A DNA stretch of 64,000 bases from Gemmatales bacterium (lineage in GTDB: Bacteria; Planctomycetota; Planctomycetia; Gemmatales; HRBIN36): contig JBEPZY010000005.1 of NCBI GenBank assembly GCA_041640595.1, positions 96,001-160,000 of the forward strand, written 5' to 3'. The notes under the pieces are model-generated. The model did not search any database. It was not told where the DNA came from and saw only the letters and a program-made list of their open reading frames with translations. This document shows positions 1-64,000 of this stretch, piece after piece. Both the position numbers and the translations under genes were made by a program. Numbering within the stretch: the first letter of the stretch is position 1; each line of letters starts with the position of its first letter.

Positions 1-1
1 C

Positions 2-1099
2 CTGCCCGGAAAGGTCCACCATGACGGCTACCGTCTGGCGTTCGATCTGCCCAGGTGCCTGAACGCGGGTGATTTCCGTCTTGGGCGGAGGATAGTACTC
101 GGTCGTTTCGGTTTCCCGTTGCTCCGAGGAGGACTGTGTACCGCCTGTGCCAGCCCGACCGAGATTGCTGGTCGTTCCGGCCGGACCCCGACCTACACCG
201 CTCGACCCACTGCTTTTCTCGTTGACCGTTTCCGACCTGCGAACCGGTTTCTGGTCGAGATTGTACGTTTCGGTTTTCTCGGTCACGGATTGAGTGTTGA
301 AATCCACGGTAACCCGAACGATAGCCTTGCCGGGACCCAGAACAGCGGCGAGCATGCGCTCCGCTTCACTGGCCAGGTAAGCCTCGTATTCCCGCTTATG
401 TTCCAGCACACTGGCGGTGAGCCCTGCGGTTCCGCCGGGTTCCGAAAGCAGTCGGCCCTGGCTATCTACGAGGGCGACGTTTTCCGGAGCCAACCCTTCC
501 ACACTGCGGGAAACCAGTGCGGTAATAGCTGCGGCTGTGCTTCGCGGGAGCGTGTGTCCGGGCTTGAGTCGCAGCACGACACTGGCAGTCACCGGTTTGC
601 GTTCCCGGACGAACGGAGTTGGTTCGGGCCGGCTGATATGCACTCGCGCGTAGGCCACCGGTTCCAGTTGCATGATGGTTCGCGCCAACTCCGTCTGCAA
701 GGCTCGCGTGTAGTTGACCTGTTGCAGGAACGGTGTCAGGCCGAATGGAGTGCCATTGTCGAACAGATCGTCGAACGTTTTTCCACCCCGTGCCGGTAAG
801 CCAGCTCGGGCCAGGTCCACCAGAGCCTGCTGGTGATAATTTACCGGCACCAGCACGGTCGTGCCCTGGTTCTCCAGACGATAGGGGATGTTCTGCGCCT
901 GCAAACGTGCCGTGATCGCGCCGCTGTCTTCCAGGGACAGGCCACTATACAGAATGCGATACTCCGGTTGCATGGCCCAGTAAACGAGCGCAACCACGGC
1001 TAAAACGAACACACCGGCCAGCACGGCCAGCACAATGCGTCGGGCCACGCTCATGCCTTGCCACAACTGCACCAGATTGTCGCGGAGTTGAGCCCACAT
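2..1099 (-). CDS. fliF: Flagellar M-ring protein FliF (5' part; runs off the window edge)
   Basis: My translation: MWAQLRDNLVQLWQGMSVARRIVLAVLAG..QPEYRILYSGLSLEDSGAITARLQAQNIPYRL..FGLTPFLQQVNYTRALQTELARTI..ARVHISRPEPTPF..TASVVLRL; these are FliF motifs, and it lies downstream of fliE. Confidence 0.93.
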   Translation of the reverse strand, partial: MWAQLRDNLVQLWQGMSVARRIVLAVLAGVFVLAVVALVYWAMQPEYRILYSGLSLEDSGAITARLQAQNIPYRLENQGTTVLVPVNYHQQALVDLARAGLPARGGKTFDDLFDNGTPFGLTPFLQQVNYTRALQTELARTIMQLEPVAYARVHISRPEPTPFVRERKPVTASVVLRLKPGHTLPRSTAAAITALVSRSVEGLAPENVALVDSQGRLLSEPGGTAGLTASVLEHKREYEAYLASEAERMLAAVLGPGKAIVRVTVDFNTQSVTEKTETYNLDQKPVRRSETVNEKSSGSSGVGRGPAGTTSNLGRAGTGGTQSSSEQRETETTEYYPPPKTEITRVQAPGQIERQTVAVMVDLSGQ

Positions 1100-1188
1100 G
1101 GTGGACCGTTTCTGTGCAGGTACGCCCTGGTTCGCCCGGCGGCTTTCTCCCACCGATCAGGAACCTGCAATCTTACATGGCTGGCGGT

Positions 1189-1491
1189 TCAGACCTGCAT
1201 GCGCATGATTTCCTGATAGGCTTCGGTCAGACGGTTGCGGATTTCCAAAAGGAAGCGGAAAGTCAAATCAGCCTGGGCCAGCCGAAGCAGGACTTCGTGC
1301 AGATTGTCGGTTTGGCCGAGGGCGAGTGCCTCCACCGCCTGGTTGGCTTGGGCATGCGTTTGTCCCACCTGGTGGAGTAAATCCTGCACCAGCTGGGCAA
1401 ACGGCAACGGTGCCTGGCTTCTGGTGGGCGGTGCCGAGTCGGCTATCGGGATTGGCGTATAGCCGATTCCGCCAATGCCGCTGACCTGCAT
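1189..1491 (-). CDS. fliE: Flagellar hook-basal body protein FliE
   Basis: C-terminal 'LHEVLLRLAQADLTFRFLLEIRNRLTEAYQEIMRMQV' FliE signature. Confidence 0.95.
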   Translation of the reverse strand: MQVSGIGGIGYTPIPIADSAPPTRSQAPLPFAQLVQDLLHQVGQTHAQANQAVEALALGQTDNLHEVLLRLAQADLTFRFLLEIRNRLTEAYQEIMRMQV

Positions 1492-1639
1492 GCTTGTCTA
1501 TTTCCCTGGTTCGGCTCGACCGGTTTCGACCGCATCAGCCAGAGCCCGTCGGGCAGATGTCCCCGACAGTGCCAAGCAGCGCTGGCTTGTTCTCGGCGAT
1601 GGTGAATGCTGGTTGTGGGATGGCTCGTCACGGTCTGGC

Positions 1640-2065
1640 TTAGCCACGCAGCAACACAAACGCCTGCTCCATCATCTGCCGGAAGGTTTGCAGCACTTTC
1701 AAATTCGCTTCGTAAGCGCGGCTGGCCGTCAACAAGTTCACCATTTCCAGGGGCAAATTCACGTTGGGATACAGTACGTACCCGTCGGCATCCGCATCGG
1801 GATGGCCGGGTTGATAGACGCGAATGAAGTCGGAAGGATCGTCTTCGATGCCTGCCACCCGCACACCGTTCAGTTCGGGTTTGCCCAATCGGTTGCGGAG
1901 CACCGCTTCAAAAACGACGTCTTTCCGCCGATACGGTTGGCCGGTTACAGAACGGGTCGAAAAGGCATTGGCCAGGTTGTTGGCGATAACCTCCATGCGC
2001 AGCCGCTCGGCACTCAAGCCGCTGGCACTGATGCGGGTGATGGCGAAAATGTCCTCGAAACCCAT
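1640..2065 (-). CDS. flgC: Flagellar basal-body rod protein FlgC
   Basis: SASGLSAERLRMEVIANNLANA..PYRRK..YQPGHPDADADGYVLYPNVN..ASRAYEAN. Confidence 0.97.
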   Translation of the reverse strand: MGFEDIFAITRISASGLSAERLRMEVIANNLANAFSTRSVTGQPYRRKDVVFEAVLRNRLGKPELNGVRVAGIEDDPSDFIRVYQPGHPDADADGYVLYPNVNLPLEMVNLLTASRAYEANLKVLQTFRQMMEQAFVLLRG

Positions 2066-2292
2066 GGATTTTGCCCCGTGCTATGCTTGCCGCAGGTAAT
2101 ATGTTTCCGCGGAGCAGGCATCACCCAGGTTTGGTCGTTGTTTTGCCAAACCTATTATGCTCTCGGCGAGGATTGCTTTTCAGCGTGCCGGGCGACGGGT
2201 GCCGCTGCGAAAAGGCAAAATTTAGCTGGGCGTTCCCGAGGCCGACTCAGTTCCCATCGCAGCCGAGCCAGGCACTCGGAGTTGGGGCCGCG

Positions 2293-2643
2293 TTATCGGC
2301 CAGCGATAGCACTTCGCATTTCGCCGATCCGCAGCGCCAGAATCTGCACGTAAGTGTGATAAAGCAGGCTGTTTTTCGTCAGCAAGGAAAGTTCCTGGGA
2401 AAGGTCCACGTTGTTGCCATCGGCCCTGGCCGGGCTTTGCGGATCGGTTGTGATAATTGGCCGGGCATGGACGGCTGCTGTTCCCGACTTCAGTTGCCGT
2501 GCCAGTTCTTCCTCAAATCGCACAACCAGACGCTGGTAGCCAGGCGTGTTGACGTTGGCCACGTTCTGTGCAATGGCCCGATGACGCACGGCACAGGCGT
2601 CCAGCAATCGGTTCAGCAGGTCGAGTTGAGGAATATTGCTCAT
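2293..2643 (-). CDS. flgB: Flagellar basal-body rod protein FlgB
   Basis: RHRAIAQNVANVNTPGY..RADGNNVDL; start placed at MSNIPQ (ATG 2643). Confidence 0.93.
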   Translation of the reverse strand: MSNIPQLDLLNRLLDACAVRHRAIAQNVANVNTPGYQRLVVRFEEELARQLKSGTAAVHARPIITTDPQSPARADGNNVDLSQELSLLTKNSLLYHTYVQILALRIGEMRSAIAGR

Positions 2644-2679
2644 CCTGTCGTCCGTGATTGACGCGATATAGGCAAGCTG

Positions 2680-2910
2680 TCCGGTGGTCATTGGCCAGTG
2701 ACCAGTGGCTGGCAAACGTTGACCGGTGGTCGGCGATCGGTGACCAGTAGCTCGCCGGCCCCCGACACCTGCTCACTGACCACCAGTCACGGGCCGCTGA
2801 CTACTTGCCGCTGGCCACCTGCTCCCCGGCCACCGATCACGGGTCGCTGGCCGCGAGTTACCAACCAGCGGTCACCGACCACCGACCGCTGGCCACTAGT
2901 CACCGGGCAT
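2680..2910. repeat. Degenerate heptamer (CACYGRC/ACCGACC-like) tandem tract
   Basis: Runs such as gtcaccgaccaccgaccgctggccactagtcacc, present in both orientations upstream of flgB. Confidence 0.6.
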
Positions 2911-3096
2911 TGTCGACCGATAAGGGCGTTGGCGCCACCGTGAGTCCCACCAATTCCGCCAGAATCTTCCGGCGTCAATGCCCTGGTCGGCGGAGATGCT
3001 CGATCCGGTGGCTGTCCAGACATCCCCAGGAATCCTGCCGCAAGTATCGGAAAGGCGACGGTGCGGCCTTTAGGGAATACGCCGGCTGTAACGACT

Positions 3097-3210
3097 GTGC
3101 CAACTCTGTCAGCAACCGACACCCCCCGCGATGAGTCCCATATTGTGGGCTCCGGTAGCAGAAGCTATGAGGTGCCGACTCTGTCAGCGACCGATACCTC
3201 CGCGATGAGT
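3097..3210. repeat. Two ~40 bp imperfect direct repeats flanking a 35 bp unique segment
   Basis: gtgccaactctgtcagcaaccgacaccccccgcgatgagt (3097-3136) vs gtgccgactctgtcagcgaccgatacctccgcgatgagt (3172-3210). Confidence 0.8.
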
Positions 3211-3321
3211 GCCCGTCAACTTGTTCGTCGCAAACAAGAGCGGGGAACGTCATCCCCCGTGGTCATGGTAACGTGACCGTCGGGGAGAAACGCATATCTG
3301 CAACAGCATGCGCACATGCAG

Positions 3322-3896
3322 CCAGGAGCGGCTGGCGTAAGCCAGCCGTGGTGCGTGAACGTACCCGTTTCACCAGCAGGAAACGCGCTTCGGCAGTGAG
3401 AGCCGTCCACACTATCAAGAGCGGCTGGCGTAAGCCAGCCGTGGGACGCGGGCGTGCTCAGTTGAGGAAAAACGCTTGCATCTGCAATTGCGTTACCGAA
3501 CCACGGCGGGCTGATGTCCGCCGCTCTTGGTCGGATGTGCGGACGTCGCCGAACAGTGCGCGATGTTTACCGCACGACGTTCGCACCACATACCACGGCG
3601 GGCTAACACTTGTCGCTCGTGATTCGGCGGTCGTGGTTCGCCGGACGTTATTCGCTGTGCACTGCCCGCGCGGCCGAATCGAACCACGGCGGGCTAACGC
3701 CCGCCGCTCTTGGTCGGATGTGCGGACGTCGCCGAACAGTGCGCGATGTTTACCGCACGACGTTCGCGCCACATACCACGGCGGGCCGACGCCCGCCGCT
3801 CTTGGTCGGATGTGCGGACGTGGCCGAACAGTGCGCGATGTTTACCGCACGACGTTCGCGCCACACACCACGGCGGGCTAACGCCCGCCGCTCTTG
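3322..3896. repeat. REP/BIME-like palindromic cluster 1 (2 forward + 5 reverse units)
   Basis: GAGCGGCTGGC-GTAA-GCCAGCCGTGG at ~3325 and ~3418; CCACGGCGGGC-TRAC-GCCCGCCGCTCTT at ~3501, 3593 (degenerate), 3684, 3776, 3868; ~92 bp period. Confidence 0.9.
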
Positions 3897-3996
3897 GCCT
3901 CGTTTGTTTCCTGGGGGAATCGCTTGGCCGCCTGTTCGCCGATGGCTCGTGCGTGAGCGGAGATGCTCGATGCAGCCCACAGCGAGGGCGCGGTGC

Positions 3997-5019
3997 CTAC
4001 TGCGAACCGCTACCTTCCGGACGGAAGAACGGGAAGATCCGTCGCGGTGGTGAAGAAGGTTGCGGTTGCGGCTGTGGTGCGGGTGGGTTGGGCGTCAAAG
4101 GAGCGATTACCGGGGATTCGTTTCCGCCAAGGCTTTGCGCCAGCGGCAGGAAGTTAATGCGTTGCGTCTGCCCTGCCTGGACAGTGATCTCATGTTCCGT
4201 GGTAATCGGCTGTCCGTTGGGTCCCGGCCAGGAAAGACGGATTTTGTACAGGTAAGTCTTGCCCGGCTGCAAAGGTGGCGACTGGAAACTTCGCACCGAA
4301 CCGGTTTGGCTCATGCGCTGATCTTCGATCCAGAGCGTGGCCTGCGGGGGAACTTCGATAATCAGGATCGCGGGAGCCGGTTTCTGCGGTACCACCGGAG
4401 TAACCTTGCTTCCAGCAGTGCCGGGCGGCGTGGTGCCAGCCGATGCCGAAGGCGGCGTTGCAGGTGGCTGAGGAGGTGAGTCAGCAGTTTGCACGGCAGG
4501 ACTGAGCGGACGTGGTGGCTGGCTGTTCGACGGTACTGGCGGAGTTGGTGTTGGGGCTACCGGCGGATTTACCGTTGTGTTCGGTGCTGGCTGGACGGGC
4601 ACGGGGATCGCTGGTTTGCTGGGTTCAATGGGCGTGGTGCCCGGGGAAGGGTTCGGGATGGTCGGTGGGGTAAGGGGCGGTGGAAACTCGATGGGTGAAT
4701 TGCCTGAACCTGCTGGCTTGTCCACGGTGGGTTTCGCCGGCGGGGTCGGGTCAGAATCCGTCGCTTCGGGTTTCTGTTTTTCGATTGGGCGGACGGTGAG
4801 TTGCTCGATGGCGGGAGTGGTCGGCTTGGCCGTCTCGGTCGGGACCGGTGCAGGAGTCGGCGGTTTGGTTGCCGATGGCGGAACTAGTTCCGGACCTGGT
4901 GGCGGTGGGGGTAACGGTGCCTGGCTCCAGCTCGCCAGCGCTGGGGTCAGGACGACCAGCATTGCCGCCGACCAGTTCCGCAAGCAGGTGAAAACTCGCC
5001 TGTGCGATTCCTTCCGCAT
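3997..5019 (-). CDS. Secreted proline-rich protein with planctomycete TIGR03000-type domain
   Basis: Signal-peptide-like N-terminus, long P/T-rich linker, C-terminal 'AILIIEVPPQATLWIEDQRMSQTGSVRSFQSPPLQPGKTYLYKIRLSW..EITVQAGQTQRINF'. Confidence 0.8.
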   Translation of the reverse strand: MRKESHRRVFTCLRNWSAAMLVVLTPALASWSQAPLPPPPPGPELVPPSATKPPTPAPVPTETAKPTTPAIEQLTVRPIEKQKPEATDSDPTPPAKPTVDKPAGSGNSPIEFPPPLTPPTIPNPSPGTTPIEPSKPAIPVPVQPAPNTTVNPPVAPTPTPPVPSNSQPPRPLSPAVQTADSPPQPPATPPSASAGTTPPGTAGSKVTPVVPQKPAPAILIIEVPPQATLWIEDQRMSQTGSVRSFQSPPLQPGKTYLYKIRLSWPGPNGQPITTEHEITVQAGQTQRINFLPLAQSLGGNESPVIAPLTPNPPAPQPQPQPSSPPRRIFPFFRPEGSGSQ

Positions 5020-5544
5020 GATCAGCCTCCTTATCCGTGATATGTGGAGCGTCCATTCACCGGTTTACCGACAGGTGGTTTCCCTTCGGGCGACAAACGC
5101 CGCAGTTTCCGCAAGCCGGTCATTTGACTTCCCAAAGGGACAGACCGATTTTGCAGCGCCCGTTGGACGGGAAGCTTGCCTGGATATGCCGGGCATTGTC
5201 CAGAAAAACGCAGTTTTGCCAAGCCCAGTTTCTAGACGCATTGCCCGGACCGCGCGTGCCAGCGTCGGCGCGTCAGCGGCGTTCAGGCAGTCGTCAAAGC
5301 TCCAGGAGAAATTTCGCATCCGGCACAAGCCATTCGGCTGCGATGAGCAGAAAGCGCATCGAGAGTTGTCACGTTTGGCGCCCACCGCGCGTTTAAACAG
5401 TGCAGGTGACTGGACAATTTCTCCCGGGCAACCGAAACAGGAGCATACCAGCTTGTACCGCGCTAACGCCCTGACGAACCATCACGGCGGGACGAAGAGA
5501 GGTATTTCAGATACAATCACCATCAACAGCAGGGTGGTGCCAGC

Positions 5545-6915
5545 ATGGCCAAACGAAAACGCACAGAGTTCTACCGACCGCACCTGACTGCCACAGTTCG
5601 TCGGCAGGCGAAACCGTATGCTCCGGTTCGCTCATGGCTGAAGCGGTTGCAGCAGCTGAACTGTTTGTGGCAAAGCGGTTGGCCGGGACAGGAATTGTCA
5701 TCGGACATGGCTTTCGCGGTATCGGCTGGAAATCTTGCACCGCGCGAGTGTTACCGGTTTCTTGCCTGCCTGGGGGCACTGCGACGCACACGGTTGATGG
5801 AGTTTCTGCCGGCACAAAGGCGCGCGGAAATGCGAACACCCTTTTCCGAGTCGGCGTGCGACATTGCAACGGCAGCTGCTCCCAGAAGCGTCGTGCCGAT
5901 TCTGGAAGAGCCGGCGCCGTTTGTTCCTCAACGTTCCAGCTGGTTCGGGCTGGCCTGCCAATATGCGCAGCTGTTGGGCTGGGCAGAACGCTTTTACCGC
6001 CAGTTCGGACTGATTTTGGTCAGCAAAGGTCTCGGAATGTTTGATGCGGGAAAATGGTGGCAGCAGGCCGAAAAACTGGTGGCCGCAACCGAGTTTGTGG
6101 ACTTGCCAGAATGCTCCGACCGAACAATGCAACAACTGACCAGACGCGTTCGCCGGCTTTGGGACGAACTGGATAGAGCCGATTTGTTTGTTGCTCTGGC
6201 AAACCTGACGACCTTTTTCAGCGAACCAGCCGACTGGGAAAGGGTCCGCGTCGTAGCAGGAGTATCGCTCTCGGCTGACGAAGTGTCGCAACAATTGGAC
6301 GCATTGCAATCACGGCTGGCCGAAGTTCACAGCTGGCTCCGCGAACATCCGGAACCGTTTCTGCTTATTGACGCCTATATTCAAGCGGTGGCGGCAGGCT
6401 TTCGCAAGGATTTGCGCCGCTACGGGGATTTGTATTTGACCGCCACGAAATACGCGGCCATGCTCGATGCACTCGAAATAGCCGAAGGCGTTGCCCCGAT
6501 GTTCCGCAAAGCCGCGCGAGATCTGCAAGCCGAACTCGCATGCCTGCGGCAGGACGACGTGAGCCAGTGGTATTATCCGCGCTCGGAAATTCTGCCACCG
6601 CTTCTGGCCGCGGCGAGCGGCACGGCAGCTCCGGCGCGGATTCTGCGCTGGGAGGCTCCGGATAAACGCTATCGGGCAGCGATGCTGATTCGCGGCAACG
6701 GTGTGGTGCTGCGGTTTTTCACGCGCCGGGGCACCACGGCAAACTTCCTGGAAGGCGAACAGGTTTACCTGGCTGGTGTACCTGCCACGATTGATGAAGA
6801 CGGTTGGGCGATCATCCCTCTGGAAGAATTGCTCCAGTCGGAAGAAGACCTGTATCTGGAAGTTGGCAAGCAGCGTGTTCGCTGGCGCCCTTTGCAGCAA
6901 CGCACGCCCAACTGA
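5545..6915 (+). CDS. Hypothetical protein; candidate substrate/partner of the adjacent Lon-CARF protease
   Basis: 456 aa ORF, helical N-part, LLAAASG linker (aa 353-359), ~97 aa beta-rich C-terminal domain; co-oriented 79 bp upstream of the Lon-CARF gene. Confidence 0.65.
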   Translation: MAKRKRTEFYRPHLTATVRRQAKPYAPVRSWLKRLQQLNCLWQSGWPGQELSSDMAFAVSAGNLAPRECYRFLACLGALRRTRLMEFLPAQRRAEMRTPFSESACDIATAAAPRSVVPILEEPAPFVPQRSSWFGLACQYAQLLGWAERFYRQFGLILVSKGLGMFDAGKWWQQAEKLVAATEFVDLPECSDRTMQQLTRRVRRLWDELDRADLFVALANLTTFFSEPADWERVRVVAGVSLSADEVSQQLDALQSRLAEVHSWLREHPEPFLLIDAYIQAVAAGFRKDLRRYGDLYLTATKYAAMLDALEIAEGVAPMFRKAARDLQAELACLRQDDVSQWYYPRSEILPPLLAAASGTAAPARILRWEAPDKRYRAAMLIRGNGVVLRFFTRRGTTANFLEGEQVYLAGVPATIDEDGWAIIPLEELLQSEEDLYLEVGKQRVRWRPLQQRTPN

Positions 6916-6994
6916 CCGACCCGGCCGCTGGCATTCGCTCCGCTGCTCCGGCAGACTGCTACCGCAGCACGGCAAGCGTCGGGAGAGCACGGCC

Positions 6995-8323
6995 ATGCCT
7001 TTAGACCCCCAGCGCTTGTTGGAGCTATTCCAGAAAACGCACGAAGAGCTGTTGCCCCTGGAATGTTGGGACCTGTACGAATATCTCGGCAATTTCATAC
7101 CGCTGTGGTTTCGTCCGGAGGTAGTGCAGCGCGTGGAAGAGGAGACAACGGTTCGTTTCGAGAAACCGCAATTGCCGCAGGATCGGGGATCGTGCTGGAT
7201 CATTTTTGCGCTGGGCTTAGCTTCGCAGTATCCGATGCTGAAGCCGGCTTTCGTCTTGCCGCTGCAATGGCAATGCCAGCCGGAACATGACCGCCGTCTG
7301 CCCGCCAGGTTGAAAGAGTTGGCGGATCGGGTTCGCCGGGCACTCAACCAGGCTTACCGCGACGAAGAATACCTGCGCTGGCGACTTTACATGCATCCCA
7401 ATTTCGCTATTTCCGAGACAACGCCGGATTTCAGCGGGCTCGATGAACAGCTCCGATTCGAATCCGGCTGGTTAGCTCTGGCAGGAGGCCTGTATTTAGC
7501 CCGGCATAACGGCCAGCCGAGCGAATACGTTTGGGCATCGGCTCGCTGGGATGAAGAAAAAGGTATCCTTCGCGTCGGGCATTTAGTTGAGAAACTGGAG
7601 CTGGCCCAGGAATACGGTGTCCGACAGTTTTACATTCCGGATGAACAAATCAACGAGGTGCCGGAACTGTTCCAGGGTATGGTCAAGCCGATTCGGCAAG
7701 GGACGAACCGGTTGCAAGAGGTGCTGGATAACTATGTCTGTGCCCTGGACGTAAGGCCCGCCTGTCCTCCCAGTAACGAAGAGAGCTTTCAGCGTTGCCG
7801 CGATTGGTATCTGCGCCAGCCAAGCCCGGACCTCCGCTATTACTGCACCTGTCTGCTCCCCTACCTGTTGCCGCGACTTCAGCACCAGCGGCGATCCGAT
7901 TGCCAACCGGAAGTGCTGGTGACTGTCTTGAGCCATAGCTGGAACCTGATCCCGCTGATCGCCCACACCTTCGAGGTCAAGCGGTGCGTTGTCCTGGTCA
8001 CCGCTGGTGATGAAAGAACGCACCATTACAGCGAACCAGTACGGCAGTTTCTGAATGCGTTCGGGCGGCGCGTCGAACTGATAGAATGTGAGTTTTACGA
8101 GGAGCGGATGGAAGAAAACTTTGGCGCTCTCGAAATCTGGGAACACTACCGTCAGCGACCCGAGAAAATCCTGGTGGACATGACGCCGGGTAAGAAGCTG
8201 ATGACTCTGCACTTGTACAGGTCGGCCCCTCGAGGTTGCTGGCTGGTGTACGTCAACACCGAGCAACGCCAGAACCGTCCGGTTCCTGGCTCGGAAAAAC
8301 TGGTTTGCTGGCAGCGCGACTAG
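6995..8323 (+). CDS. Lon-type (S16) Ser-Lys protease domain fused to a C-terminal CARF domain
   Basis: FES157GWLALAGGL...VWASARW..GILRVGHLVEK200LELAQEYGVRQFYIP (S-K spacing 43); CARF motifs VLVTVLSHSWNLI..VVLVT and ILVDMTPGKKLMT; GGGAGAG ribosome-binding site before ATG 6995. Confidence 0.75.
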   Translation: MPLDPQRLLELFQKTHEELLPLECWDLYEYLGNFIPLWFRPEVVQRVEEETTVRFEKPQLPQDRGSCWIIFALGLASQYPMLKPAFVLPLQWQCQPEHDRRLPARLKELADRVRRALNQAYRDEEYLRWRLYMHPNFAISETTPDFSGLDEQLRFESGWLALAGGLYLARHNGQPSEYVWASARWDEEKGILRVGHLVEKLELAQEYGVRQFYIPDEQINEVPELFQGMVKPIRQGTNRLQEVLDNYVCALDVRPACPPSNEESFQRCRDWYLRQPSPDLRYYCTCLLPYLLPRLQHQRRSDCQPEVLVTVLSHSWNLIPLIAHTFEVKRCVVLVTAGDERTHHYSEPVRQFLNAFGRRVELIECEFYEERMEENFGALEIWEHYRQRPEKILVDMTPGKKLMTLHLYRSAPRGCWLVYVNTEQRQNRPVPGSEKLVCWQRD

Positions 8324-8709
8324 CCGGGGCGAGAAAGACGCAGGGCTTTCAGGCGACTTATGTCGGCTTCCGTCGTAGCTGTAGCAATGCCTGACCGCCA
8401 CTACCAGCGGGCTTTCAGGCAACATAGGTTGGCTTTCGTCTCTGGTGGCAGGTTTCGCCGCGCTGTGGTTTTCCAGGGGTGTGCGGATCGTCGAGAGGAT
8501 TTTCTCATCTCCCGCCGGGAACGCTGACGAGGCACAGTTTGCTGCAATGTCGCAAGAGCGGCAGAGTTCGGGGAAAACTGCGGTTGCGATAAACCGGTGC
8601 GTAGCTATAATCCGTGCCCATGGCCCTGGGTCTGCTATAGCACACATGGACGGCCAGCGTTGGGCCAGAGGTCTTCTGGAAGGCAGGGCAGACATCTGGA
8701 CGGCTCAAT

Positions 8710-10116
8710 ATGGATAAGGCACGGGCAGGCGGATTCTGCGGCGCCTTAGCGACCGCGGCATGTTTACTCCTGGCGGCTGAATGGAAAGTCAGCCTGCAGT
8801 GGTCGAGCGGGCAGGAGTTGCTCTATCGCGGCGAGATACACGAACTGGCCAGCGGTCGCGGGGTGCAATTCCGCAAGGAGTACGCCCTGGAAATTCGCGC
8901 TTTGGCAATAGAAGAGCGAGGCGATGAAGTAGCCGTTGCTTTCTTGACCACCATCCGGCCGAAAAACGCCCCTGCCACCAGCGGCACTGGAACGGTGCGG
9001 TTAGAATTGGCCTGGGTGAATCGTCGCGGCGAAATTTTTGCACCGAATCGCACGCCCCCCGTGCTTTCCCTGGATGCTCCCACGACCTGGGAATGTGGGT
9101 TTGTCGTGCGCTTACCCGGAAACGTTTTGCAAGACGGACAGAGCTGGCGTCACCAGGAACCGGGCCAGCCTGCCGAGGAATGGCGGGTCGTGGGGAGTGA
9201 AACGATTGCCGGCACCGCATGCCCGAAACTGTTGCGCGTGCAGAAGAGCGAAGATTGGGAACGGCCACGCGCGGATCGTCGAGCCTGGTATCGCCGCGAA
9301 GTTTTATGGCTGGAACCGCGCCTGGGAGTAGCTCAACGAGTGGAGCGGGAAATTGCCCGCCGTGAACCTGCCCAGACGCAAGCCACCGGCAGCATCCTGA
9401 CGCGGTACGAACTGGTCAGCAATTTTCGTTACGAGCCACGCTTGCTGGAAGATTGCCGCCGAGAGATTCGCCTGGCGGTGCAGCTACAGGATCAGCTCCG
9501 CGACTTACTTACCCCAGGGCGCAAAACCACGCCGGAAGATTTCCTTCAACTGGCTCGCCGGGTCGAGCAAATTCCAGCTACACCGACCACGCCTTATCGA
9601 GTCGCTCTGGAGCGTCTGGCATTAACCGCACAGGCAGCGGCTCGGGGCGAAGTGACACCGGTATCCGTTCAGGAAAACACCCCGGCTCTGGAAGTAGGCA
9701 AGCCTGCCCCCGACTTCCTGGTGCCCGATTGGCGCAAAGGGCAGCAAGTATCATTGCGGCAATTTCGCGGACGACCGGCGGTGCTGTTGTTTCTGCATCC
9801 CCGCTCCCCACTGAGTGGCGAAATTTTGCTGCACCTGCAACGCCTGGTCCAGCAAAATGCCGATTGGGAAGTTCAACCGGTGGCTCTGTTCATTCACGAA
9901 GACCGCGAGGCCGTGGGTGAGTTACTTGCCCGTCGGGATTGGAAATATCCTGTTCTGATTGGCTCGGCCTTACGAGCGAGTTACCAGATTGATGCCACCC
10001 CGCGGCTCGTTGTTCTCGATGGCCAGGGAGTGGTGCAGGGTATCTACACCGGCTGGGGTCCGGAAATTCCGCAGCAGCTGCTGCGCGATCTTCGCCGCGT
10101 CGCAGAGCCAAAGTAG
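8710..10116 (+). CDS. Exported protein with C-terminal redoxin (TlpA/AhpC-like) domain lacking CxxC
   Basis: Signal peptide; 'VGKPAPDFLVPDW..VSLRQFRGRPAVLLFLHP..YQIDATPRLVVLDGQGVV'. Confidence 0.75.
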   Translation: MDKARAGGFCGALATAACLLLAAEWKVSLQWSSGQELLYRGEIHELASGRGVQFRKEYALEIRALAIEERGDEVAVAFLTTIRPKNAPATSGTGTVRLELAWVNRRGEIFAPNRTPPVLSLDAPTTWECGFVVRLPGNVLQDGQSWRHQEPGQPAEEWRVVGSETIAGTACPKLLRVQKSEDWERPRADRRAWYRREVLWLEPRLGVAQRVEREIARREPAQTQATGSILTRYELVSNFRYEPRLLEDCRREIRLAVQLQDQLRDLLTPGRKTTPEDFLQLARRVEQIPATPTTPYRVALERLALTAQAAARGEVTPVSVQENTPALEVGKPAPDFLVPDWRKGQQVSLRQFRGRPAVLLFLHPRSPLSGEILLHLQRLVQQNADWEVQPVALFIHEDREAVGELLARRDWKYPVLIGSALRASYQIDATPRLVVLDGQGVVQGIYTGWGPEIPQQLLRDLRRVAEPK

Positions 10117-10312
10117 CCTGCCCTCGCCCACGGACGCCTCGGTGCTCACCGAATAATCGGCAAAAGCGTTCGATTTTCGCTTGCTGTCCTGGCTACCCCA
10201 GCGGGGTTGGGCGTGAATGCCCTTGCAATTTCCGGGAACCACCCGATAGTATCGAACAGAAGGACTATGGCAGCCCAACCTGCTGGCCACGAATAAGAGG
10301 ACAGGAATCCTT

Positions 10313-10804
10313 ATGCTGGCGATGCCTTACCGGATTCAGGAGAGCACCCGTCGCTGTGCCCGAACCGGTCGTGAATTGCAGCCGGGAGAAATCTGTTATA
10401 GCGTTCTTTATGAACGGGACGGTGATTTTGTCCGCGAAGATTATTCGCCGGAGGCGTGGCAAGGTCCGCCGAACGGAGCGTTTTGTTTCTGGCGTGGCCG
10501 GGTGCCTCCCCGTGACGGACCGCGTCGGATTCGCTATCAGGACGATGCCTTGTGGGATTGCTTCCTGCAATTGCAGCACCGCACCGAGCCGAACGCTTTG
10601 CAAATGCGTTATGTGCTGGCCTTGCTTCTGCTGCGACGGCGAAGATTCCGCCTGGAAGCGGTGGATTGGCGCGACGGCGTCGAGATACTCCGCCTGCGAT
10701 GTTCCCGCTCCGGCCACGATTTCGAGGTGATCAACCCTGGCATCTCCGAAGCTGACCTGCAACAATTACAGCAGCAAATCCAGTCTCTCCTGGAGCTAGC
10801 CTGA
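10313..10804 (+). CDS. Conserved-looking hypothetical protein
   Basis: 163 aa ORF with RBS (GAGGACAGGA); RRCARTGRELQPGE..FCFWRGRVP..RYVLALLLLRRRRF. Confidence 0.7.
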   Translation: MLAMPYRIQESTRRCARTGRELQPGEICYSVLYERDGDFVREDYSPEAWQGPPNGAFCFWRGRVPPRDGPRRIRYQDDALWDCFLQLQHRTEPNALQMRYVLALLLLRRRRFRLEAVDWRDGVEILRLRCSRSGHDFEVINPGISEADLQQLQQQIQSLLELA

Positions 10805-10810
10805 TCTTCC

Positions 10811-11743
10811 ATGCTGACGCCAACACGGTGGAATTGCCGACGCCCGTCACTGCCCAGGGCCTGGCCTGGCCGTATGCCGACCGGGTTCGGGTTGATGCTC
10901 GCACTGGTACTGTTGGCCGGTTGCAGTTCCTGGAGCGGACACCGTGAACCGCCACCTCCCTGGGGCAATGTCCGTCCCGGTGCTGAACAGATTGTCGCTT
11001 ACCTGGACGGCAATGCCCGCCGCATTCAGTCCTTGCGAGTGGAAGACCTGGACGTTACCGTGCAGTACGGCAACCAGCGATTCGGGGCCAGCGGCATGCT
11101 CGCGTACCAGAAACCGCGTAATTTCCGGCTCATTGCTTATGCCGGTTTGCAGGATCAGGCCGACATCGGTTCCAACGACCGCGAATTCTGGTTCTGGTTC
11201 CGCCAGGATAAGAACAACGCCCTGTATCGTTGCAGTTACGAGGACCTGCCCCAGGTGCGGAGCTTGCGCATCCCCGTTCATCCCGATTGGCTCGCCCAGG
11301 CACTGTGCGTACAGGAAATCGGCCCGGCCAATCAGTACCGCATCCAGGAAAATGGCGACTACGTGTATCTGACCACCCAGATTACCTCGCCGCAAGGCCA
11401 GCCGCTCGTCAAGACCCTCAAAGTGGCAATTCGCGGCGCCCAATCCGGTCGCATTGTCAGCATGAGTTTGCGAACTTTACAGGGGGCGGAAGTCTGGTCG
11501 GCGGACATCACCGAATATCATCACCAGCTCCAAGGCTACGTCGTGCCTCGCAAAATTCAGCTTCGTTGTCCGTCAGAAAAGTTGGAGGTCGCCCTGAAAC
11601 TGGATCGTGTTCAGGTGAACGTACTCCAGCCCGGCAATACTGGCGACATGTTTGTTCGCCCACCTAAGCCCGGCGTGCAGGAGATCGATCTGGCACGCGG
11701 GCCAGCCGCCACCCCAACCGGACTGCGCCCTGGTGGTGGATGA
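10811..11743 (+). CDS. Putative lipoprotein (LolA/LolB-like beta fold possible)
   Basis: Lipobox LLAGC after a hydrophobic stretch; 'LAYQKPRNFRL..DIGSNDREFWFW'; true start may be ATG 10874. Confidence 0.7.
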   Translation: MLTPTRWNCRRPSLPRAWPGRMPTGFGLMLALVLLAGCSSWSGHREPPPPWGNVRPGAEQIVAYLDGNARRIQSLRVEDLDVTVQYGNQRFGASGMLAYQKPRNFRLIAYAGLQDQADIGSNDREFWFWFRQDKNNALYRCSYEDLPQVRSLRIPVHPDWLAQALCVQEIGPANQYRIQENGDYVYLTTQITSPQGQPLVKTLKVAIRGAQSGRIVSMSLRTLQGAEVWSADITEYHHQLQGYVVPRKIQLRCPSEKLEVALKLDRVQVNVLQPGNTGDMFVRPPKPGVQEIDLARGPAATPTGLRPGGG

Positions 11744-11782
11744 ACTTAGCTCGTGTTTGAAACGAAGCGGATGTTTAGATGC

Positions 11783-12772
11783 TTAGCGGCTAATGCGCAG
11801 TTGGGGCGAGCGCAGTAAGCTTTCCACCTCCGCAGGGGTTACCCATGCAAAGTCCCCTGGAATACTGTGCTTGAGTGCGCTGATCGCCACACCCCAATCC
11901 AGACCCTTCTGCACATCGCCATCTAATAATCCGTGGATCAAGCCCGCCGCAAAAGCATCTCCCGCACCTAAACGATCTACAATCTCGACTTCATAAGTGC
12001 GGGTTTGATAGAGCTTACCACCGGCATAAGCAATGGCCGTCCAGCTATTGCGCCACACCAGGGGATTTTCACGCAAGGTGATCGCTACCACCTGCAGATT
12101 GGGATACGTCTCGGCAATGCGTCGCGCTACCGTAGCGTAATCGGTGCCCTCGATCCGCAGAACTTTATTCGCGTCTTCTTCGGTGGTGACCAGCACCTGG
12201 GCCTGTTGTACAAAGCCGTGCATCCAGCGATGGGCTTCTTCCGCGCTCCAGAGTTTAGCGCGATAATTGAGGTCTATACTCACCGGAACGTTGGCCTGTC
12301 GAGCGGCGGTGATGGCTTCGCGAGTGGTTTCGGCAGCAGTGGGGCTTAGTGCCGGGGTGATGCCGGTCACATGGAACCAGCTTGCCTCACGGAAGATTTT
12401 TTCCCACGGCACCATGCCCGGACGAATGTTAGCAATCGCCGAGCCTTTGCGATCATAAACGACGCTGGAAGCTCGCGGCGCCGCTCCGAATTCCAGAAAG
12501 TAGAGACCCACCCGGTCTTCGTTCGTCCACAATATATAGTCCGTGCCGACGCCAGTTTCCTGAACGTGATGCACTAATAATCGGCCCAGGGGATTATCAG
12601 TAAGGCGGGAAACCCAGTAGGCCAATCGCCCCAGGCGTACTAAGGCGACCGCTGTGTTGAGTTCAGCCCCGCCTACCTTGATCTCGAAAGTTCGCGCCTG
12701 CTCCAGACGATGAAAAGCTGGCGGACTAAGTCGCAACATCGCCTCGCCAAAGGTGATCACCGATTTAGTCAT
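11783..12772 (-). CDS. kdgK: PfkB-family sugar kinase (2-keto-3-deoxygluconate kinase-like)
   Basis: FGEAMLRL, GGAELNTA, DLNYRAKLW, IVDRLGAGDAFAAG; next to eda. Confidence 0.85.
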   Translation of the reverse strand: MTKSVITFGEAMLRLSPPAFHRLEQARTFEIKVGGAELNTAVALVRLGRLAYWVSRLTDNPLGRLLVHHVQETGVGTDYILWTNEDRVGLYFLEFGAAPRASSVVYDRKGSAIANIRPGMVPWEKIFREASWFHVTGITPALSPTAAETTREAITAARQANVPVSIDLNYRAKLWSAEEAHRWMHGFVQQAQVLVTTEEDANKVLRIEGTDYATVARRIAETYPNLQVVAITLRENPLVWRNSWTAIAYAGGKLYQTRTYEVEIVDRLGAGDAFAAGLIHGLLDGDVQKGLDWGVAISALKHSIPGDFAWVTPAEVESLLRSPQLRISR

Positions 12773-12903
12773 AGGCAATTTCCTTTATCGCCTTGCGCGG
12801 CCCACAGAGAGAATTATTGCCGGACGCTCAGACCTTATTGCCACTAAGACTCCGGCTATATATCAAGGTGCCTGAATTGAGCGGTGTTCCCGGCGGATAG
12901 CGT

Positions 12904-13563
12904 TCAAGACGAAGGGGAGCCAGCAGCGTGCTGGCGAACCAGTCCGACATACTGACGGGCCAGTTCACTGATGCGGCTGTAATTGCGTTCCGCTACGGCG
13001 CGCGGCTCCACCAGCTGAGCACCGATACCGAGACAGGATGCGCCAGCTTTCAGAAAATCCCCGACGGTTTGCAGGTTGACGCCTCCTGTCGGCATCAGGC
13101 GAATGTGCGGGAGTGGCGCTTTTAGTGCTCGAATATAAGCCGGCCCGCCAACCTCGGCAGGAAATATCTTGACTATATCCGCACCGAGTTCCCAGGCGTA
13201 AACCACTTCCGTGGGTGTGAATGCTCCTGGAATAACTACTTTCGAGTAACGCTTGCACATTTGGATAACCTCGGCATTGGTGTTAGGCGCCACGATAAAC
13301 TCTGCTCCGGCCAGTATCGCTAACCGGGCCGTCTCCGCGTCTAATACCGTGCCAGCTCCCAGCACTATATCCTGTCCCAGTTCGGCGGCGATTTGCTCTA
13401 ATACTCGAATAGCGTTGGGAACCGTAAAGGTGACCTCGATAGCGCGGATACCACCATCGAACAGAGCGCGGGCAACCTGCACCAGTTCGGCACTGCTCGG
13501 CGAACGAACGATAGCCACAATCTTCGTTTCCAGGAGCGTCTGTAATGTTTGCTGCGACGACAT
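12904..13563 (-). CDS. eda: KDPG/KHG aldolase
   Basis: GGIRAIEVTF, GAGTVLD, PGAFTPTE, VKIFPA, MPTGGV. Confidence 0.93.
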   Translation of the reverse strand: MSSQQTLQTLLETKIVAIVRSPSSAELVQVARALFDGGIRAIEVTFTVPNAIRVLEQIAAELGQDIVLGAGTVLDAETARLAILAGAEFIVAPNTNAEVIQMCKRYSKVVIPGAFTPTEVVYAWELGADIVKIFPAEVGGPAYIRALKAPLPHIRLMPTGGVNLQTVGDFLKAGASCLGIGAQLVEPRAVAERNYSRISELARQYVGLVRQHAAGSPSS

Positions 13564-13670
13564 CCGCGAGGCTCCACAGTTCGGATTAATGCTTAGAGTC
13601 CGGCAACGTCGGGCGGTTGATAAGTGTACTTGATAGTCACAGACGTCGCTGCCATGACTAAGTATCGGCA

Positions 13671-14489
13671 CTAAGTCGGGCTGGGCGACCCGGAGGCACT
13701 AAGCGTGGGTAAAGCGATTTTTTTATTTTTGCGCAGGCCGAGCAGATCGCCGAGCTTTCGCCCCAACCACATTAAGGGATCGTAATAAGCATCCACCACT
13801 CGCTCTTTGAGCGGAATTATGCCGTTATCGGTAATGTGGATTTCTTCCGGGCAAACTTCCGTACAGCACTTGGTGATGTTGCATAGACCTATATTCAGCA
13901 CGTCCTTAAGCAGGGGCAGACGATCCACGGTATCAAGGGGATGCATTTCCAGACTGGCCACGCGGATCATAAAGCGTGGGCCACCGAAAATTTCCGGTGC
14001 TTCTTTCATCTGGTGATCGCGGAGGACGTGGCAAACATTCTGGCACAGGAAACACTCGATGCACTTGCGAAACTCCTGCACGCGGTCCACTTCTTCCTGA
14101 GCCATGCGCCAGGTGCCATCGGGAAAGTCCGGCGGTCGTGGACGAAACGGCGGAATCATCTTGTTGATGCGGTAGTTCCAGGAAACATCGGTAACCAGGT
14201 CTTTGATGATCGGGAAAGCCCGCATGGGTTCGATAGTTACTGGACCGGGCGGGAGGGTGTCCATACGGGTCATGCACATCAGTCGCGGTTTGCCATTGAC
14301 TTCGGCGGAACAAGAACCGCATTTACCGGCTTTGCAATTCCAGCGACAGGCCAGGTCGGGAGCTTGCGTGGCCTGGATTTGATGCACCACATCCAGCACG
14401 ACCATGCCTTCGCTGACCTCGGCCTGATATTCGCGGAACTCTCCACCGCTTTTGTCACCACGCCAGATACGAAAAATTGTCGTTCCCAT
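13671..14489 (-). CDS. sdhB: Succinate dehydrogenase/fumarate reductase Fe-S subunit
   Basis: CKAGKCGSC [2Fe-2S], CIECFLCQNVC, CNITKCCTEVCP. Confidence 0.93.
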   Translation of the reverse strand: MGTTIFRIWRGDKSGGEFREYQAEVSEGMVVLDVVHQIQATQAPDLACRWNCKAGKCGSCSAEVNGKPRLMCMTRMDTLPPGPVTIEPMRAFPIIKDLVTDVSWNYRINKMIPPFRPRPPDFPDGTWRMAQEEVDRVQEFRKCIECFLCQNVCHVLRDHQMKEAPEIFGGPRFMIRVASLEMHPLDTVDRLPLLKDVLNIGLCNITKCCTEVCPEEIHITDNGIIPLKERVVDAYYDPLMWLGRKLGDLLGLRKNKKIALPTLSASGSPSPT

Positions 14490-14609
14490 GTCAATAATTC
14501 CTTGAGCGACCGCTAGCTCGCGTTAAGATGCTGCCAAATCACGAATTGCCCAGGCGGGCGAAGGTTATTCCTCGTTGCTAAGATGGCCGGATTGACCGAA
14601 AATGTCGGT

Positions 14610-16451
14610 TCAGCGGTTCGCTTCGATAATGCGTTTGAGGTAATCGGGCATGTCGGGGATCGGTTCGCGGCGAACCTGCATGGAGCCATCCGGTCCTTTG
14701 CGAACCACGATGTTCACTTTTCCGAATTCCTCGCGTTTGCTCGGATAATCTTCGCGGAATTGGGCGCCGCGACTTTCCTTGCGTTCGATGGCCGAGCGGG
14801 TAATGGCTTCGGCGACGATCAGGAGGTTGTGCAAATCCATAGCGGTATGCCAGCCGGGGTTGTATTCGCGGTTGCCGACGACACGGATGCGGCGATGGCG
14901 GTCGCGGAGTCGGGCAATTTCGTCCAGGGCCCGCAGCATTTCCTCCTCGCGGCGGACGATGCCGACCAGGTTCTGCATGGTTTCCTGGAGGTCCTGCTGC
15001 ACCTGGAAGGGATTTTCGTTGCCCTGAGGTTCGTCTATGAAGCTGAGAGCCCAGCGTGCAGCCGCTTCGATCTGGTCGTGTGGCAGTTGCCCGGCGGAAT
15101 GGTCTTTGGCATAGCGAGCGGCAAATTCACCGGCGCGTTTGCCGAAGACAAGCAGATCGGACAGCGAATTGCCACCCAGGCGATTGGCACCATGCAAACC
15201 GCCTGCCACTTCCCCGGCGGCGAACAATCCCGGCACGGTGGACATCTGCGTCTCGCCATCCACCCGCACTCCGCCCATGATGTAATGAACAGTCGGCCCG
15301 ACCTCCATGGGCTGCTCGGTGATGTCAATCCCGCCGAGTTGTTTGAACTGGTGATACATGCTGGGCAACTTTTTCTTGATATATTCCGCTTTGTTGAGGC
15401 CGGGCCGACGTTTCGCCAGCCAGTCGCAGAACGTCTGCAATTCCAGATAGACGCCACCGTGAGGACTGCCGCGACCTTCACGGATTTCCCGCACAATACA
15501 GCGGGCGACGTGATCGCGGGTGAGCAGTTCCGGCGGTCGGCGGGCATCACGCCCCTGGTATTTTTCGCCGATGACGTAGAGGAACCCTTCTTCCTCGTTG
15601 TCGGCGGTGCTGTTGCGGTAGGCTTCGGGAATATCCTCGAACATGAAGCGTTTGCCCAGGGCATTGCGGAGCACGCCACCTTCGCCGCGCACCCCTTCGG
15701 TCACCAGAATTCCCCGCACACTGGGCGGCCAGACCATACCGGTGGGATGAAACTGCACAAACTCCATGTCCACCAGTTCGGCTCCGGCTTCGTAGGCAAG
15801 AGCATGTCCGTCGCCGGTGTACTCCCAGCTATTGCTGGTAATTTTGTACGCCTTACCGATGCCGCCGGTCGCCAGCACCACCGCTTTCGCGTGAAACACC
15901 ACAAACTGGCCCCGCTCGCGGTAATAGCCGAACGCCCCGACCACGCGCTCGCCATCTTTGAGCAGGCGGATGATGGTGCATTCCATGTGCACATCAATGC
16001 CCTGATGGATGCCGTGATCCTGAAGGGTACGGATCATTTCCAGGCCGGTGCGGTCGCCGACGTGAGCCAGGCGGGGATATTTGTGTCCGCCGAAATGGCG
16101 TTGCAGAATCCGGCCGTCGCGTGTGCGATCGAAAACAGCGCCCCAGGCTTCCAGTTCGCGCACCCGATCGGGAGCCTCTTTGGCGTGGAGTTCCGCCATC
16201 TTCCAGTTGTTGATGTACTGACCGCCGCGCATGGTATCGGCGAAGTGGACTTCCCAGTTATCGCGGCTATCCACATTGGCCAGTGCGGCGGCAATTCCGC
16301 CTTCGGCCATGACCGTGTGGGCTTTGCCCAACAGCGATTTGCAAACCAGACCGACCCGGCAACCGGCGGCGGATGCCTCAATAGCAGCACGTAAACCAGC
16401 TCCTCCGGCTCCGATCACCAGCACGTCGTGTTCATAAATGGGATAATCCAT
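14610..16451 (-). CDS. sdhA: Succinate dehydrogenase/fumarate reductase flavoprotein subunit
   Basis: VIGAGGAG, AHTVMAEGG (covalent FAD His), QFHPT, HYIMGG, HGANRLGGNSL, ESRGA. Confidence 0.95.
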   Translation of the reverse strand: MDYPIYEHDVLVIGAGGAGLRAAIEASAAGCRVGLVCKSLLGKAHTVMAEGGIAAALANVDSRDNWEVHFADTMRGGQYINNWKMAELHAKEAPDRVRELEAWGAVFDRTRDGRILQRHFGGHKYPRLAHVGDRTGLEMIRTLQDHGIHQGIDVHMECTIIRLLKDGERVVGAFGYYRERGQFVVFHAKAVVLATGGIGKAYKITSNSWEYTGDGHALAYEAGAELVDMEFVQFHPTGMVWPPSVRGILVTEGVRGEGGVLRNALGKRFMFEDIPEAYRNSTADNEEEGFLYVIGEKYQGRDARRPPELLTRDHVARCIVREIREGRGSPHGGVYLELQTFCDWLAKRRPGLNKAEYIKKKLPSMYHQFKQLGGIDITEQPMEVGPTVHYIMGGVRVDGETQMSTVPGLFAAGEVAGGLHGANRLGGNSLSDLLVFGKRAGEFAARYAKDHSAGQLPHDQIEAAARWALSFIDEPQGNENPFQVQQDLQETMQNLVGIVRREEEMLRALDEIARLRDRHRRIRVVGNREYNPGWHTAMDLHNLLIVAEAITRSAIERKESRGAQFREDYPSKREEFGKVNIVVRKGPDGSMQVRREPIPDMPDYLKRIIEANR

Positions 16452-16595
16452 GGTCGCTCTTCCATTGGGTTGCAAGTTGGCTATCGGCGATTGTAGCAAG
16501 ACTCACGCACCTGGCAGACCAAAGCCGTTCTGCCTGTATCTGCGGATCAGCCTACGCTCGCCTCTGGCGGCGTCGTAAGCTGACCGGATTGAGAA

Positions 16596-17495
16596 TCACA
16601 AGATGCGGAGGTCTTTCCAGATGCCGGCAGCGCACAGGCGAATGTACAGGTCGGTGAAGCCGACGCTGAAAAGCGATAGCCAGGCCCAGAGTTGGTGCCG
16701 TTCGTTCAAAATCGTACTCAACCGCCATAAGCGGTAGCTGGTGGTCGGTCGCAGTTGGCCATTTACAGGGCAGGAAAAACAATTCTTTCGGCCACCGATG
16801 AGGTGCCGGAAGGAATGGCAGCCCAGCGTATAGCCTGTCAGCAAATAAACGTTCACCAGCATGATCACGGAACCCAGACCGATACCGAAGGTGTGCTGGC
16901 CAGTTGGCGAACCATGGGCATCAAGCACCGGCCACCAGAAGGCCAAAATGGCGTCGTGCCACAGAAATACCAGAAACAGCACCGCGAAATACATGAAGTA
17001 GCGGTGGATATTCTGAATGAGCAACGGCCAGTGATTTTCGCCCCAGTAACTGCTCCGGGGTTCGCCCACCGCACAGGCGGGCGGGTCCAGCCAGAACGAC
17101 CGGTAGTAGGCTTTGCGATAATAGTAGCAGGTGAAGCGGAAACCGGCGGGGAAGATAAGGATCAGCAGGGCGGCGTTGAACGGCAGCCAGGCCGGCCACC
17201 AGTTCGGTCGCGCCTGGCGGAACCAGGCGTGCGGACTCTGCTCATCAAAAAGCAGCGGCGAATGGAACGGTGCCAGGTAAGGAGCGACCGCAGGATTATT
17301 CGGAGCGAAAAAGTCCTCGACATTTTGGCGAATCTCGAAATAGCCGGGCACGGCAAACACAATCGTGGTGGCGTACACGACGAAAGCGGTCAGGCCCAGC
17401 ACCGTCGCCAGCGGGCCCAGCCACCAGGCATCGCGGCGCATGGTTTCACCGAAACGCCGATGGATAACACCTGCGGGAGTTGTAGCGGTAGCCAT
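16596..17495 (-). CDS. Succinate dehydrogenase membrane anchor (mycobacterial Sdh1-like)
   Basis: Multi-TM protein with FRFTCYYYRKAYYRSFW, PPACAV, QNIHRY, GCHSFRH motifs, first gene of the sdh operon. Confidence 0.8.
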   Translation of the reverse strand: MATATTPAGVIHRRFGETMRRDAWWLGPLATVLGLTAFVVYATTIVFAVPGYFEIRQNVEDFFAPNNPAVAPYLAPFHSPLLFDEQSPHAWFRQARPNWWPAWLPFNAALLILIFPAGFRFTCYYYRKAYYRSFWLDPPACAVGEPRSSYWGENHWPLLIQNIHRYFMYFAVLFLVFLWHDAILAFWWPVLDAHGSPTGQHTFGIGLGSVIMLVNVYLLTGYTLGCHSFRHLIGGRKNCFSCPVNGQLRPTTSYRLWRLSTILNERHQLWAWLSLFSVGFTDLYIRLCAAGIWKDLRIL

Positions 17496-17685
17496 CGTTT
17501 TCCTCGATTCCGTAATCGCGTTGGTTCAGGCGGATTGTCGAGAATGGTTCAGGCCGAAGGATGTTTCACTGCCAAAGAGCCGATCGTGCATTTTAGCAAG
17601 TATGGAATACGCCCAGGCACTGCGAAGAACCGGTTAGCCGATCGTGAGGCAAACATTGTCGGTGCGTGTTGGCTGAGCCTCTCGG

Positions 17686-18813
17686 CTAATAGACATCTTC
17701 GGGGGACACGCTTGCCCGTGCGGGAGGGGGCTGGGAGACCGTCTCGCCGTAGCGGAAATGCCAGCCTTCCAAACAACGGAAGGAAGCGATTTGTTCCGGA
17801 GTCAAACCGTATCGCCGGAACCAGGGCGTGGCCTGGCTCTGGATCAATTCGCTGATTTCGCGGACACGCTGCACTGCCTCATTTCGCAACCAGGTCTGCC
17901 GATCCTCGGGCCGGGCGAAGCTGAAGTATTCCTTCCAGAACGCGCGACCGCCGAGGCAACCGCTGGCCCCTGCGCGAACAGCCATCTCCATTTGTCGCTT
18001 GAAATCGGCATAATCCACCCCGGCGCTGAGCAACACCCAGGGACGTTTGCAAACTTCGTTGAGCCGATGCAGATTTTCCATCAATTCGCTCTCGGATTCC
18101 CGGCCTAGTGTACCGGGGAATTCGGCCTTATAAACGTCGCACAGGTGGCTGACCAGCCGGGCTGTTTCGATCACGGTCCGCGGCTTGCGATTCAGGTAAC
18201 TGGCACTTTTCTTGTCTTCCATCTGGCCATTTTGCCGGTACGGAAAACTTACCGTTTCCAGGACAAGCAGAATATCGTGGCGGCGGCATTCGTGATAAAC
18301 TCGCTCGATGGTGAGGAACTGTTTTTCCGCACTTTCGGGTTCATCCGGCTCAAAGTAGGCCAAAAGCTTGACGGCATCGGCACCCATGCGTTTGATTTTG
18401 GCCACACTCCAGCCCGGCTCGATTTCCGTGAGGGTGGCGCCAGAGGGTGTTTTCGTCCCGCCGCTTTTTTCCAGCCGTACCAGCAAGCCCGTGTTGCGAG
18501 GCAAACTGAAACTGGCCAGGGCATTCCAGACCCCGTAATAAGCGTCAATCAACAGGCCGCTGCAGACCGGCCCCAGCGTCCGAGCCAGGTCAATTTTGCT
18601 TTCGACCATTTCTTCGTAAGTCGGCTCACGCTCCTGCCCCTGCTTTTTGAACAACTCCTTGAACATGTTGATCATGGAGTTGTTCTGGTCGGTGGCGACC
18701 ATGGTGAGCGTGCCGTTGGGATTGCTGATGCGTTGCAGGCCACGGAGTTTGCCTGGCGTCAGTCCCAGACTCAGCCATTTCACGACGCCGGCGGCATTGG
18801 TAGTCAGGCTCAT
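17686..18813 (-). CDS. Class I aldolase, tagatose-1,6-bisphosphate (LacD/YihT) family
   Basis: TMVATDQ, GWSVAKIKRMGADAVKLL, DVYKAEFP, PWVLLSAGV, GASGCLGGRAFW. Confidence 0.85.
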   Translation of the reverse strand: MSLTTNAAGVVKWLSLGLTPGKLRGLQRISNPNGTLTMVATDQNNSMINMFKELFKKQGQEREPTYEEMVESKIDLARTLGPVCSGLLIDAYYGVWNALASFSLPRNTGLLVRLEKSGGTKTPSGATLTEIEPGWSVAKIKRMGADAVKLLAYFEPDEPESAEKQFLTIERVYHECRRHDILLVLETVSFPYRQNGQMEDKKSASYLNRKPRTVIETARLVSHLCDVYKAEFPGTLGRESESELMENLHRLNEVCKRPWVLLSAGVDYADFKRQMEMAVRAGASGCLGGRAFWKEYFSFARPEDRQTWLRNEAVQRVREISELIQSQATPWFRRYGLTPEQIASFRCLEGWHFRYGETVSQPPPARASVSPEDVY

Positions 18814-18993
18814 AAGGAAAATTCTCCTCCTCTGCTGACGGTAGGCCCAGCCTACACTTGTCCGGAACAATTATCATACCACCTGGCCCTCGATCGGCCA
18901 GGAACAGCGCAGTCGTGAAACGCAGCGGTTTTTGTGATCCATCGGACAGCTTTGCGACCGTTGCCGGAATTACCGGGACGAGCCACCGTCCGG

Positions 18994-19173
18994 GTGGTCG
19001 CTTCTCCGCTTGCGTTCGAGCGACTCCGCGACTCCCGAACTCACCCGGAGCCGTGAACCTCGTAGGTGGGATTGCTTCTCCGAATACGTTCGAGCAGCCC
19101 CGCGAATTCGCCACGTTTTTTCGCCCGCTCATAGCGGGATTGCTTCTCCGAACACGTTCGAGCAGCCCCGCGA
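18994..19173. repeat. Palindromic 38 bp repeat, 2 near-identical copies + 1 degenerate
   Basis: GGGATTGCTTCTCCGAAYACGTTCGAGCAGCCCCGCGA at 19068-19105 and 19136-19173; degenerate copy at ~18994-19031. Confidence 0.8.
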
Positions 19174-19283
19174 CCGGTGGGGTAAAGCGTCGTGGTTTTG
19201 ATACGATTAGGGTGGAAAAACGGTTCGGGTAGTTTTGTGACCGGTGGGGTAAGCCCGGCAATCGAACCGCTGAATGTCGCGCA

Positions 19284-20399
19284 ACCAGGAGCGGCTGGCG
19301 TAAGCCAGCCGTGATGTGGGTAGCGTACTTGCGGATACGAAACGCACATCAGCAACACCATCCGCGCTGACAACCGGGAGCGGCTGGTGTAAGCCAGCCG
19401 TGGGATGGAAACCGACCGTGCCGGGGCGAACATGCTGGGTTCGGAAAAGTCGGTCGCCGTTGCAGACGCGTTTTCCGGTACCACGGCGGGCTGACGCCCG
19501 CCGCTCTTGTGCACGTGCGTTTGTGCATCGCAAATGTCGCATTCCGCACGGAACACACGTCGTGCAACCAGGAGCGGCTGGCGTAAGCCAGCCGTGGGAA
19601 TGGGTAGCGGACTTGCGGATACGAAACGCACATCCGCAACAGCATCCGCGCTCGCAACCAAGAGCGGCTGGTGTAAGCCAGCCGTGGGAATGGGTAGCGG
19701 ACTTGCGGATACGAAACGCACATCAGCAACAGCATCCGCGCTGGCAACCAGGAGCGGCTGGTGTAAGCCAGCCGTGGGACGGTGACCGACCGTGCTGGGG
19801 CGAACGCGCTGGGTCCGGAAAAGTCGGTCGCCGTTGCAGATGCGTTTTCCGGTACCACGGCGGGCTGACGCCCGCCGCTCTTGTTCGTGCGTCGCATCGT
19901 GGTCGAATGGTGGGCGATTTTCGCCGCACTGCGTCCGGTTTACCGACCACGGCGGGCTGACGCCCGCCGCTCTTGTGTGCACGTGCGTTTGTGCATCGCA
20001 AATGTCGCATTCCGCACGGAACACACGTCGCGCGACCTGGAGCGGCTGGCGTAAGCCAGCCGTGGTGTGGGTAGCGGACTTGCGGATACGAAACGCACAT
20101 CAGCAACAGCATCCGCGCTGGCAACCAGGAGCGGCTGGCGTAAGCCAGCCGTGGGATGGAAAGCGATCGTGCTGGGGGGAACGCGCTGGGCTCGGAAAAG
20201 TCGGTCGCCGTTGCAGATGCGGTTTCCGGTACCACGGCGGGCTGACGCCCGCCGCTCTTGTTCGTGCGTCGCATCGTGGTCGAATGGTGGGCGATTTTCG
20301 CCGCACTGCGTCCGGTTTACCGACCACGGCGGGCTGACGTCCGCCGCTCTTGTGTGCACGTGCGTTTGTGCATCGCAAATGTCGCATTCCGCACGGAAC
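19284..20399. repeat. REP/BIME-like mosaic cluster 2 (7 forward + 5 reverse palindromes, four recurring linkers)
   Basis: Forward units at ~19288, 19378, 19571, 19661, 19751, 20039, 20128; reverse units at ~19481, 19855, 19947, 20232, 20324. Confidence 0.92.
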
Positions 20400-20417
20400 G
20401 GGCGTGGTGCAACAGGA

Positions 20418-21770
20418 TTACTGGGCCGCTGGAGCGACGGGCAGACGAACAATGAACCGGCTACCGATTCCAGGTTCGCTTTCGACGGCGATGGTTCCTT
20501 CCATCGCCTGAACCAGGTGTTTGACGATGGCCAGCCCTAAACCGCTGCCTCCGGATTGACGCGGTCTGGACTTATCCACGCGATAAAAGCGTTCGAAAAT
20601 ACGGGGCAGATGTTCCGCGGCGATGCCTTCACCCGTGTCTTGAACTTCCAGCCTTACGGTACCGTTCTCTTGAGACCAACGTACCGTAACACTCCCCTGG
20701 TGGGTGTATTTGATGGCGTTATCGAGCAGATTTTCGAGGATGCGGGTCAAAGCCTCGGCGTCAACCCAGGCGGCCACCATTTGCCGAGGCGGTTCGGTGC
20801 TCAGTCGCAATCCCTTCTTTTCAGCGCGGAAGCGATGACGCTCGACCACATCCTGCACCACCTCGGCCAAATCTACCGCTTCGCGGTGCCAGCGCTGCTG
20901 GCCTGCTTCAATCCGTGCCAGATGGAGCATGTCCTGGAACAGCTGATTAAGTCTGTGGGCGTTGTCGAGAATGTGTTGCAGGAAGGTGCGAGCGGCATCC
21001 GGATCGCTGAGGGCATCGGCTTGGAGAGTTTCTGCGGCTGCCTGAATCGCTGCCAGAGGCGTTTTCAACTCATGCGAAACATTGGCAAGAAACTCCCGAC
21101 GATACTCTTGCAGCCGGCGCAGTTCGGTCACCTCCTGCACCGCCACAATCAGGAAATCGGTCTGTGACGGCGATCGGCTGGCAGGAGCGGACGCGGACAG
21201 TACAAGCTCGGCTGATTCGCTGACGCCTGCCGGGGCTGGCGGCGATTCTCTGCTGGTGGCCCGCCAGGCTCGCACCTGGAAACGCAGGATACGTTCCCGC
21301 GGATGATGCAGGGTGACTTCCGCGGTAACCGTGGCTCCCAGGGCCACGTGCTCCAGAGCGTCCAAAAACGGCCGATGCTGCACCAGTTCCCACAGCTTTC
21401 GCCCTAACAGATCTCCGAAAGAAGTCCCCAGCAGCCGGCTGGCACTGCTGTTGGCTGCCAGTACCGTCTGCTGGCCGTCGAGAACGAGCAATCCCTGACC
21501 AACCGTATCGAAAATGTCGAGGAAAATTTCCGGCTCCAGTTCGTGCCAGAAAGAAGTCCTGGAGTAAGACAACCGAGGAGAAACCGGACGCGAAACTAGG
21601 GTGGCATCGGCGGAATATGGCTTTTCGGTTTTGCGGAAAAGCGTGCGACGCGGTCGGCTGCGCCAGTACGCGACCAGCCAACCGACCAGGCTGCCCAGGA
21701 CCACTGCCAGCACTATTTCGACAATCCACGCCACCATGACGATGCTGCCTGGTGCAGGGCTTTCATTCAC
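20418..21770 (-). CDS. PhoR-like sensor histidine kinase (TM, PAS, HisKA, HATPase)
   Basis: FLANVSHELKTPL H-box, NLLDNAIKY, DTGEGI, FERFYRVDKSR, GSGLGL. Confidence 0.92.
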   Translation of the reverse strand: MNESPAPGSIVMVAWIVEIVLAVVLGSLVGWLVAYWRSRPRRTLFRKTEKPYSADATLVSRPVSPRLSYSRTSFWHELEPEIFLDIFDTVGQGLLVLDGQQTVLAANSSASRLLGTSFGDLLGRKLWELVQHRPFLDALEHVALGATVTAEVTLHHPRERILRFQVRAWRATSRESPPAPAGVSESAELVLSASAPASRSPSQTDFLIVAVQEVTELRRLQEYRREFLANVSHELKTPLAAIQAAAETLQADALSDPDAARTFLQHILDNAHRLNQLFQDMLHLARIEAGQQRWHREAVDLAEVVQDVVERHRFRAEKKGLRLSTEPPRQMVAAWVDAEALTRILENLLDNAIKYTHQGSVTVRWSQENGTVRLEVQDTGEGIAAEHLPRIFERFYRVDKSRPRQSGGSGLGLAIVKHLVQAMEGTIAVESEPGIGSRFIVRLPVAPAAQ

Positions 21771-21875
21771 CGAAGCCCTGGGCTATCGGGGCGTTCCCCA
21801 CGGGCAAGATTACGCTCTCGTGGCAGACATTCCTCGCTGGTCAGCCATAGATTGGTGTATAGAGGAGGTGGAGCT

Positions 21876-23711
21876 ATGGAACTGACCGAAAATGCGTTGC
21901 AAGTGCTCCAGGCGCGTTATCTCCGCCGCGATGCGACCGGCCAAATCATCGAGTCGCCTGAGGAATTATTCGCCCGGGTCGCGCGAGCGGTGGCCCAGGC
22001 GGAACTTTATTACGGCTCGGCACGCCAGGCCCGGCAATACGAGGAGGCATTTCTCGAGGCGATGCTTCGCTTGGATTTTCTCCCCAATTCGCCGACGCTG
22101 ATGAATGCCGGTACCCCACTGGGTCAACTCAGCGCCTGTTTCGTGCTCCCGGTGGAAGACAGCATGGAGGCGATTTTCGATTCGCTGAAGCTGATGGCGT
22201 TGATTCAGCAATCGGGAGGCGGGACAGGATTTTCGTTCTCGCGGTTGCGGCCCGAAGGAGATCGGGTGGCTTCCACGGGAGGCTCGGCGTCGGGGCCGGT
22301 GTCGTTCATGCGCATCTTCGATGCCGCCACCGAAAACATCCGCCAGGGCGGCAAACGTCGCGGTGCCAATATGGGTATCCTCCGCGTGGATCATCCGGAC
22401 ATTGAGAAATTCATCGAGGCAAAGCGCGACGGCACGAGTTTCCGCAACTTCAATCTTTCCGTCGGAATTACTGACGCGTTTATGCAAGCGTGGCAGCGGG
22501 GCAGTGATTTTGAGCTGATTCATCCGCGGAGCGGCAGCGTGGTTCGCAAAGTGGCAGCGCGGGCGCTTTTCGAGCGCATTTGCGAAGCTGCCTGGCAAAC
22601 CGGCGATCCCGGACTGGTTTTTCTCGACACCATCAACCGCATGCAACCAACGCCCGCACTGGGTCAGATCGAAGCCACCAACCCCTGCGGCGAAGTACCG
22701 CTTTTACCGTATGAAGCCTGCAATCTGGCCAGCATCAATCTCAGCCACACGGTGCGGCAGTCGGCTGACGGGCGGTACAGTCTCGACTGGGACAGGCTGG
22801 GCGAGCTGGCACGGCTGGTCACGCGCTTCCTCGACGATGTCATTGACGTCAGCCGTTGGCCCGATGCACGCATTGCCGCGATGGTGCGGGGCAACCGCAA
22901 GATCGGTTTGGGAGTGATGGGCTTTGCCGAACTGTTGATTTTGCTGGAAATTCCTTACGGTTCCGATGAGGCCGTGCGGGTGGCAGAACAGATCGCTGCT
23001 TATTTGGACGAGGAATCGTTGCGGATGTCGCAACAACTGGCCCAGGAACGCGGTGTATTTCCCAACTGGCCCCGCAGTCGCCATGCGGAACACGGACTCC
23101 GCGTGCGCAATGCCACACGGACTTCCATTGCCCCGACCGGTACACTGAGCATCATTGCCGGTACGTCCGCCAGCATCGAGCCACTTTTCGCCCTGGCCTA
23201 TCGCCGGCAGGGTGTACTTGGCGGCAAAACCCTGGTCGAACTCAATCCGCTTTTCCTTCGCTATGTCAAGCAGAAAGGGTTTTATTCGCCGCAACTGGAG
23301 GAGCATCTGCTTCGCTCTGGTACGTTGCGTGGTTTTCCTTGCGGAGATACTGGAGCCCCACGCCGAGCCGAGACCGGTCAACCCGAATCGCTGGTACCGC
23401 TACCGGAGTCCATCTGCCGATTGTTCCGTACCGCTCTGGAATTGACTCCGGAAGAACATCTCCGCATCCAGATTGCCTTTCAAAAGCACGTGGACAATGC
23501 TGTCTCCAAAACCATCAACCTTCCGGAGTCGGCTACGCCGGAAGACATTGCGAACATTTATTGCCAGGCATACGAAGCCGGGTTGAAGGGGATAACCGTT
23601 TTCCGCTACGGCAGTAAAGGCGAACAGGTGCTGGTTCTGGGCACGGCCGAACAACCTCACGAACGCGAACATTACTCCCGCTGCGATCCGGAAGCCTGCC
23701 GCATCGCTTAA
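21876..23711 (+). CDS. nrdJ: Adenosylcobalamin-dependent (class II) ribonucleotide reductase
   Basis: FLPNSPTLMNAG, QLSACFV, GGGTGF, RRGANM, ATNPCGE, SIAPTGT, DNAVSKTIN, KGITVFR; GAGGAGG RBS. Confidence 0.93.
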   Translation: MELTENALQVLQARYLRRDATGQIIESPEELFARVARAVAQAELYYGSARQARQYEEAFLEAMLRLDFLPNSPTLMNAGTPLGQLSACFVLPVEDSMEAIFDSLKLMALIQQSGGGTGFSFSRLRPEGDRVASTGGSASGPVSFMRIFDAATENIRQGGKRRGANMGILRVDHPDIEKFIEAKRDGTSFRNFNLSVGITDAFMQAWQRGSDFELIHPRSGSVVRKVAARALFERICEAAWQTGDPGLVFLDTINRMQPTPALGQIEATNPCGEVPLLPYEACNLASINLSHTVRQSADGRYSLDWDRLGELARLVTRFLDDVIDVSRWPDARIAAMVRGNRKIGLGVMGFAELLILLEIPYGSDEAVRVAEQIAAYLDEESLRMSQQLAQERGVFPNWPRSRHAEHGLRVRNATRTSIAPTGTLSIIAGTSASIEPLFALAYRRQGVLGGKTLVELNPLFLRYVKQKGFYSPQLEEHLLRSGTLRGFPCGDTGAPRRAETGQPESLVPLPESICRLFRTALELTPEEHLRIQIAFQKHVDNAVSKTINLPESATPEDIANIYCQAYEAGLKGITVFRYGSKGEQVLVLGTAEQPHEREHYSRCDPEACRIA

Positions 23712-23895
23712 CGCGATCTGCGTGCACTTGTCGAGTTATTGGATGCGGTATGGAGGCCAATCTCATTTCCCGGCTCCGGCAATGCTGCCGTCAACCGTCA
23801 GTGAAAGCGGCAGCAGGGGCGACGCCCATCAGCGCGAGAACGGGAGCGGTGGACAAACGTCGCACGCATTTTTCGACAACTACCGCGCGGACAAT

Positions 23896-24123
23896 CAAGA
23901 GCGGCGGGCGTCAGCCCGCCGTGGGTCGGTAAGCCGAACGCGCTGCGGCGAAAATCGCCCACCGTTCGACCACGATGCGACCGACCAGCAAGAGCGGCGG
24001 GCGTCAGCCCGCCGTGGTGCCGGAAACCGCATCTGCAACGGCGACCGACTTTTCCGAACCCAGCACGTTCCCCCCGCACGGTCGCCTTTCGTACCACGGC
24101 TGGCTTACGCCAGCCGCTCTTGG
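23896..24123. repeat. REP/BIME-like cluster 3 (inverted copy of a cluster-2 module)
   Basis: Reverse complement of the 20128-20351 arrangement (same palindromes and linkers) between convergent genes. Confidence 0.88.
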
Positions 24124-24142
24124 TTGCCATGACGAACGAAGT

Positions 24143-25267
24143 TCACGGGGAGCGGACGCAACGGAAACCGACGTGCTGATGGCTGCTACGGGGGTCGCCT
24201 TTGCCGCGACCGGCAGGCATGTAACGAATGCAGTACTGGTCGCTGCACATAAACGAACCGCCCCGCTGCACGCGCTTGGGGATGCCGGGTTCCCGCGGGT
24301 CGAAGCTATCCTCCGGGCCTTGCGGATTGCGACGCGGACAAATCTGGTAAGCGTCGGGGCGGTACCAGTCGTGGCACCATTCCCAGACGTTGCCGGCCAT
24401 GTCGTAAAGACCGAATCCGTTGGGCGGATATGAGGCTACCGGAGCCGTGGTTACGTAGCCGTCTTCGGCGGTGTTGTGCGTGGGGAACTCCCCTTGCCAG
24501 ATGTTAGCCAGCCAGCGGCCACCGGGTTTGAGTTCATCGCCCCAGACATACGGCTTCCGATCCAGTCCGCCACGAGCGGCAAACTCCCATTCCGCTTCGG
24601 TGGGTAATCGTTTGCCCGCCCACTTGGCGTAAGCGACGGCATCTTCCCAGGAGACATGCACCACCGGATGATTCTCCTTGCCGACAATGCTGGAGCCTGG
24701 CCCTTCCGGATGACGCCAGTTGGCGCCGGGAACATATTCCCACCACTGCAGCACGTTGTCCAAACCGTGTACCTGTTTGGGCTGCCGAAAACAGATCGAG
24801 CCGGGGACCAGTTTCTCCGGCGGAGCATTGGGAAACTCCTCACGGCTGGGCATGCGTTCGGCGGTGGTAACGTAACCGGTTTCTTCCACGAATTTCGCAA
24901 ATTGAGCGTTGGTTACTTCCGTTTTGTCCATCCAGAAGCCGTCCACGTAAACCAGCTTGGGCGGGTAAGCGTCGGGGAAAAGGTCTTCGCGATCCGTACC
25001 CATCCAGAACCAGCCTCCGGGAATCCAGACCATTCCCTCTGGTGCAGGACCCGGCGGTGGCGTGTTGTTGATTCGCGGGCCGTCGGGCACGCCGAAATAC
25101 TCCGTCGCGTAGAACGAAAGTGCCAGCATCACCAGTCCCGGCACCACGACGAAAGCCACCGCCAGCCACCAGAAACGCGACCATCCCCGTCGCTGGGTCG
25201 CTGCCGGGGACTGTTTGCCGGTTTCGCCTGTCCGTTCGGTCAAGTGCTCCCGTTTTCGTCGGGACAT
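24143..25267 (-). CDS. Formylglycine-generating enzyme family (FGE-sulfatase domain) protein
   Basis: FWMDKTEVTNAQF, HPVVHVSWEDA, RLPTEAEWEFAARGG, DMAGNVWEW, RGGSFMCSDQYCIRY, GFRC. Confidence 0.93.
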   Translation of the reverse strand: MSRRKREHLTERTGETGKQSPAATQRRGWSRFWWLAVAFVVVPGLVMLALSFYATEYFGVPDGPRINNTPPPGPAPEGMVWIPGGWFWMGTDREDLFPDAYPPKLVYVDGFWMDKTEVTNAQFAKFVEETGYVTTAERMPSREEFPNAPPEKLVPGSICFRQPKQVHGLDNVLQWWEYVPGANWRHPEGPGSSIVGKENHPVVHVSWEDAVAYAKWAGKRLPTEAEWEFAARGGLDRKPYVWGDELKPGGRWLANIWQGEFPTHNTAEDGYVTTAPVASYPPNGFGLYDMAGNVWEWCHDWYRPDAYQICPRRNPQGPEDSFDPREPGIPKRVQRGGSFMCSDQYCIRYMPAGRGKGDPRSSHQHVGFRCVRSP

Positions 25268-25355
25268 TTGGAGGAATCCGGATTGCCAGTGTCGGACAAG
25301 ATCACGGTTGGTTCGGCCTGCTCAGGTTTCCATCGGGCTGAGACGGGCGGGTGGT

Positions 25356-26699
25356 TCAAGCGGTGTCCACCAGTTTATGGCGTTGCCCGATGGATGTACC
25401 GCCATGTTCCTGCTTTTGCGAAGTTGCAGCATCCGGGGATTTCTCGAAAGGCTCCGGGTCATTTCCCGAGGTGACCGTCTGGGGCAAACCGTGCAGGGCA
25501 TGCCACGAGGGAAACCAGTGGGCAGCCAATCGCCTGATCCAGCCAGGCGTTCGCATTTCCATGCCCATCAGATTGCCCCAGGCCTCCCAGCCGGGCACAT
25601 GCAAACAAATGGCCCGCAGACCGGCCATCAACGGTACCGCCAGGAATAAGCCGACTTCTCCCCAGACCACCCACCAGAACATGCACGCCAGCAACACCGT
25701 GGTGGCATTGAGCTGAACGTTGCGGCCAATAACCAGCGGAAAGATCACGTACCCCTCCACGATCAGCACCACCAGATACACCACCACCACCAGGCTTGCC
25801 GAACCAAATCCCTGGGCAATGAACGCTTCCACAACCGGCGGGATGCCTGCCAGGATTGGCCCCAGGTAAGGAACGAAGGTCAGAATCCCGGCCAGCACTG
25901 CCCAGGTCCAGCCCTGCTTGAGTCCCAGTTGCGTGAAAAACACGCCCAGAAAGATCGCCATGCCGACGTTGATCAGGGTCCGCCAGACAATGTAGGAGCG
26001 GACTGCGAACGCCATCTGCTGCAGGGCTTCGATCGCCGCTCGCGCATGCGGGCCAGTCAACGGGCCGAATATCTCTCCGAACCGCCGAATCAACATGTCT
26101 CCTTCCACAGACAGGAACAACACCAGAAACAGCACCAGCACCACGTTTTCTCCGGTCGTCCACAGATAAATGGGCAGGTTGTCGGTTTGCGTTTTGACGA
26201 ACTGGTCGAAGTGCTTGAAGAAGACGGAATCCTCCACTTTGGGAGGCAGGATGTGGTCGGCGAACTCCGGACTGATCGCCTGCATATTTTTGCGGAGGAT
26301 TTGATACACGCGAACCTGCTGATCGTAGGTTTGTGGCAACTCCTGCACCAGTTGTTGAATGGCGGTCAACGCCCACAACGCGAAGCCCAGGACCAGGGTC
26401 ACGAAAGCGGTGAGGACCAGTGTTCCAGCCAGGACGCGAGGCAACTTCCAGCGCTGGTGCAGATGTTGCACCATCGGCCAGAAGACCGTGGCCAGCATCA
26501 ACGAAATTACCAGCGGCAGAAAAAGCGCCCGCCCGAAATAAAGCCCGGCTGCAATCCCCAACAGTGCCAGCGCTGCGATACCCGCACGGACGGTGAAGTT
26601 ATTTTCGTGCACGGCCTGTGATTCCAAATAACGGCCAGCGTCGGGCTGACCGTACTGGTTTTCAATTGGCCAGGGCTGCCCGCCCGTTGCAGGCGTCAT
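25356..26699 (-). CDS. AI-2E family transporter
   Basis: Multi-TM; FVPYLGP, EGYVIFPLVIGRNVQLNA, WGEVGLFLAVPL. Confidence 0.88.
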   Translation of the reverse strand: MTPATGGQPWPIENQYGQPDAGRYLESQAVHENNFTVRAGIAALALLGIAAGLYFGRALFLPLVISLMLATVFWPMVQHLHQRWKLPRVLAGTLVLTAFVTLVLGFALWALTAIQQLVQELPQTYDQQVRVYQILRKNMQAISPEFADHILPPKVEDSVFFKHFDQFVKTQTDNLPIYLWTTGENVVLVLFLVLFLSVEGDMLIRRFGEIFGPLTGPHARAAIEALQQMAFAVRSYIVWRTLINVGMAIFLGVFFTQLGLKQGWTWAVLAGILTFVPYLGPILAGIPPVVEAFIAQGFGSASLVVVVYLVVLIVEGYVIFPLVIGRNVQLNATTVLLACMFWWVVWGEVGLFLAVPLMAGLRAICLHVPGWEAWGNLMGMEMRTPGWIRRLAAHWFPSWHALHGLPQTVTSGNDPEPFEKSPDAATSQKQEHGGTSIGQRHKLVDTA

Positions 26700-26938
26700 G
26701 GGCAGCCGATCGGTTTACCCTCCCCTTGGTGCGCACGTTTCCCCTTCTAAAATCTATTCTGGCATGGACTCGAATCCAAGGGGCCACTGTCGGGAAAGAA
26801 AGTGGTCTGGCTGAGCTGGGTGGTAGCGTTGCTGCTGGCCGGGATCATTATCGCAGTGGTAGTCTGGCCACCCCGGACTCCGCGCGACGGTACCCCTCCG
26901 TCATAACCCCAGCCACTGGCTAATCTCTGAGGAGAACT

Positions 26939-28018
26939 ATGCACGAACTCGATTTCCTTGCGCTGGCACGGCGGGTCATCCGCGGCGGGGAAGTGACCGC
27001 GGAGGAACTTGACCAGCTTTTCCGCGTCGAAGGCGAAGCAATTTACGATCTCATGTACGCTGCCCATAAGGTGCGGGTGCATTTTCACGGCAACCGCGTA
27101 ACCTTTTGCAGCATCATTCCCAGCAAATTCGGCAAATGCAGCGAGGATTGTAAGTTCTGCGCTCAGAGCATCTACTGGAACACGGGCATCACTCCGCATC
27201 CCATGATGGATGCTGAGACCGTGAAAAAGGCCTGTCTCGATGCCAAGAAAAACGGAGCGAGTGCTTTCGGACTGGTCAATTCCGGCCGGGGGCCAACCAA
27301 ACACGATTGGCCGAAAGTCGTCGAAGCCATCAAGGCTATCAAGGAGGTAGATGGCATTTGTCACTGTGCCACCCTCGGAGAGCTCACGCGGGAACAGGCC
27401 CGGGAACTCAAAGCTCTGGGCATTCGGCGTATCAACCACAACATCGAAACCTCGCGCGAGTTTTACCCCAACATCGTTACCACTCATACTTGGGAGGATC
27501 GCATTCGCACCTTGCAGATTGCCCGCGAGGAAGGACTGGAATTGTGTTGCGGTTGCATCTTCGGCATGGGCGAAAGCATCGAGGACCGCGTCAGTATCGT
27601 GCTGTCATTGCGCAAGATCAATCCCCAGGTGGTGCCGCTGAATTTCCTTTATCCCATTCCCGGCACACCCCTGGAGCACATGGAACCGCTCAAACCGCTG
27701 GAAATCCTCAAGATCATCGCCACCGTGCGTCTGGCCTTACCGCACCCGGACATCAAGATCGGTGGCGGACGGGAAAAGAATCTCCGCGACCTGCAAAGCT
27801 GGATTTTCTACGCCGGTGCGACCAGCGCTATCATCGGCAATTACCTGGCGACCTACGGCCGACCGCATGAGGTAGATTTGCAGATGGTCCGCGACCTAGA
27901 ACTGGAGTGGCATGCCGACCGCGTCGGCGATGCCGATCCTCTGCGGCCGATGCGCTTCTCCTTCGATCTGCCCGAAAACAATCGCCCGGGCCGGATGGCT
28001 CTGGAACTGGTCACCTGA
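26939..28018 (+). CDS. bioB: Biotin synthase
   Basis: CSEDCKFCAQS radical SAM motif, NHNIETS, CCGCIFGMGE, VPLNFL, GNYLAT. Confidence 0.95.
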   Translation: MHELDFLALARRVIRGGEVTAEELDQLFRVEGEAIYDLMYAAHKVRVHFHGNRVTFCSIIPSKFGKCSEDCKFCAQSIYWNTGITPHPMMDAETVKKACLDAKKNGASAFGLVNSGRGPTKHDWPKVVEAIKAIKEVDGICHCATLGELTREQARELKALGIRRINHNIETSREFYPNIVTTHTWEDRIRTLQIAREEGLELCCGCIFGMGESIEDRVSIVLSLRKINPQVVPLNFLYPIPGTPLEHMEPLKPLEILKIIATVRLALPHPDIKIGGGREKNLRDLQSWIFYAGATSAIIGNYLATYGRPHEVDLQMVRDLELEWHADRVGDADPLRPMRFSFDLPENNRPGRMALELVT

Positions 28019-28046
28019 CACGACGCCCTTCGCCGGGAGGTTTGCC

Positions 28047-28403
28047 GTGCCCACGACATTCTTGTGTCCGCATTGCGAGGCGAAATTGCAAAGCGCCAAT
28101 CCCCAGATCGAAGGCAAGCGGGTTCGCTGCGCCAAATGTAACTCCACGTTTAGGGTAACGGCGGGACTGATTGTCCGCGATACGCCGGCCCGTGCGGTTG
28201 CCGACGATTCTTCCGAAGGGTCGGATGAACCCGGTGCAAAACCCGCCAGCCCACGGGGCAAGAAATCGAAGAAGGGCACGAAGTCTTCATCCACGGCCAT
28301 CTACTGGGCTCGCAACATCATCGCTCTCGTTTTGCTCATCGGTATCGTTACCGCGACGGTGATCATTCTCATCAACAAGGGCTGGATCAACGTCGGTGAA
28401 TAA
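28047..28403 (+). CDS. Zinc-ribbon (MJ0042-type) membrane protein
   Basis: CPHC..GKRVRCAKC, C-terminal TM helix; GGGAGG before GTG 28047. Confidence 0.75.
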   Translation: MPTTFLCPHCEAKLQSANPQIEGKRVRCAKCNSTFRVTAGLIVRDTPARAVADDSSEGSDEPGAKPASPRGKKSKKGTKSSSTAIYWARNIIALVLLIGIVTATVIILINKGWINVGE

Positions 28404-28427
28404 GGCCAGCGGCGGGCTGGACAGCGT

Positions 28428-29657
28428 ATGCCCTCTTTCGAGTGGTTAGAGCAAAGTTTGCGGGAAGTGCAACAAGCCGGGCTGTACCGGCGCAGGAGAA
28501 AATTGCTCACCGCCCAGGGGGCGCGCGTGCGGATCGGCAGCCGCGAGCTGATCAACTTCGCCTCGAACGATTATCTCAACCTCGCTGCCGATCCGCGAGT
28601 GATTCGGGCAGCGGTCCATGCAGTGCGGCGTTACGGGTGTGGTGCCGGTGCTTCGCCCCTTATCGTGGGTTGGTCGGCACCGCTGCGGTCTCTGGAACGC
28701 GAACTGGCACGCTGGCAGGGAAGCGAGTCGGCTCTGGTTTTTGCCAGCGGATTCGCCGCCAATTTAGGCGTGCTCACTGCCCTTGCCGGGCCGGAAGACG
28801 TGCTCTTCAGCGATGAACTCAACCACGCCAGCTTGATAGACGGTTGCCGATTGGCCAGGTCCCGAGTGCACGTTTACCGTCACGGCGACCTGGATCATTT
28901 GCGGTCACTTCTGGAGGCACACAGCGGACGTCCTGCCTGCGCCAGTTGCGGCCTCACGGTGCGTCGGCGGTTTATCGTTACCGACAGCGTGTTCAGCATG
29001 GATGGCGACTGTGCGCCGCTGGCGGAACTGGTCGAACTGGCCGAACGGTACCAGGCTGTGCTCATTGTGGATGAAGCCCACGCTACAGGCGTTCTGGGAC
29101 CGCAAGGGCGTGGACTGGTTGCGACGCTGCATCGCTGGCCGGGTGCAGGGCTGGTCAAAATCGGTACGCTCAGCAAGGCACTGGGTTCGCAGGGGGGATT
29201 TGTCAGCGGCGAGCGGTCGCTCATCCGATTCCTGGTCAATCGGTCTCGCAGCTACATCTTTTCGACGGCCCTGAACATTGCAGCCGCGGCAGCAGCACGG
29301 CAGGCGTTGCGGATTGTGCAACACGAACCCGAGCGCCGCCAGCACCTGCAACGTCTGGCCTGGCAGTTAAGGCAACGCCTGGCCGAACGCGGACTGTTAG
29401 CCCAGGGCACCTCTCCGCCTGATCCGGAATGGTGCACTCCGATTGTGCCGATCATCATCGGCGAACCTCAGCGGGCTGTGGAAGTCTCTCGCGCTTTGAT
29501 GCAGCGTGGTTTTCTGGTGCCGGCGATTCGTCCGCCTTCCGTGCCGCCGGGCACATCCCGTTTGCGTATCAGTCTGACCGCTGGCCACACTGAGCAGCAG
29601 GTTGAAACTCTCGTCGAGAGTCTTGCGTCCTTGCTAAACAAGATGGGCGTCTGCTGA
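28428..29657 (+). CDS. bioF: 8-amino-7-oxononanoate synthase
   Basis: NFASNDYL, SDELNHASLIDG, DSVFSMDGD, VDEAHA, GTLSKALG, AIRPPSVP. Confidence 0.93.
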   Translation: MPSFEWLEQSLREVQQAGLYRRRRKLLTAQGARVRIGSRELINFASNDYLNLAADPRVIRAAVHAVRRYGCGAGASPLIVGWSAPLRSLERELARWQGSESALVFASGFAANLGVLTALAGPEDVLFSDELNHASLIDGCRLARSRVHVYRHGDLDHLRSLLEAHSGRPACASCGLTVRRRFIVTDSVFSMDGDCAPLAELVELAERYQAVLIVDEAHATGVLGPQGRGLVATLHRWPGAGLVKIGTLSKALGSQGGFVSGERSLIRFLVNRSRSYIFSTALNIAAAAAARQALRIVQHEPERRQHLQRLAWQLRQRLAERGLLAQGTSPPDPEWCTPIVPIIIGEPQRAVEVSRALMQRGFLVPAIRPPSVPPGTSRLRISLTAGHTEQQVETLVESLASLLNKMGVC

Positions 29658-29747
29658 AGCGGGGCAGCAGTCAGGAGCTTTCGGCATCGAAAACGCAGAC
29701 GCCATCGCTACAATGATCGCGGCGCAAGCTAGAGGGAGGCCTGAGCA

Positions 29748-30242
29748 ATGACCAGAGCGCTGCAAATTGTGCCCAACCGCTGTACGGGTTGCATGCAATG
29801 CGAACTGGCCTGTTCGTTTGTGCAAACGGGAATGTTCGCCCCGGCCTACTCGATGATACGCGTGCACATTTTCGACGAGGAGGCCAGCTACGCACCATAT
29901 ACTTGCGTGCAATGCCAGGAAGCGTGGTGCATGTCGGCCTGTCCGGTAAATGCCATCGCTGTGGATGAGCAAACCGGGGCCAAGGTAGTGCTGGACGACG
30001 TTTGCGTTGGATGTCACCTGTGCAGTATTGCATGTCCGTTCGGCACGGTGTTCACTTTGCCGGCATCCGGCAAGGCAGCGAAATGCAACCTCTGTGGCGG
30101 TCAACCAGCCTGCGCAGTTGCCTGTCCCACCCGTGCTATCGAGTGGCGAGAAGGAGACGGTGTGGGCAGCTGGTTTGGGCCCTGGGCCGAGACTATCGCT
30201 TGCCGTCATCGCGAGGCCATGCTCCAGCACGCCGGCTCCTGA
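29748..30242 (+). CDS. 4Fe-4S dicluster electron-transfer subunit (AorA-like)
   Basis: Four Cys clusters: CTGCMQCELAC, CVQC..CMSACP, CVGCHLCSIACP, CNLC..CAVACP. Confidence 0.9.
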   Translation: MTRALQIVPNRCTGCMQCELACSFVQTGMFAPAYSMIRVHIFDEEASYAPYTCVQCQEAWCMSACPVNAIAVDEQTGAKVVLDDVCVGCHLCSIACPFGTVFTLPASGKAAKCNLCGGQPACAVACPTRAIEWREGDGVGSWFGPWAETIACRHREAMLQHAGS

Positions 30243-30424
30243 AGCCCTTTGGTTTCTGGCTTGTGGCAGAGGGCCAGGAGTGCCGAGAGGAACGGGCTGG
30301 GACGAAACAAAACCGAAGCTCGGAATTTAGCCGCCGCGAAAATACAACTACTGCGAAGAAAACCGAAACCGGTGGGCGTTAGTCCACCGACTTGGAGCCA
30401 GGCGCTGATAACCGGAGGAATGCT

Positions 30425-32260
30425 ATGTACGGCTGGCATGGAAAACTGTTGCGTGTCCATCTGGGAACGCGACGCTGCCAGGTGGAGAACATTCCGGACC
30501 CGTGGTTGCGGCAGTACATCGGCGGTCGTGGTGTGGCCGACCGCTATTTGTGGGAGGAACTCGACCCAAAGATTGATCCAGTCAGTCCGCAAAACAAGTT
30601 GATTTTCGCCACCGGACCGCTGACCGGAACGCCAGCACCTTGCGGTGCCCGCTACATGGTCGTTACCAAAGGCTACCTCACCGGGGCGATTACCACGTCG
30701 AATTCCGGTGGGCACTGGGGCCCGGCATTGCGTTTCGCCGGCTACGATTTGCTGGTGATTGAAGGAAAGGCCAGTGAGCCGGTTTATCTGTTCATTGACG
30801 ATGACCGCGTCGAGATTCGCGACGCCCGCCATTTGTGGGGCAAAACGGTTTCCGAGACGGAAGATGGTATCCGCGACGAACTGGCTTTGCCGACGGTACG
30901 GGTGGCGTGCATCGGCCCGGCCGGGGAAAAGTTAGTGCGCTTCGCCTGCATCATGAATGACAAACACCGGGCGGCGGGGCGATCCGGCGTCGGTGCGGTG
31001 ATGGGCTCGAAAAATCTCAAAGCCATTGCTATTCGTGGCACTCGCGGTGTGCGTGTTGCCGATCCGGCTGGTTTTATGCGGGCGGTGTGGAAATTCCGTC
31101 AGCACCTGGCTGAATCGCCCGCGCGGCAAAGTATGACCGAACTCGGCACCGCCGCCACCATTGACCTCACCCAGGCTTTCGGGGGTCTGCCCACCCGCAA
31201 TTTCCAGCAGGGACAGTTTGAGTATTACGAAAACCTCAACGGCAACTCGATCAAAGAAAAGCGGATGGTGACCAACAAAGCCTGCTTCGCCTGCACCATC
31301 GCTTGCGGTCGCGTCACCCGTTTGCCGGGGGAGGCTGCCGACAAGTATCTCGTCAATACCCACCCGCGCAACTGGCGCATTGCCGGGGAAGGGCCGGAAT
31401 ATGAAGGTGCCTGGGCTTTAGGAGCCGACACCGGCGTCGGCGATCTCGATGCCGTGATCAAAGCCAACTGGCTTTGCAACGACCTCGGCATGGACCCCAT
31501 TTCCATGGGAGCGACCCTGGCAGCGGCAATGGAGCTGTACGAACGCGGTGTCCTGAACGATGCGGTAACAGGCATGCCGTTACGTTTTGGCTCAGCGGAG
31601 GCGTTGATTCGCATGGTGGAAGCCACCGCTTACCGTGAAGGTTTCGGGAACGAACTGGCCGAGGGTGCCAAACGCATGAGCGAAAAGTTCGGTCATCCCG
31701 AAGTGTTCATGGGCGTCAAAGGGCAGGAGTTCCCCGCTTATGATCCGCGAGGGTTTCAGGGAATGGGCGTGGCCTACGCGACCTGTAACCGGGGAGCCTG
31801 TCATCTGCGGGCCTGGACGCCAGGTTACGAAAGCCAGCCCGGAGTGGATCCGCATACGCCGGTTGGTAAGGCCGAATGGGTTGCCGAGGAGCAGAATCGC
31901 ACCACCGCTCACGATAACAGCGGCATCTGCTTGTTCACCATGGTCGGTGCGCCGCTGAGCGACATTGCCGATTGTGTCGCCGCTGCCACGGGCGTTGCAT
32001 TCACTTACGACGATTTCGTCAAAGCCGGCGAACGCACCTGGAACCTCGAACGACTCTGGAACCTGCGGGCAGGCTTTACCGACAAGGATGACACTTTGCC
32101 GGAACGTTTACTCAAACAACCGCACCCATCCGGGCCGTCGAAGGGCGTGGTTGTCCATCTCGAACAGATGCTGCCTGTGTATTACCGTGTGCGTGGTTGG
32201 GATGAACACGGCGTACCAAAACCGGAAAAGCTCGCCGAACTGGGCCTGACAAGCGTCTGA
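30425..32260 (+). CDS. aor: Aldehyde:ferredoxin oxidoreductase (tungstopterin family)
   Basis: YIGGRG, SNSGGHWG, AGRSGVGAVMGSKNLKAI, CFACTIAC, EGPEYE, GMDPIS, RGACH. Confidence 0.92.
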   Translation: MYGWHGKLLRVHLGTRRCQVENIPDPWLRQYIGGRGVADRYLWEELDPKIDPVSPQNKLIFATGPLTGTPAPCGARYMVVTKGYLTGAITTSNSGGHWGPALRFAGYDLLVIEGKASEPVYLFIDDDRVEIRDARHLWGKTVSETEDGIRDELALPTVRVACIGPAGEKLVRFACIMNDKHRAAGRSGVGAVMGSKNLKAIAIRGTRGVRVADPAGFMRAVWKFRQHLAESPARQSMTELGTAATIDLTQAFGGLPTRNFQQGQFEYYENLNGNSIKEKRMVTNKACFACTIACGRVTRLPGEAADKYLVNTHPRNWRIAGEGPEYEGAWALGADTGVGDLDAVIKANWLCNDLGMDPISMGATLAAAMELYERGVLNDAVTGMPLRFGSAEALIRMVEATAYREGFGNELAEGAKRMSEKFGHPEVFMGVKGQEFPAYDPRGFQGMGVAYATCNRGACHLRAWTPGYESQPGVDPHTPVGKAEWVAEEQNRTTAHDNSGICLFTMVGAPLSDIADCVAAATGVAFTYDDFVKAGERTWNLERLWNLRAGFTDKDDTLPERLLKQPHPSGPSKGVVVHLEQMLPVYYRVRGWDEHGVPKPEKLAELGLTSV

Positions 32261-32460
32261 ACTCAGTACCTCGGTCGCCCGACCTGAAACTGTGAGCCTT
32301 ACCAACGCCACGACTGCCAGCGCAAGCGTAGCGGATGCACTCGGCACGATTGCGACCGAATGACGTAGCCTGGAGCGTGAGATGCCGAGGAACCTTCGTG
32401 CGAAACAAACGATGAAAACGCCGATTGCATGGCCACGCAAATTTTTAGCGCCGGCTAGAT

Positions 32461-32488
32461 CCACGGCGGGCTTACGCTCGCCGCTCTT
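32461..32488. repeat. Solitary REP-like palindrome
   Basis: ccacggcgggcttacgctcgccgctctt, same family as clusters 1-3. Confidence 0.75.
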
Positions 32489-32774
32489 GATTGGCCGATC
32501 GGACGGTGGGCTCTGTAAAGGTCGCCCTCTTGACAAACAAGGGGCGGTACGCTTTCGACTACAGGGCTACGACGTGGTGGTGTGCGGCGACGATGAGGAG
32601 GAGAATTTCAACGTGGCTCACGAAATAGAAAAAACTGCCTTTCCCCACGGGAGACAGATTGCTCACGAGCCACATTGGGAAACCGCTGGCCCCAAAGCGC
32701 TTCCTCATTGGCAAACTAAGAGCAAGCAGGGACACACCTTTTATGAGACCACTCGAGAAAAAGCAAAAGGATAG

Positions 32775-33401
32775 GTGCCGTTTATGGGTATGAAGTACGT
32801 CAGTCCAGAACTGTATCAGTTTGCTGTCTCCGACGGCAACCTTGAGGCCGTTTTCGCTGCTATGCGGGAGGCAAAGGAGAAGTTGGCGGAGCAAGAGCGA
32901 GCTTACCGGCGCCATCTAAGCAGAATCAGAAAACATTTGCCGGTTCGGTTTCGGCAGTGGCTCAGCCGGCACATTTATCTGCATGATGCGGTGGTGCATG
33001 GGCCAACTGAACAACTCGAAACTGTCTGGAAGTGTCTCCAATGGCGAGGCATGCACCTGGACGGCGACCAGGACGACATCCGTGTGCACTTCCAGTTACG
33101 GCTTTTGATGGAGAATGCGAGGGCATCGCAAGACCGGAAAAATCTGTTCATCGAAGCGACACATCCTGGCCAGGCCTTTGTTTTGCTCTGTTATCTCGGC
33201 GTGGTCGGGTACGAGGTATCCCGCTGGGAAGCAATGGACCCGGATCAAGCCGACGGCGAAAAACTCTGGCTCTACGACGAGGTGGATATCACGCAACATA
33301 ACGATCGGCGATTGCCGGTGCATCGCATTCTTTTCAGCGACGGCACCATTTCCGAAATCACCTTCCAGGACTTTCGCTGCTTCGAAGCTCGTGTGCTGTG
33401 A
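32775..33401 (+). CDS. Hypothetical protein (possibly DUF4085-like)
   Basis: MKYVSPELY..YLHDAVV..LWLYDEVD..HRILFSDG pattern; family recalled from memory only. Confidence 0.55.
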   Translation: MPFMGMKYVSPELYQFAVSDGNLEAVFAAMREAKEKLAEQERAYRRHLSRIRKHLPVRFRQWLSRHIYLHDAVVHGPTEQLETVWKCLQWRGMHLDGDQDDIRVHFQLRLLMENARASQDRKNLFIEATHPGQAFVLLCYLGVVGYEVSRWEAMDPDQADGEKLWLYDEVDITQHNDRRLPVHRILFSDGTISEITFQDFRCFEARVL

Positions 33402-33431
33402 AACGCAGGGCGATGAGCAACAGGAGACCAA

Positions 33432-34850
33432 GTGATGGTACGGCATGTCATAGTGGGAGCGGGGCCGGCAGCTATTAACGCCATCGAGACCATTCGCGAA
33501 CTGGATGGCGGAGCGTCGGAGATCGCGCTGATCAGCGACGAACCGGCTTATGCCCGGATGGTCTTGCCGTATTACCTGGCCGACCAGATTCCCTACCAGC
33601 AGGTGTTCACCGGGGACGCGGCGTACTTCGAGCGGCTGAAAGTGCAGACACGATTTGGCCGGCGCGTCAACCGCGTGGATGCCACTGCGAAGTCGGTGAC
33701 GCTCGATAACGGGGAAACGCTGAGTTTCGACAACCTGCTGATCGCTACCGGTTCGTCGCCGGTAACTCCGCCCATTCCCGGAGCGGACCTGCCGGGCGTT
33801 GTTCCATTGTGGACGCTGGCGCACACCGAAGCCGCTTTGCAGACCATGGCCGGACGCGATCATCCCCAGGCGGTGCTGATCGGTGCCGGTTTCATTGGGT
33901 TTATCGTGCTCAATGCTATGTACAAACGGGGCTGGGCCTTGCACGTGGTCGAGCGCGAACCGCAGGTGTTGCCCCGTATGCTCGACCACGAAAGTGCCCG
34001 TTTGGTCGAAAACTGGCTGCGCGGGAAAGGAATCGGCGTGCATCTGGGCACGACGGTTACAGCCATTGAGCCGCTTGAGCAAGGCAGTGGTTCCCGCCTG
34101 CCTCGCAAACAGCTGCGGCTGGCCAACGGCACAACCCTGCAGGCCGATCTGGTGGTCCTGGCCACCGGTATCCGCGCTAATGTGGACTTTTTGCGGGGTA
34201 GCGGAATCGCACTCGATCAGGGTGTGCTGGTCAACGACCGCATGCAGACCAATTTCCCATACATTTACGCTGCCGGGGATGTTGCCCAGGGGCCGGATTT
34301 GCTCGGCGGACCACCCGCCATTCACGCCATTCAGCCCACTGCGGTCGAACATGGCCGAATCGCGGGCGCCAATATGGCCGGTCATACGGTACGCTATCCC
34401 GGCAGCCTGCTGATGAATATTCTGGATGTATGCGGTCTGCAATGTGCTAGCTTCGGACGCTGGCAGGATTCCCATGCCGAGACCATAACCCTGTGCAATG
34501 CCAGCAAGCCGGTCTATCGCAAGTTGCTCTGGACTGGCGACCGCATCACCGGAGCGATCTTCGTCGGTCAGGCGCACGATCTTGGCATGCTCAACGACCT
34601 GGGCATGGTCAAAGGCATCATTCAAACACAAGCGCCCCTGGGGGAATGGAAATCGTTTCTGCGCGAAAATCCGTTCGACATTCGCCGGGCCTATGTGGCT
34701 GCCGGCGTAGCACAAAAGCTAGCGCAGCAAACGTTGCTGGGCCGACCCACCAGACCGCGACAGTATCGCTATCTCGGTCGCCAACCGCAACCGCAGATCA
34801 CCAACCCCGCTGCTCACCGGGCTTTCGTGAGCTCTCAAACTGGCCAGTAA
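33432..34850 (+). CDS. NAD(P)/FAD-dependent oxidoreductase (AorC-like)
   Basis: VIVGAGPA, LIATGS, LIGAGFIG, YAAGDVA. Confidence 0.88.
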   Translation: MMVRHVIVGAGPAAINAIETIRELDGGASEIALISDEPAYARMVLPYYLADQIPYQQVFTGDAAYFERLKVQTRFGRRVNRVDATAKSVTLDNGETLSFDNLLIATGSSPVTPPIPGADLPGVVPLWTLAHTEAALQTMAGRDHPQAVLIGAGFIGFIVLNAMYKRGWALHVVEREPQVLPRMLDHESARLVENWLRGKGIGVHLGTTVTAIEPLEQGSGSRLPRKQLRLANGTTLQADLVVLATGIRANVDFLRGSGIALDQGVLVNDRMQTNFPYIYAAGDVAQGPDLLGGPPAIHAIQPTAVEHGRIAGANMAGHTVRYPGSLLMNILDVCGLQCASFGRWQDSHAETITLCNASKPVYRKLLWTGDRITGAIFVGQAHDLGMLNDLGMVKGIIQTQAPLGEWKSFLRENPFDIRRAYVAAGVAQKLAQQTLLGRPTRPRQYRYLGRQPQPQITNPAAHRAFVSSQTGQ

Positions 34851-35054
34851 TTCGCCGGGTGCATCGCTCGGAGCTAGTCGGAGCCAGATGTGACAGGCTG
34901 CTGCTGACACCTACACTCTGTGGGCAGGTCGGTTCACCGGGGGCATCGCTCGGAGGCAGACCTGACAGGGCACGCCTCGCCTTGTGGATTTTCTTGAGGA
35001 TTCGCTAAGCCGTGTATCGGTTAGCTACCAGGTGCAACTGACCCCCGGCCATCT

Positions 35055-35310
35055 ATCACTGATCACCGGCCACCGACCACTGGCCACTGATTCCGACATT
35101 CCGGTAACTGGTCACCAGCCACTGGTCACTGACCACTGATTCGGGCGTTCCGGCAACTGACCACCGGCCACCGACCACTGGCCACTGATTCCGACATTCC
35201 GGTAACTGGTCACCAGCCACTGGTCACTGACCACTGATTCGGGCATCCCGGCAACTGACCACCGGCCACCCATCACTGGCCACTGTTCACTGATCACCGG
35301 CCACTGAACC
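35055..35310. repeat. Heptamer-based tandem repeat with a 98 bp higher-order duplication
   Basis: Unit starting caccggccaccgaccactggccactgattccgacattcc at 35064 recurs at 35162 (98 bp = 14x7). Confidence 0.85.
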
Positions 35311-35340
35311 GACCAGCCATCCCCTTGCCGACGGTTGCGT

Positions 35341-35368
35341 TTGACACGTTTGCGAAAATGGTTACAAT
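35341..35368 (+). promoter_or_regulatory. Sigma70-type promoter for the kinase-TPR gene
   Basis: TTGACA-16 bp-TACAAT, 50 bp upstream of ATG 35419. Confidence 0.6.
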
Positions 35369-35418
35369 CGGCCGGCCTGGAGTAAATCCATTTCCGGCAA
35401 GGAAGACGGAGAACGCGT

Positions 35419-38400
35419 ATGGCCAGCGGAAGGCAGCTGCGTGGTCGCTGGGGTCATTTGCCGTTGCCCCTGGTGCAATTGTGGCAGGGAAGCCTTTGCG
35501 CCAAATCAGCGGCGGAGCGATTTTTCTTTGCCCGTCAGCTCTGGGAAACCACCGCCACTTTGTTGAGCCACGTTGTCCTGGCGGATTGGCAGTGGCGGCG
35601 AACGCAACTCACCGCTGCGCCCAGTTCAGGCATCTCTTCCTTGCTCGATTGGGTAGCGGACAAAGCCCGTTTTCAAGACCATTGCCCTCCTTCGGTCCGT
35701 GCCTGGAGTTGGTTGCGGCTGCTGCTGCCGACTTTGTGCAGCGTCGGGGATACGGTGGCGGTGCGTTTACGGGATTGGCTTTACGCGGAAAATCCCCGCC
35801 TCGAAAACGACGACGCAACTGCCTTGTTGCCAATGCTGGGCCTGGCCAACAACACCGCCGCGCCGCGATGCCTTGCCGACTGGCTGGAAGCATTCCTGTT
35901 CGCCTCGCCACACCTGACGGAACTGGAGAATGTCCATCCGTCCCGACTCGAAGAGTGGGACCGCCACGTCCATGCTTTGCTCAGCGCCTGGCGTCAGCTT
36001 TTCCAGTCCGGAACGTTTTTCCGCGAGCATCGCCTGATTTTCCTGAACCATGCCGAGCGACAGGCGGATGGTAGCTATCGGCTGAATCGGCTCGAATTGT
36101 CGGGAGAATCGCCGCGTGTGTTACCGGCCTGCCAGTTTGCTGCCGGTGAGCAGGAATGGCCAGCTGGGTGTGTCTATCTCGAATTTCCGCGAAACTGGCC
36201 GGGCACCGTGTCCGGCAATGCGACGCCGACACCGGACCCTGGCTGGCCTGCACTCAATTTGCATCCCTGGATCACTTTCCAGCCGGAAACGCAGGAAGTC
36301 TTCTTTTTGCAAGCCTGGGCCGATGTTTCGCAGAATCCCAGTTCAGCAACGGTCAGCACGCCGAATAGCGCGTTTGTGTGCCCCGTGAGTGGACGTGTGT
36401 TGCAGCCGGTAGGCTGGATGCAAGCCGCCCGCCAGCGCATGGAGCAACTGGCTCGCGATCCGATCACGGCCGAGTATGTGCGGCAGTGGAATAGCGCTGC
36501 GCCGACCAGGCCCGGCGAGGGGCCCGCGGCTACGATTTTCCCAACGCAGGAATCGGCCGGCTTCGAATTGCTCAGCGAAGTGGCTTCCGGACCCCAGGCG
36601 GTTGGTTACCGTGCCTGGCAATTATCTCTGCGCCGACCGGTACGCTTGCAGTGTCTGTTGCCCCTGGACAATCGCCAACCGCTGGCCGAGCAGGAACTGT
36701 GTACCCTTTCCACATTGAGCCGGCTTCATCATCCCCATCTTATCAAGGTCTATGAACACGGCGTATCCGATAAGGTTACCTATATTGCGACGGAATTTGT
36801 AGCGGGTGTGTCGCTGGCATCGGTTCTGGAACAGCTCCAGCTTAGCCAGCGGCAATCCTGGCCAAGCTTAGAGGATTGGTATCAGGCCATCCGACTCGCC
36901 TGGCAGGAAGAGAGCCGACGCGAGCGGCCGTTGTGCATCCTGCATACCTACGAACGTCGGCTCGCCCGCTATCTCATGCCGCCGTTGACCGATACCGCCC
37001 ACCGAACAGTTACCGGCACGCATGCTTATGTCCGCGAGGTTCTTCGACTGTTTATTACGCTAGGTGAATCTTTGTACACTTTACATCAAGCCGGAGCAGT
37101 GCACGGTTCCATCGTGCCGGGCCGAATCTTGCTGGCCAGCGAAGCTAATCGCCCCATCCTGCTGGAACCCGGAAGTTTTCACGATCTTGCCGGGCAAAAC
37201 GGTTTGACGCACTCCTGGCGGTATCTAAGTCCGGAAAAACGCAGCGGTGCTGCGAGGCTCGATCCGCAAGCGGATATTTATAGCCTGGCCGCCATCCTGG
37301 CCGAATTGCTTATGTTAGCTCCCGAAACCCTGGTGCATGAAGAAGCTCGCAAAGCCCGATTGCAGCAACTGCGATTGCCTGCCCTGGAGCGACTGGCGGA
37401 TTATCTAGCAACCTGTCTCTCCACCAGTGCCGAGGACCGACCCGCTTCGGTTCTCGAATTCGTCGAAGTCTTGCGCGAATGTCTGTTGCAAATCGAGAAA
37501 TCCTCTAATAGCCGGTCTGCCGCCAAACCAGCGCGAGAGCAAGTCAGTTCCTCGACCGCTGAACCAGTTTCTTCGGTTCACGACAGTCCGCCGGTGCCGC
37601 AACGAAATGCGCAAGTTTCCTCGCCTGTACCCGCATCCACGCTGCCATCACCTGGCCGGACCAGGACGGGCACTTATCTTTTGACCATATTAGCCAGTTG
37701 TGTTGCCATTGCGTTACTATTAGGAGGTGTATTCCTGGCACTATCCTGGTGGCTGGATATCGAACCCTCTAAGCTCCTGGCCTTGCTTAGCGAGCGTACC
37801 GTCGCCTTGATAAAGGAAAGCTGGAGCGAACCTGTCGGCGAGGACACATCCAGCCTTTCAGCCACACCATCCACTTCGCCGGATGATTCCCGACCAGCTA
37901 CTTCGCCGGATGGTTCCCGACCGGCTACAGACTTAGACCATGAGCAACCATCAGCTCCCGGTTCATCAGCACCGACATCCAGCGCGACCGTCTCGGCGCA
38001 GCAGGTCCCGGAGCTGATCCTTCCACCGGTACCGGCCCCGGAGAAATCGGAAGTCAAGGTAACCGATAACGCTGGAGTTCCGGAAGCCGACCGCAATCAG
38101 GAGCTTATCAAGAGATTAGAGCAGCAATTGCAGCAGGCACAGGAGCTGGCGCTTCGCCATCAGGATGCTTATGAGTCAGCTAAGCAGGAGCTGCTTATAC
38201 TGCAGAAGCAATTGCAGTCAGCACTGGAAGCTCAGAAACTGGCCCGCGAGGAGGCCGCCGCTGTCACTCTAAAGCTCGAAACCTTACATGCGGAGTATCA
38301 GGCCGCGCTGAAAAGTTTGCACAATAACATTGAGCAGACCGTCACCATGTTGGCCCAGCTGGCAGAACGCCTTGCCGGTGAGGAAATTCGCTACTCCTAT

Positions 38401-39696
38401 ATCCGACGTGTTCGCCGACCCATGATGCTTGGTTTGCGCGATGTGGTTTCAGAAACGATCAAGTTCCTCGAGCAGAAAAAGGATACCTCTGTGCTGAGCC
38501 TTGCGACCACCTACCTTGCATTAGGGCGTTTGCATCAAGATTGCGAAGGTGCCGCCGACGCGGAAAAGGCTTACCAACATGCCTTCACCCTGCTGAACCA
38601 GGCATCGGAAGAATTCCGCAAGCATCCCGAATATAGGCCCCTGCTTTATAGAGTTCACAGTGCCACGGGACGCTTTTACCTGGAGCAAAAGAGATACCAG
38701 GAAGCCGAGGCAGCCTGGTTACAGGCCCTTACACTCGCACAAACTCTGGCCGGTACCGATAGTTCCAACATGACCTGGCAATTGCAGGTGGTTAAGTGTC
38801 ATATTCAGCTTGGACACGTGTACCGGCACTGGCGGCAACTGGATAAAGCAGAAGCAGCATACGACAATGCCGTGCGCTCGCTAGAAAAGTTAGCAGGTCA
38901 ACGATCGGAAGAACCGGCTTATGCGTTGCAGTTAGCCAGTGCGTATCAAGGGCTGGCTTACATAGCAGAGTTGCGAGATCAGGTAGAATCGGCCGATCGA
39001 CATTATCAACAGGCGATTGCGGTACTTGAGCGCATGTTGCAACGTCAACCGGAGAATCAGGAATGTGCCCTGCAGCTGGCCATAGTGGTGCACGATCGAG
39101 CCGTGCTTTTCCGCGATGCCGGCCAAGTGAAGGAAGCGCTGCCTTTATTCGATCGCAGCCTGGATTTAGCGGGCTCACTGCATCAAAGCAGGCCGGAAAG
39201 CTTAGAGGTCAGCTTACTGCTGCGGGATATTTACGCCGATCGGGCGCACGCTTATATGACAGCAGGACGCTATGCGGAAGCATCACGGGACTGGGAGGAG
39301 GCAAGGGCTTACGATAGCGAGCATCTGCCTTCGGTGCGGGCTTATCGAGCGATTTGCCTGGCCCGACTGGGTGAAATGGAGCACGCTGTCGCGGAAGCGG
39401 AGAAACTATCCTCCGCTAAGACGAAAACCGGAAGTCTGCTATATAATCTGGCCTGCATCCATGCTGTTCTTGCTGAGGTTGTTACTAAGAAGTCCAACGC
39501 GCAAAATGCGGAGCAGCTTAAGCTGGCGGAACAATATGCCCGTCGTGCAGTAGAGTTCCTTCAGCAGGCAGCCGAACAGGGATACTTTCAGAGTGCTGTC
39601 CGGCGCGAATACCTGCATCGAGACCCTGACTTAGAGGCCGTTCGACACCGTGAGGATTTCAAACGCCTGCTCGAAAAGATTGGCTTACGCGAATAA
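35419..39696 (+). CDS. Membrane Ser/Thr (pseudo)kinase with coiled coil and TPR repeats
   Basis: Kinase-like LSRLHHPHLIKVYEHG..YIATEFVAG..YLSPE..ADIYSLA; TM helix; TPRs; C-terminal YNLAC..DPDLEAVRHREDF. Confidence 0.8.
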   Translation: MASGRQLRGRWGHLPLPLVQLWQGSLCAKSAAERFFFARQLWETTATLLSHVVLADWQWRRTQLTAAPSSGISSLLDWVADKARFQDHCPPSVRAWSWLRLLLPTLCSVGDTVAVRLRDWLYAENPRLENDDATALLPMLGLANNTAAPRCLADWLEAFLFASPHLTELENVHPSRLEEWDRHVHALLSAWRQLFQSGTFFREHRLIFLNHAERQADGSYRLNRLELSGESPRVLPACQFAAGEQEWPAGCVYLEFPRNWPGTVSGNATPTPDPGWPALNLHPWITFQPETQEVFFLQAWADVSQNPSSATVSTPNSAFVCPVSGRVLQPVGWMQAARQRMEQLARDPITAEYVRQWNSAAPTRPGEGPAATIFPTQESAGFELLSEVASGPQAVGYRAWQLSLRRPVRLQCLLPLDNRQPLAEQELCTLSTLSRLHHPHLIKVYEHGVSDKVTYIATEFVAGVSLASVLEQLQLSQRQSWPSLEDWYQAIRLAWQEESRRERPLCILHTYERRLARYLMPPLTDTAHRTVTGTHAYVREVLRLFITLGESLYTLHQAGAVHGSIVPGRILLASEANRPILLEPGSFHDLAGQNGLTHSWRYLSPEKRSGAARLDPQADIYSLAAILAELLMLAPETLVHEEARKARLQQLRLPALERLADYLATCLSTSAEDRPASVLEFVEVLRECLLQIEKSSNSRSAAKPAREQVSSSTAEPVSSVHDSPPVPQRNAQVSSPVPASTLPSPGRTRTGTYLLTILASCVAIALLLGGVFLALSWWLDIEPSKLLALLSERTVALIKESWSEPVGEDTSSLSATPSTSPDDSRPATSPDGSRPATDLDHEQPSAPGSSAPTSSATVSAQQVPELILPPVPAPEKSEVKVTDNAGVPEADRNQELIKRLEQQLQQAQELALRHQDAYESAKQELLILQKQLQSALEAQKLAREEAAAVTLKLETLHAEYQAALKSLHNNIEQTVTMLAQLAERLAGEEIRYSYIRRVRRPMMLGLRDVVSETIKFLEQKKDTSVLSLATTYLALGRLHQDCEGAADAEKAYQHAFTLLNQASEEFRKHPEYRPLLYRVHSATGRFYLEQKRYQEAEAAWLQALTLAQTLAGTDSSNMTWQLQVVKCHIQLGHVYRHWRQLDKAEAAYDNAVRSLEKLAGQRSEEPAYALQLASAYQGLAYIAELRDQVESADRHYQQAIAVLERMLQRQPENQECALQLAIVVHDRAVLFRDAGQVKEALPLFDRSLDLAGSLHQSRPESLEVSLLLRDIYADRAHAYMTAGRYAEASRDWEEARAYDSEHLPSVRAYRAICLARLGEMEHAVAEAEKLSSAKTKTGSLLYNLACIHAVLAEVVTKKSNAQNAEQLKLAEQYARRAVEFLQQAAEQGYFQSAVRREYLHRDPDLEAVRHREDFKRLLEKIGLRE

Positions 39697-39770
39697 GAGG
39701 ATGCCGGGAGTTAGATACTGGCGGAACAATCGAGAGAGAACGTTTCCCGGTGCGATGGACGGGGTCTAAG

Positions 39771-40874
39771 TCAGGTCTTAATGGCGTCGAACAGGCCGAC
39801 GGCGATTGGCCCGAACAGGAAGATAGGAAACCAGGCAGCCTCAGCAGCACCTAAATAATCGTGTTCACCTAAGTGTCGGCAAACATAGTGGGTGGCGAAA
39901 AGCACGAAGCCGACGACCAGGCACAAACCTGCGTTCAGGAATAAATTGCGGTTGTAATCGCGCAGGAGCAAAGAAACACCGATTACCACCATAAGCATGG
40001 TAAGTATCGGCGTAGTCAGGCGCAGGTGAAATTGCACGGCGAGCATGGAAAGGCCAATGGTTTCCGGTCGCTGTAATTCTTGAAAAATAGTCCAGGTGGA
40101 AGCATACTGAAACCATCCTGGAGGCCGGGTAATTAGTTCAAAATCTACTCGCTCTGTTCGCAGAAAGAACTTGCCGGGATCAATCATCTCCAGGACAGGA
40201 GAACGCCAGTTTTCGGGCAGGGTACGAGGAGTGGTGTCGCTGAGCAGCCAGCCACCGCTATAAGGATCGTCGGAAGGGGGAATATAGCGAGCCTCCCGGG
40301 CGCGGATATGTTGCAGTGCACCGGAGACTTTTTCCGGAATGGTGACGGTCAGGTTATAAACTAACTGATAGCGTCGCAGAGCTTCCTGACCGGAAATCAG
40401 AATGCCATTGGGTTCGAAGGCACCATAAGCACGGCAGGGCAATTCTCCACGGGGATCGTTAGCGGGACGCATGAGCTTGTCGCCCAGTTGAGGCATTAAT
40501 AACTCGCGGTTCAAGATACTTAGTCCGATCACTGCGATAGCCCCTAGAAAAATTGGCCAGAGAATTCTCCGCACGGGAATCCCCGCGGACAGTAAGCAAA
40601 TCAGTTCGTTATTGCGTTGCATCCAGGCGATGGTGAACATGGCGGCCAATAAGACGATTACGCCGCTCAACCGGTCGAAAATCAAAATGAGCTGGTACGA
40701 ATAATACATGCCCACCACCACGATCATCTCTTGAAAATCGCCGTGGGCTGCTTCCAGGAACTCGTCGAATTTGTTGAACATGTCAATGACTAAATACAGG
40801 CTCAGCAAGGAAACAAAGCCGATAATCCAGGCACGGACAAAATTAGCCAGTAGGGTTCGATCGAGCACGGTCAT
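39771..40874 (-). CDS. LptF/LptG family permease
   Basis: MTVLDR, multi-TM, RNNELICLLSAGIP, AAWFP. Confidence 0.85.
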   Translation of the reverse strand: MTVLDRTLLANFVRAWIIGFVSLLSLYLVIDMFNKFDEFLEAAHGDFQEMIVVVGMYYSYQLILIFDRLSGVIVLLAAMFTIAWMQRNNELICLLSAGIPVRRILWPIFLGAIAVIGLSILNRELLMPQLGDKLMRPANDPRGELPCRAYGAFEPNGILISGQEALRRYQLVYNLTVTIPEKVSGALQHIRAREARYIPPSDDPYSGGWLLSDTTPRTLPENWRSPVLEMIDPGKFFLRTERVDFELITRPPGWFQYASTWTIFQELQRPETIGLSMLAVQFHLRLTTPILTMLMVVIGVSLLLRDYNRNLFLNAGLCLVVGFVLFATHYVCRHLGEHDYLGAAEAAWFPIFLFGPIAVGLFDAIKT

Positions 40875-41578
40875 GGGCAGTGTCCGTCGGGATGGGCCAG
40901 TCCGCTATGCCTTTCGGGAGTCCCATCAGGAACGGCGGGTGAGTTTTTCCATGTTCGTAAGCCGTCGTGGTGAATAGGCGAACGCGGGTGTAATAAGGGC
41001 AGCATATAGTCTCGGAAGCCGGGACTGATACCGGCACAGCGGTCTTCGCCGTAACCGTTAGCGCAGAGCTCGTGCCAGGCGCGATAGGGTTCCCATTTTT
41101 GGACAACAACACGATAGATGGCACACAGCAAACCGGTGCGGTGCAATCCCGCCTGGCAATGGACAAGGATGGGCCAGTTATCCGGGTCACCGACGATGTC
41201 GAGAAAAAGCCGTGCTGATTCCGGCCAGAGTCCGTTTTCGCGGTCGGTTTGAGTCAGGTCTTCGCAGTACAGGTAAATATAGCGCACGCCCAGCCGCTGG
41301 CACAAAGCAGCTTCACGTTCGCCGGCCAGATTCGGGTTGGGGGCTTCTTCGCGCAGGTTGATTACGGTACGGATGCCGAATTGTCGAATGGCTTGTTCCA
41401 GTCCCCGGGCCGATAACTGGCCGCTCCGATAAAGTTTACCCGCTTCCACGACCCGCAACCGTTTGGTCGCGGCGTAGCGGTAACGGTAATAGGCAAAGCT
41501 GCCCAGAAGCAGTCCGGCTCCCAGCAGCAAGATTACTAACTGCTGGGGGCGGGTGAGTGCCGAGCTTGTGCCGCTCAT
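40871..41578 (-). CDS. Membrane-anchored tyrosine/dual-specificity phosphatase
   Basis: LYRSGQL, IRTVINLR, HCQAGLHRTG (CX5R). Confidence 0.88.
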   Translation of the reverse strand: MSGTSSALTRPQQLVILLLGAGLLLGSFAYYRYRYAATKRLRVVEAGKLYRSGQLSARGLEQAIRQFGIRTVINLREEAPNPNLAGEREAALCQRLGVRYIYLYCEDLTQTDRENGLWPESARLFLDIVGDPDNWPILVHCQAGLHRTGLLCAIYRVVVQKWEPYRAWHELCANGYGEDRCAGISPGFRDYMLPLLHPRSPIHHDGLRTWKNSPAVPDGTPERHSGLAHPDGHCP

Positions 41579-41740
41579 AAGTATTCCATCGGATTATTTG
41601 CCGGCGACGAATCATGCCGAAAGCTGCAAAAAAAACAAGGCGGCTTGCGGCATCGCCGGACGCCTTACATAGCCGGGAGAAGTTCCTGTTTGCGAGAACG
41701 TGCTCTTGCAACAAAAAGAAAGCTGCCATCCGGAGTGTCA

Positions 41741-41769
41741 TTGATTCCATCGGGAAAGTCGGTTACGAT
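41741..41769 (+). promoter_or_regulatory. Sigma70-type promoter upstream of the rny leader
   Basis: TTGATT-17 bp-TACGAT. Confidence 0.45.
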
Positions 41770-42440
41770 ATTGGTGAAAGGTGCCTGCAGGCAAGGGGAT
41801 AGCGTCCCTGAGCGGGCGTGTCCACAAAACCTGCGGGCAGCACAGTGATACATTTTTGCATGCACCAGCAAGGTGCAAAGTCAGCCTAAAGCGCCGGCTA
41901 CGAGGACATCAGCCAGGTGCGAAAACTTCCGGCAATCGCAAGATTGTCGGTTGCCAACCCAGTGACGGAATCCGATGATGGACGCGGTAAGCCTGGCCTG
42001 GGCGGTGATGCTGGCGGTAGCAGGACTGGCCCTGGTAGCCTGCAAGGCCACGGTGGCCTGGAGACGGTGCATAGAGGCGGGTCTGAAGGGGCTGCCGAAA
42101 GGTCAGACTTCTGGCGGCACCGCGGGCTCCGCCGGACTGGTGAGCGATGGGCGCAGCCAGAGCCACGCAGGGAGGCGAGCAGGACTGACACCACGAAGAT
42201 GGTCAGGTTGGCTGTGGAGCGGAAGTCTTTGCCGGCCTGTTGTGGCCGGGCCTGAGTTCTACCGGGCCCCGCAAATCACCGAAGTGTTGGGTGGGCGGGA
42301 AGGTTTCGGCCTGTCGTCGCGGCTTGGCTATTGGTCAGTCACTTCGGGAAGGCTGCCAGCAGACCGGTCAGGTGAGCCGTCCGTGGTTCTGTCTTGGTAG
42401 TTGACGCCCAAAATCGGGCTGGTGTCTCTCGGCGGTCAGC

Positions 42441-44030
42441 GTGAACGGCTGGCTTTGCCGGGAGGGTACAGCCTTGGCAGGAGTACTCGGTATCGTCGTC
42501 GGTCTGGCGACCGGCCTGCTGATAGGTTACGTGGCTACTCGATTGATCGATCGCTGGCGGGGCGCGCGTGCCAGCCGTTCAGCACAGCAACTGCTGGAAG
42601 AATCGCGGCAGGAGGCGCAACGGATTGTCCGCGAGGCGGAATTACAAGCCCGGGAACAGTTGCAGCGTCGCCGCGAGGAACTGGAACGGGAAATGCAGGA
42701 GGCCCGCAGTGAGCTGCGCGAACGGGAGCGACGCTTGCAACAACAAGAGGAAGTCCTGGCCAAACGCCAGCAGTTGCTGCATCGCAAGGACCGTTCCCTG
42801 GAGTTGACCCAGAAACAACTGGCAGAACAGCGGGAAGCCCTGGCCCGTCGGGAAAAAGAACTCGAATCGCTTTTCGCCGAGCAACGCCAGAAGCTCGAGC
42901 AAATTTCCGGACTGAGTCGGGAAGAAGCGACGAACTTGCTGCTGACGCGGCTGGAACAGGAACTTTCCGCAGAAATTGGCCAGCGCATCCAGCGATTCGA
43001 GGAACGTTTCAAAGCCCAGGCTGAAGAACGAGCCCGCGAGATTCTGGTGACAGCCATTCAGCGATATGCCGCCGGGCACACTGCCGAAACCACTGTGAGC
43101 ACCATTGACCTGCCCAACGACGAAATGAAAGGCCGCATCATTGGCCGCGAAGGTCGCAACATCCGTACTTTCGAGCGAATCACCGGAGTGGATGTGATTG
43201 TGGACGATACTCCTGGGGTAGTGGTGGTGAGTTCCTTCGATGCTGTTCGCCGGGAAGTCGCGCGGCAGGCACTCAAGAAGCTGATCGCCGATGGGCGAAT
43301 CCACCCGGCACGGATTGAGGAAGTGGTAGCGGAAACCCGCGCCGAAGTGGAACGCCATATCATGGAAGCCGGACGAGCCGCCGTCCAGGAAGCCAACATC
43401 GGCCATGTTCACGAGAAAATCATTCAGCTACTGGGCCGGCTCAAATTCCGCACTTCCTACAGTCAAAACGTTCTGCAACATAGCCTGGAAGTGGCTCACC
43501 TGTGCGGGCTGATGGCCGAGGAACTCGGATTGGATGGACAACTCGCCCGCCGTTGCGGCCTGCTACACGATATCGGCAAAGCAGCCGATCACGACATGGA
43601 AGGTGGCCATCCCCAAATCGGAGCGGAGTTAGCTCGCCGCTACGGGGAGACACGCCAGGAAGTCTTGCACGCTATCCTTTGCCATCACGACGACATCAAG
43701 CACGGCCACATTTACACCGTGCTGGTAGCGGCAGCGGATGCCATCAGCGCCAGCCGACCCGGTGCTCGCCGGGAAACGCTGGAAAAATACATCAAGCGCA
43801 TGCAGGAACTCGAAAACCTGGCCATGAGCTTTCCGGGAGTCGAACAAGCTTATGCTATTCAGGCCGGTCGGGAACTTCGCGTCATTGCTCAGGCCAACAA
43901 AACGACGGACCAGGACGCTATCAAACTCAGTCGTGACATCGCTCGCGCTATCGAGCAGCAACTCGAATATCCCGGCGACATTAAGGTTACCGTAATCCGC
44001 GAAATCCGGGCCGTCGAATACGCTCGCTGA
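42441..44030 (+). CDS. rny: Ribonuclease Y
   Basis: N-terminal TM, coiled coil, KH ([14 protein letters not shown]), HD (GLLHDIGK), [14 protein letters not shown]. Confidence 0.96.
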
Positions 44031-44342
44031 TGGCCGAACTTACACCCTGACCAGCCAACAAACCCAGACATAGTCTGCCACGGGAACGTTTCCGACTTCC
44101 CTGGGTTTTACGCCCTTGGTAAAACCAATTTCAGACGGTGGGTTCCCAGCAACGTACCAGTGGACGAAATGCCGATGTCAATTTACGACTATGCCGATTA
44201 TGTTTATAATCATGCAAAGCGAGCTACTGCCATCGGCGACTTTTGTCAAGGCGACTACGGGAAGGATCGGGCCCCGCGGCCAGCCTGGCCGTCGCAAGAA
44301 ATGCGATTCGCCGCGTATTAGCCTGCGTCTAAGCCAGCCGCG

Positions 44343-44786
44343 ATGACAAATCCGATGCGACTTTCCACCCGAGCCGAGTACGCTTGCCTGGCGGCCCTGG
44401 AGCTGGCCTGTCGGTACGATTCCGGCCAGCCTGTAACGCTGAAGACAATCTCCGATATTCACGGTATTTCGAGTAAATACCTCGTTCAAATAATGATTCA
44501 GTTGCGGGCAGCAGGTCTTGTGCAAAGTGCCCGCGGTTCCAGCGGAGGTTTTCAGCTGGCCAGACCGCCGCAAGAGATTACGCTGCTGGAACTTCTGACC
44601 GCGATTGACGGTCCCTGGCCGGAACGCTATAAGCCAGCGGCCCGGTCGCAATCGCCTGTGGCCCAGGCACTTGCGTCAGCTTGGACCGAACTCCTGGCGT
44701 TGGAGCGGGATTTCCTGCAAAACGTTACCCTGGCCGATCTCGCCCAGCGTGCCCGCCGACCAGTAGCGGACATGTACTACATTTAG
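44343..44786 (+). CDS. Rrf2 family transcriptional regulator (CymR-like, no 3-Cys motif)
   Basis: MRLSTRAEYAC, YLVQIM..L..AGLVQSARGSSGGFQLAR, MYYI end; upstream of sat. Confidence 0.88.
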   Translation: MTNPMRLSTRAEYACLAALELACRYDSGQPVTLKTISDIHGISSKYLVQIMIQLRAAGLVQSARGSSGGFQLARPPQEITLLELLTAIDGPWPERYKPAARSQSPVAQALASAWTELLALERDFLQNVTLADLAQRARRPVADMYYI

Positions 44787-44889
44787 CCTGCGCTACTGGA
44801 AAAATACACAGCTCGAACAAGACTGAGAAAATCAAACATCCGGCTAATGTGCCGGACGGGGAAAACTGAGCGAATCGTGAGGAAGGAGA

Positions 44890-46092
44890 ATGACTGAAGT
44901 GAAAAAAACAAAGGTTCCGCAGAACAGCTCTATCGAGCCACACGGTGGCCAGCTGGTCAATCGGCTTGCCTCGCCGGACGAACGCGAAGAATGGCTCCAG
45001 CGCTTGCCCCACTTACGGCGACTCACGGTGCGTTTGCGGGAGCGATGCGACCTGGAGATGCTGGCCATCGGCGCCTACAGTCCGCTGACCGGCTTTATGA
45101 CCCGAGCCGATTACGAAGGTGTCGTCCAGGATATGCGGCTGGCGAGCGGTGTCTTATGGAGCATCCCGATCACGTTGGGAGTCTCCCGTGAACAAGCCGA
45201 CTCGCTGCGGGAAGGCGAACCCATCGCACTGTTGGATGAACTCGGCGACGTCCTGGCCATCCTGCACCTGCAGGAGAAGTTTATTCCGGACAAAAAACGC
45301 GAGGCTCGGGAAGTGTATCGCACGGAAGACCCGGCTCATCCGGGCGTGGAGTACATTTACAAACAGGGCGAGGTTCTGCTGGGCGGTCCGATCACAGCTC
45401 TGCAACGACCGCGCCACGATTTGTATCCGGAGTGGCACTACACCCCGGCACAATTGCGGCAAGTGTTTCAGGAGCGGGGTTGGCGACGGATTGTCGCTTT
45501 CCAGACCCGCAACCCCATTCATCGCGCTCACGAATACCTCACCAAATGCGCACTGGAGGTGGTGGACGGGTTGCTGATTCATCCGCTGGTCGGCGAAACC
45601 AAGGGAGACGATGTTCCCGCGCCGATCCGGATTCGCAGTTACTTAGCCATTCTGGAGCGGTATTATCCGAAAGAACGGGTGCTATTGAGCCTGTGGGGAG
45701 CGAGCATGCGGTATGCCGGGCCCCGCGAAGCCGTGCACCATGCCATCGTTCGCAAGAATTACGGTTGCACGCACTTTATCGTCGGCCGGGACCATGCTGG
45801 CGTGGGGAAATATTACGGCACCTATGATGCGCAGCGGATTTTCGACGAAATTGACCCGCAGGATTTAGGGATAACGCCGCTCTTTTTTGAGCATACTTTT
45901 TACTGCCGGGTTTGCGGTATGGCGTCGTACAAGACCTGCCCATGTCCACCGGAGAATCGGTTGATGTTGAGCGGTACGCAGGTGCGGGCCATGCTCAGTC
46001 GCGGTGAAAGTCCGCCGCCAGAGTTTACCCGCCCCGAAGTGGCCCAGGTGCTCATCGAAGGCTATCGAGAGCTGTCCAAGGGAGCCGCTTGA
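44890..46092 (+). CDS. sat: Sulfate adenylyltransferase (ATP sulfurylase)
   Basis: [53 protein letters not shown]. Confidence 0.96.
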
Positions 46093-46166
46093 AATGGCCC
46101 GGTTGCCGGCATATTGCCTGTCGCTCCTGCGTATTGCCTGCCGATACCAGGCGGACCTGTTCGCAG

Positions 46167-46640
46167 CTAGGCCGACCTCGAGCGGCACATCTTCAGAAGC
46201 AGGTACATTTCCCCGCTGTGGCAAGCCTCATCGTGCAAACCGTGCAGGATTTGCCCTGCCAGACTGTGTCGGGCCTGGCTGGCGTGAAGCTGCAAGCGCT
46301 CTTCCGGCGTAGTTTCGACTAATTGGCAGAAACGTCGCAGCTGCTCGGCCAGCATCCGGTCCAGAAGCTCGCGATCGGGCCAATCGCGGGTCAGGTGGGG
46401 TGGTCGGCAACGCATACCGAATTTTTCTGCCCAGCCGGGTGGCAATTCGCTTCGGCCGGTCAGCAGTTCCACGCCCAGCACATCCATCAGCCAGACGGCA
46501 TGCCCTGCATGCCACAAAATGTGGTTGCTCGTTCCTGGCGGTGCCCAGGTCAGCCATTCGGGTCGCGCTGCCGCCAGAATTTCCCGGGTCCGCGTGCGTA
46601 CCTGCCGCGCCAGCTCTTGCAAAAGGTGTCGTGCGGACAT
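46167..46640 (-). CDS. DinB family protein
   Basis: NHILWHAGH and HDEACHSGE His triad; GGAGGG RBS. Confidence 0.8.
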   Translation of the reverse strand: MSARHLLQELARQVRTRTREILAAARPEWLTWAPPGTSNHILWHAGHAVWLMDVLGVELLTGRSELPPGWAEKFGMRCRPPHLTRDWPDRELLDRMLAEQLRRFCQLVETTPEERLQLHASQARHSLAGQILHGLHDEACHSGEMYLLLKMCRSRSA

Positions 46641-46792
46641 AGTCGCCCTCCGATTCGCCCGGACGGTTGCCGTGCTCATTGCGCTGCCCGTCCATCGAGC
46701 CGGATGGAAAAACTTTCCTGGAGCCGGTTCGCAGATGATGCTACAATGTCCGGCAACGAATGGCACGACGCATGGACCACGGAGGTACGCGC

Positions 46793-47389
46793 ATGCAGCG
46801 ATGGAACGTAATCATGCTAGTCTTCGGTCTGGCTCTTCTGGCCGGGTGTGGCGGCAAATCGGAAACTTCCAAACCATCTGGTCAGCCTTCCGCGACTGGC
46901 GAGCCGACTGCCCAAAAGACGTTCGTCTTGCGGAGCGAAGCTTTTCGCAACGGTGAGACCATACCCGCCGACTTCCGCCATACAGAGGTCGGTGGCAAAA
47001 ATCAGTCTCCGCCTCTGGAATGGACTGACCCACCGTCAGGCACGCGGGCCTTCGCTCTTGTTTGCATAGACCCCGACGCTCCGGATGGCGAATTCGTGCA
47101 CTGGGTGTTGTACAACTTGCCGGGAGAGCTTCGTAAACTCGAACGCAACCTGGGTCGCACTCCAGCCTTGCCTAACGGTGCTCGTCAGGGGAAGAACGAT
47201 TTTGACGAAATCGGCTACGATGGTCCCGCACCGCCGCCCGGCAAACCGCACCGATACATTTTCCGCCTCTATGCTCTGGATCGCCCACTCGACCTGCCAC
47301 CGCAGGCGACACGCCAGCAACTCGAAAAAGCCATGCAGGGACATATCCTTGCCCAGACCGAACTGGTCGGCATTTACGAGCATAAATAG
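46793..47389 (+). CDS. YbhB/YbcL (PEBP, Raf-kinase-inhibitor-like) lipoprotein
   Basis: Lipobox LLAGC; SPPLEW, DPDAP, FVHWVLYN, GYDGPAPP, HRYIFRLYALD. Confidence 0.9.
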   Translation: MQRWNVIMLVFGLALLAGCGGKSETSKPSGQPSATGEPTAQKTFVLRSEAFRNGETIPADFRHTEVGGKNQSPPLEWTDPPSGTRAFALVCIDPDAPDGEFVHWVLYNLPGELRKLERNLGRTPALPNGARQGKNDFDEIGYDGPAPPPGKPHRYIFRLYALDRPLDLPPQATRQQLEKAMQGHILAQTELVGIYEHK

Positions 47390-47836
47390 CGTCCGTCGGC
47401 ATCAGCTGGTCGCCGTGCTCGCCGATCGGCCTGGCTAAGACCCCAAGCCTGCGAGCGTAAATAGCATCCGTCGTCATCGGTGGGCCGGTGCAAATACTGG
47501 ACAATGGCAGCCGTCGAGTCATTCACGTTTACCAGGCGGATCGTATTGCGACTCCGAATTCGGCTGGGTATCAGTTTGGCGGCATCGCCTCTCTGCGTGG
47601 ACTTTGCTCGATTCACATCTGAGAGGTATCCTCGCGCTGACGTCCGCGGTATCGCCTCTCTCGCTTTGCTCGATGCGGTGAGTGTTACGCCGGTTGTCGG
47701 CCTTCCGCGAGAATTGCTTGGTCTCCTTCGGTGGATTTCGCTCGATGCGGTGAGTATGGTGTCGAGCGTCATCGAGATACGCTCGCCCTGGACAAATGAC
47801 CTGGCGACAATCGGTGAGCGAGCAACGCCACTAACA

Positions 47837-48000
47837 GTGAAACTGAAACAGGCGGTTACGTAAACAGGCGCCGATCTCTGTCCAGGGTAGAAACTGGGAT
47901 TGGGTGAAACTTGAACAGGCGGTCAGGCCAACGATGATGGTCAGCCCGACCCGCACCAGCGACATGACAGGTGAAACTTGAACGGACGGCCAAGCCAACG
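47837..48000. repeat. Three imperfect ~31 bp direct repeats at 67 bp spacing
   Basis: GTGAAACT(T/G)(G/A)AAC.G.CGG at 47837, 47904, 47971. Confidence 0.7.
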
Positions 48001-48333
48001 TTCCCGACTATCTCCGTATAATAACGCCGACTCAATCGAGCCAGGAAGCTTTCCTGCTCCAGCCAACACGCTGACATCTAGACTCGCGGTACGTGGCCTG
48101 AAAGAATTGGGAACCACAATTCCTCTTCGGCGTGTTGTGCTTAATGGCAGGGGCCTTGCGGTACGATACCGGAACGACTTGAGGAACCGCAAATTCGGCT
48201 ATCTTACAATCTGGTGGTGCGATCAACCACCAGCTATACTGAATTGACTGACTGGATGGAGACACCAGCCGATCGTCATAAACACTAAAATCACAATTGT
48301 GGCAAGCTTCAGCACTGAATGGACTAACTTTGT

Positions 48334-48406
48334 GGGGCCGTAGCTCAACTGGGAGAGCGCCGGCTTTGCAAGCCGGAGGTTGCCGGTTCGAGCCCGGTCG
48401 GCTCCA
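48334..48406 (+). tRNA. tRNA-Ala (TGC)
   Basis: GGGGCCG/CGGCTCC acceptor stem with G3:U70, TAGCTCA D arm, ccggc-ttTGCaa-gccgg anticodon arm, GGTTCGAG T loop; followed by CTA rather than CCA. Confidence 0.97.
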
Positions 48407-48906
48407 CTAAGCATCGGCATGACGCGCGGCAATGGGGGCTTGATTCGCAGCGAGTGGAAGGCGGTCGGCTCCACTAAGCACTTCTGCCACGCAGACCCTG
48501 GCAACTGGTTCCGCTCAATCCGCTAAATGCTCGCCCCGCTCGGCTGTAGCAAACGCCGTTATCAGGTCGGCATCCGCAATGCACTGCTCGCTTTCGATTT
48601 TGTGTACCACGAAGGCACTACGACGCACTGACTTAGAGCTTAGTGTTTTCCAGGTGTCCTGGTGTCTTCGTGGTCAGCATTTCGGGGATTCAAGCATCGC
48701 AGGCTGTGCCGCTACGCCCTGTCTCTCGCTACTCGTTCCTGTTCCTTCGTTGCTTTCCTGTGCTGGTTATTAGATTGCAAGCGCTGAACCGGAGCGCGTC
48801 TCTCTTGCCAACGCCAAGATGCCGCTGATACGTTCCTGACGACGCGGACAAGGAAACATTGCCTTCTGGCCTTGAATTCGTGAGAGAACCCCAAGGGGAA
48901 ACGGGT

Positions 48907-50769
48907 TTATGCATGCAATTCCTGCTCCAGTGTCTCCAGGGCTTTCACCAGCGGGTCATCGTATTCGATCCGCAGCATGGCGTTGTCCTGCCATTCCTTG
49001 ATTAGTTTCTGGATGTCCGCTTGCACTTTCTCGACAAGGCGGTTTGTCGTGCGGCTGGATGTGATTATGCTGGCGGCAAACATGGCGAGAATGAAAACGG
49101 GAATGGCACTGAGCACCAAACAGTATAGAAACTGGCCCAACCCTGCCGGGAGGAAGTCGTGCAGTTCGGTGGGTTGGCCTGTCAGGGCGGAGTAATCGGC
49201 ACTGAGGTACCGTCGATAGACGGTCAGAATCGGCCCAGCCATGAAGAACGCGAACACTGCCGTAGCCATGCTGGCCCAGACGAAGGGGCCCCATCGGCGC
49301 GTTTCTGCATGCGCCGCCACTACTTTTTGCACCGTTTCGTAGCAACGGTTCTGGAAATCTTCGATACCCACCACGCGCACGCCCAGTTTCTCCGCCGGAC
49401 GATACTCTTCCTGCCGGTACTGGTTCACGATGCGATGAATCGCATGGACTACCGGCTGCAACTGGCTTTCTACCTCGGCCCGGAACCGATCGGCAAAGCT
49501 GATACGCCAGCGCCGCTCACTCTTCCACGTTTCACCGAGGTTACGCAGCATTTGCCAGAACGTCAGCACGGCCGAGGGCTTACTCCCCATAAAGGACAGA
49601 ACAAGCCGATCCCAGGCGTTTTCCGTAAGCATCAACAGGCGAAGAATGGTGCGATAGGGAAAGGCCCACACCGGGGTGCGCTCTAACCACCAGCCTCGCA
49701 AGTGTCGCCGCACCAGCACACGTTGTTCTTCGTCATTGCCCAGCAAGCGGCTCGCTAACCTGTCAGCCAGGTCCGACGTGGTGCTGTTTAGTAGTTCCCA
49801 TTTTTCCTTTACTTGTTGTCGCAGCTCGCTGGTCAGTTCGCCGATTCTTTGGGCCAGCGCCTTGCGGCGAACGCGGATCTCGCTCTCGACGTTACCGTAC
49901 ACCCGCGAACGATCGGCCAGGATCGGCTGGAGCGTTTTCTGCAACCGTTGCCGAACCAGCTCTATCGCTCCATCACCGTATAAGTCGGCGTCGGGGATAA
50001 AGATGGGGTCCATAACCTGACCGTCGGAATTATTATCGCGCCATCTCGCCAGATACTTTTCCACATCCGCGCGCTGTTCGGCGGATGGATTCGCCTGACC
50101 GCGATTGCGAAACCGGATTACAGGAATGCCCCCGCCTGACTGGCGAAACAGTTCTTCCGTCTCTCCATCGCGTAGTTGCTCAAACCGAAGCACTATCAGC
50201 TTGATAGCCCCCGACGTCCGTGCTAAGTCATTGATAATGTTTATAGCCTCTCCTAAAGTCGAAAATCCCGGAGCGTCCCCGACTATATAAGGTGAACCTA
50301 GATCCAGCATTGCAGACTCTGGTACCTGGATAAATCTCTCTGCCCCTTGTTGCATGTTGCCGGGCGGACAAGGCCCGATCCACAGCAATTGCTGGGAACG
50401 ATCGCGTGCATCCGGTCCTGAGGGAATCTGCTTTCGATACGCCTCGTCATTGAGAAAACATCGGGCCAGCCAGCCTTTTCCTTCACCGGTGCGGCCGAGC
50501 AGAACGATGGGCACTGTGCTGGCTGTTCCGCGTTCAATCAGACGCTGACACGAAGAGAGAAACTCCTGCACCAGCTTAGATATTTCTTCCTGCCGAGGAG
50601 TATTACCATAGATGATCTTGATGGTCTCCTGCAGTCGCTGACAGCGTGCTTGCGTTTCCGTTAGCAAAGCATTAGCGGCGTCGTTTTGCTTAGCTCGGCT
50701 GATTGGCGTGCTTATATCTTGATGTTTAGTACCCGTGTCCAGGGCATAGTTCTGCTTAGCTGCGCTCAT
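48907..50769 (-). CDS. Dynamin-like/TRAFAC GTPase with C-terminal TM segments (partner 2)
   Basis: GRTGEGKG P-loop, DAPG G3, helical stalk, two C-terminal hydrophobic helices; overlaps the upstream gene by 14 bp. Confidence 0.65.
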   Translation of the reverse strand: MSAAKQNYALDTGTKHQDISTPISRAKQNDAANALLTETQARCQRLQETIKIIYGNTPRQEEISKLVQEFLSSCQRLIERGTASTVPIVLLGRTGEGKGWLARCFLNDEAYRKQIPSGPDARDRSQQLLWIGPCPPGNMQQGAERFIQVPESAMLDLGSPYIVGDAPGFSTLGEAINIINDLARTSGAIKLIVLRFEQLRDGETEELFRQSGGGIPVIRFRNRGQANPSAEQRADVEKYLARWRDNNSDGQVMDPIFIPDADLYGDGAIELVRQRLQKTLQPILADRSRVYGNVESEIRVRRKALAQRIGELTSELRQQVKEKWELLNSTTSDLADRLASRLLGNDEEQRVLVRRHLRGWWLERTPVWAFPYRTILRLLMLTENAWDRLVLSFMGSKPSAVLTFWQMLRNLGETWKSERRWRISFADRFRAEVESQLQPVVHAIHRIVNQYRQEEYRPAEKLGVRVVGIEDFQNRCYETVQKVVAAHAETRRWGPFVWASMATAVFAFFMAGPILTVYRRYLSADYSALTGQPTELHDFLPAGLGQFLYCLVLSAIPVFILAMFAASIITSSRTTNRLVEKVQADIQKLIKEWQDNAMLRIEYDDPLVKALETLEQELHA

Positions 50770-52924
50770 AGGCCAACTCCTTCCACTCCCCAATTTCTTT
50801 CGTCCAATTCCAGATACCGGTGTTAGGTAAAGGAAGTATTTGGCGCAAGGCTGGTACGGCGACTTTTGGCAGGACGAACTCGCGTTGGTTATTACCTCGG
50901 CCAAACTTTACACACAGCCGCCCACCAGGGCTCAATTCTCTCGGCAAGCCGAACGCATCGCAGAAGAGGTAAAACAAGGCAGCCAGTGCCGGCAGCGTAT
51001 TATGTTTCACCAGACCGCCATAGTACACCCCAAAGGCCGATCCGGTGCCGATGACCGCAACCGTTAGAGCTTTTAAGCCAGCAATGTTGGTAGCGAGCCA
51101 GGCGGTTAGTGAAAATGTGCTCAGGAGCGTCGCGCCGCCATCTACCAGGGCGGCTACTCCCGCGGCTAAGCCTACCGCTGCCCCGACAACGACCACTACG
51201 CTCTTGCCCAATATCTTGAACTTTTCCCAGCCCGGCAAATTGTTCCAGAAATCCTGGGCCATCCGATCTAATTCTTGCGGGTCGGTCTTGAGTTCCACCC
51301 TCTTGAGAAAGGTTAGAAGTACCTCACTAATCAGCGCCTGGAGTTCGTGCTTAGTGCAGGTTTTCGGGATCCAGCGCTGATATTGCAATTCTTCTGCCAA
51401 TTCTTCGGCTGTCTTGAAAGGCAGGGAGGGCTGTTCCGTTTGGGATGGGAACAAATCGGTGCAAATGTTCGACCAAGCTTGCCTGGCTTTGCCGACACCT
51501 GGCAATGATACAAGGCCACTAATCCAGTCTTTTACCGTTGCTGCTGCGCGAAGCGATTTCTGCCCTATCCACTCCCCGGCACGGACCAGCCTGGGAGCAT
51601 TGCGGATCATCGCCTGGTGTAGGTCGGACATGAACTGTTGATTCGCAACCTGTTTCGGTTCGTTTCTTTCGTCCGTGAACAGTTTGCTACAGAACGTCAG
51701 CAGACCTTTATAGGCCTGGCGCGTGTTTTCTTCGCAGTCCGCTCGCCAACGTTCCAGAGAATCCAGCGCCTCCCGAACCACCCGCCGAACCTCTTGTGCG
51801 TGCGATTGGGCTGCTTGCTGCTGCAACTGGCCAGGCTCCAGTCGCCGATAGAGCTCGACCAGCCAGTACTCACGGGGTATGTCCTGCGGCGAATCAAAAT
51901 GCCGGGGTTCCGCGGTATAGAACATCGGAAAACGCTCAGTAGATTTGCCGGAGTCGGTGCTGTTAGTCTGGCGGAGCTTATTGCTTGCACTGTCCTGCCA
52001 CAGACCCCGCGGTGTATAGTCCTCCCAACCATTGACTTCATAATCCATAGCGACGTACACACCGTTCAGCTGAAACTTAGATTTCAAGGCACTAACATCC
52101 GGGTCGTCCTGGAGAATGCTGCGGAGAAGGCTTGGCTGGGTTGGGCGAACTTTATTGACCAGCAGGTACATAGGCACATCCGCCATCCGCTGCCGCAACT
52201 CATCAAGCAGCTCATAAAGCAATCGATCCCGCAACTGGGCACGTTCCCAAACTACGAAAAACGCCGAGCATACCCGTGCCGCTTGCGCCACGAATTCTAA
52301 TCGCTCATTCCGTCGCCTACCTGGCTCGTGTGAAGGCAGCTTCGACCCCGGCTCATCCTTAGTCTGAATATCCATGCAATCCAGAAAAGCGAATTCTGTT
52401 AGCCCTGGATCATAGGCGACTAATGGTACTGGAATTTTCTCAGGACGGTCGCGACCGCTGCTATATTGCTCGAATGCCTGTTTAGTGTCTTCGCTTAACA
52501 TTTCTGGCCGCTGGTTGTGAGCATCATAAAGAATTTTCCGAATAAGCTGTTCCTGGTGCGGGTCTTGACGGCAACGCTCTGGAAACCAGTAAACGAAGCG
52601 ATGAGTACCATACTTAGATTCGTAACCGCGTGGCACGCGCCGGCGACCCGCTTCACTGAGAAACATGGCCACAACACTCGATTTACCCGCGTTGAGTTGG
52701 CCAACTACGCCGATGATCGGAATTTTCGCTATTTGCAGACGTGTCTTGGCAATTGCTACCGCTTTGTCCATCTCGACGAGCAACCCTTTGCAACCCGCCT
52801 GTTGCAAAGCCTGCGACCAACTCAGCGTTTCACGCGACGAATCGAGGATGGGTTGATCACGAAGATGCTCATAGCGACTGATTAGCCTTTCTAAATTAGT
52901 CATTCCCGACTCTGTTTTGCTCAT
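50756..52924 (-). CDS. Dynamin-like/TRAFAC GTPase with C-terminal hydrophobic hairpin (partner 1)
   Basis: IIGVVGQLNAGKSS P-loop, GTH G2, FLDCMD G3-like, LLVNKV G4, Gly/Ala-rich TM region. Confidence 0.7.
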   Translation of the reverse strand: MSKTESGMTNLERLISRYEHLRDQPILDSSRETLSWSQALQQAGCKGLLVEMDKAVAIAKTRLQIAKIPIIGVVGQLNAGKSSVVAMFLSEAGRRRVPRGYESKYGTHRFVYWFPERCRQDPHQEQLIRKILYDAHNQRPEMLSEDTKQAFEQYSSGRDRPEKIPVPLVAYDPGLTEFAFLDCMDIQTKDEPGSKLPSHEPGRRRNERLEFVAQAARVCSAFFVVWERAQLRDRLLYELLDELRQRMADVPMYLLVNKVRPTQPSLLRSILQDDPDVSALKSKFQLNGVYVAMDYEVNGWEDYTPRGLWQDSASNKLRQTNSTDSGKSTERFPMFYTAEPRHFDSPQDIPREYWLVELYRRLEPGQLQQQAAQSHAQEVRRVVREALDSLERWRADCEENTRQAYKGLLTFCSKLFTDERNEPKQVANQQFMSDLHQAMIRNAPRLVRAGEWIGQKSLRAAATVKDWISGLVSLPGVGKARQAWSNICTDLFPSQTEQPSLPFKTAEELAEELQYQRWIPKTCTKHELQALISEVLLTFLKRVELKTDPQELDRMAQDFWNNLPGWEKFKILGKSVVVVVGAAVGLAAGVAALVDGGATLLSTFSLTAWLATNIAGLKALTVAVIGTGSAFGVYYGGLVKHNTLPALAALFYLFCDAFGLPRELSPGGRLCVKFGRGNNQREFVLPKVAVPALRQILPLPNTGIWNWTKEIGEWKELAYERS

Positions 52925-53275
52925 AGGCAAGTCCCCTCACGTTTGCACGAATTGGCCCCGATTACCCGCGAAATTGTCCAAGTCGCTGGACATAGCCTTT
53001 TCTCCCTGTAAAGGCGACTGTAAATATTGACGACACAGTCGCCGCATGCTTGCATCCAGAGCCGATTATCGCATTCACCAAAAGACACCAGTCGGGTCAT
53101 ACCTCGCCTTCGCCTTTTTGGTATTGCGTAGGTCTTATTAGAAGGTTTTGCTGCTTTTTGGCAACGGATAGTTTTGCATACAAGATAAATTCGACAGTAA
53201 GACTTGGTTGTGTCTATATCAACAAAAGCACAATGCATCTATTGCATCAGGCTGATGATAATTGCAAGCCCTTAA

Positions 53276-53722
53276 TTAGTTGAAATCATTTACTCGGCCA
53301 GCTAAACCACGATTGCAGTATGATGCTATGCGATTGTTGCCGTTATATGGCCGGCATTCGACAAAGTTGCCATTGCCGTTACCATCGCCAGAATGATCAT
53401 CGCCATCATCGCCATCGTCACCACCATCGTCATCGTCGTCACCATGCTCACCCCTCGTAACGAAGATATTTACCATAATCCCAACCTTGCCGAAAAGTAT
53501 GTGGTTGACTATGACAACGAAAACAAGCACAAAAGATAACAGCCAGAAAATATCCGTCGAACTGTAGCCAAACCAGCTTGTAAAAATGTAGAAAAGACCA
53601 AGAATAGCTAATGGTACAGTGAACAGAACTGCTAGACTGCCAAGTTGATTAACACGGTTGTTCTTCGCTGAATGTTTGATGATCCTAACAAGTGCATCAA
53701 CCGGGTTCTCGTGATTGCGCAT
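53276..53722 (-). CDS. Small 2-TM membrane protein with Asp/Gly-rich tail
   Basis: GGAGGT RBS before MRNHENP; two hydrophobic helices; GDDDDDGGDDGDDGDD. Confidence 0.55.
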   Translation of the reverse strand: MRNHENPVDALVRIIKHSAKNNRVNQLGSLAVLFTVPLAILGLFYIFTSWFGYSSTDIFWLLSFVLVFVVIVNHILFGKVGIMVNIFVTRGEHGDDDDDGGDDGDDGDDHSGDGNGNGNFVECRPYNGNNRIASYCNRGLAGRVNDFN

Positions 53723-54075
53723 TGCTTTTACCTCCTTCGACCGTGAAGCTTGTAGCCATTGCAGGTTGTTACCGCCTGTATGTGATTGTACCAGCTCATT
53801 TCGCATTATTTGTCCTATAAACGTTTCCAGTGGGCTTGGCCACATAATGTCTAGCGTGAAAAGACGCGTTTATAGGCCCTTTATCCAAATCTGAAAGCTA
53901 TTCGTATCACAGGGGCACGGCCTTTTTTCCATGCAGATGCGACCCAGTCCGTTTGCCCGTCCTGGGAGCTCTGCAATCCGCTATACACTTATAAATACGG
54001 AGCAGTCCGGCGTCTTGTGACAATTCTTCCGGTTTTTTGGCCTTACGGGGCCAACAACGCTTGGGGAAATTTTTG

Positions 54076-54104
54076 TTGCCAGGCAAGCGGGCAATCGGTA
54101 AGAT
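54076..54104 (+). promoter_or_regulatory. Sigma70-type promoter for the RelE-like/helicase unit
   Basis: TTGCCA-17 bp-TAAGAT. Confidence 0.45.
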
Positions 54105-54200
54105 AAGCGGCAGAGCGGACTACCACAAACCAGGGGTAGTCACAAAACGGGGTTGACCTGCGTATTACCCTTAGGGAAGCCCAGACCAGGAGGATTCACC

Positions 54201-55109
54201 ATGGGTTATTGCGTCTATCCCGCATTCCGAGGGTTTGGGGAGCTCTTCAGGGAGCACCGCGATTTAGCAGGAGTTATTGAGAAACTCATCGAACAGTTGC
54301 ATGAAGCAGACCCAAAGCAGTGCGGCGAACGGTTGCCCGGTCTTCAACCCATTGGTCGGGGTTGGTACAAAAAGCGGTACGGCAAGTACCGCTTAATCGC
54401 CAACCTTAGACGTGTTAGGGTTGACAACTTCCAGGTCCCTGTCGTGGTGTTCGTGGCCTTTCTGAATCGAGATGATTTTGCCCATGGTAATGGCACGGCC
54501 GACGAATTTGAATCACGTTACGCCCAGCGTTTGGAAGGGCATGGTAACGACATCCATCAGGCGGCCAGGGAATGGTTGCAACAGCAGCAGGACGCAGCCG
54601 CCTGGCAGCCACCGCCAAAACCACCGGACGATCTGCTTCCGGTGCTTGACCCAGTGCGACCCCGTGGTCAGGTAGATGCTTTCTTTTTGCATGCAGATTT
54701 CTGCCGGGCGTACGAACGCCTGACCTTGGACACCGAAAAGGCAAGCGTTTACAGGGCTATGGTAGAAATCGAAAACAGGGAACATTGGGAACCGTATGAC
54801 CAGCTGTTGGACCTCCAAGACGGCAGGGTCGTTGTTTCCTACGTGAGACTGCAGGAACCGCGAGCTGGGTTCAAGCATGTCCTCGTGCTCGGACTGGTTT
54901 CGGAGACCTGGGACCTAGCAACCCGCCAGAACGAGAGCCAAAGAATCTCAGAAATTTGGCAGGCGGTGCAACAACGAATCTTGGCTCTACCCCCGGACAC
55001 TCCTGCAGACCACTACCATGATGCGATATGTCAATTTGCCGAGCGAGCCTTTCCCGCCTACATACTCGCCGACGAGCAACTCTGGCAAAACCTCTGGAGG
55101 AGAACCTGA
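54201..55109 (+). CDS. Protein with N-terminal RelE/ParE-like domain (possibly the 5' part of a split helicase gene)
   Basis: AGGAGG RBS; 'GRGWYKKRYGKYRLIA..VVVFVAFLNRDD' pattern resembles RelE-family RNases. Confidence 0.5.
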   Translation: MGYCVYPAFRGFGELFREHRDLAGVIEKLIEQLHEADPKQCGERLPGLQPIGRGWYKKRYGKYRLIANLRRVRVDNFQVPVVVFVAFLNRDDFAHGNGTADEFESRYAQRLEGHGNDIHQAAREWLQQQQDAAAWQPPPKPPDDLLPVLDPVRPRGQVDAFFLHADFCRAYERLTLDTEKASVYRAMVEIENREHWEPYDQLLDLQDGRVVVSYVRLQEPRAGFKHVLVLGLVSETWDLATRQNESQRISEIWQAVQQRILALPPDTPADHYHDAICQFAERAFPAYILADEQLWQNLWRRT

Positions 55110-55111
55110 AC

Positions 55112-58100
55112 ATGGGTGACATGCGCGAGGTCTTTTTGCCGCTCACTACTGAAGAAATTAGCATCCTGCAGTCGCTGCTGGCAGGGGAGAAGCTCCCAGC
55201 TGTAATCGAGGGACGTGCTGGCAGCGGCAAAACTACGCTGCTTATTTATTACACGGCCGAACGCCTTAGCCATCCACTTCCAGCCGGTGCGCGGGTTCTG
55301 TATCTAACACAGAACAAAAGCTTGCTGGAAAAGGCTGAACCACTTATTGAGCAAATTGTGGATCTGCTTATTCAAGATAGAGGAGGGAACGCCGATAGAA
55401 TCAAGGGCGAATATCGGACCTATCACGACTTCGCTCTCAGTCAATTGCCTGACGAGCGTAAAGAACGATTCCGGCGTCGCAGCCGGCAACGTGAAGGTGG
55501 ATGGATCGATTTCGATCGCTTCGTCAGCTTGTTGCGGGGGCAGGATAACCAGCAACAAGATAGGTGTCCATCTCCTTTTGCCCGAAATCGAGAATGTAAT
55601 CCGGAAGCTGTTTGGTTTATTCTGCGGAGCTACATTAAGGGGTATAAAATCACCGACCGAGGCGAAGACCGCTGGATTAGCTTTGATGAATACAGAGATA
55701 GCGAAGAAATTCCGGCAAAGGATCGCCAGGTTTCGGCCGATCTTTATGAGAAGGTTTGGAAACACATTTGGCCGTGGTATAAGAAGCTGACCGTTCCGTG
55801 CGAAGAGAACGGCTACGAACCGCGTTATTGGGACGATCTCGACCTGGCCTGGGAAGTGCTAGAACATCGCAGCAGCGACGCCCCCACTTACGCCATTCTG
55901 ATTTGCGACGAAGTGCAGGATTTGACGCGGGTGGAGCTAGCGGCTCTGCTCGGTAGCCTCCAGTGGGCGCGTTATGACCTGCGTGATCTGGCGCCAAACC
56001 GGGGCTGGGGCCAGCGTGAACTGCGCTTACCGATCATTCTGGCGGGGGACGCACACCAGACAATCAACCCGGCTGTATTCCGCTGGGAGCGCGTGAGTGC
56101 GGATTTGGCAAAAGCGTTGGTCGCACACCTACCGACGCTCCCCGAACCAAGGGTTGAACGGTTGCAGCTTCAGTACAATTATCGTAATGCCCGCAGCATT
56201 GGCCAGCTTTGTAATGCCTTACAACACCTCCGTCAACGAACCTTGGGACAACAAAGCCGGCTGCAATTGCTCTGGAAGTTGCCCGACACGCAGCCTAATC
56301 AGCGAGTCCGCCAGCTGATCATTGCGCCAAGGCAGCTGGAAGAATTGTTGAAAACAGGCGTGCTTATCGTCGTGCCCGAAGATGATGATCCTAATCTGGA
56401 ACACACGCGACCGTTCTGGGAAGCACTGGGTTTTCCACGTCCACCCGAAAATGTCAACAATGAGCCGGGAGAGTTGAAAAATAAACCACGCCGACCGGCA
56501 GACATCAAAGGCCTCGAACTGGACTGTGTCGCGGTGGTTGGGTTTGGCGTCCTCTGGCATCTGTGGTTACAACAACCGCAGTACCGGCAACTGGCCGAGT
56601 TCTGGAACTGGCAGAATGCTGCAGACAATGGAGAAATCTCTGAAGACCTGCGTTTTCTTGTGGAATATTTCCTGAATCGGCTTTACGTGGCTGTCAGTCG
56701 GGCACGCGAGGAACTGTGGATTATTGAGACCGAGCAAGGCTGGAATGCCTTTTGGTCCAGGCTTGAAGACTGGGTTGATGAGCAGTGGGGACAACAAGTA
56801 GCAAACGCAGGGACGGGCGCAGCTGGGGAAGCGGGAATCGGACCTGCGGATGACGAGCAGCTGCGGCAGTGGGCAATAACTCGATCGGCTGACCCTCCGA
56901 CTGACGTGGTGGATCGCCCATACGCTTTCGTATATAGCAAGGGGGATTTGCGCCAACTGAGCACAGTTTTCGAGGGGAATCAGGAGAATTTGCGGCGACT
57001 TGCGGAGGACTTTGAGAGGGCTGCGCACGATGGGCGGAATCCGAATCTCGCGGAGTCGGCGGCATATTATTACTCGCTCGCCGGCGATACAGTCAACCAG
57101 CACAAGATGCTGGCATACTGCTTGTATTACGATGGAGAAGTTCTGCAAGCGGCCCGCAGGATGATCGGCATCGTGGATGATCGTTGTCGTCAGTTGGGTT
57201 CCGATTGGTACTGGGAGGCGGCGGGAGAGGATAATCAAACAGAGCTAGCCTGGCGTGAAATAAGCGAGGATGAGCGCATTGCTCCTTCCTGGCGCCGTGA
57301 AATTGCCGAGTGCATGGTCGCATTGATGCTGGAGCGGACTGTTGACGCGACCTTCGTCGCTCTGCTGGCTGAGCTTCTCCAGCGTCGCACTCCACAACGC
57401 AATGAACTGAAGCCAGAACACTGGACCACGTGGGAAAAGGTCTATATCCAGTTGGTACAGTCAGCAAACCATCTGTCCCCGGACTCTTTCGCGGTTCAAC
57501 AACAGGCTTATGATGTGGCACTAAGATGGACACCGACGAGCCGGCGGACTTTGCACGAGTACTTCTATCAACTCGGCAGGCTCGCATTCACGCTCGCACA
57601 GCGCTGTGATGCCATCGGTATGGGAAGGTCGTATTACAGCGAAGCTGCCGAGCATTGGCAAAAGGCTGGGCGAACGCGCGAGCGCGATTACCATATTGCC
57701 AAGGCCGAAAGTACCGAATATCCCCAGTGCTTGCAATACTGGGAAACTGCTGGGGATTACGAGCGCATTTTGAAAGAGTATCGCGACCATTCGGGCGTTT
57801 CTCTTGCTCGCGACAACGCCCAGCGGGTGGCTCGAGCGCTACGGGAAATCTCGAAGCCGAAAATCGAGCAGGCTATGCGGGGAGCTATCCAGGCTGGCCA
57901 GAACCTTCAGGAGTCATTGAGCTACGTAATCCGCGAGGCCCATCGCGAACTCCGCGGGCTGTATGATGATAAAAACCTTGACTTGCCCAGGTTTCAAAGA
58001 GATTGGACTCACTGGATACTAGATTTGCTTATTAGCTCTGAGAGCGAATTGGCCCGCTTGGTTTCCGAGCTAGCGCGTGAAAGCACTTTTGGCCAGATCA

Positions 58101-59299
58101 TCCGCGGCTTGGTAGTGGAAGCGTTTGCACTGGATTCTGAGCCAGAGGCACTGCGCGATGGTTTTCGTGAAAGCTGGCAGACCCGAGTGTCTCCGAATAC
58201 CAATTGGCCGAGGTTCCGAAACTACTTGCAGCAAATCATTCACGCTGTCCATGAAGGGACCAACCAACGTGCCAGCACCCGGGATGGTAACGCGCGACGA
58301 CAGGTCGCGCGATTATGCAGGCTTGTTTTAGGCGTTTTGTGGCGGTTCGACGAAAGATTGGAGGGAAGGGAACGTGACGATTTTCCGCCGGGCCTGCAAA
58401 GTCGTTTGGTGGAATACGTTTACGTTACCTTGCCCCAAACTGAGGTTCAAAGCACCGTCAATTATCTGGAGCAAATTAGTCCGGAGATGCGAACCATTGT
58501 GCAGGAAGCAATCGCTTGCATTGCCGATTTGCCCCAAGATTGGATCCCGGGTGCCGATGGCCAAAGGGATCAGCAACCTTGGAGGTCTCTAATGGAATGG
58601 ACAAATGCGCTCGCCTACGATCTGTACGAAAATCTGCGGCTTACCTTGGAGAGGGCACGAAGCGAAGCGGATGTTGCGCCTTACGAGTGGTGGATGTTGG
58701 TGGGCAGGTTCATCGAGCAGGCACCGTTTCGCCGACGGGCCCGAGACTTTTACCGCGATTTACTCAACTTATCGGAGCGGTTTGGTTGGTCTCCGGAACG
58801 CCAAGGTGAAATTCGCCAGAGGCTACAAGCATACGACGAGAGGTATAATCGCTGGAAGGAAGAGCGGCGCATCCGTGAGGAAGACGAGCGAGAAGAGGCG
58901 CGAGGACAACGCGAAGGAATAACGGTCACCGAGGGAATAACGGTCATCGATGTGAAACCTGATGGTAAGACAAAGGGTCATGGTTTTCTTGAAGTGAAAA
59001 GCATGGACAACAGGGCAGAAGCGCTTATCAAGTTTATGCCCGACGAGTATCAGGTGCGTTTTCGTCCGCCAATACAAGCAGGCGGCCAGCCGTTTATGCG
59101 TGCTGACCCAGAGCAGGTTCAGGTCGTTGGGCCTGAGGTGATTGCCGGAAACTTGCGATGGCGACTGCGTGCCAATATCGGCGATGGTGAACGATCAGCT
59201 GAGCTTGAATGGGTAGAAAGCGGGCGGCTTCTTTACGTCCGCAGTAGCGGAGTCGAGTTTCGCGTCTCCTTCGCCGCTGCTGAGACTCCTGCGGGCTAG
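55112..59299 (+). CDS. Large UvrD/SF1-type helicase with helical/TPR-like C-terminus
   Basis: IEGRAGSGKTT Walker A, LICDEVQD Walker B, LAGDAHQTI, LQYNYRN, IKGLE, LYVAVSRAR. Confidence 0.85.
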   Translation: MGDMREVFLPLTTEEISILQSLLAGEKLPAVIEGRAGSGKTTLLIYYTAERLSHPLPAGARVLYLTQNKSLLEKAEPLIEQIVDLLIQDRGGNADRIKGEYRTYHDFALSQLPDERKERFRRRSRQREGGWIDFDRFVSLLRGQDNQQQDRCPSPFARNRECNPEAVWFILRSYIKGYKITDRGEDRWISFDEYRDSEEIPAKDRQVSADLYEKVWKHIWPWYKKLTVPCEENGYEPRYWDDLDLAWEVLEHRSSDAPTYAILICDEVQDLTRVELAALLGSLQWARYDLRDLAPNRGWGQRELRLPIILAGDAHQTINPAVFRWERVSADLAKALVAHLPTLPEPRVERLQLQYNYRNARSIGQLCNALQHLRQRTLGQQSRLQLLWKLPDTQPNQRVRQLIIAPRQLEELLKTGVLIVVPEDDDPNLEHTRPFWEALGFPRPPENVNNEPGELKNKPRRPADIKGLELDCVAVVGFGVLWHLWLQQPQYRQLAEFWNWQNAADNGEISEDLRFLVEYFLNRLYVAVSRAREELWIIETEQGWNAFWSRLEDWVDEQWGQQVANAGTGAAGEAGIGPADDEQLRQWAITRSADPPTDVVDRPYAFVYSKGDLRQLSTVFEGNQENLRRLAEDFERAAHDGRNPNLAESAAYYYSLAGDTVNQHKMLAYCLYYDGEVLQAARRMIGIVDDRCRQLGSDWYWEAAGEDNQTELAWREISEDERIAPSWRREIAECMVALMLERTVDATFVALLAELLQRRTPQRNELKPEHWTTWEKVYIQLVQSANHLSPDSFAVQQQAYDVALRWTPTSRRTLHEYFYQLGRLAFTLAQRCDAIGMGRSYYSEAAEHWQKAGRTRERDYHIAKAESTEYPQCLQYWETAGDYERILKEYRDHSGVSLARDNAQRVARALREISKPKIEQAMRGAIQAGQNLQESLSYVIREAHRELRGLYDDKNLDLPRFQRDWTHWILDLLISSESELARLVSELARESTFGQIIRGLVVEAFALDSEPEALRDGFRESWQTRVSPNTNWPRFRNYLQQIIHAVHEGTNQRASTRDGNARRQVARLCRLVLGVLWRFDERLEGRERDDFPPGLQSRLVEYVYVTLPQTEVQSTVNYLEQISPEMRTIVQEAIACIADLPQDWIPGADGQRDQQPWRSLMEWTNALAYDLYENLRLTLERARSEADVAPYEWWMLVGRFIEQAPFRRRARDFYRDLLNLSERFGWSPERQGEIRQRLQAYDERYNRWKEERRIREEDEREEARGQREGITVTEGITVIDVKPDGKTKGHGFLEVKSMDNRAEALIKFMPDEYQVRFRPPIQAGGQPFMRADPEQVQVVGPEVIAGNLRWRLRANIGDGERSAELEWVESGRLLYVRSSGVEFRVSFAAAETPAG

Positions 59300-59310
59300 G
59301 CCGACTCAGT

Positions 59311-59575
59311 ATCGCGGAGCCAGTAAAAAGAAACCGAAACCGGTGCTTAAACGAGAATATTGCCAAGTTTGCATCATTGGGCATCGCGGAGCTTGGCAGA
59401 GAGGAAACCGAAACCAGGGCTTGAACGAGAGCATTGCGAGGTTCACATCATTAGGCATCGCGGAGCTAGCAGAGAGGAAATCGAAACCAGGACTTGAACG
59501 AGAGTATTGTGAGGTTCACATCGTTGGGTATGACGGAGCTAGCAGAAAGGAGAGCGAAATCAGGTCGCTGTATCA
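59311..59575. repeat. Tandem repeat A, ~73 bp x ~3.6
   Basis: atcgcggagc..gaaaccgaaacc..cttgaacgagag.attg..aggttcacatc units at 59311, 59383, 59457, 59530. Confidence 0.85.
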
Positions 59576-59790
59576 GGCGGGCTAACAGCCATAGGCAACG
59601 CACTGTTTGATGCAAAGTGGCTGTTTGGCCGAGGTGGGCTGACGAAGTGAGGCATTGCATAAACTCCCCAATAAAAACAGACAAGTGCTTGAAATATCTG
59701 GTGGGAAGTGCGCTGATAACGGGAGGCGTTTGGCAGCTGGGGTAGCTCGTGGGGGGGCTTGCTTTACTGCTGCATGACGAAAGCAACGAT

Positions 59791-60345
59791 CGCCGAGGAT
59801 GACCATTATCCGCCACTTCCGCCAATAGAGAGGGGGAACCCACGCGAGGTCTGCGAACAAGAGACCGCCGAGGGCGGCCATTATCCGCCACTCTCGCCGT
59901 TAGAGAGGGGGGAACCCACGCGGGGTTTGCGAACAAGAGGCTGGCGAGGGCGGCCATTATCCGCCACTCTCGCCGTTAGAGAGAGGGGACTCAGGCGGGG
60001 TTTACGAACAAGAGATCGCCGAGGGCGACCATTATCCGCCACTGCCGCCAGTGGAGACGGGAACTCACGCGGGGTTTACGAACAAGAGATCGCCGAGGGC
60101 GACTATTATCCGCCACTTGCACCAGCGGAAAGGGGGGCCCACGCGGGGTCTGCGAACAAGAGGCTGCCGAGGATGACCATTATCCGCCATCCGCGGCAGT
60201 GGAGAGTGGAAAACCACGGAGGGTTCCCGAGGAAAAAGCTGGCGAGGGGGACTATTATCCGCGACTCGCGCCACTGGGAAGAGGGAACCCACGCAGCGTT
60301 CCCCAGGGAAAGGCTGGCGAGGGTGAGCATGTCCGGCACTCCCTC
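59791..60345. repeat. Tandem repeat B, ~75 bp x 7-8
   Basis: ATTATCCGC core at 59805, 59880, 59956, 60031, 60105, 60179, 60254, degenerate at ~60329. Confidence 0.9.
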
Positions 60346-60786
60346 AAGTGGGTCTTCCGCGGCGTGGCTTCCTGAAGGTTTCCACAGATCGGCTTGAATG
60401 CGGCGACGGGGTGATTCCTTACAGTGAGATAGACGAGGCGATCTTGTTTCGGACGCGGCAGTGGTTCATCCCGTGGTACGTGCTGTACGTCAGGTCGCGC
60501 GGACGCCACTATTAATTCGGCCTGAACTCCGGAAAGTTCTGGGCAGGAGAACTACCTTTCCCCGTGCGGTGGGAGACGGCAAAACTGGGCTATTCGTGGT
60601 TTCGTATCGCCCTTCGAGTAGCAGCGGTTGCTGCCTTGCTGTACCTCTTGTGGAGTCGGTGCAGTTAGAACAAAATCCCGAACCAGACGCTACAGCCGAA
60701 GGCGAGGCGTGGTGCCGCGGTGGGGAGCGCGGGGGTGAAATCTTGGTGCGGAAGACGGTGGAGGGGCGGTGGGGGAGGGGGAAGGT

Positions 60787-61536
60787 TCATCGGCTAGGTT
60801 CGTCGGCGAGGCGGACCATGCCGAAACCCTGGGCGTTGCGTTCACCGAAACCGGCATCGTAGCCGACCTGGATCAGTTCGGTCGAACCGCTAACGCGAAA
60901 CTTCATCATCCAGCCACGCACGTGGGTACCGTTGACCGTAAATAACTTCGATTGAGGTGGGCTGAGCCATTCGAACTGAAGTTCGCCGTCGAGGGCAGTG
61001 CCACGGAGAGCAACTGACTTGCGTTTCAAGTTCTCGACCAGGATGCGGCTGAAATCCGGCTGGTGCGGAGCGAGAAACTCTTTACGAAACTTGCCAGAAT
61101 CGTCGCGCTGACCCGTTGAGACCACCAGGGGAGACAGGGTTACCAGCGTCATCGTCGGTTGAAACGCAGGTGGCACAACCACGCCGATTTGTCCCACCTG
61201 CAACAAACATTTGCCCAGGCGTACTTCCGGACGAGTGAAGAAACCCAGGGCGATAGCTTCGATAACCGGTTCCAGCGGCGAGGCAATCCACCAGCGCAGT
61301 CGCCCACGCACACGCATACCGTGCTTCATTTTCCGATACTTGTCGGGATACAGCAGCGAAAAGGTCGCCAACTTGTAGTGTTTGCTGGCAGTGCCGAATC
61401 CCTGTTCGTGAACCTGCTGGGCCAGTTTCGGTCGGCCGAGAGCCATCGTCTGATAAAACAGGCCTCGCAAATGATCGAGATAGTCCCACGGCAGCTCTAC
61501 TTCGTCGTGAGTTAAAAATTCGACGCTGATGCGCAT
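60787..61536 (-). CDS. cas6: CRISPR-associated endoribonuclease Cas6 (orphan in this window)
   Basis: YKLATFS, TLSPLVV, LVENLKRK, C-terminal Gly-rich loop GYDAGFGERNAQGFGMV. Confidence 0.92.
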   Translation of the reverse strand: MRISVEFLTHDEVELPWDYLDHLRGLFYQTMALGRPKLAQQVHEQGFGTASKHYKLATFSLLYPDKYRKMKHGMRVRGRLRWWIASPLEPVIEAIALGFFTRPEVRLGKCLLQVGQIGVVVPPAFQPTMTLVTLSPLVVSTGQRDDSGKFRKEFLAPHQPDFSRILVENLKRKSVALRGTALDGELQFEWLSPPQSKLFTVNGTHVRGWMMKFRVSGSTELIQVGYDAGFGERNAQGFGMVRLADEPSR

Positions 61537-61820
61537 TGGGCGGCTTCCTGATACCAGCAGGCTTCGTGGCTGGCGGAATCCATGTTCGTGCTGCGCGCAA
61601 AAACCGCGACAGCAGTCAGGCTGTCAGCATATCATAATGCTAATCTCGCCAGCGTCTGGTATCGCGCGAAGCGAGTGACCCTGCGATCGGCGTGACGTTT
61701 TCCGTATCGCCCGGCAGTGCGACAAGCGCTGGGGTGGTGCGAAACGGTAATATCGGCCAGCTTCAGCTTCCCGCACGGTCGCCGACGGGCAGAGAACAAA
61801 TGGCGTCGCTGAGGTGGGTA

Positions 61821-61917
61821 AATCCCTTACAATAAGCAACTGCCTTCGCGGGGCAGATGAAGAGTCTGAGCCGCTGGAACGCTCACCAGTGCCTTACAAT
61901 AAGCAACTGCGTTCACG
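61821..61917. repeat. Two ~26-30 bp direct repeats with a ~37 bp spacer upstream of cas6
   Basis: Identical CCTTACAATAAGCAACTGC at 61825-61843 and 61892-61910, extendable with mismatches. Confidence 0.8.
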
Positions 61918-61970
61918 CCGTTCCTCTGCGACCGCGTCAGGAACGGTAAGCAGAACTTCCTGAATGGAGA

Positions 61971-62759
61971 ATGCCAATGTCTTGCAAACGCTGCCAGCCT
62001 GTGCGTGCGACGGGGCCAGAACTGTGTGGGAGCCGGGCGGGGCTAAGCCTGGCGAGCATAGTATTGCTAGTGCTGGCCGTTCCAGCTTTCAGCGAACCGA
62101 ACCAGGGTTTTCGTGATCTGTTCAATGGCAAAGACCTGGACGGATGGGTGATTGAAGGGGCAACGAAACTGGCTGACGGCACGCCGGTGTGGCAGGTGTC
62201 GGACGGGAAAATCATCTGCACGGCCGGCAATCAGGGCTATGGTTTTCTGCGGTACGCCCGGCAGGAGTTTGGCGATTTCACGTTGCGTGTGGAATATCGG
62301 TTTCTGCCGCCCGACGGAAAACGTCCGCGTGGCAATAGCGGCATTGGGATTCGCACCGTGCCATACGATCCCAAACGGTCGCTCCTGACACGCCCTTCTT
62401 ACGCCGCCTATGAAATTCAATTACTGGACGACGCGGGTCGTCCTCCAAGCAAACACGGCACCGGCTCCCTGTACCGTTACGTAGCCCCGCGGAGTAATCC
62501 TGCTAAACCGGCTCCGGAATGGAACATTCTGGAAGTGACCTGTCGCGGGCCGAATATCACCATCGCGCTCAACGGTCAGGTTATCGTTGAGGCCGACCAG
62601 CGTGAGGTTCCCGATACGACGGATAAACCGCGTGGTGCGCCGGCTCCCAAAGACAAACCTTTGCGGGGATACATCTGCTTGCAAAGCCATACCGGCACGG
62701 TTGAGTTTCGACGGGTTCAGATACGCGAAATCCCAGCCAAGCCAGCCGATGGCCAATAG
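61971..62759 (+). CDS. DUF1080 (3-keto-disaccharide hydrolase-like) secreted protein
   Basis: GFRDLFNGKDLDGW, GNSGIGIR, YEIQLLD, TGSLY, EWN, GYICLQSH..VEFR. Confidence 0.88.
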   Translation: MPMSCKRCQPVRATGPELCGSRAGLSLASIVLLVLAVPAFSEPNQGFRDLFNGKDLDGWVIEGATKLADGTPVWQVSDGKIICTAGNQGYGFLRYARQEFGDFTLRVEYRFLPPDGKRPRGNSGIGIRTVPYDPKRSLLTRPSYAAYEIQLLDDAGRPPSKHGTGSLYRYVAPRSNPAKPAPEWNILEVTCRGPNITIALNGQVIVEADQREVPDTTDKPRGAPAPKDKPLRGYICLQSHTGTVEFRRVQIREIPAKPADGQ

Positions 62760-62886
62760 AATGTTCGGACGCTGTGCGGACAAGTGACGCCCGAATCAGT
62801 CAATCCCCGAGCGGTGCCCGACATCGCGGTCGCGGATTGGCTGAGCAGGCTGATGGAAAAATCTCGAATCTGCCGAGGTAATTGCT

Positions 62887-64000
62887 ATGTCGGATGAAGC
62901 GCGAATCGAAACGCCGCAAAATATCCAGCCCCCGAAAACACCCGAAGAATTGACCGCTTCCAAACAAGCCCCAGCCGAGCTTACCCACCAGCAACCACCA
63001 CCGAGCGTGGCGCAAGAAACACTCCCACCATCACCGCCTGCCTCTGCGTCAGGGCAACAGGGTGTCACGCCGGGAGAACAGGCCGTAACGACAACGGCTG
63101 CCGAATCGCCAGCGTCCATACCAGCCACCAGTGCGGAAGGCACACCCGTCGCGAGCCAGGAATCTACGGTTACGGAGTCGCCCGTGGCTCAGGTGAGTCG
63201 GCCACCGCAACGCAGCTTAGCCGCGGCAGCCGCTACCGCAGAAGAACGCGAAGCCCTCAAAAGAGCCGAGTTGGAAGCGCTGGACGAGGAAATTGAAGCG
63301 GAACTGCAGGCAGCTCTGGCCGAGGTAGAAAAAGTACAAACCGCCGAAGCGGCTCCTCCGGTTCAGCCGAAACCGAAACGGGCCCAGCAAGAGCCTGCCA
63401 CTCGCAAGGGCGTGATCCTGGCCGTCGTCGGGTCCGACGTGTTTGTGGATATCGGCGGCCGAACTCAGGGAGTTTTGCCTCTGGAGCAATTTCGTGACGC
63501 CCCGCCTCGACCCGGACAGGAAATCGAAGTCGCGATCTGCGGCTACGATCAGGAGAACGGTCTGGTCTTGCTGGAACGTCCCGGAGTCGCGCTGGCTAAA
63601 GCGAGTTGGGCCGCCATTAAAGTCGGGGCGGTTGTTGAGGCTCGCGTGACCGGTGTCGTGAAAAGTGGCCTGGAAGTGGATGTCGGAGGGATTCGTGGAT
63701 TTATCCCGGCCAGTCAAGTGGACGTGCACCGTGTCGAGGATTTATCTCCGTATGTCGGCCAGCGGTTCCTTTGTGAAGTGATCGAAGCGAATCCGGAAGA
63801 GGATACGCTTGTCCTGTCGCGTCGGGCGGTTCTGGATAAAGAGCGTCAGCAAGCGCAGGAGCAGCTCTGGCAGGAGCTTGCGGAAGGCCAGATTCGTACC
63901 GGCATTGTGCGTAGTGTGCAGGATTACGGAGCGTTTGTGGATCTGGGACACGGCGTCGAAGGTCTGCTGCATGTATCGGAAATGAGCTGGTCGCGGCGGG
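62887..64000 (+). CDS. S1 RNA-binding domain protein (RpsA-like), 3'-truncated by the window
   Basis: My translation: low-complexity N-terminus then S1 repeats (VFVDIGGRTQG, GLEVDVGGIRGFIPASQV, LSRRAV, VQDYGAFVDLGHGVEGLLHVSEMSW). Confidence 0.88.
   Translation, partial: MSDEARIETPQNIQPPKTPEELTASKQAPAELTHQQPPPSVAQETLPPSPPASASGQQGVTPGEQAVTTTAAESPASIPATSAEGTPVASQESTVTESPVAQVSRPPQRSLAAAAATAEEREALKRAELEALDEEIEAELQAALAEVEKVQTAEAAPPVQPKPKRAQQEPATRKGVILAVVGSDVFVDIGGRTQGVLPLEQFRDAPPRPGQEIEVAICGYDQENGLVLLERPGVALAKASWAAIKVGAVVEARVTGVVKSGLEVDVGGIRGFIPASQVDVHRVEDLSPYVGQRFLCEVIEANPEEDTLVLSRRAVLDKERQQAQEQLWQELAEGQIRTGIVRSVQDYGAFVDLGHGVEGLLHVSEMSWSRR

Follow-up and report, generated by a model that had tools for sequence, protein, structure and literature searches.

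The two adjacent genes at positions 5545..8323 of the window, by which we mean the whole 64,000-nucleotide stretch of Gemmatales DNA that was analysed, probably encode the protease and the anti-sigma factor of a transcriptional switch triggered by cyclic oligoadenylates (cOA), working much as CalpL-CalpT-CalpS does, with the sigma factor encoded elsewhere in the genome. This view draws on sequence comparison, structure models and analogy, and the most likely reading is that of a CARF-sensing analogue of the CalpL-CalpT-CalpS system, with a different sensor and different anti-sigma parts, split across the chromosome. The downstream gene fuses a Lon catalytic dyad to a Csm6-type CARF domain, the upstream one encodes a conserved partner in which a helical domain and a beta-sandwich flank an Ala-Ala site, and the family shows linkage both with sigma-like genes and with type III CRISPR.

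The protease gene, P0001 (6995..8323; all features given here for the two genes lie on the plus strand), encodes a 442-aa protein that matches the PADLOC profile PDLC01981 (CARF_m2--CARF_LON) over its full length (aa 4-441 on 2-408 of 408, E 7e-115). The name CARF_m2 / CARF_LON presumably stems from the 2020 CARF classification (Makarova et al. 2020), which may describe neighbours. In fold searches, the predicted structure of P0001 matches Lon protease and the cA4-binding CARF domain of Csm6. The preliminary description had proposed a Lon-CARF architecture with an intact Ser-Lys dyad and expected structural matches to Lon_C/S16 and CARF; both were found, with an ATPase-less S16-type Lon domain at aa ~57-254 (7163..7756) and a CARF domain at aa ~302-442. 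Ser157 (7463..7465), the predicted nucleophile, and Lys200 (7592..7594), the predicted base, are 43 residues apart and occupy the positions of the Ser in EGDSAS and the Lys in GVTQK in an alignment to A. fulgidus Lon. Both are invariant in 145/145 relatives. None of these 145 has a Walker A motif, and the P0001 model leaves no room for an ATPase domain. A canonical ATP-dependent Lon was rejected for P0001, as the AAA+ module with its Walker A motif is absent.

This protease family is already catalogued and is not new. The earlier claim of a new system therefore went too far where the protease is concerned, given the full-length profile match and the section on CARF-Lon in a 2022 review (PMC9704534). 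That section presents these effectors as bioinformatically predicted, speculates on cleavage of host proteins or promiscuous cleavage, and gives no substrate, sigma factor or operon. We found no experimental study of the family in the literature searched. It is not a small one, with 378 representatives at E<=1e-30 in a profile search, and it is sparse in the phylum, where 12 of 401 genomes have any match, six of these in the CARF part only. The closest named relatives of the protease are Gemmatales. A truncated form of 307 aa, without most of the Lon domain, occurs in two loci (L053:708-2569 and L054:2124-3985), directly after a degenerate sigma-like ORF and with a RAMP gene near.

The C-terminal domain of P0001 (7898..8320) is a single CARF of 140 aa with a Rossmann-like fold and a DxTxGxK motif, as seen in the model, the profile and the alignment of the 145 relatives. 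Its closest solved counterpart is the CARF domain of T. thermophilus Csm6 (TtCsm6), which binds cA4 (profile match to 5FSH, E 7.6e-12). The motif, D395-M-T-P-G-K-K401 (8177..8197), keeps its Asp in 142, its Thr in 128, its Gly in 141 and its Lys in 124 of the 145 sequences. Residues S315, T336, T397, G399, K401, Y419, R428 and E434 of P0001 align with S60, T81, T133, G135, K137, Y161, R173 and E179 of TtCsm6, and most of the cA4-binding residues, as assigned in the part of PMC10897365 that deals with them, are thus kept. Going by this conservation, a CARF dimer of P0001 would bind a cyclic oligoadenylate. The positions of TtCsm6 T59 and N164, involved in cA4 cleavage, differ in P0001 (H314 and T422), which makes a self-limiting ring-nuclease activity uncertain. 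The effector parts differ as well: an HEPN RNase in TtCsm6, a Lon protease domain in P0001.

The partner gene, P0002 (5545..6915; 456 aa), has no clear match in Pfam, PADLOC, NCBIfam, the PDB or the atlas. Its model (pLDDT 80.5) consists of a helical domain, a loose, low-confidence linker and a beta-sandwich. The N-terminal domain (aa ~15-336; 5587..6552) is modelled as all-helical, with pLDDT mostly 80-95 over aa 130-310, and the model and its predicted sigma contacts mark it as the putative sigma-binding part. The beta-sandwich (aa ~362-450; 6628..6894), which carries a W-x-[SA]-P-D motif, may be the docking domain for the protease. That P0002 is a dedicated substrate and a putative anti-sigma factor is suggested by conservation of the gene pair and by a fusion. 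A search with a profile made from six close P0002 homologues first placed the partner directly upstream of the protease gene at numerous distant loci. Dereplication at 85% identity reduced 44 proteases to 37 clusters, of which 30 were full-length with at least 1.2 kb of flank; the partner lies directly upstream of Lon-CARF in 25 of these 30 non-redundant loci, and weakly in one more (L024, E 0.02), it being understood that later partner profiles were seeded with many of the counted sequences, that several counts share seeds and that the loci are related. Directly upstream of the remaining four proteases no partner was detected: three of them are orthologues at the same site (L025-L027), and the fourth is a Cas10 fusion (L023). 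In P0033, partner and protease form a natural fusion. The dedicated partner gene put forward in the preliminary description is in keeping with all this.

The predicted cleavage site of P0002 is L354-A355-A356-A357 (6604..6615). Ala-Ala ends at the A356 column in 28 of 29 aligned partners and A356 itself is invariant, the next best separate Ala-Ala column reaching 13/29. Its distance from the C-terminus is 97-126 residues, the residue before it is hydrophobic in nearly all cases, and hydrophobic-Ala-Ala recurs at the same place in 6/6 partners outside the 29-sequence alignment. According to the relevant sections of two preprints, the cut in CcaCalpT falls within LAAA, after the second Ala, and the LAA degron so exposed is needed for sigma release (bioRxiv 10.1101/2024.05.08.593097), and SsCalpT is cut between HVA and ST (bioRxiv 10.1101/2021.12.06.471393). 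By analogy with CcaCalpT, and in line with the conservation, P0002 would be cut after A356, leaving a ...LAA degron at the new C-terminus. Sequence and structure-database comparison detected no homology between P0002 and CalpT.

In the usual operon order, a sigma-like gene is followed by gene X (~250 aa), the partner and the protease. A sigma-like gene is found upstream in 17 of the 23 loci with at least 3.5 kb of flank, and four of the six others are accounted for by the window and its orthologues, which share one chromosomal site. The sigma family profile matches ECF sigma structures (E 2e-8). Independent sigma matches, confined to region 2, exist for several members; the long-type members L138 and L141 gave no sigma match. 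From the lack of a sigma gene nearby, the preliminary description had concluded that the output might be different. The frequency of sigma-like genes in the family speaks against this conclusion, as do the CalpT-like Ala-Ala site and the predicted binding of P0002 to a sigma-like protein on another contig. One locus (L024:4461-9163), divergent from cas10, comprises genes for an ECF-like sigma, a 279-aa ORF, a partner-like protein with HxxxCxxC and a Lon-CARF fused to a Csx16 / STIV B116-like ring nuclease domain. The third gene has no library match and carries LRAAA and a partner-like C-terminus; we take its HxxxCxxC to be the zinc anti-sigma motif.

Three genomes (G424, G425, G426) have sigma and X followed by the helical domain of the partner alone, fused to SF2 helicases, and neither the Ala-Ala linker domain nor the protease has a match in them. 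At L142:5191-10487, L143:6453-11133 and L144:4903-9517, sigma and X are accompanied by a partner N-domain that is joined in frame with a helicase of the SNF2 or the DEAD/MrfA type, a Cas10 match being absent from two of these three genomes. Since the helical domain stays with sigma and X in helicase fusions without the protease, the roles of the two partner domains seem to be split, which agrees with a sigma-binding N-domain; the make-up of L024 points the same way.

The genome to which the window belongs (G000) also has a complete four-gene paralogue, with sigma-like gene, X, partner and Lon-CARF, among housekeeping genes of contig C1 (C1:438593-442639; L022:9594-13640). On contig C2, a long-type sigma-like gene and a partner paralogue occur with no protease (G000:C2:151615-154299; L057:8616-11300), upstream of an S1/P1 nuclease gene, and the same order is found in L078-L080. 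In a FastTree phylogeny, P0001 is nearest to the intact sigma-X'-partner-protease operon of G409 (support 99), whose partner P0002 joins with weak support (88/65). In G403, the P0002 orthologue has sigma and X' beside it and the protease stands alone. The missing sigma gene of the window locus looks like the result of a secondary split of the four-gene module and, as partner and protease have stayed together in the window but not in G403, the module appears to have been split in different ways. The sigma and the X'-like neighbour ancestrally linked to P0002 were not found in G000, a 95% complete genome, and the window copy may thus lack its cognate sigma.

The nearest sigma that G000 still has is the C2 protein (350 aa; G000:C2:153247-154299). 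It matches region 2 only (TIGR02937, E 9e-5, below cut-off), has no Pfam sigma match, and aligns over aa 1-111 with the short-type sigma family at 95.9% in HHalign. Complex prediction for P0002(1-356) and this protein scored 0.75, the best of three controls scoring 0.01; the mark of 0.75 was reached by 116/157 solved complexes and 2/215 mismatched pairs, a calibration that holds only roughly for our own alignments. The runs agree in at least 44% of contacts, the partner has a pLDDT of at least 74, and the predicted contacts of P0002 (aa 182-195, 267-274 and 309-337) fall mostly on the C-terminal helices of the sigma. The model supports binding of P0002 to the C2 sigma-like protein. As close cousins of a true partner also pass this test, the result supports the role of the family more than the exact P0002-C2 pairing.

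The conserved fourth gene, X, counts against the main reading, which does not account for it. X (e.g. L022:12128-12868 and L034:8048-8797) has invariant Trp residues, a conserved His and a VTxYY-like core, and a related X' is exemplified by L138:6890-7783 and, in two overlapping ORFs, by L077. One might suppose that the partner is mainly an antitoxin or scaffold from which cleavage would release X, perhaps an RNase of the BECR type, either by itself or together with sigma, with dormancy or death as the output. In the lineage of the window, where the cognate X was not found, the pair would then act in trans on the C1 X, or on sigma only. In favour of this, most complete modules have X or X' next to the sigma and partner genes or between the two, X keeps company with the partner N-domain in the helicase fusions, and it has the conserved His and core. 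However, X has no match in Pfam, NCBIfam, PADLOC or the PDB, and its weak atlas connection to PBECR3 nucleases (0.80, rank 25) is a lead only, as are all atlas scores <0.9. As C2-type loci have sigma and partner without X, and the partner passes the complex test with sigma, we regard this explanation as unlikely.

Alternatively, the window copy might be a decoupled remnant, in which a cOA-responsive protease cuts the C1 or C2 partner paralogues, and P0002 serves as a decoy, competitor or docking adaptor and holds no sigma in vivo. The loss from view of the cognate sigma and X' in G000 would be explained, as would the orthologous proteases that stand alone in three genomes of the genus and the C2 pair of sigma and partner without a protease. 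Yet P0002 is intact and beside the protease also in a second lineage at 50% identity (L031), keeps LAAA and passes the complex test with the C2 sigma, which makes this scenario quite improbable; its sole difference from the best reading lies in the partner from which sigma is released.

Death of the host through promiscuous cleavage of essential proteins by a cOA-activated protease, along the lines speculated for CARF-Lon in the relevant section of PMC9704534, would suit the copies that stand alone (L025-L027) and the fusion to Cas10 for which no partner was detected. We consider it very unlikely, as the genomes with stand-alone copies carry two to three partner genes elsewhere, and a dedicated substrate is indicated by the neighbouring partner gene, by the fusion and by the conservation of the Ala-Ala site.

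The link to type III CRISPR emerges at several levels. Four Cas10 ORFs of G000 have GGDD, in III-B (C8), III-D (C3 and C1) and III-A (C23) loci, and judged by this motif the genome appears to possess cyclase-competent Cas10. These genes lend weight to the activation in trans envisaged in the preliminary description. Repeat arrays resembling CRISPR arrays occur on C1, C8, C10 and C20. A Cas10 palm match exceeds the cut-off in 12 of the 13 family-carrying genomes (in one only just), and no Cas10 match was found in the thirteenth, G082 (75% complete); the background is 83/401 in the phylum sample and 14/41, counts that are inflated by GGDEF proteins, and the carrier genomes are kin rather than independent. 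Relatives of the protease lie beside cas10 or RAMP genes (L024, L028, L029, L032, L034, L050), Csx1 (L021) or Csx15 (L045). In L023, Lon-CARF is fused to the N-terminus of Cas10 in a protein of 1118 aa (L023:5828-9184), and the three upstream genes match none of the module profiles. Many copies are far from cas genes, including both in G000, and this, together with G082, might suggest a CARF ligand of non-CRISPR origin, such as RNA ends or another nucleotide, in a general stress switch; the Cas10 and Csx16 fusions, the cas10, RAMP, Csx1 or Csx15 neighbours in many loci and the Csm6-like cA4 pocket make this hardly credible. Further CARF genes of G000 are a short N-terminal piece resembling Csx1, next to cmr6 (C8:30351-30746), a 418-aa CARF protein near a repeat array (C20:1957-3213) and a Can2/Card1-like gene in a III-D locus (C1:12536-14002).

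In the CalpL-CalpT-CalpS-like switch that we regard as probable, cA4 would be made by one of the type III complexes of the genome and bound by the CARF dimer, which would switch on the Lon domains. The partner, docked via its C-terminal beta-sandwich, would be cut after A356, and the new ...LAA end would commit the helical domain to ClpXP-type degradation. The sigma-like factor so freed, most likely the C2 protein here, would alter transcription of its target genes. As the module is split in this genome, both the signal and the sigma would act in trans.

The resemblance to the known system, as far as the published parts consulted describe it, extends over several components. Like CalpL, P0001 is an ATPase-less Lon with a Ser-Lys dyad, an N-terminal helical part and a C-terminal cOA sensor, and P0002 shares with CalpT its place beside the protease, two domains, and an LAA-type site that precedes a beta domain and is ~100 aa away from the C-terminus; a sigma-like gene and the type III link are further common points. 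The sensor is SAVED in CalpL and CARF in P0001, whereas the MazF-like anti-sigma domain of CalpT is replaced in the P0002 model by an all-helical one. The C-terminal domain of CalpT, CalpT10, is of the DUF2080 / Ig-like kind. CalpL-CalpT-CalpS co-encodes an ECF-like sigma that the substrate binds; the window locus has no sigma gene, a sigma-like gene is present at 17 of 23 family loci, and its binding by the partner is a prediction. The type III-E Craspase system (Csx29, Csx30, Csx31, CASP-sigma) also combines protease, anti-sigma substrate, sigma and an extra gene, as set out in the sections of PMC10028731 consulted, and one short-type sigma has a match below cut-off (E 1e-7) to the III-E sigma model. 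The Craspase protease, in contrast, is a cysteine protease of the CHAT type that direct contact with Cas7-11, rather than cOA, activates, and PDB searches detected no similarity of P0002 to Csx30.

What appears to be new here is the substrate and the output proposed for CARF-Lon, the predicted protease family being known already. The module is undescribed in the openly accessible literature searched: no mention of it occurs in the sections covered of PMC11229360, PMC10910872, PMC6546367, PMC10028731 and bioRxiv 10.1101/2023.06.23.546230, or in those of PMC12669027, part 2 of its supplement 1 included. A bolder proposal, in which our confidence falls somewhat short of even, is that of a previously undescribed four-part CRISPR signalling module, made up of a CARF-Lon protease, a helical anti-sigma with a built-in Ala-Ala degron, an atypical sigma and the co-held possible nuclease X, which would have reached the CalpL-CalpT-CalpS logic by convergence. 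In this lineage it would form a genome-wide network that is spread over three contigs, comprises two proteases, three anti-sigma paralogues and two sigma-like factors, and reads four type III systems in trans. In genomes that lack the protease, its sigma-X-anti-sigma core would have been connected to SF2 helicases instead.

A predicted and apparently unstudied effector, for which indiscriminate killing had been guessed in a review, thus receives a testable substrate, cut site and output. If the switch works as proposed, P0001 would be the first CARF-dimer-activated protease among those that we found described, and the pair would represent another independent solution leading from a CRISPR alarm via protease and anti-sigma to transcription, with different parts and the same LAA degron. 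The stand-alone and split Lon-CARF copies bear on cOA signalling between loci. Since relatives are recorded from hot springs, the protease, which is compact, probably thermostable and would be gated by cA4, could with its short Ala-Ala site be useful in RNA sensing.

Two further observations concern the surroundings of the gene pair. A contig identical over the protease (L030:1-444) has a different upstream ORF, asparagine-synthase-like by eye, where the window has the 3997-5019 gene, which suggests a rearrangement or misassembly. The stretch 3273-4050 of the window is intergenic and rich in repeats; contig depth there is very high and RNA runs show many loose ends, which hints at a repeat element present in multiple copies.
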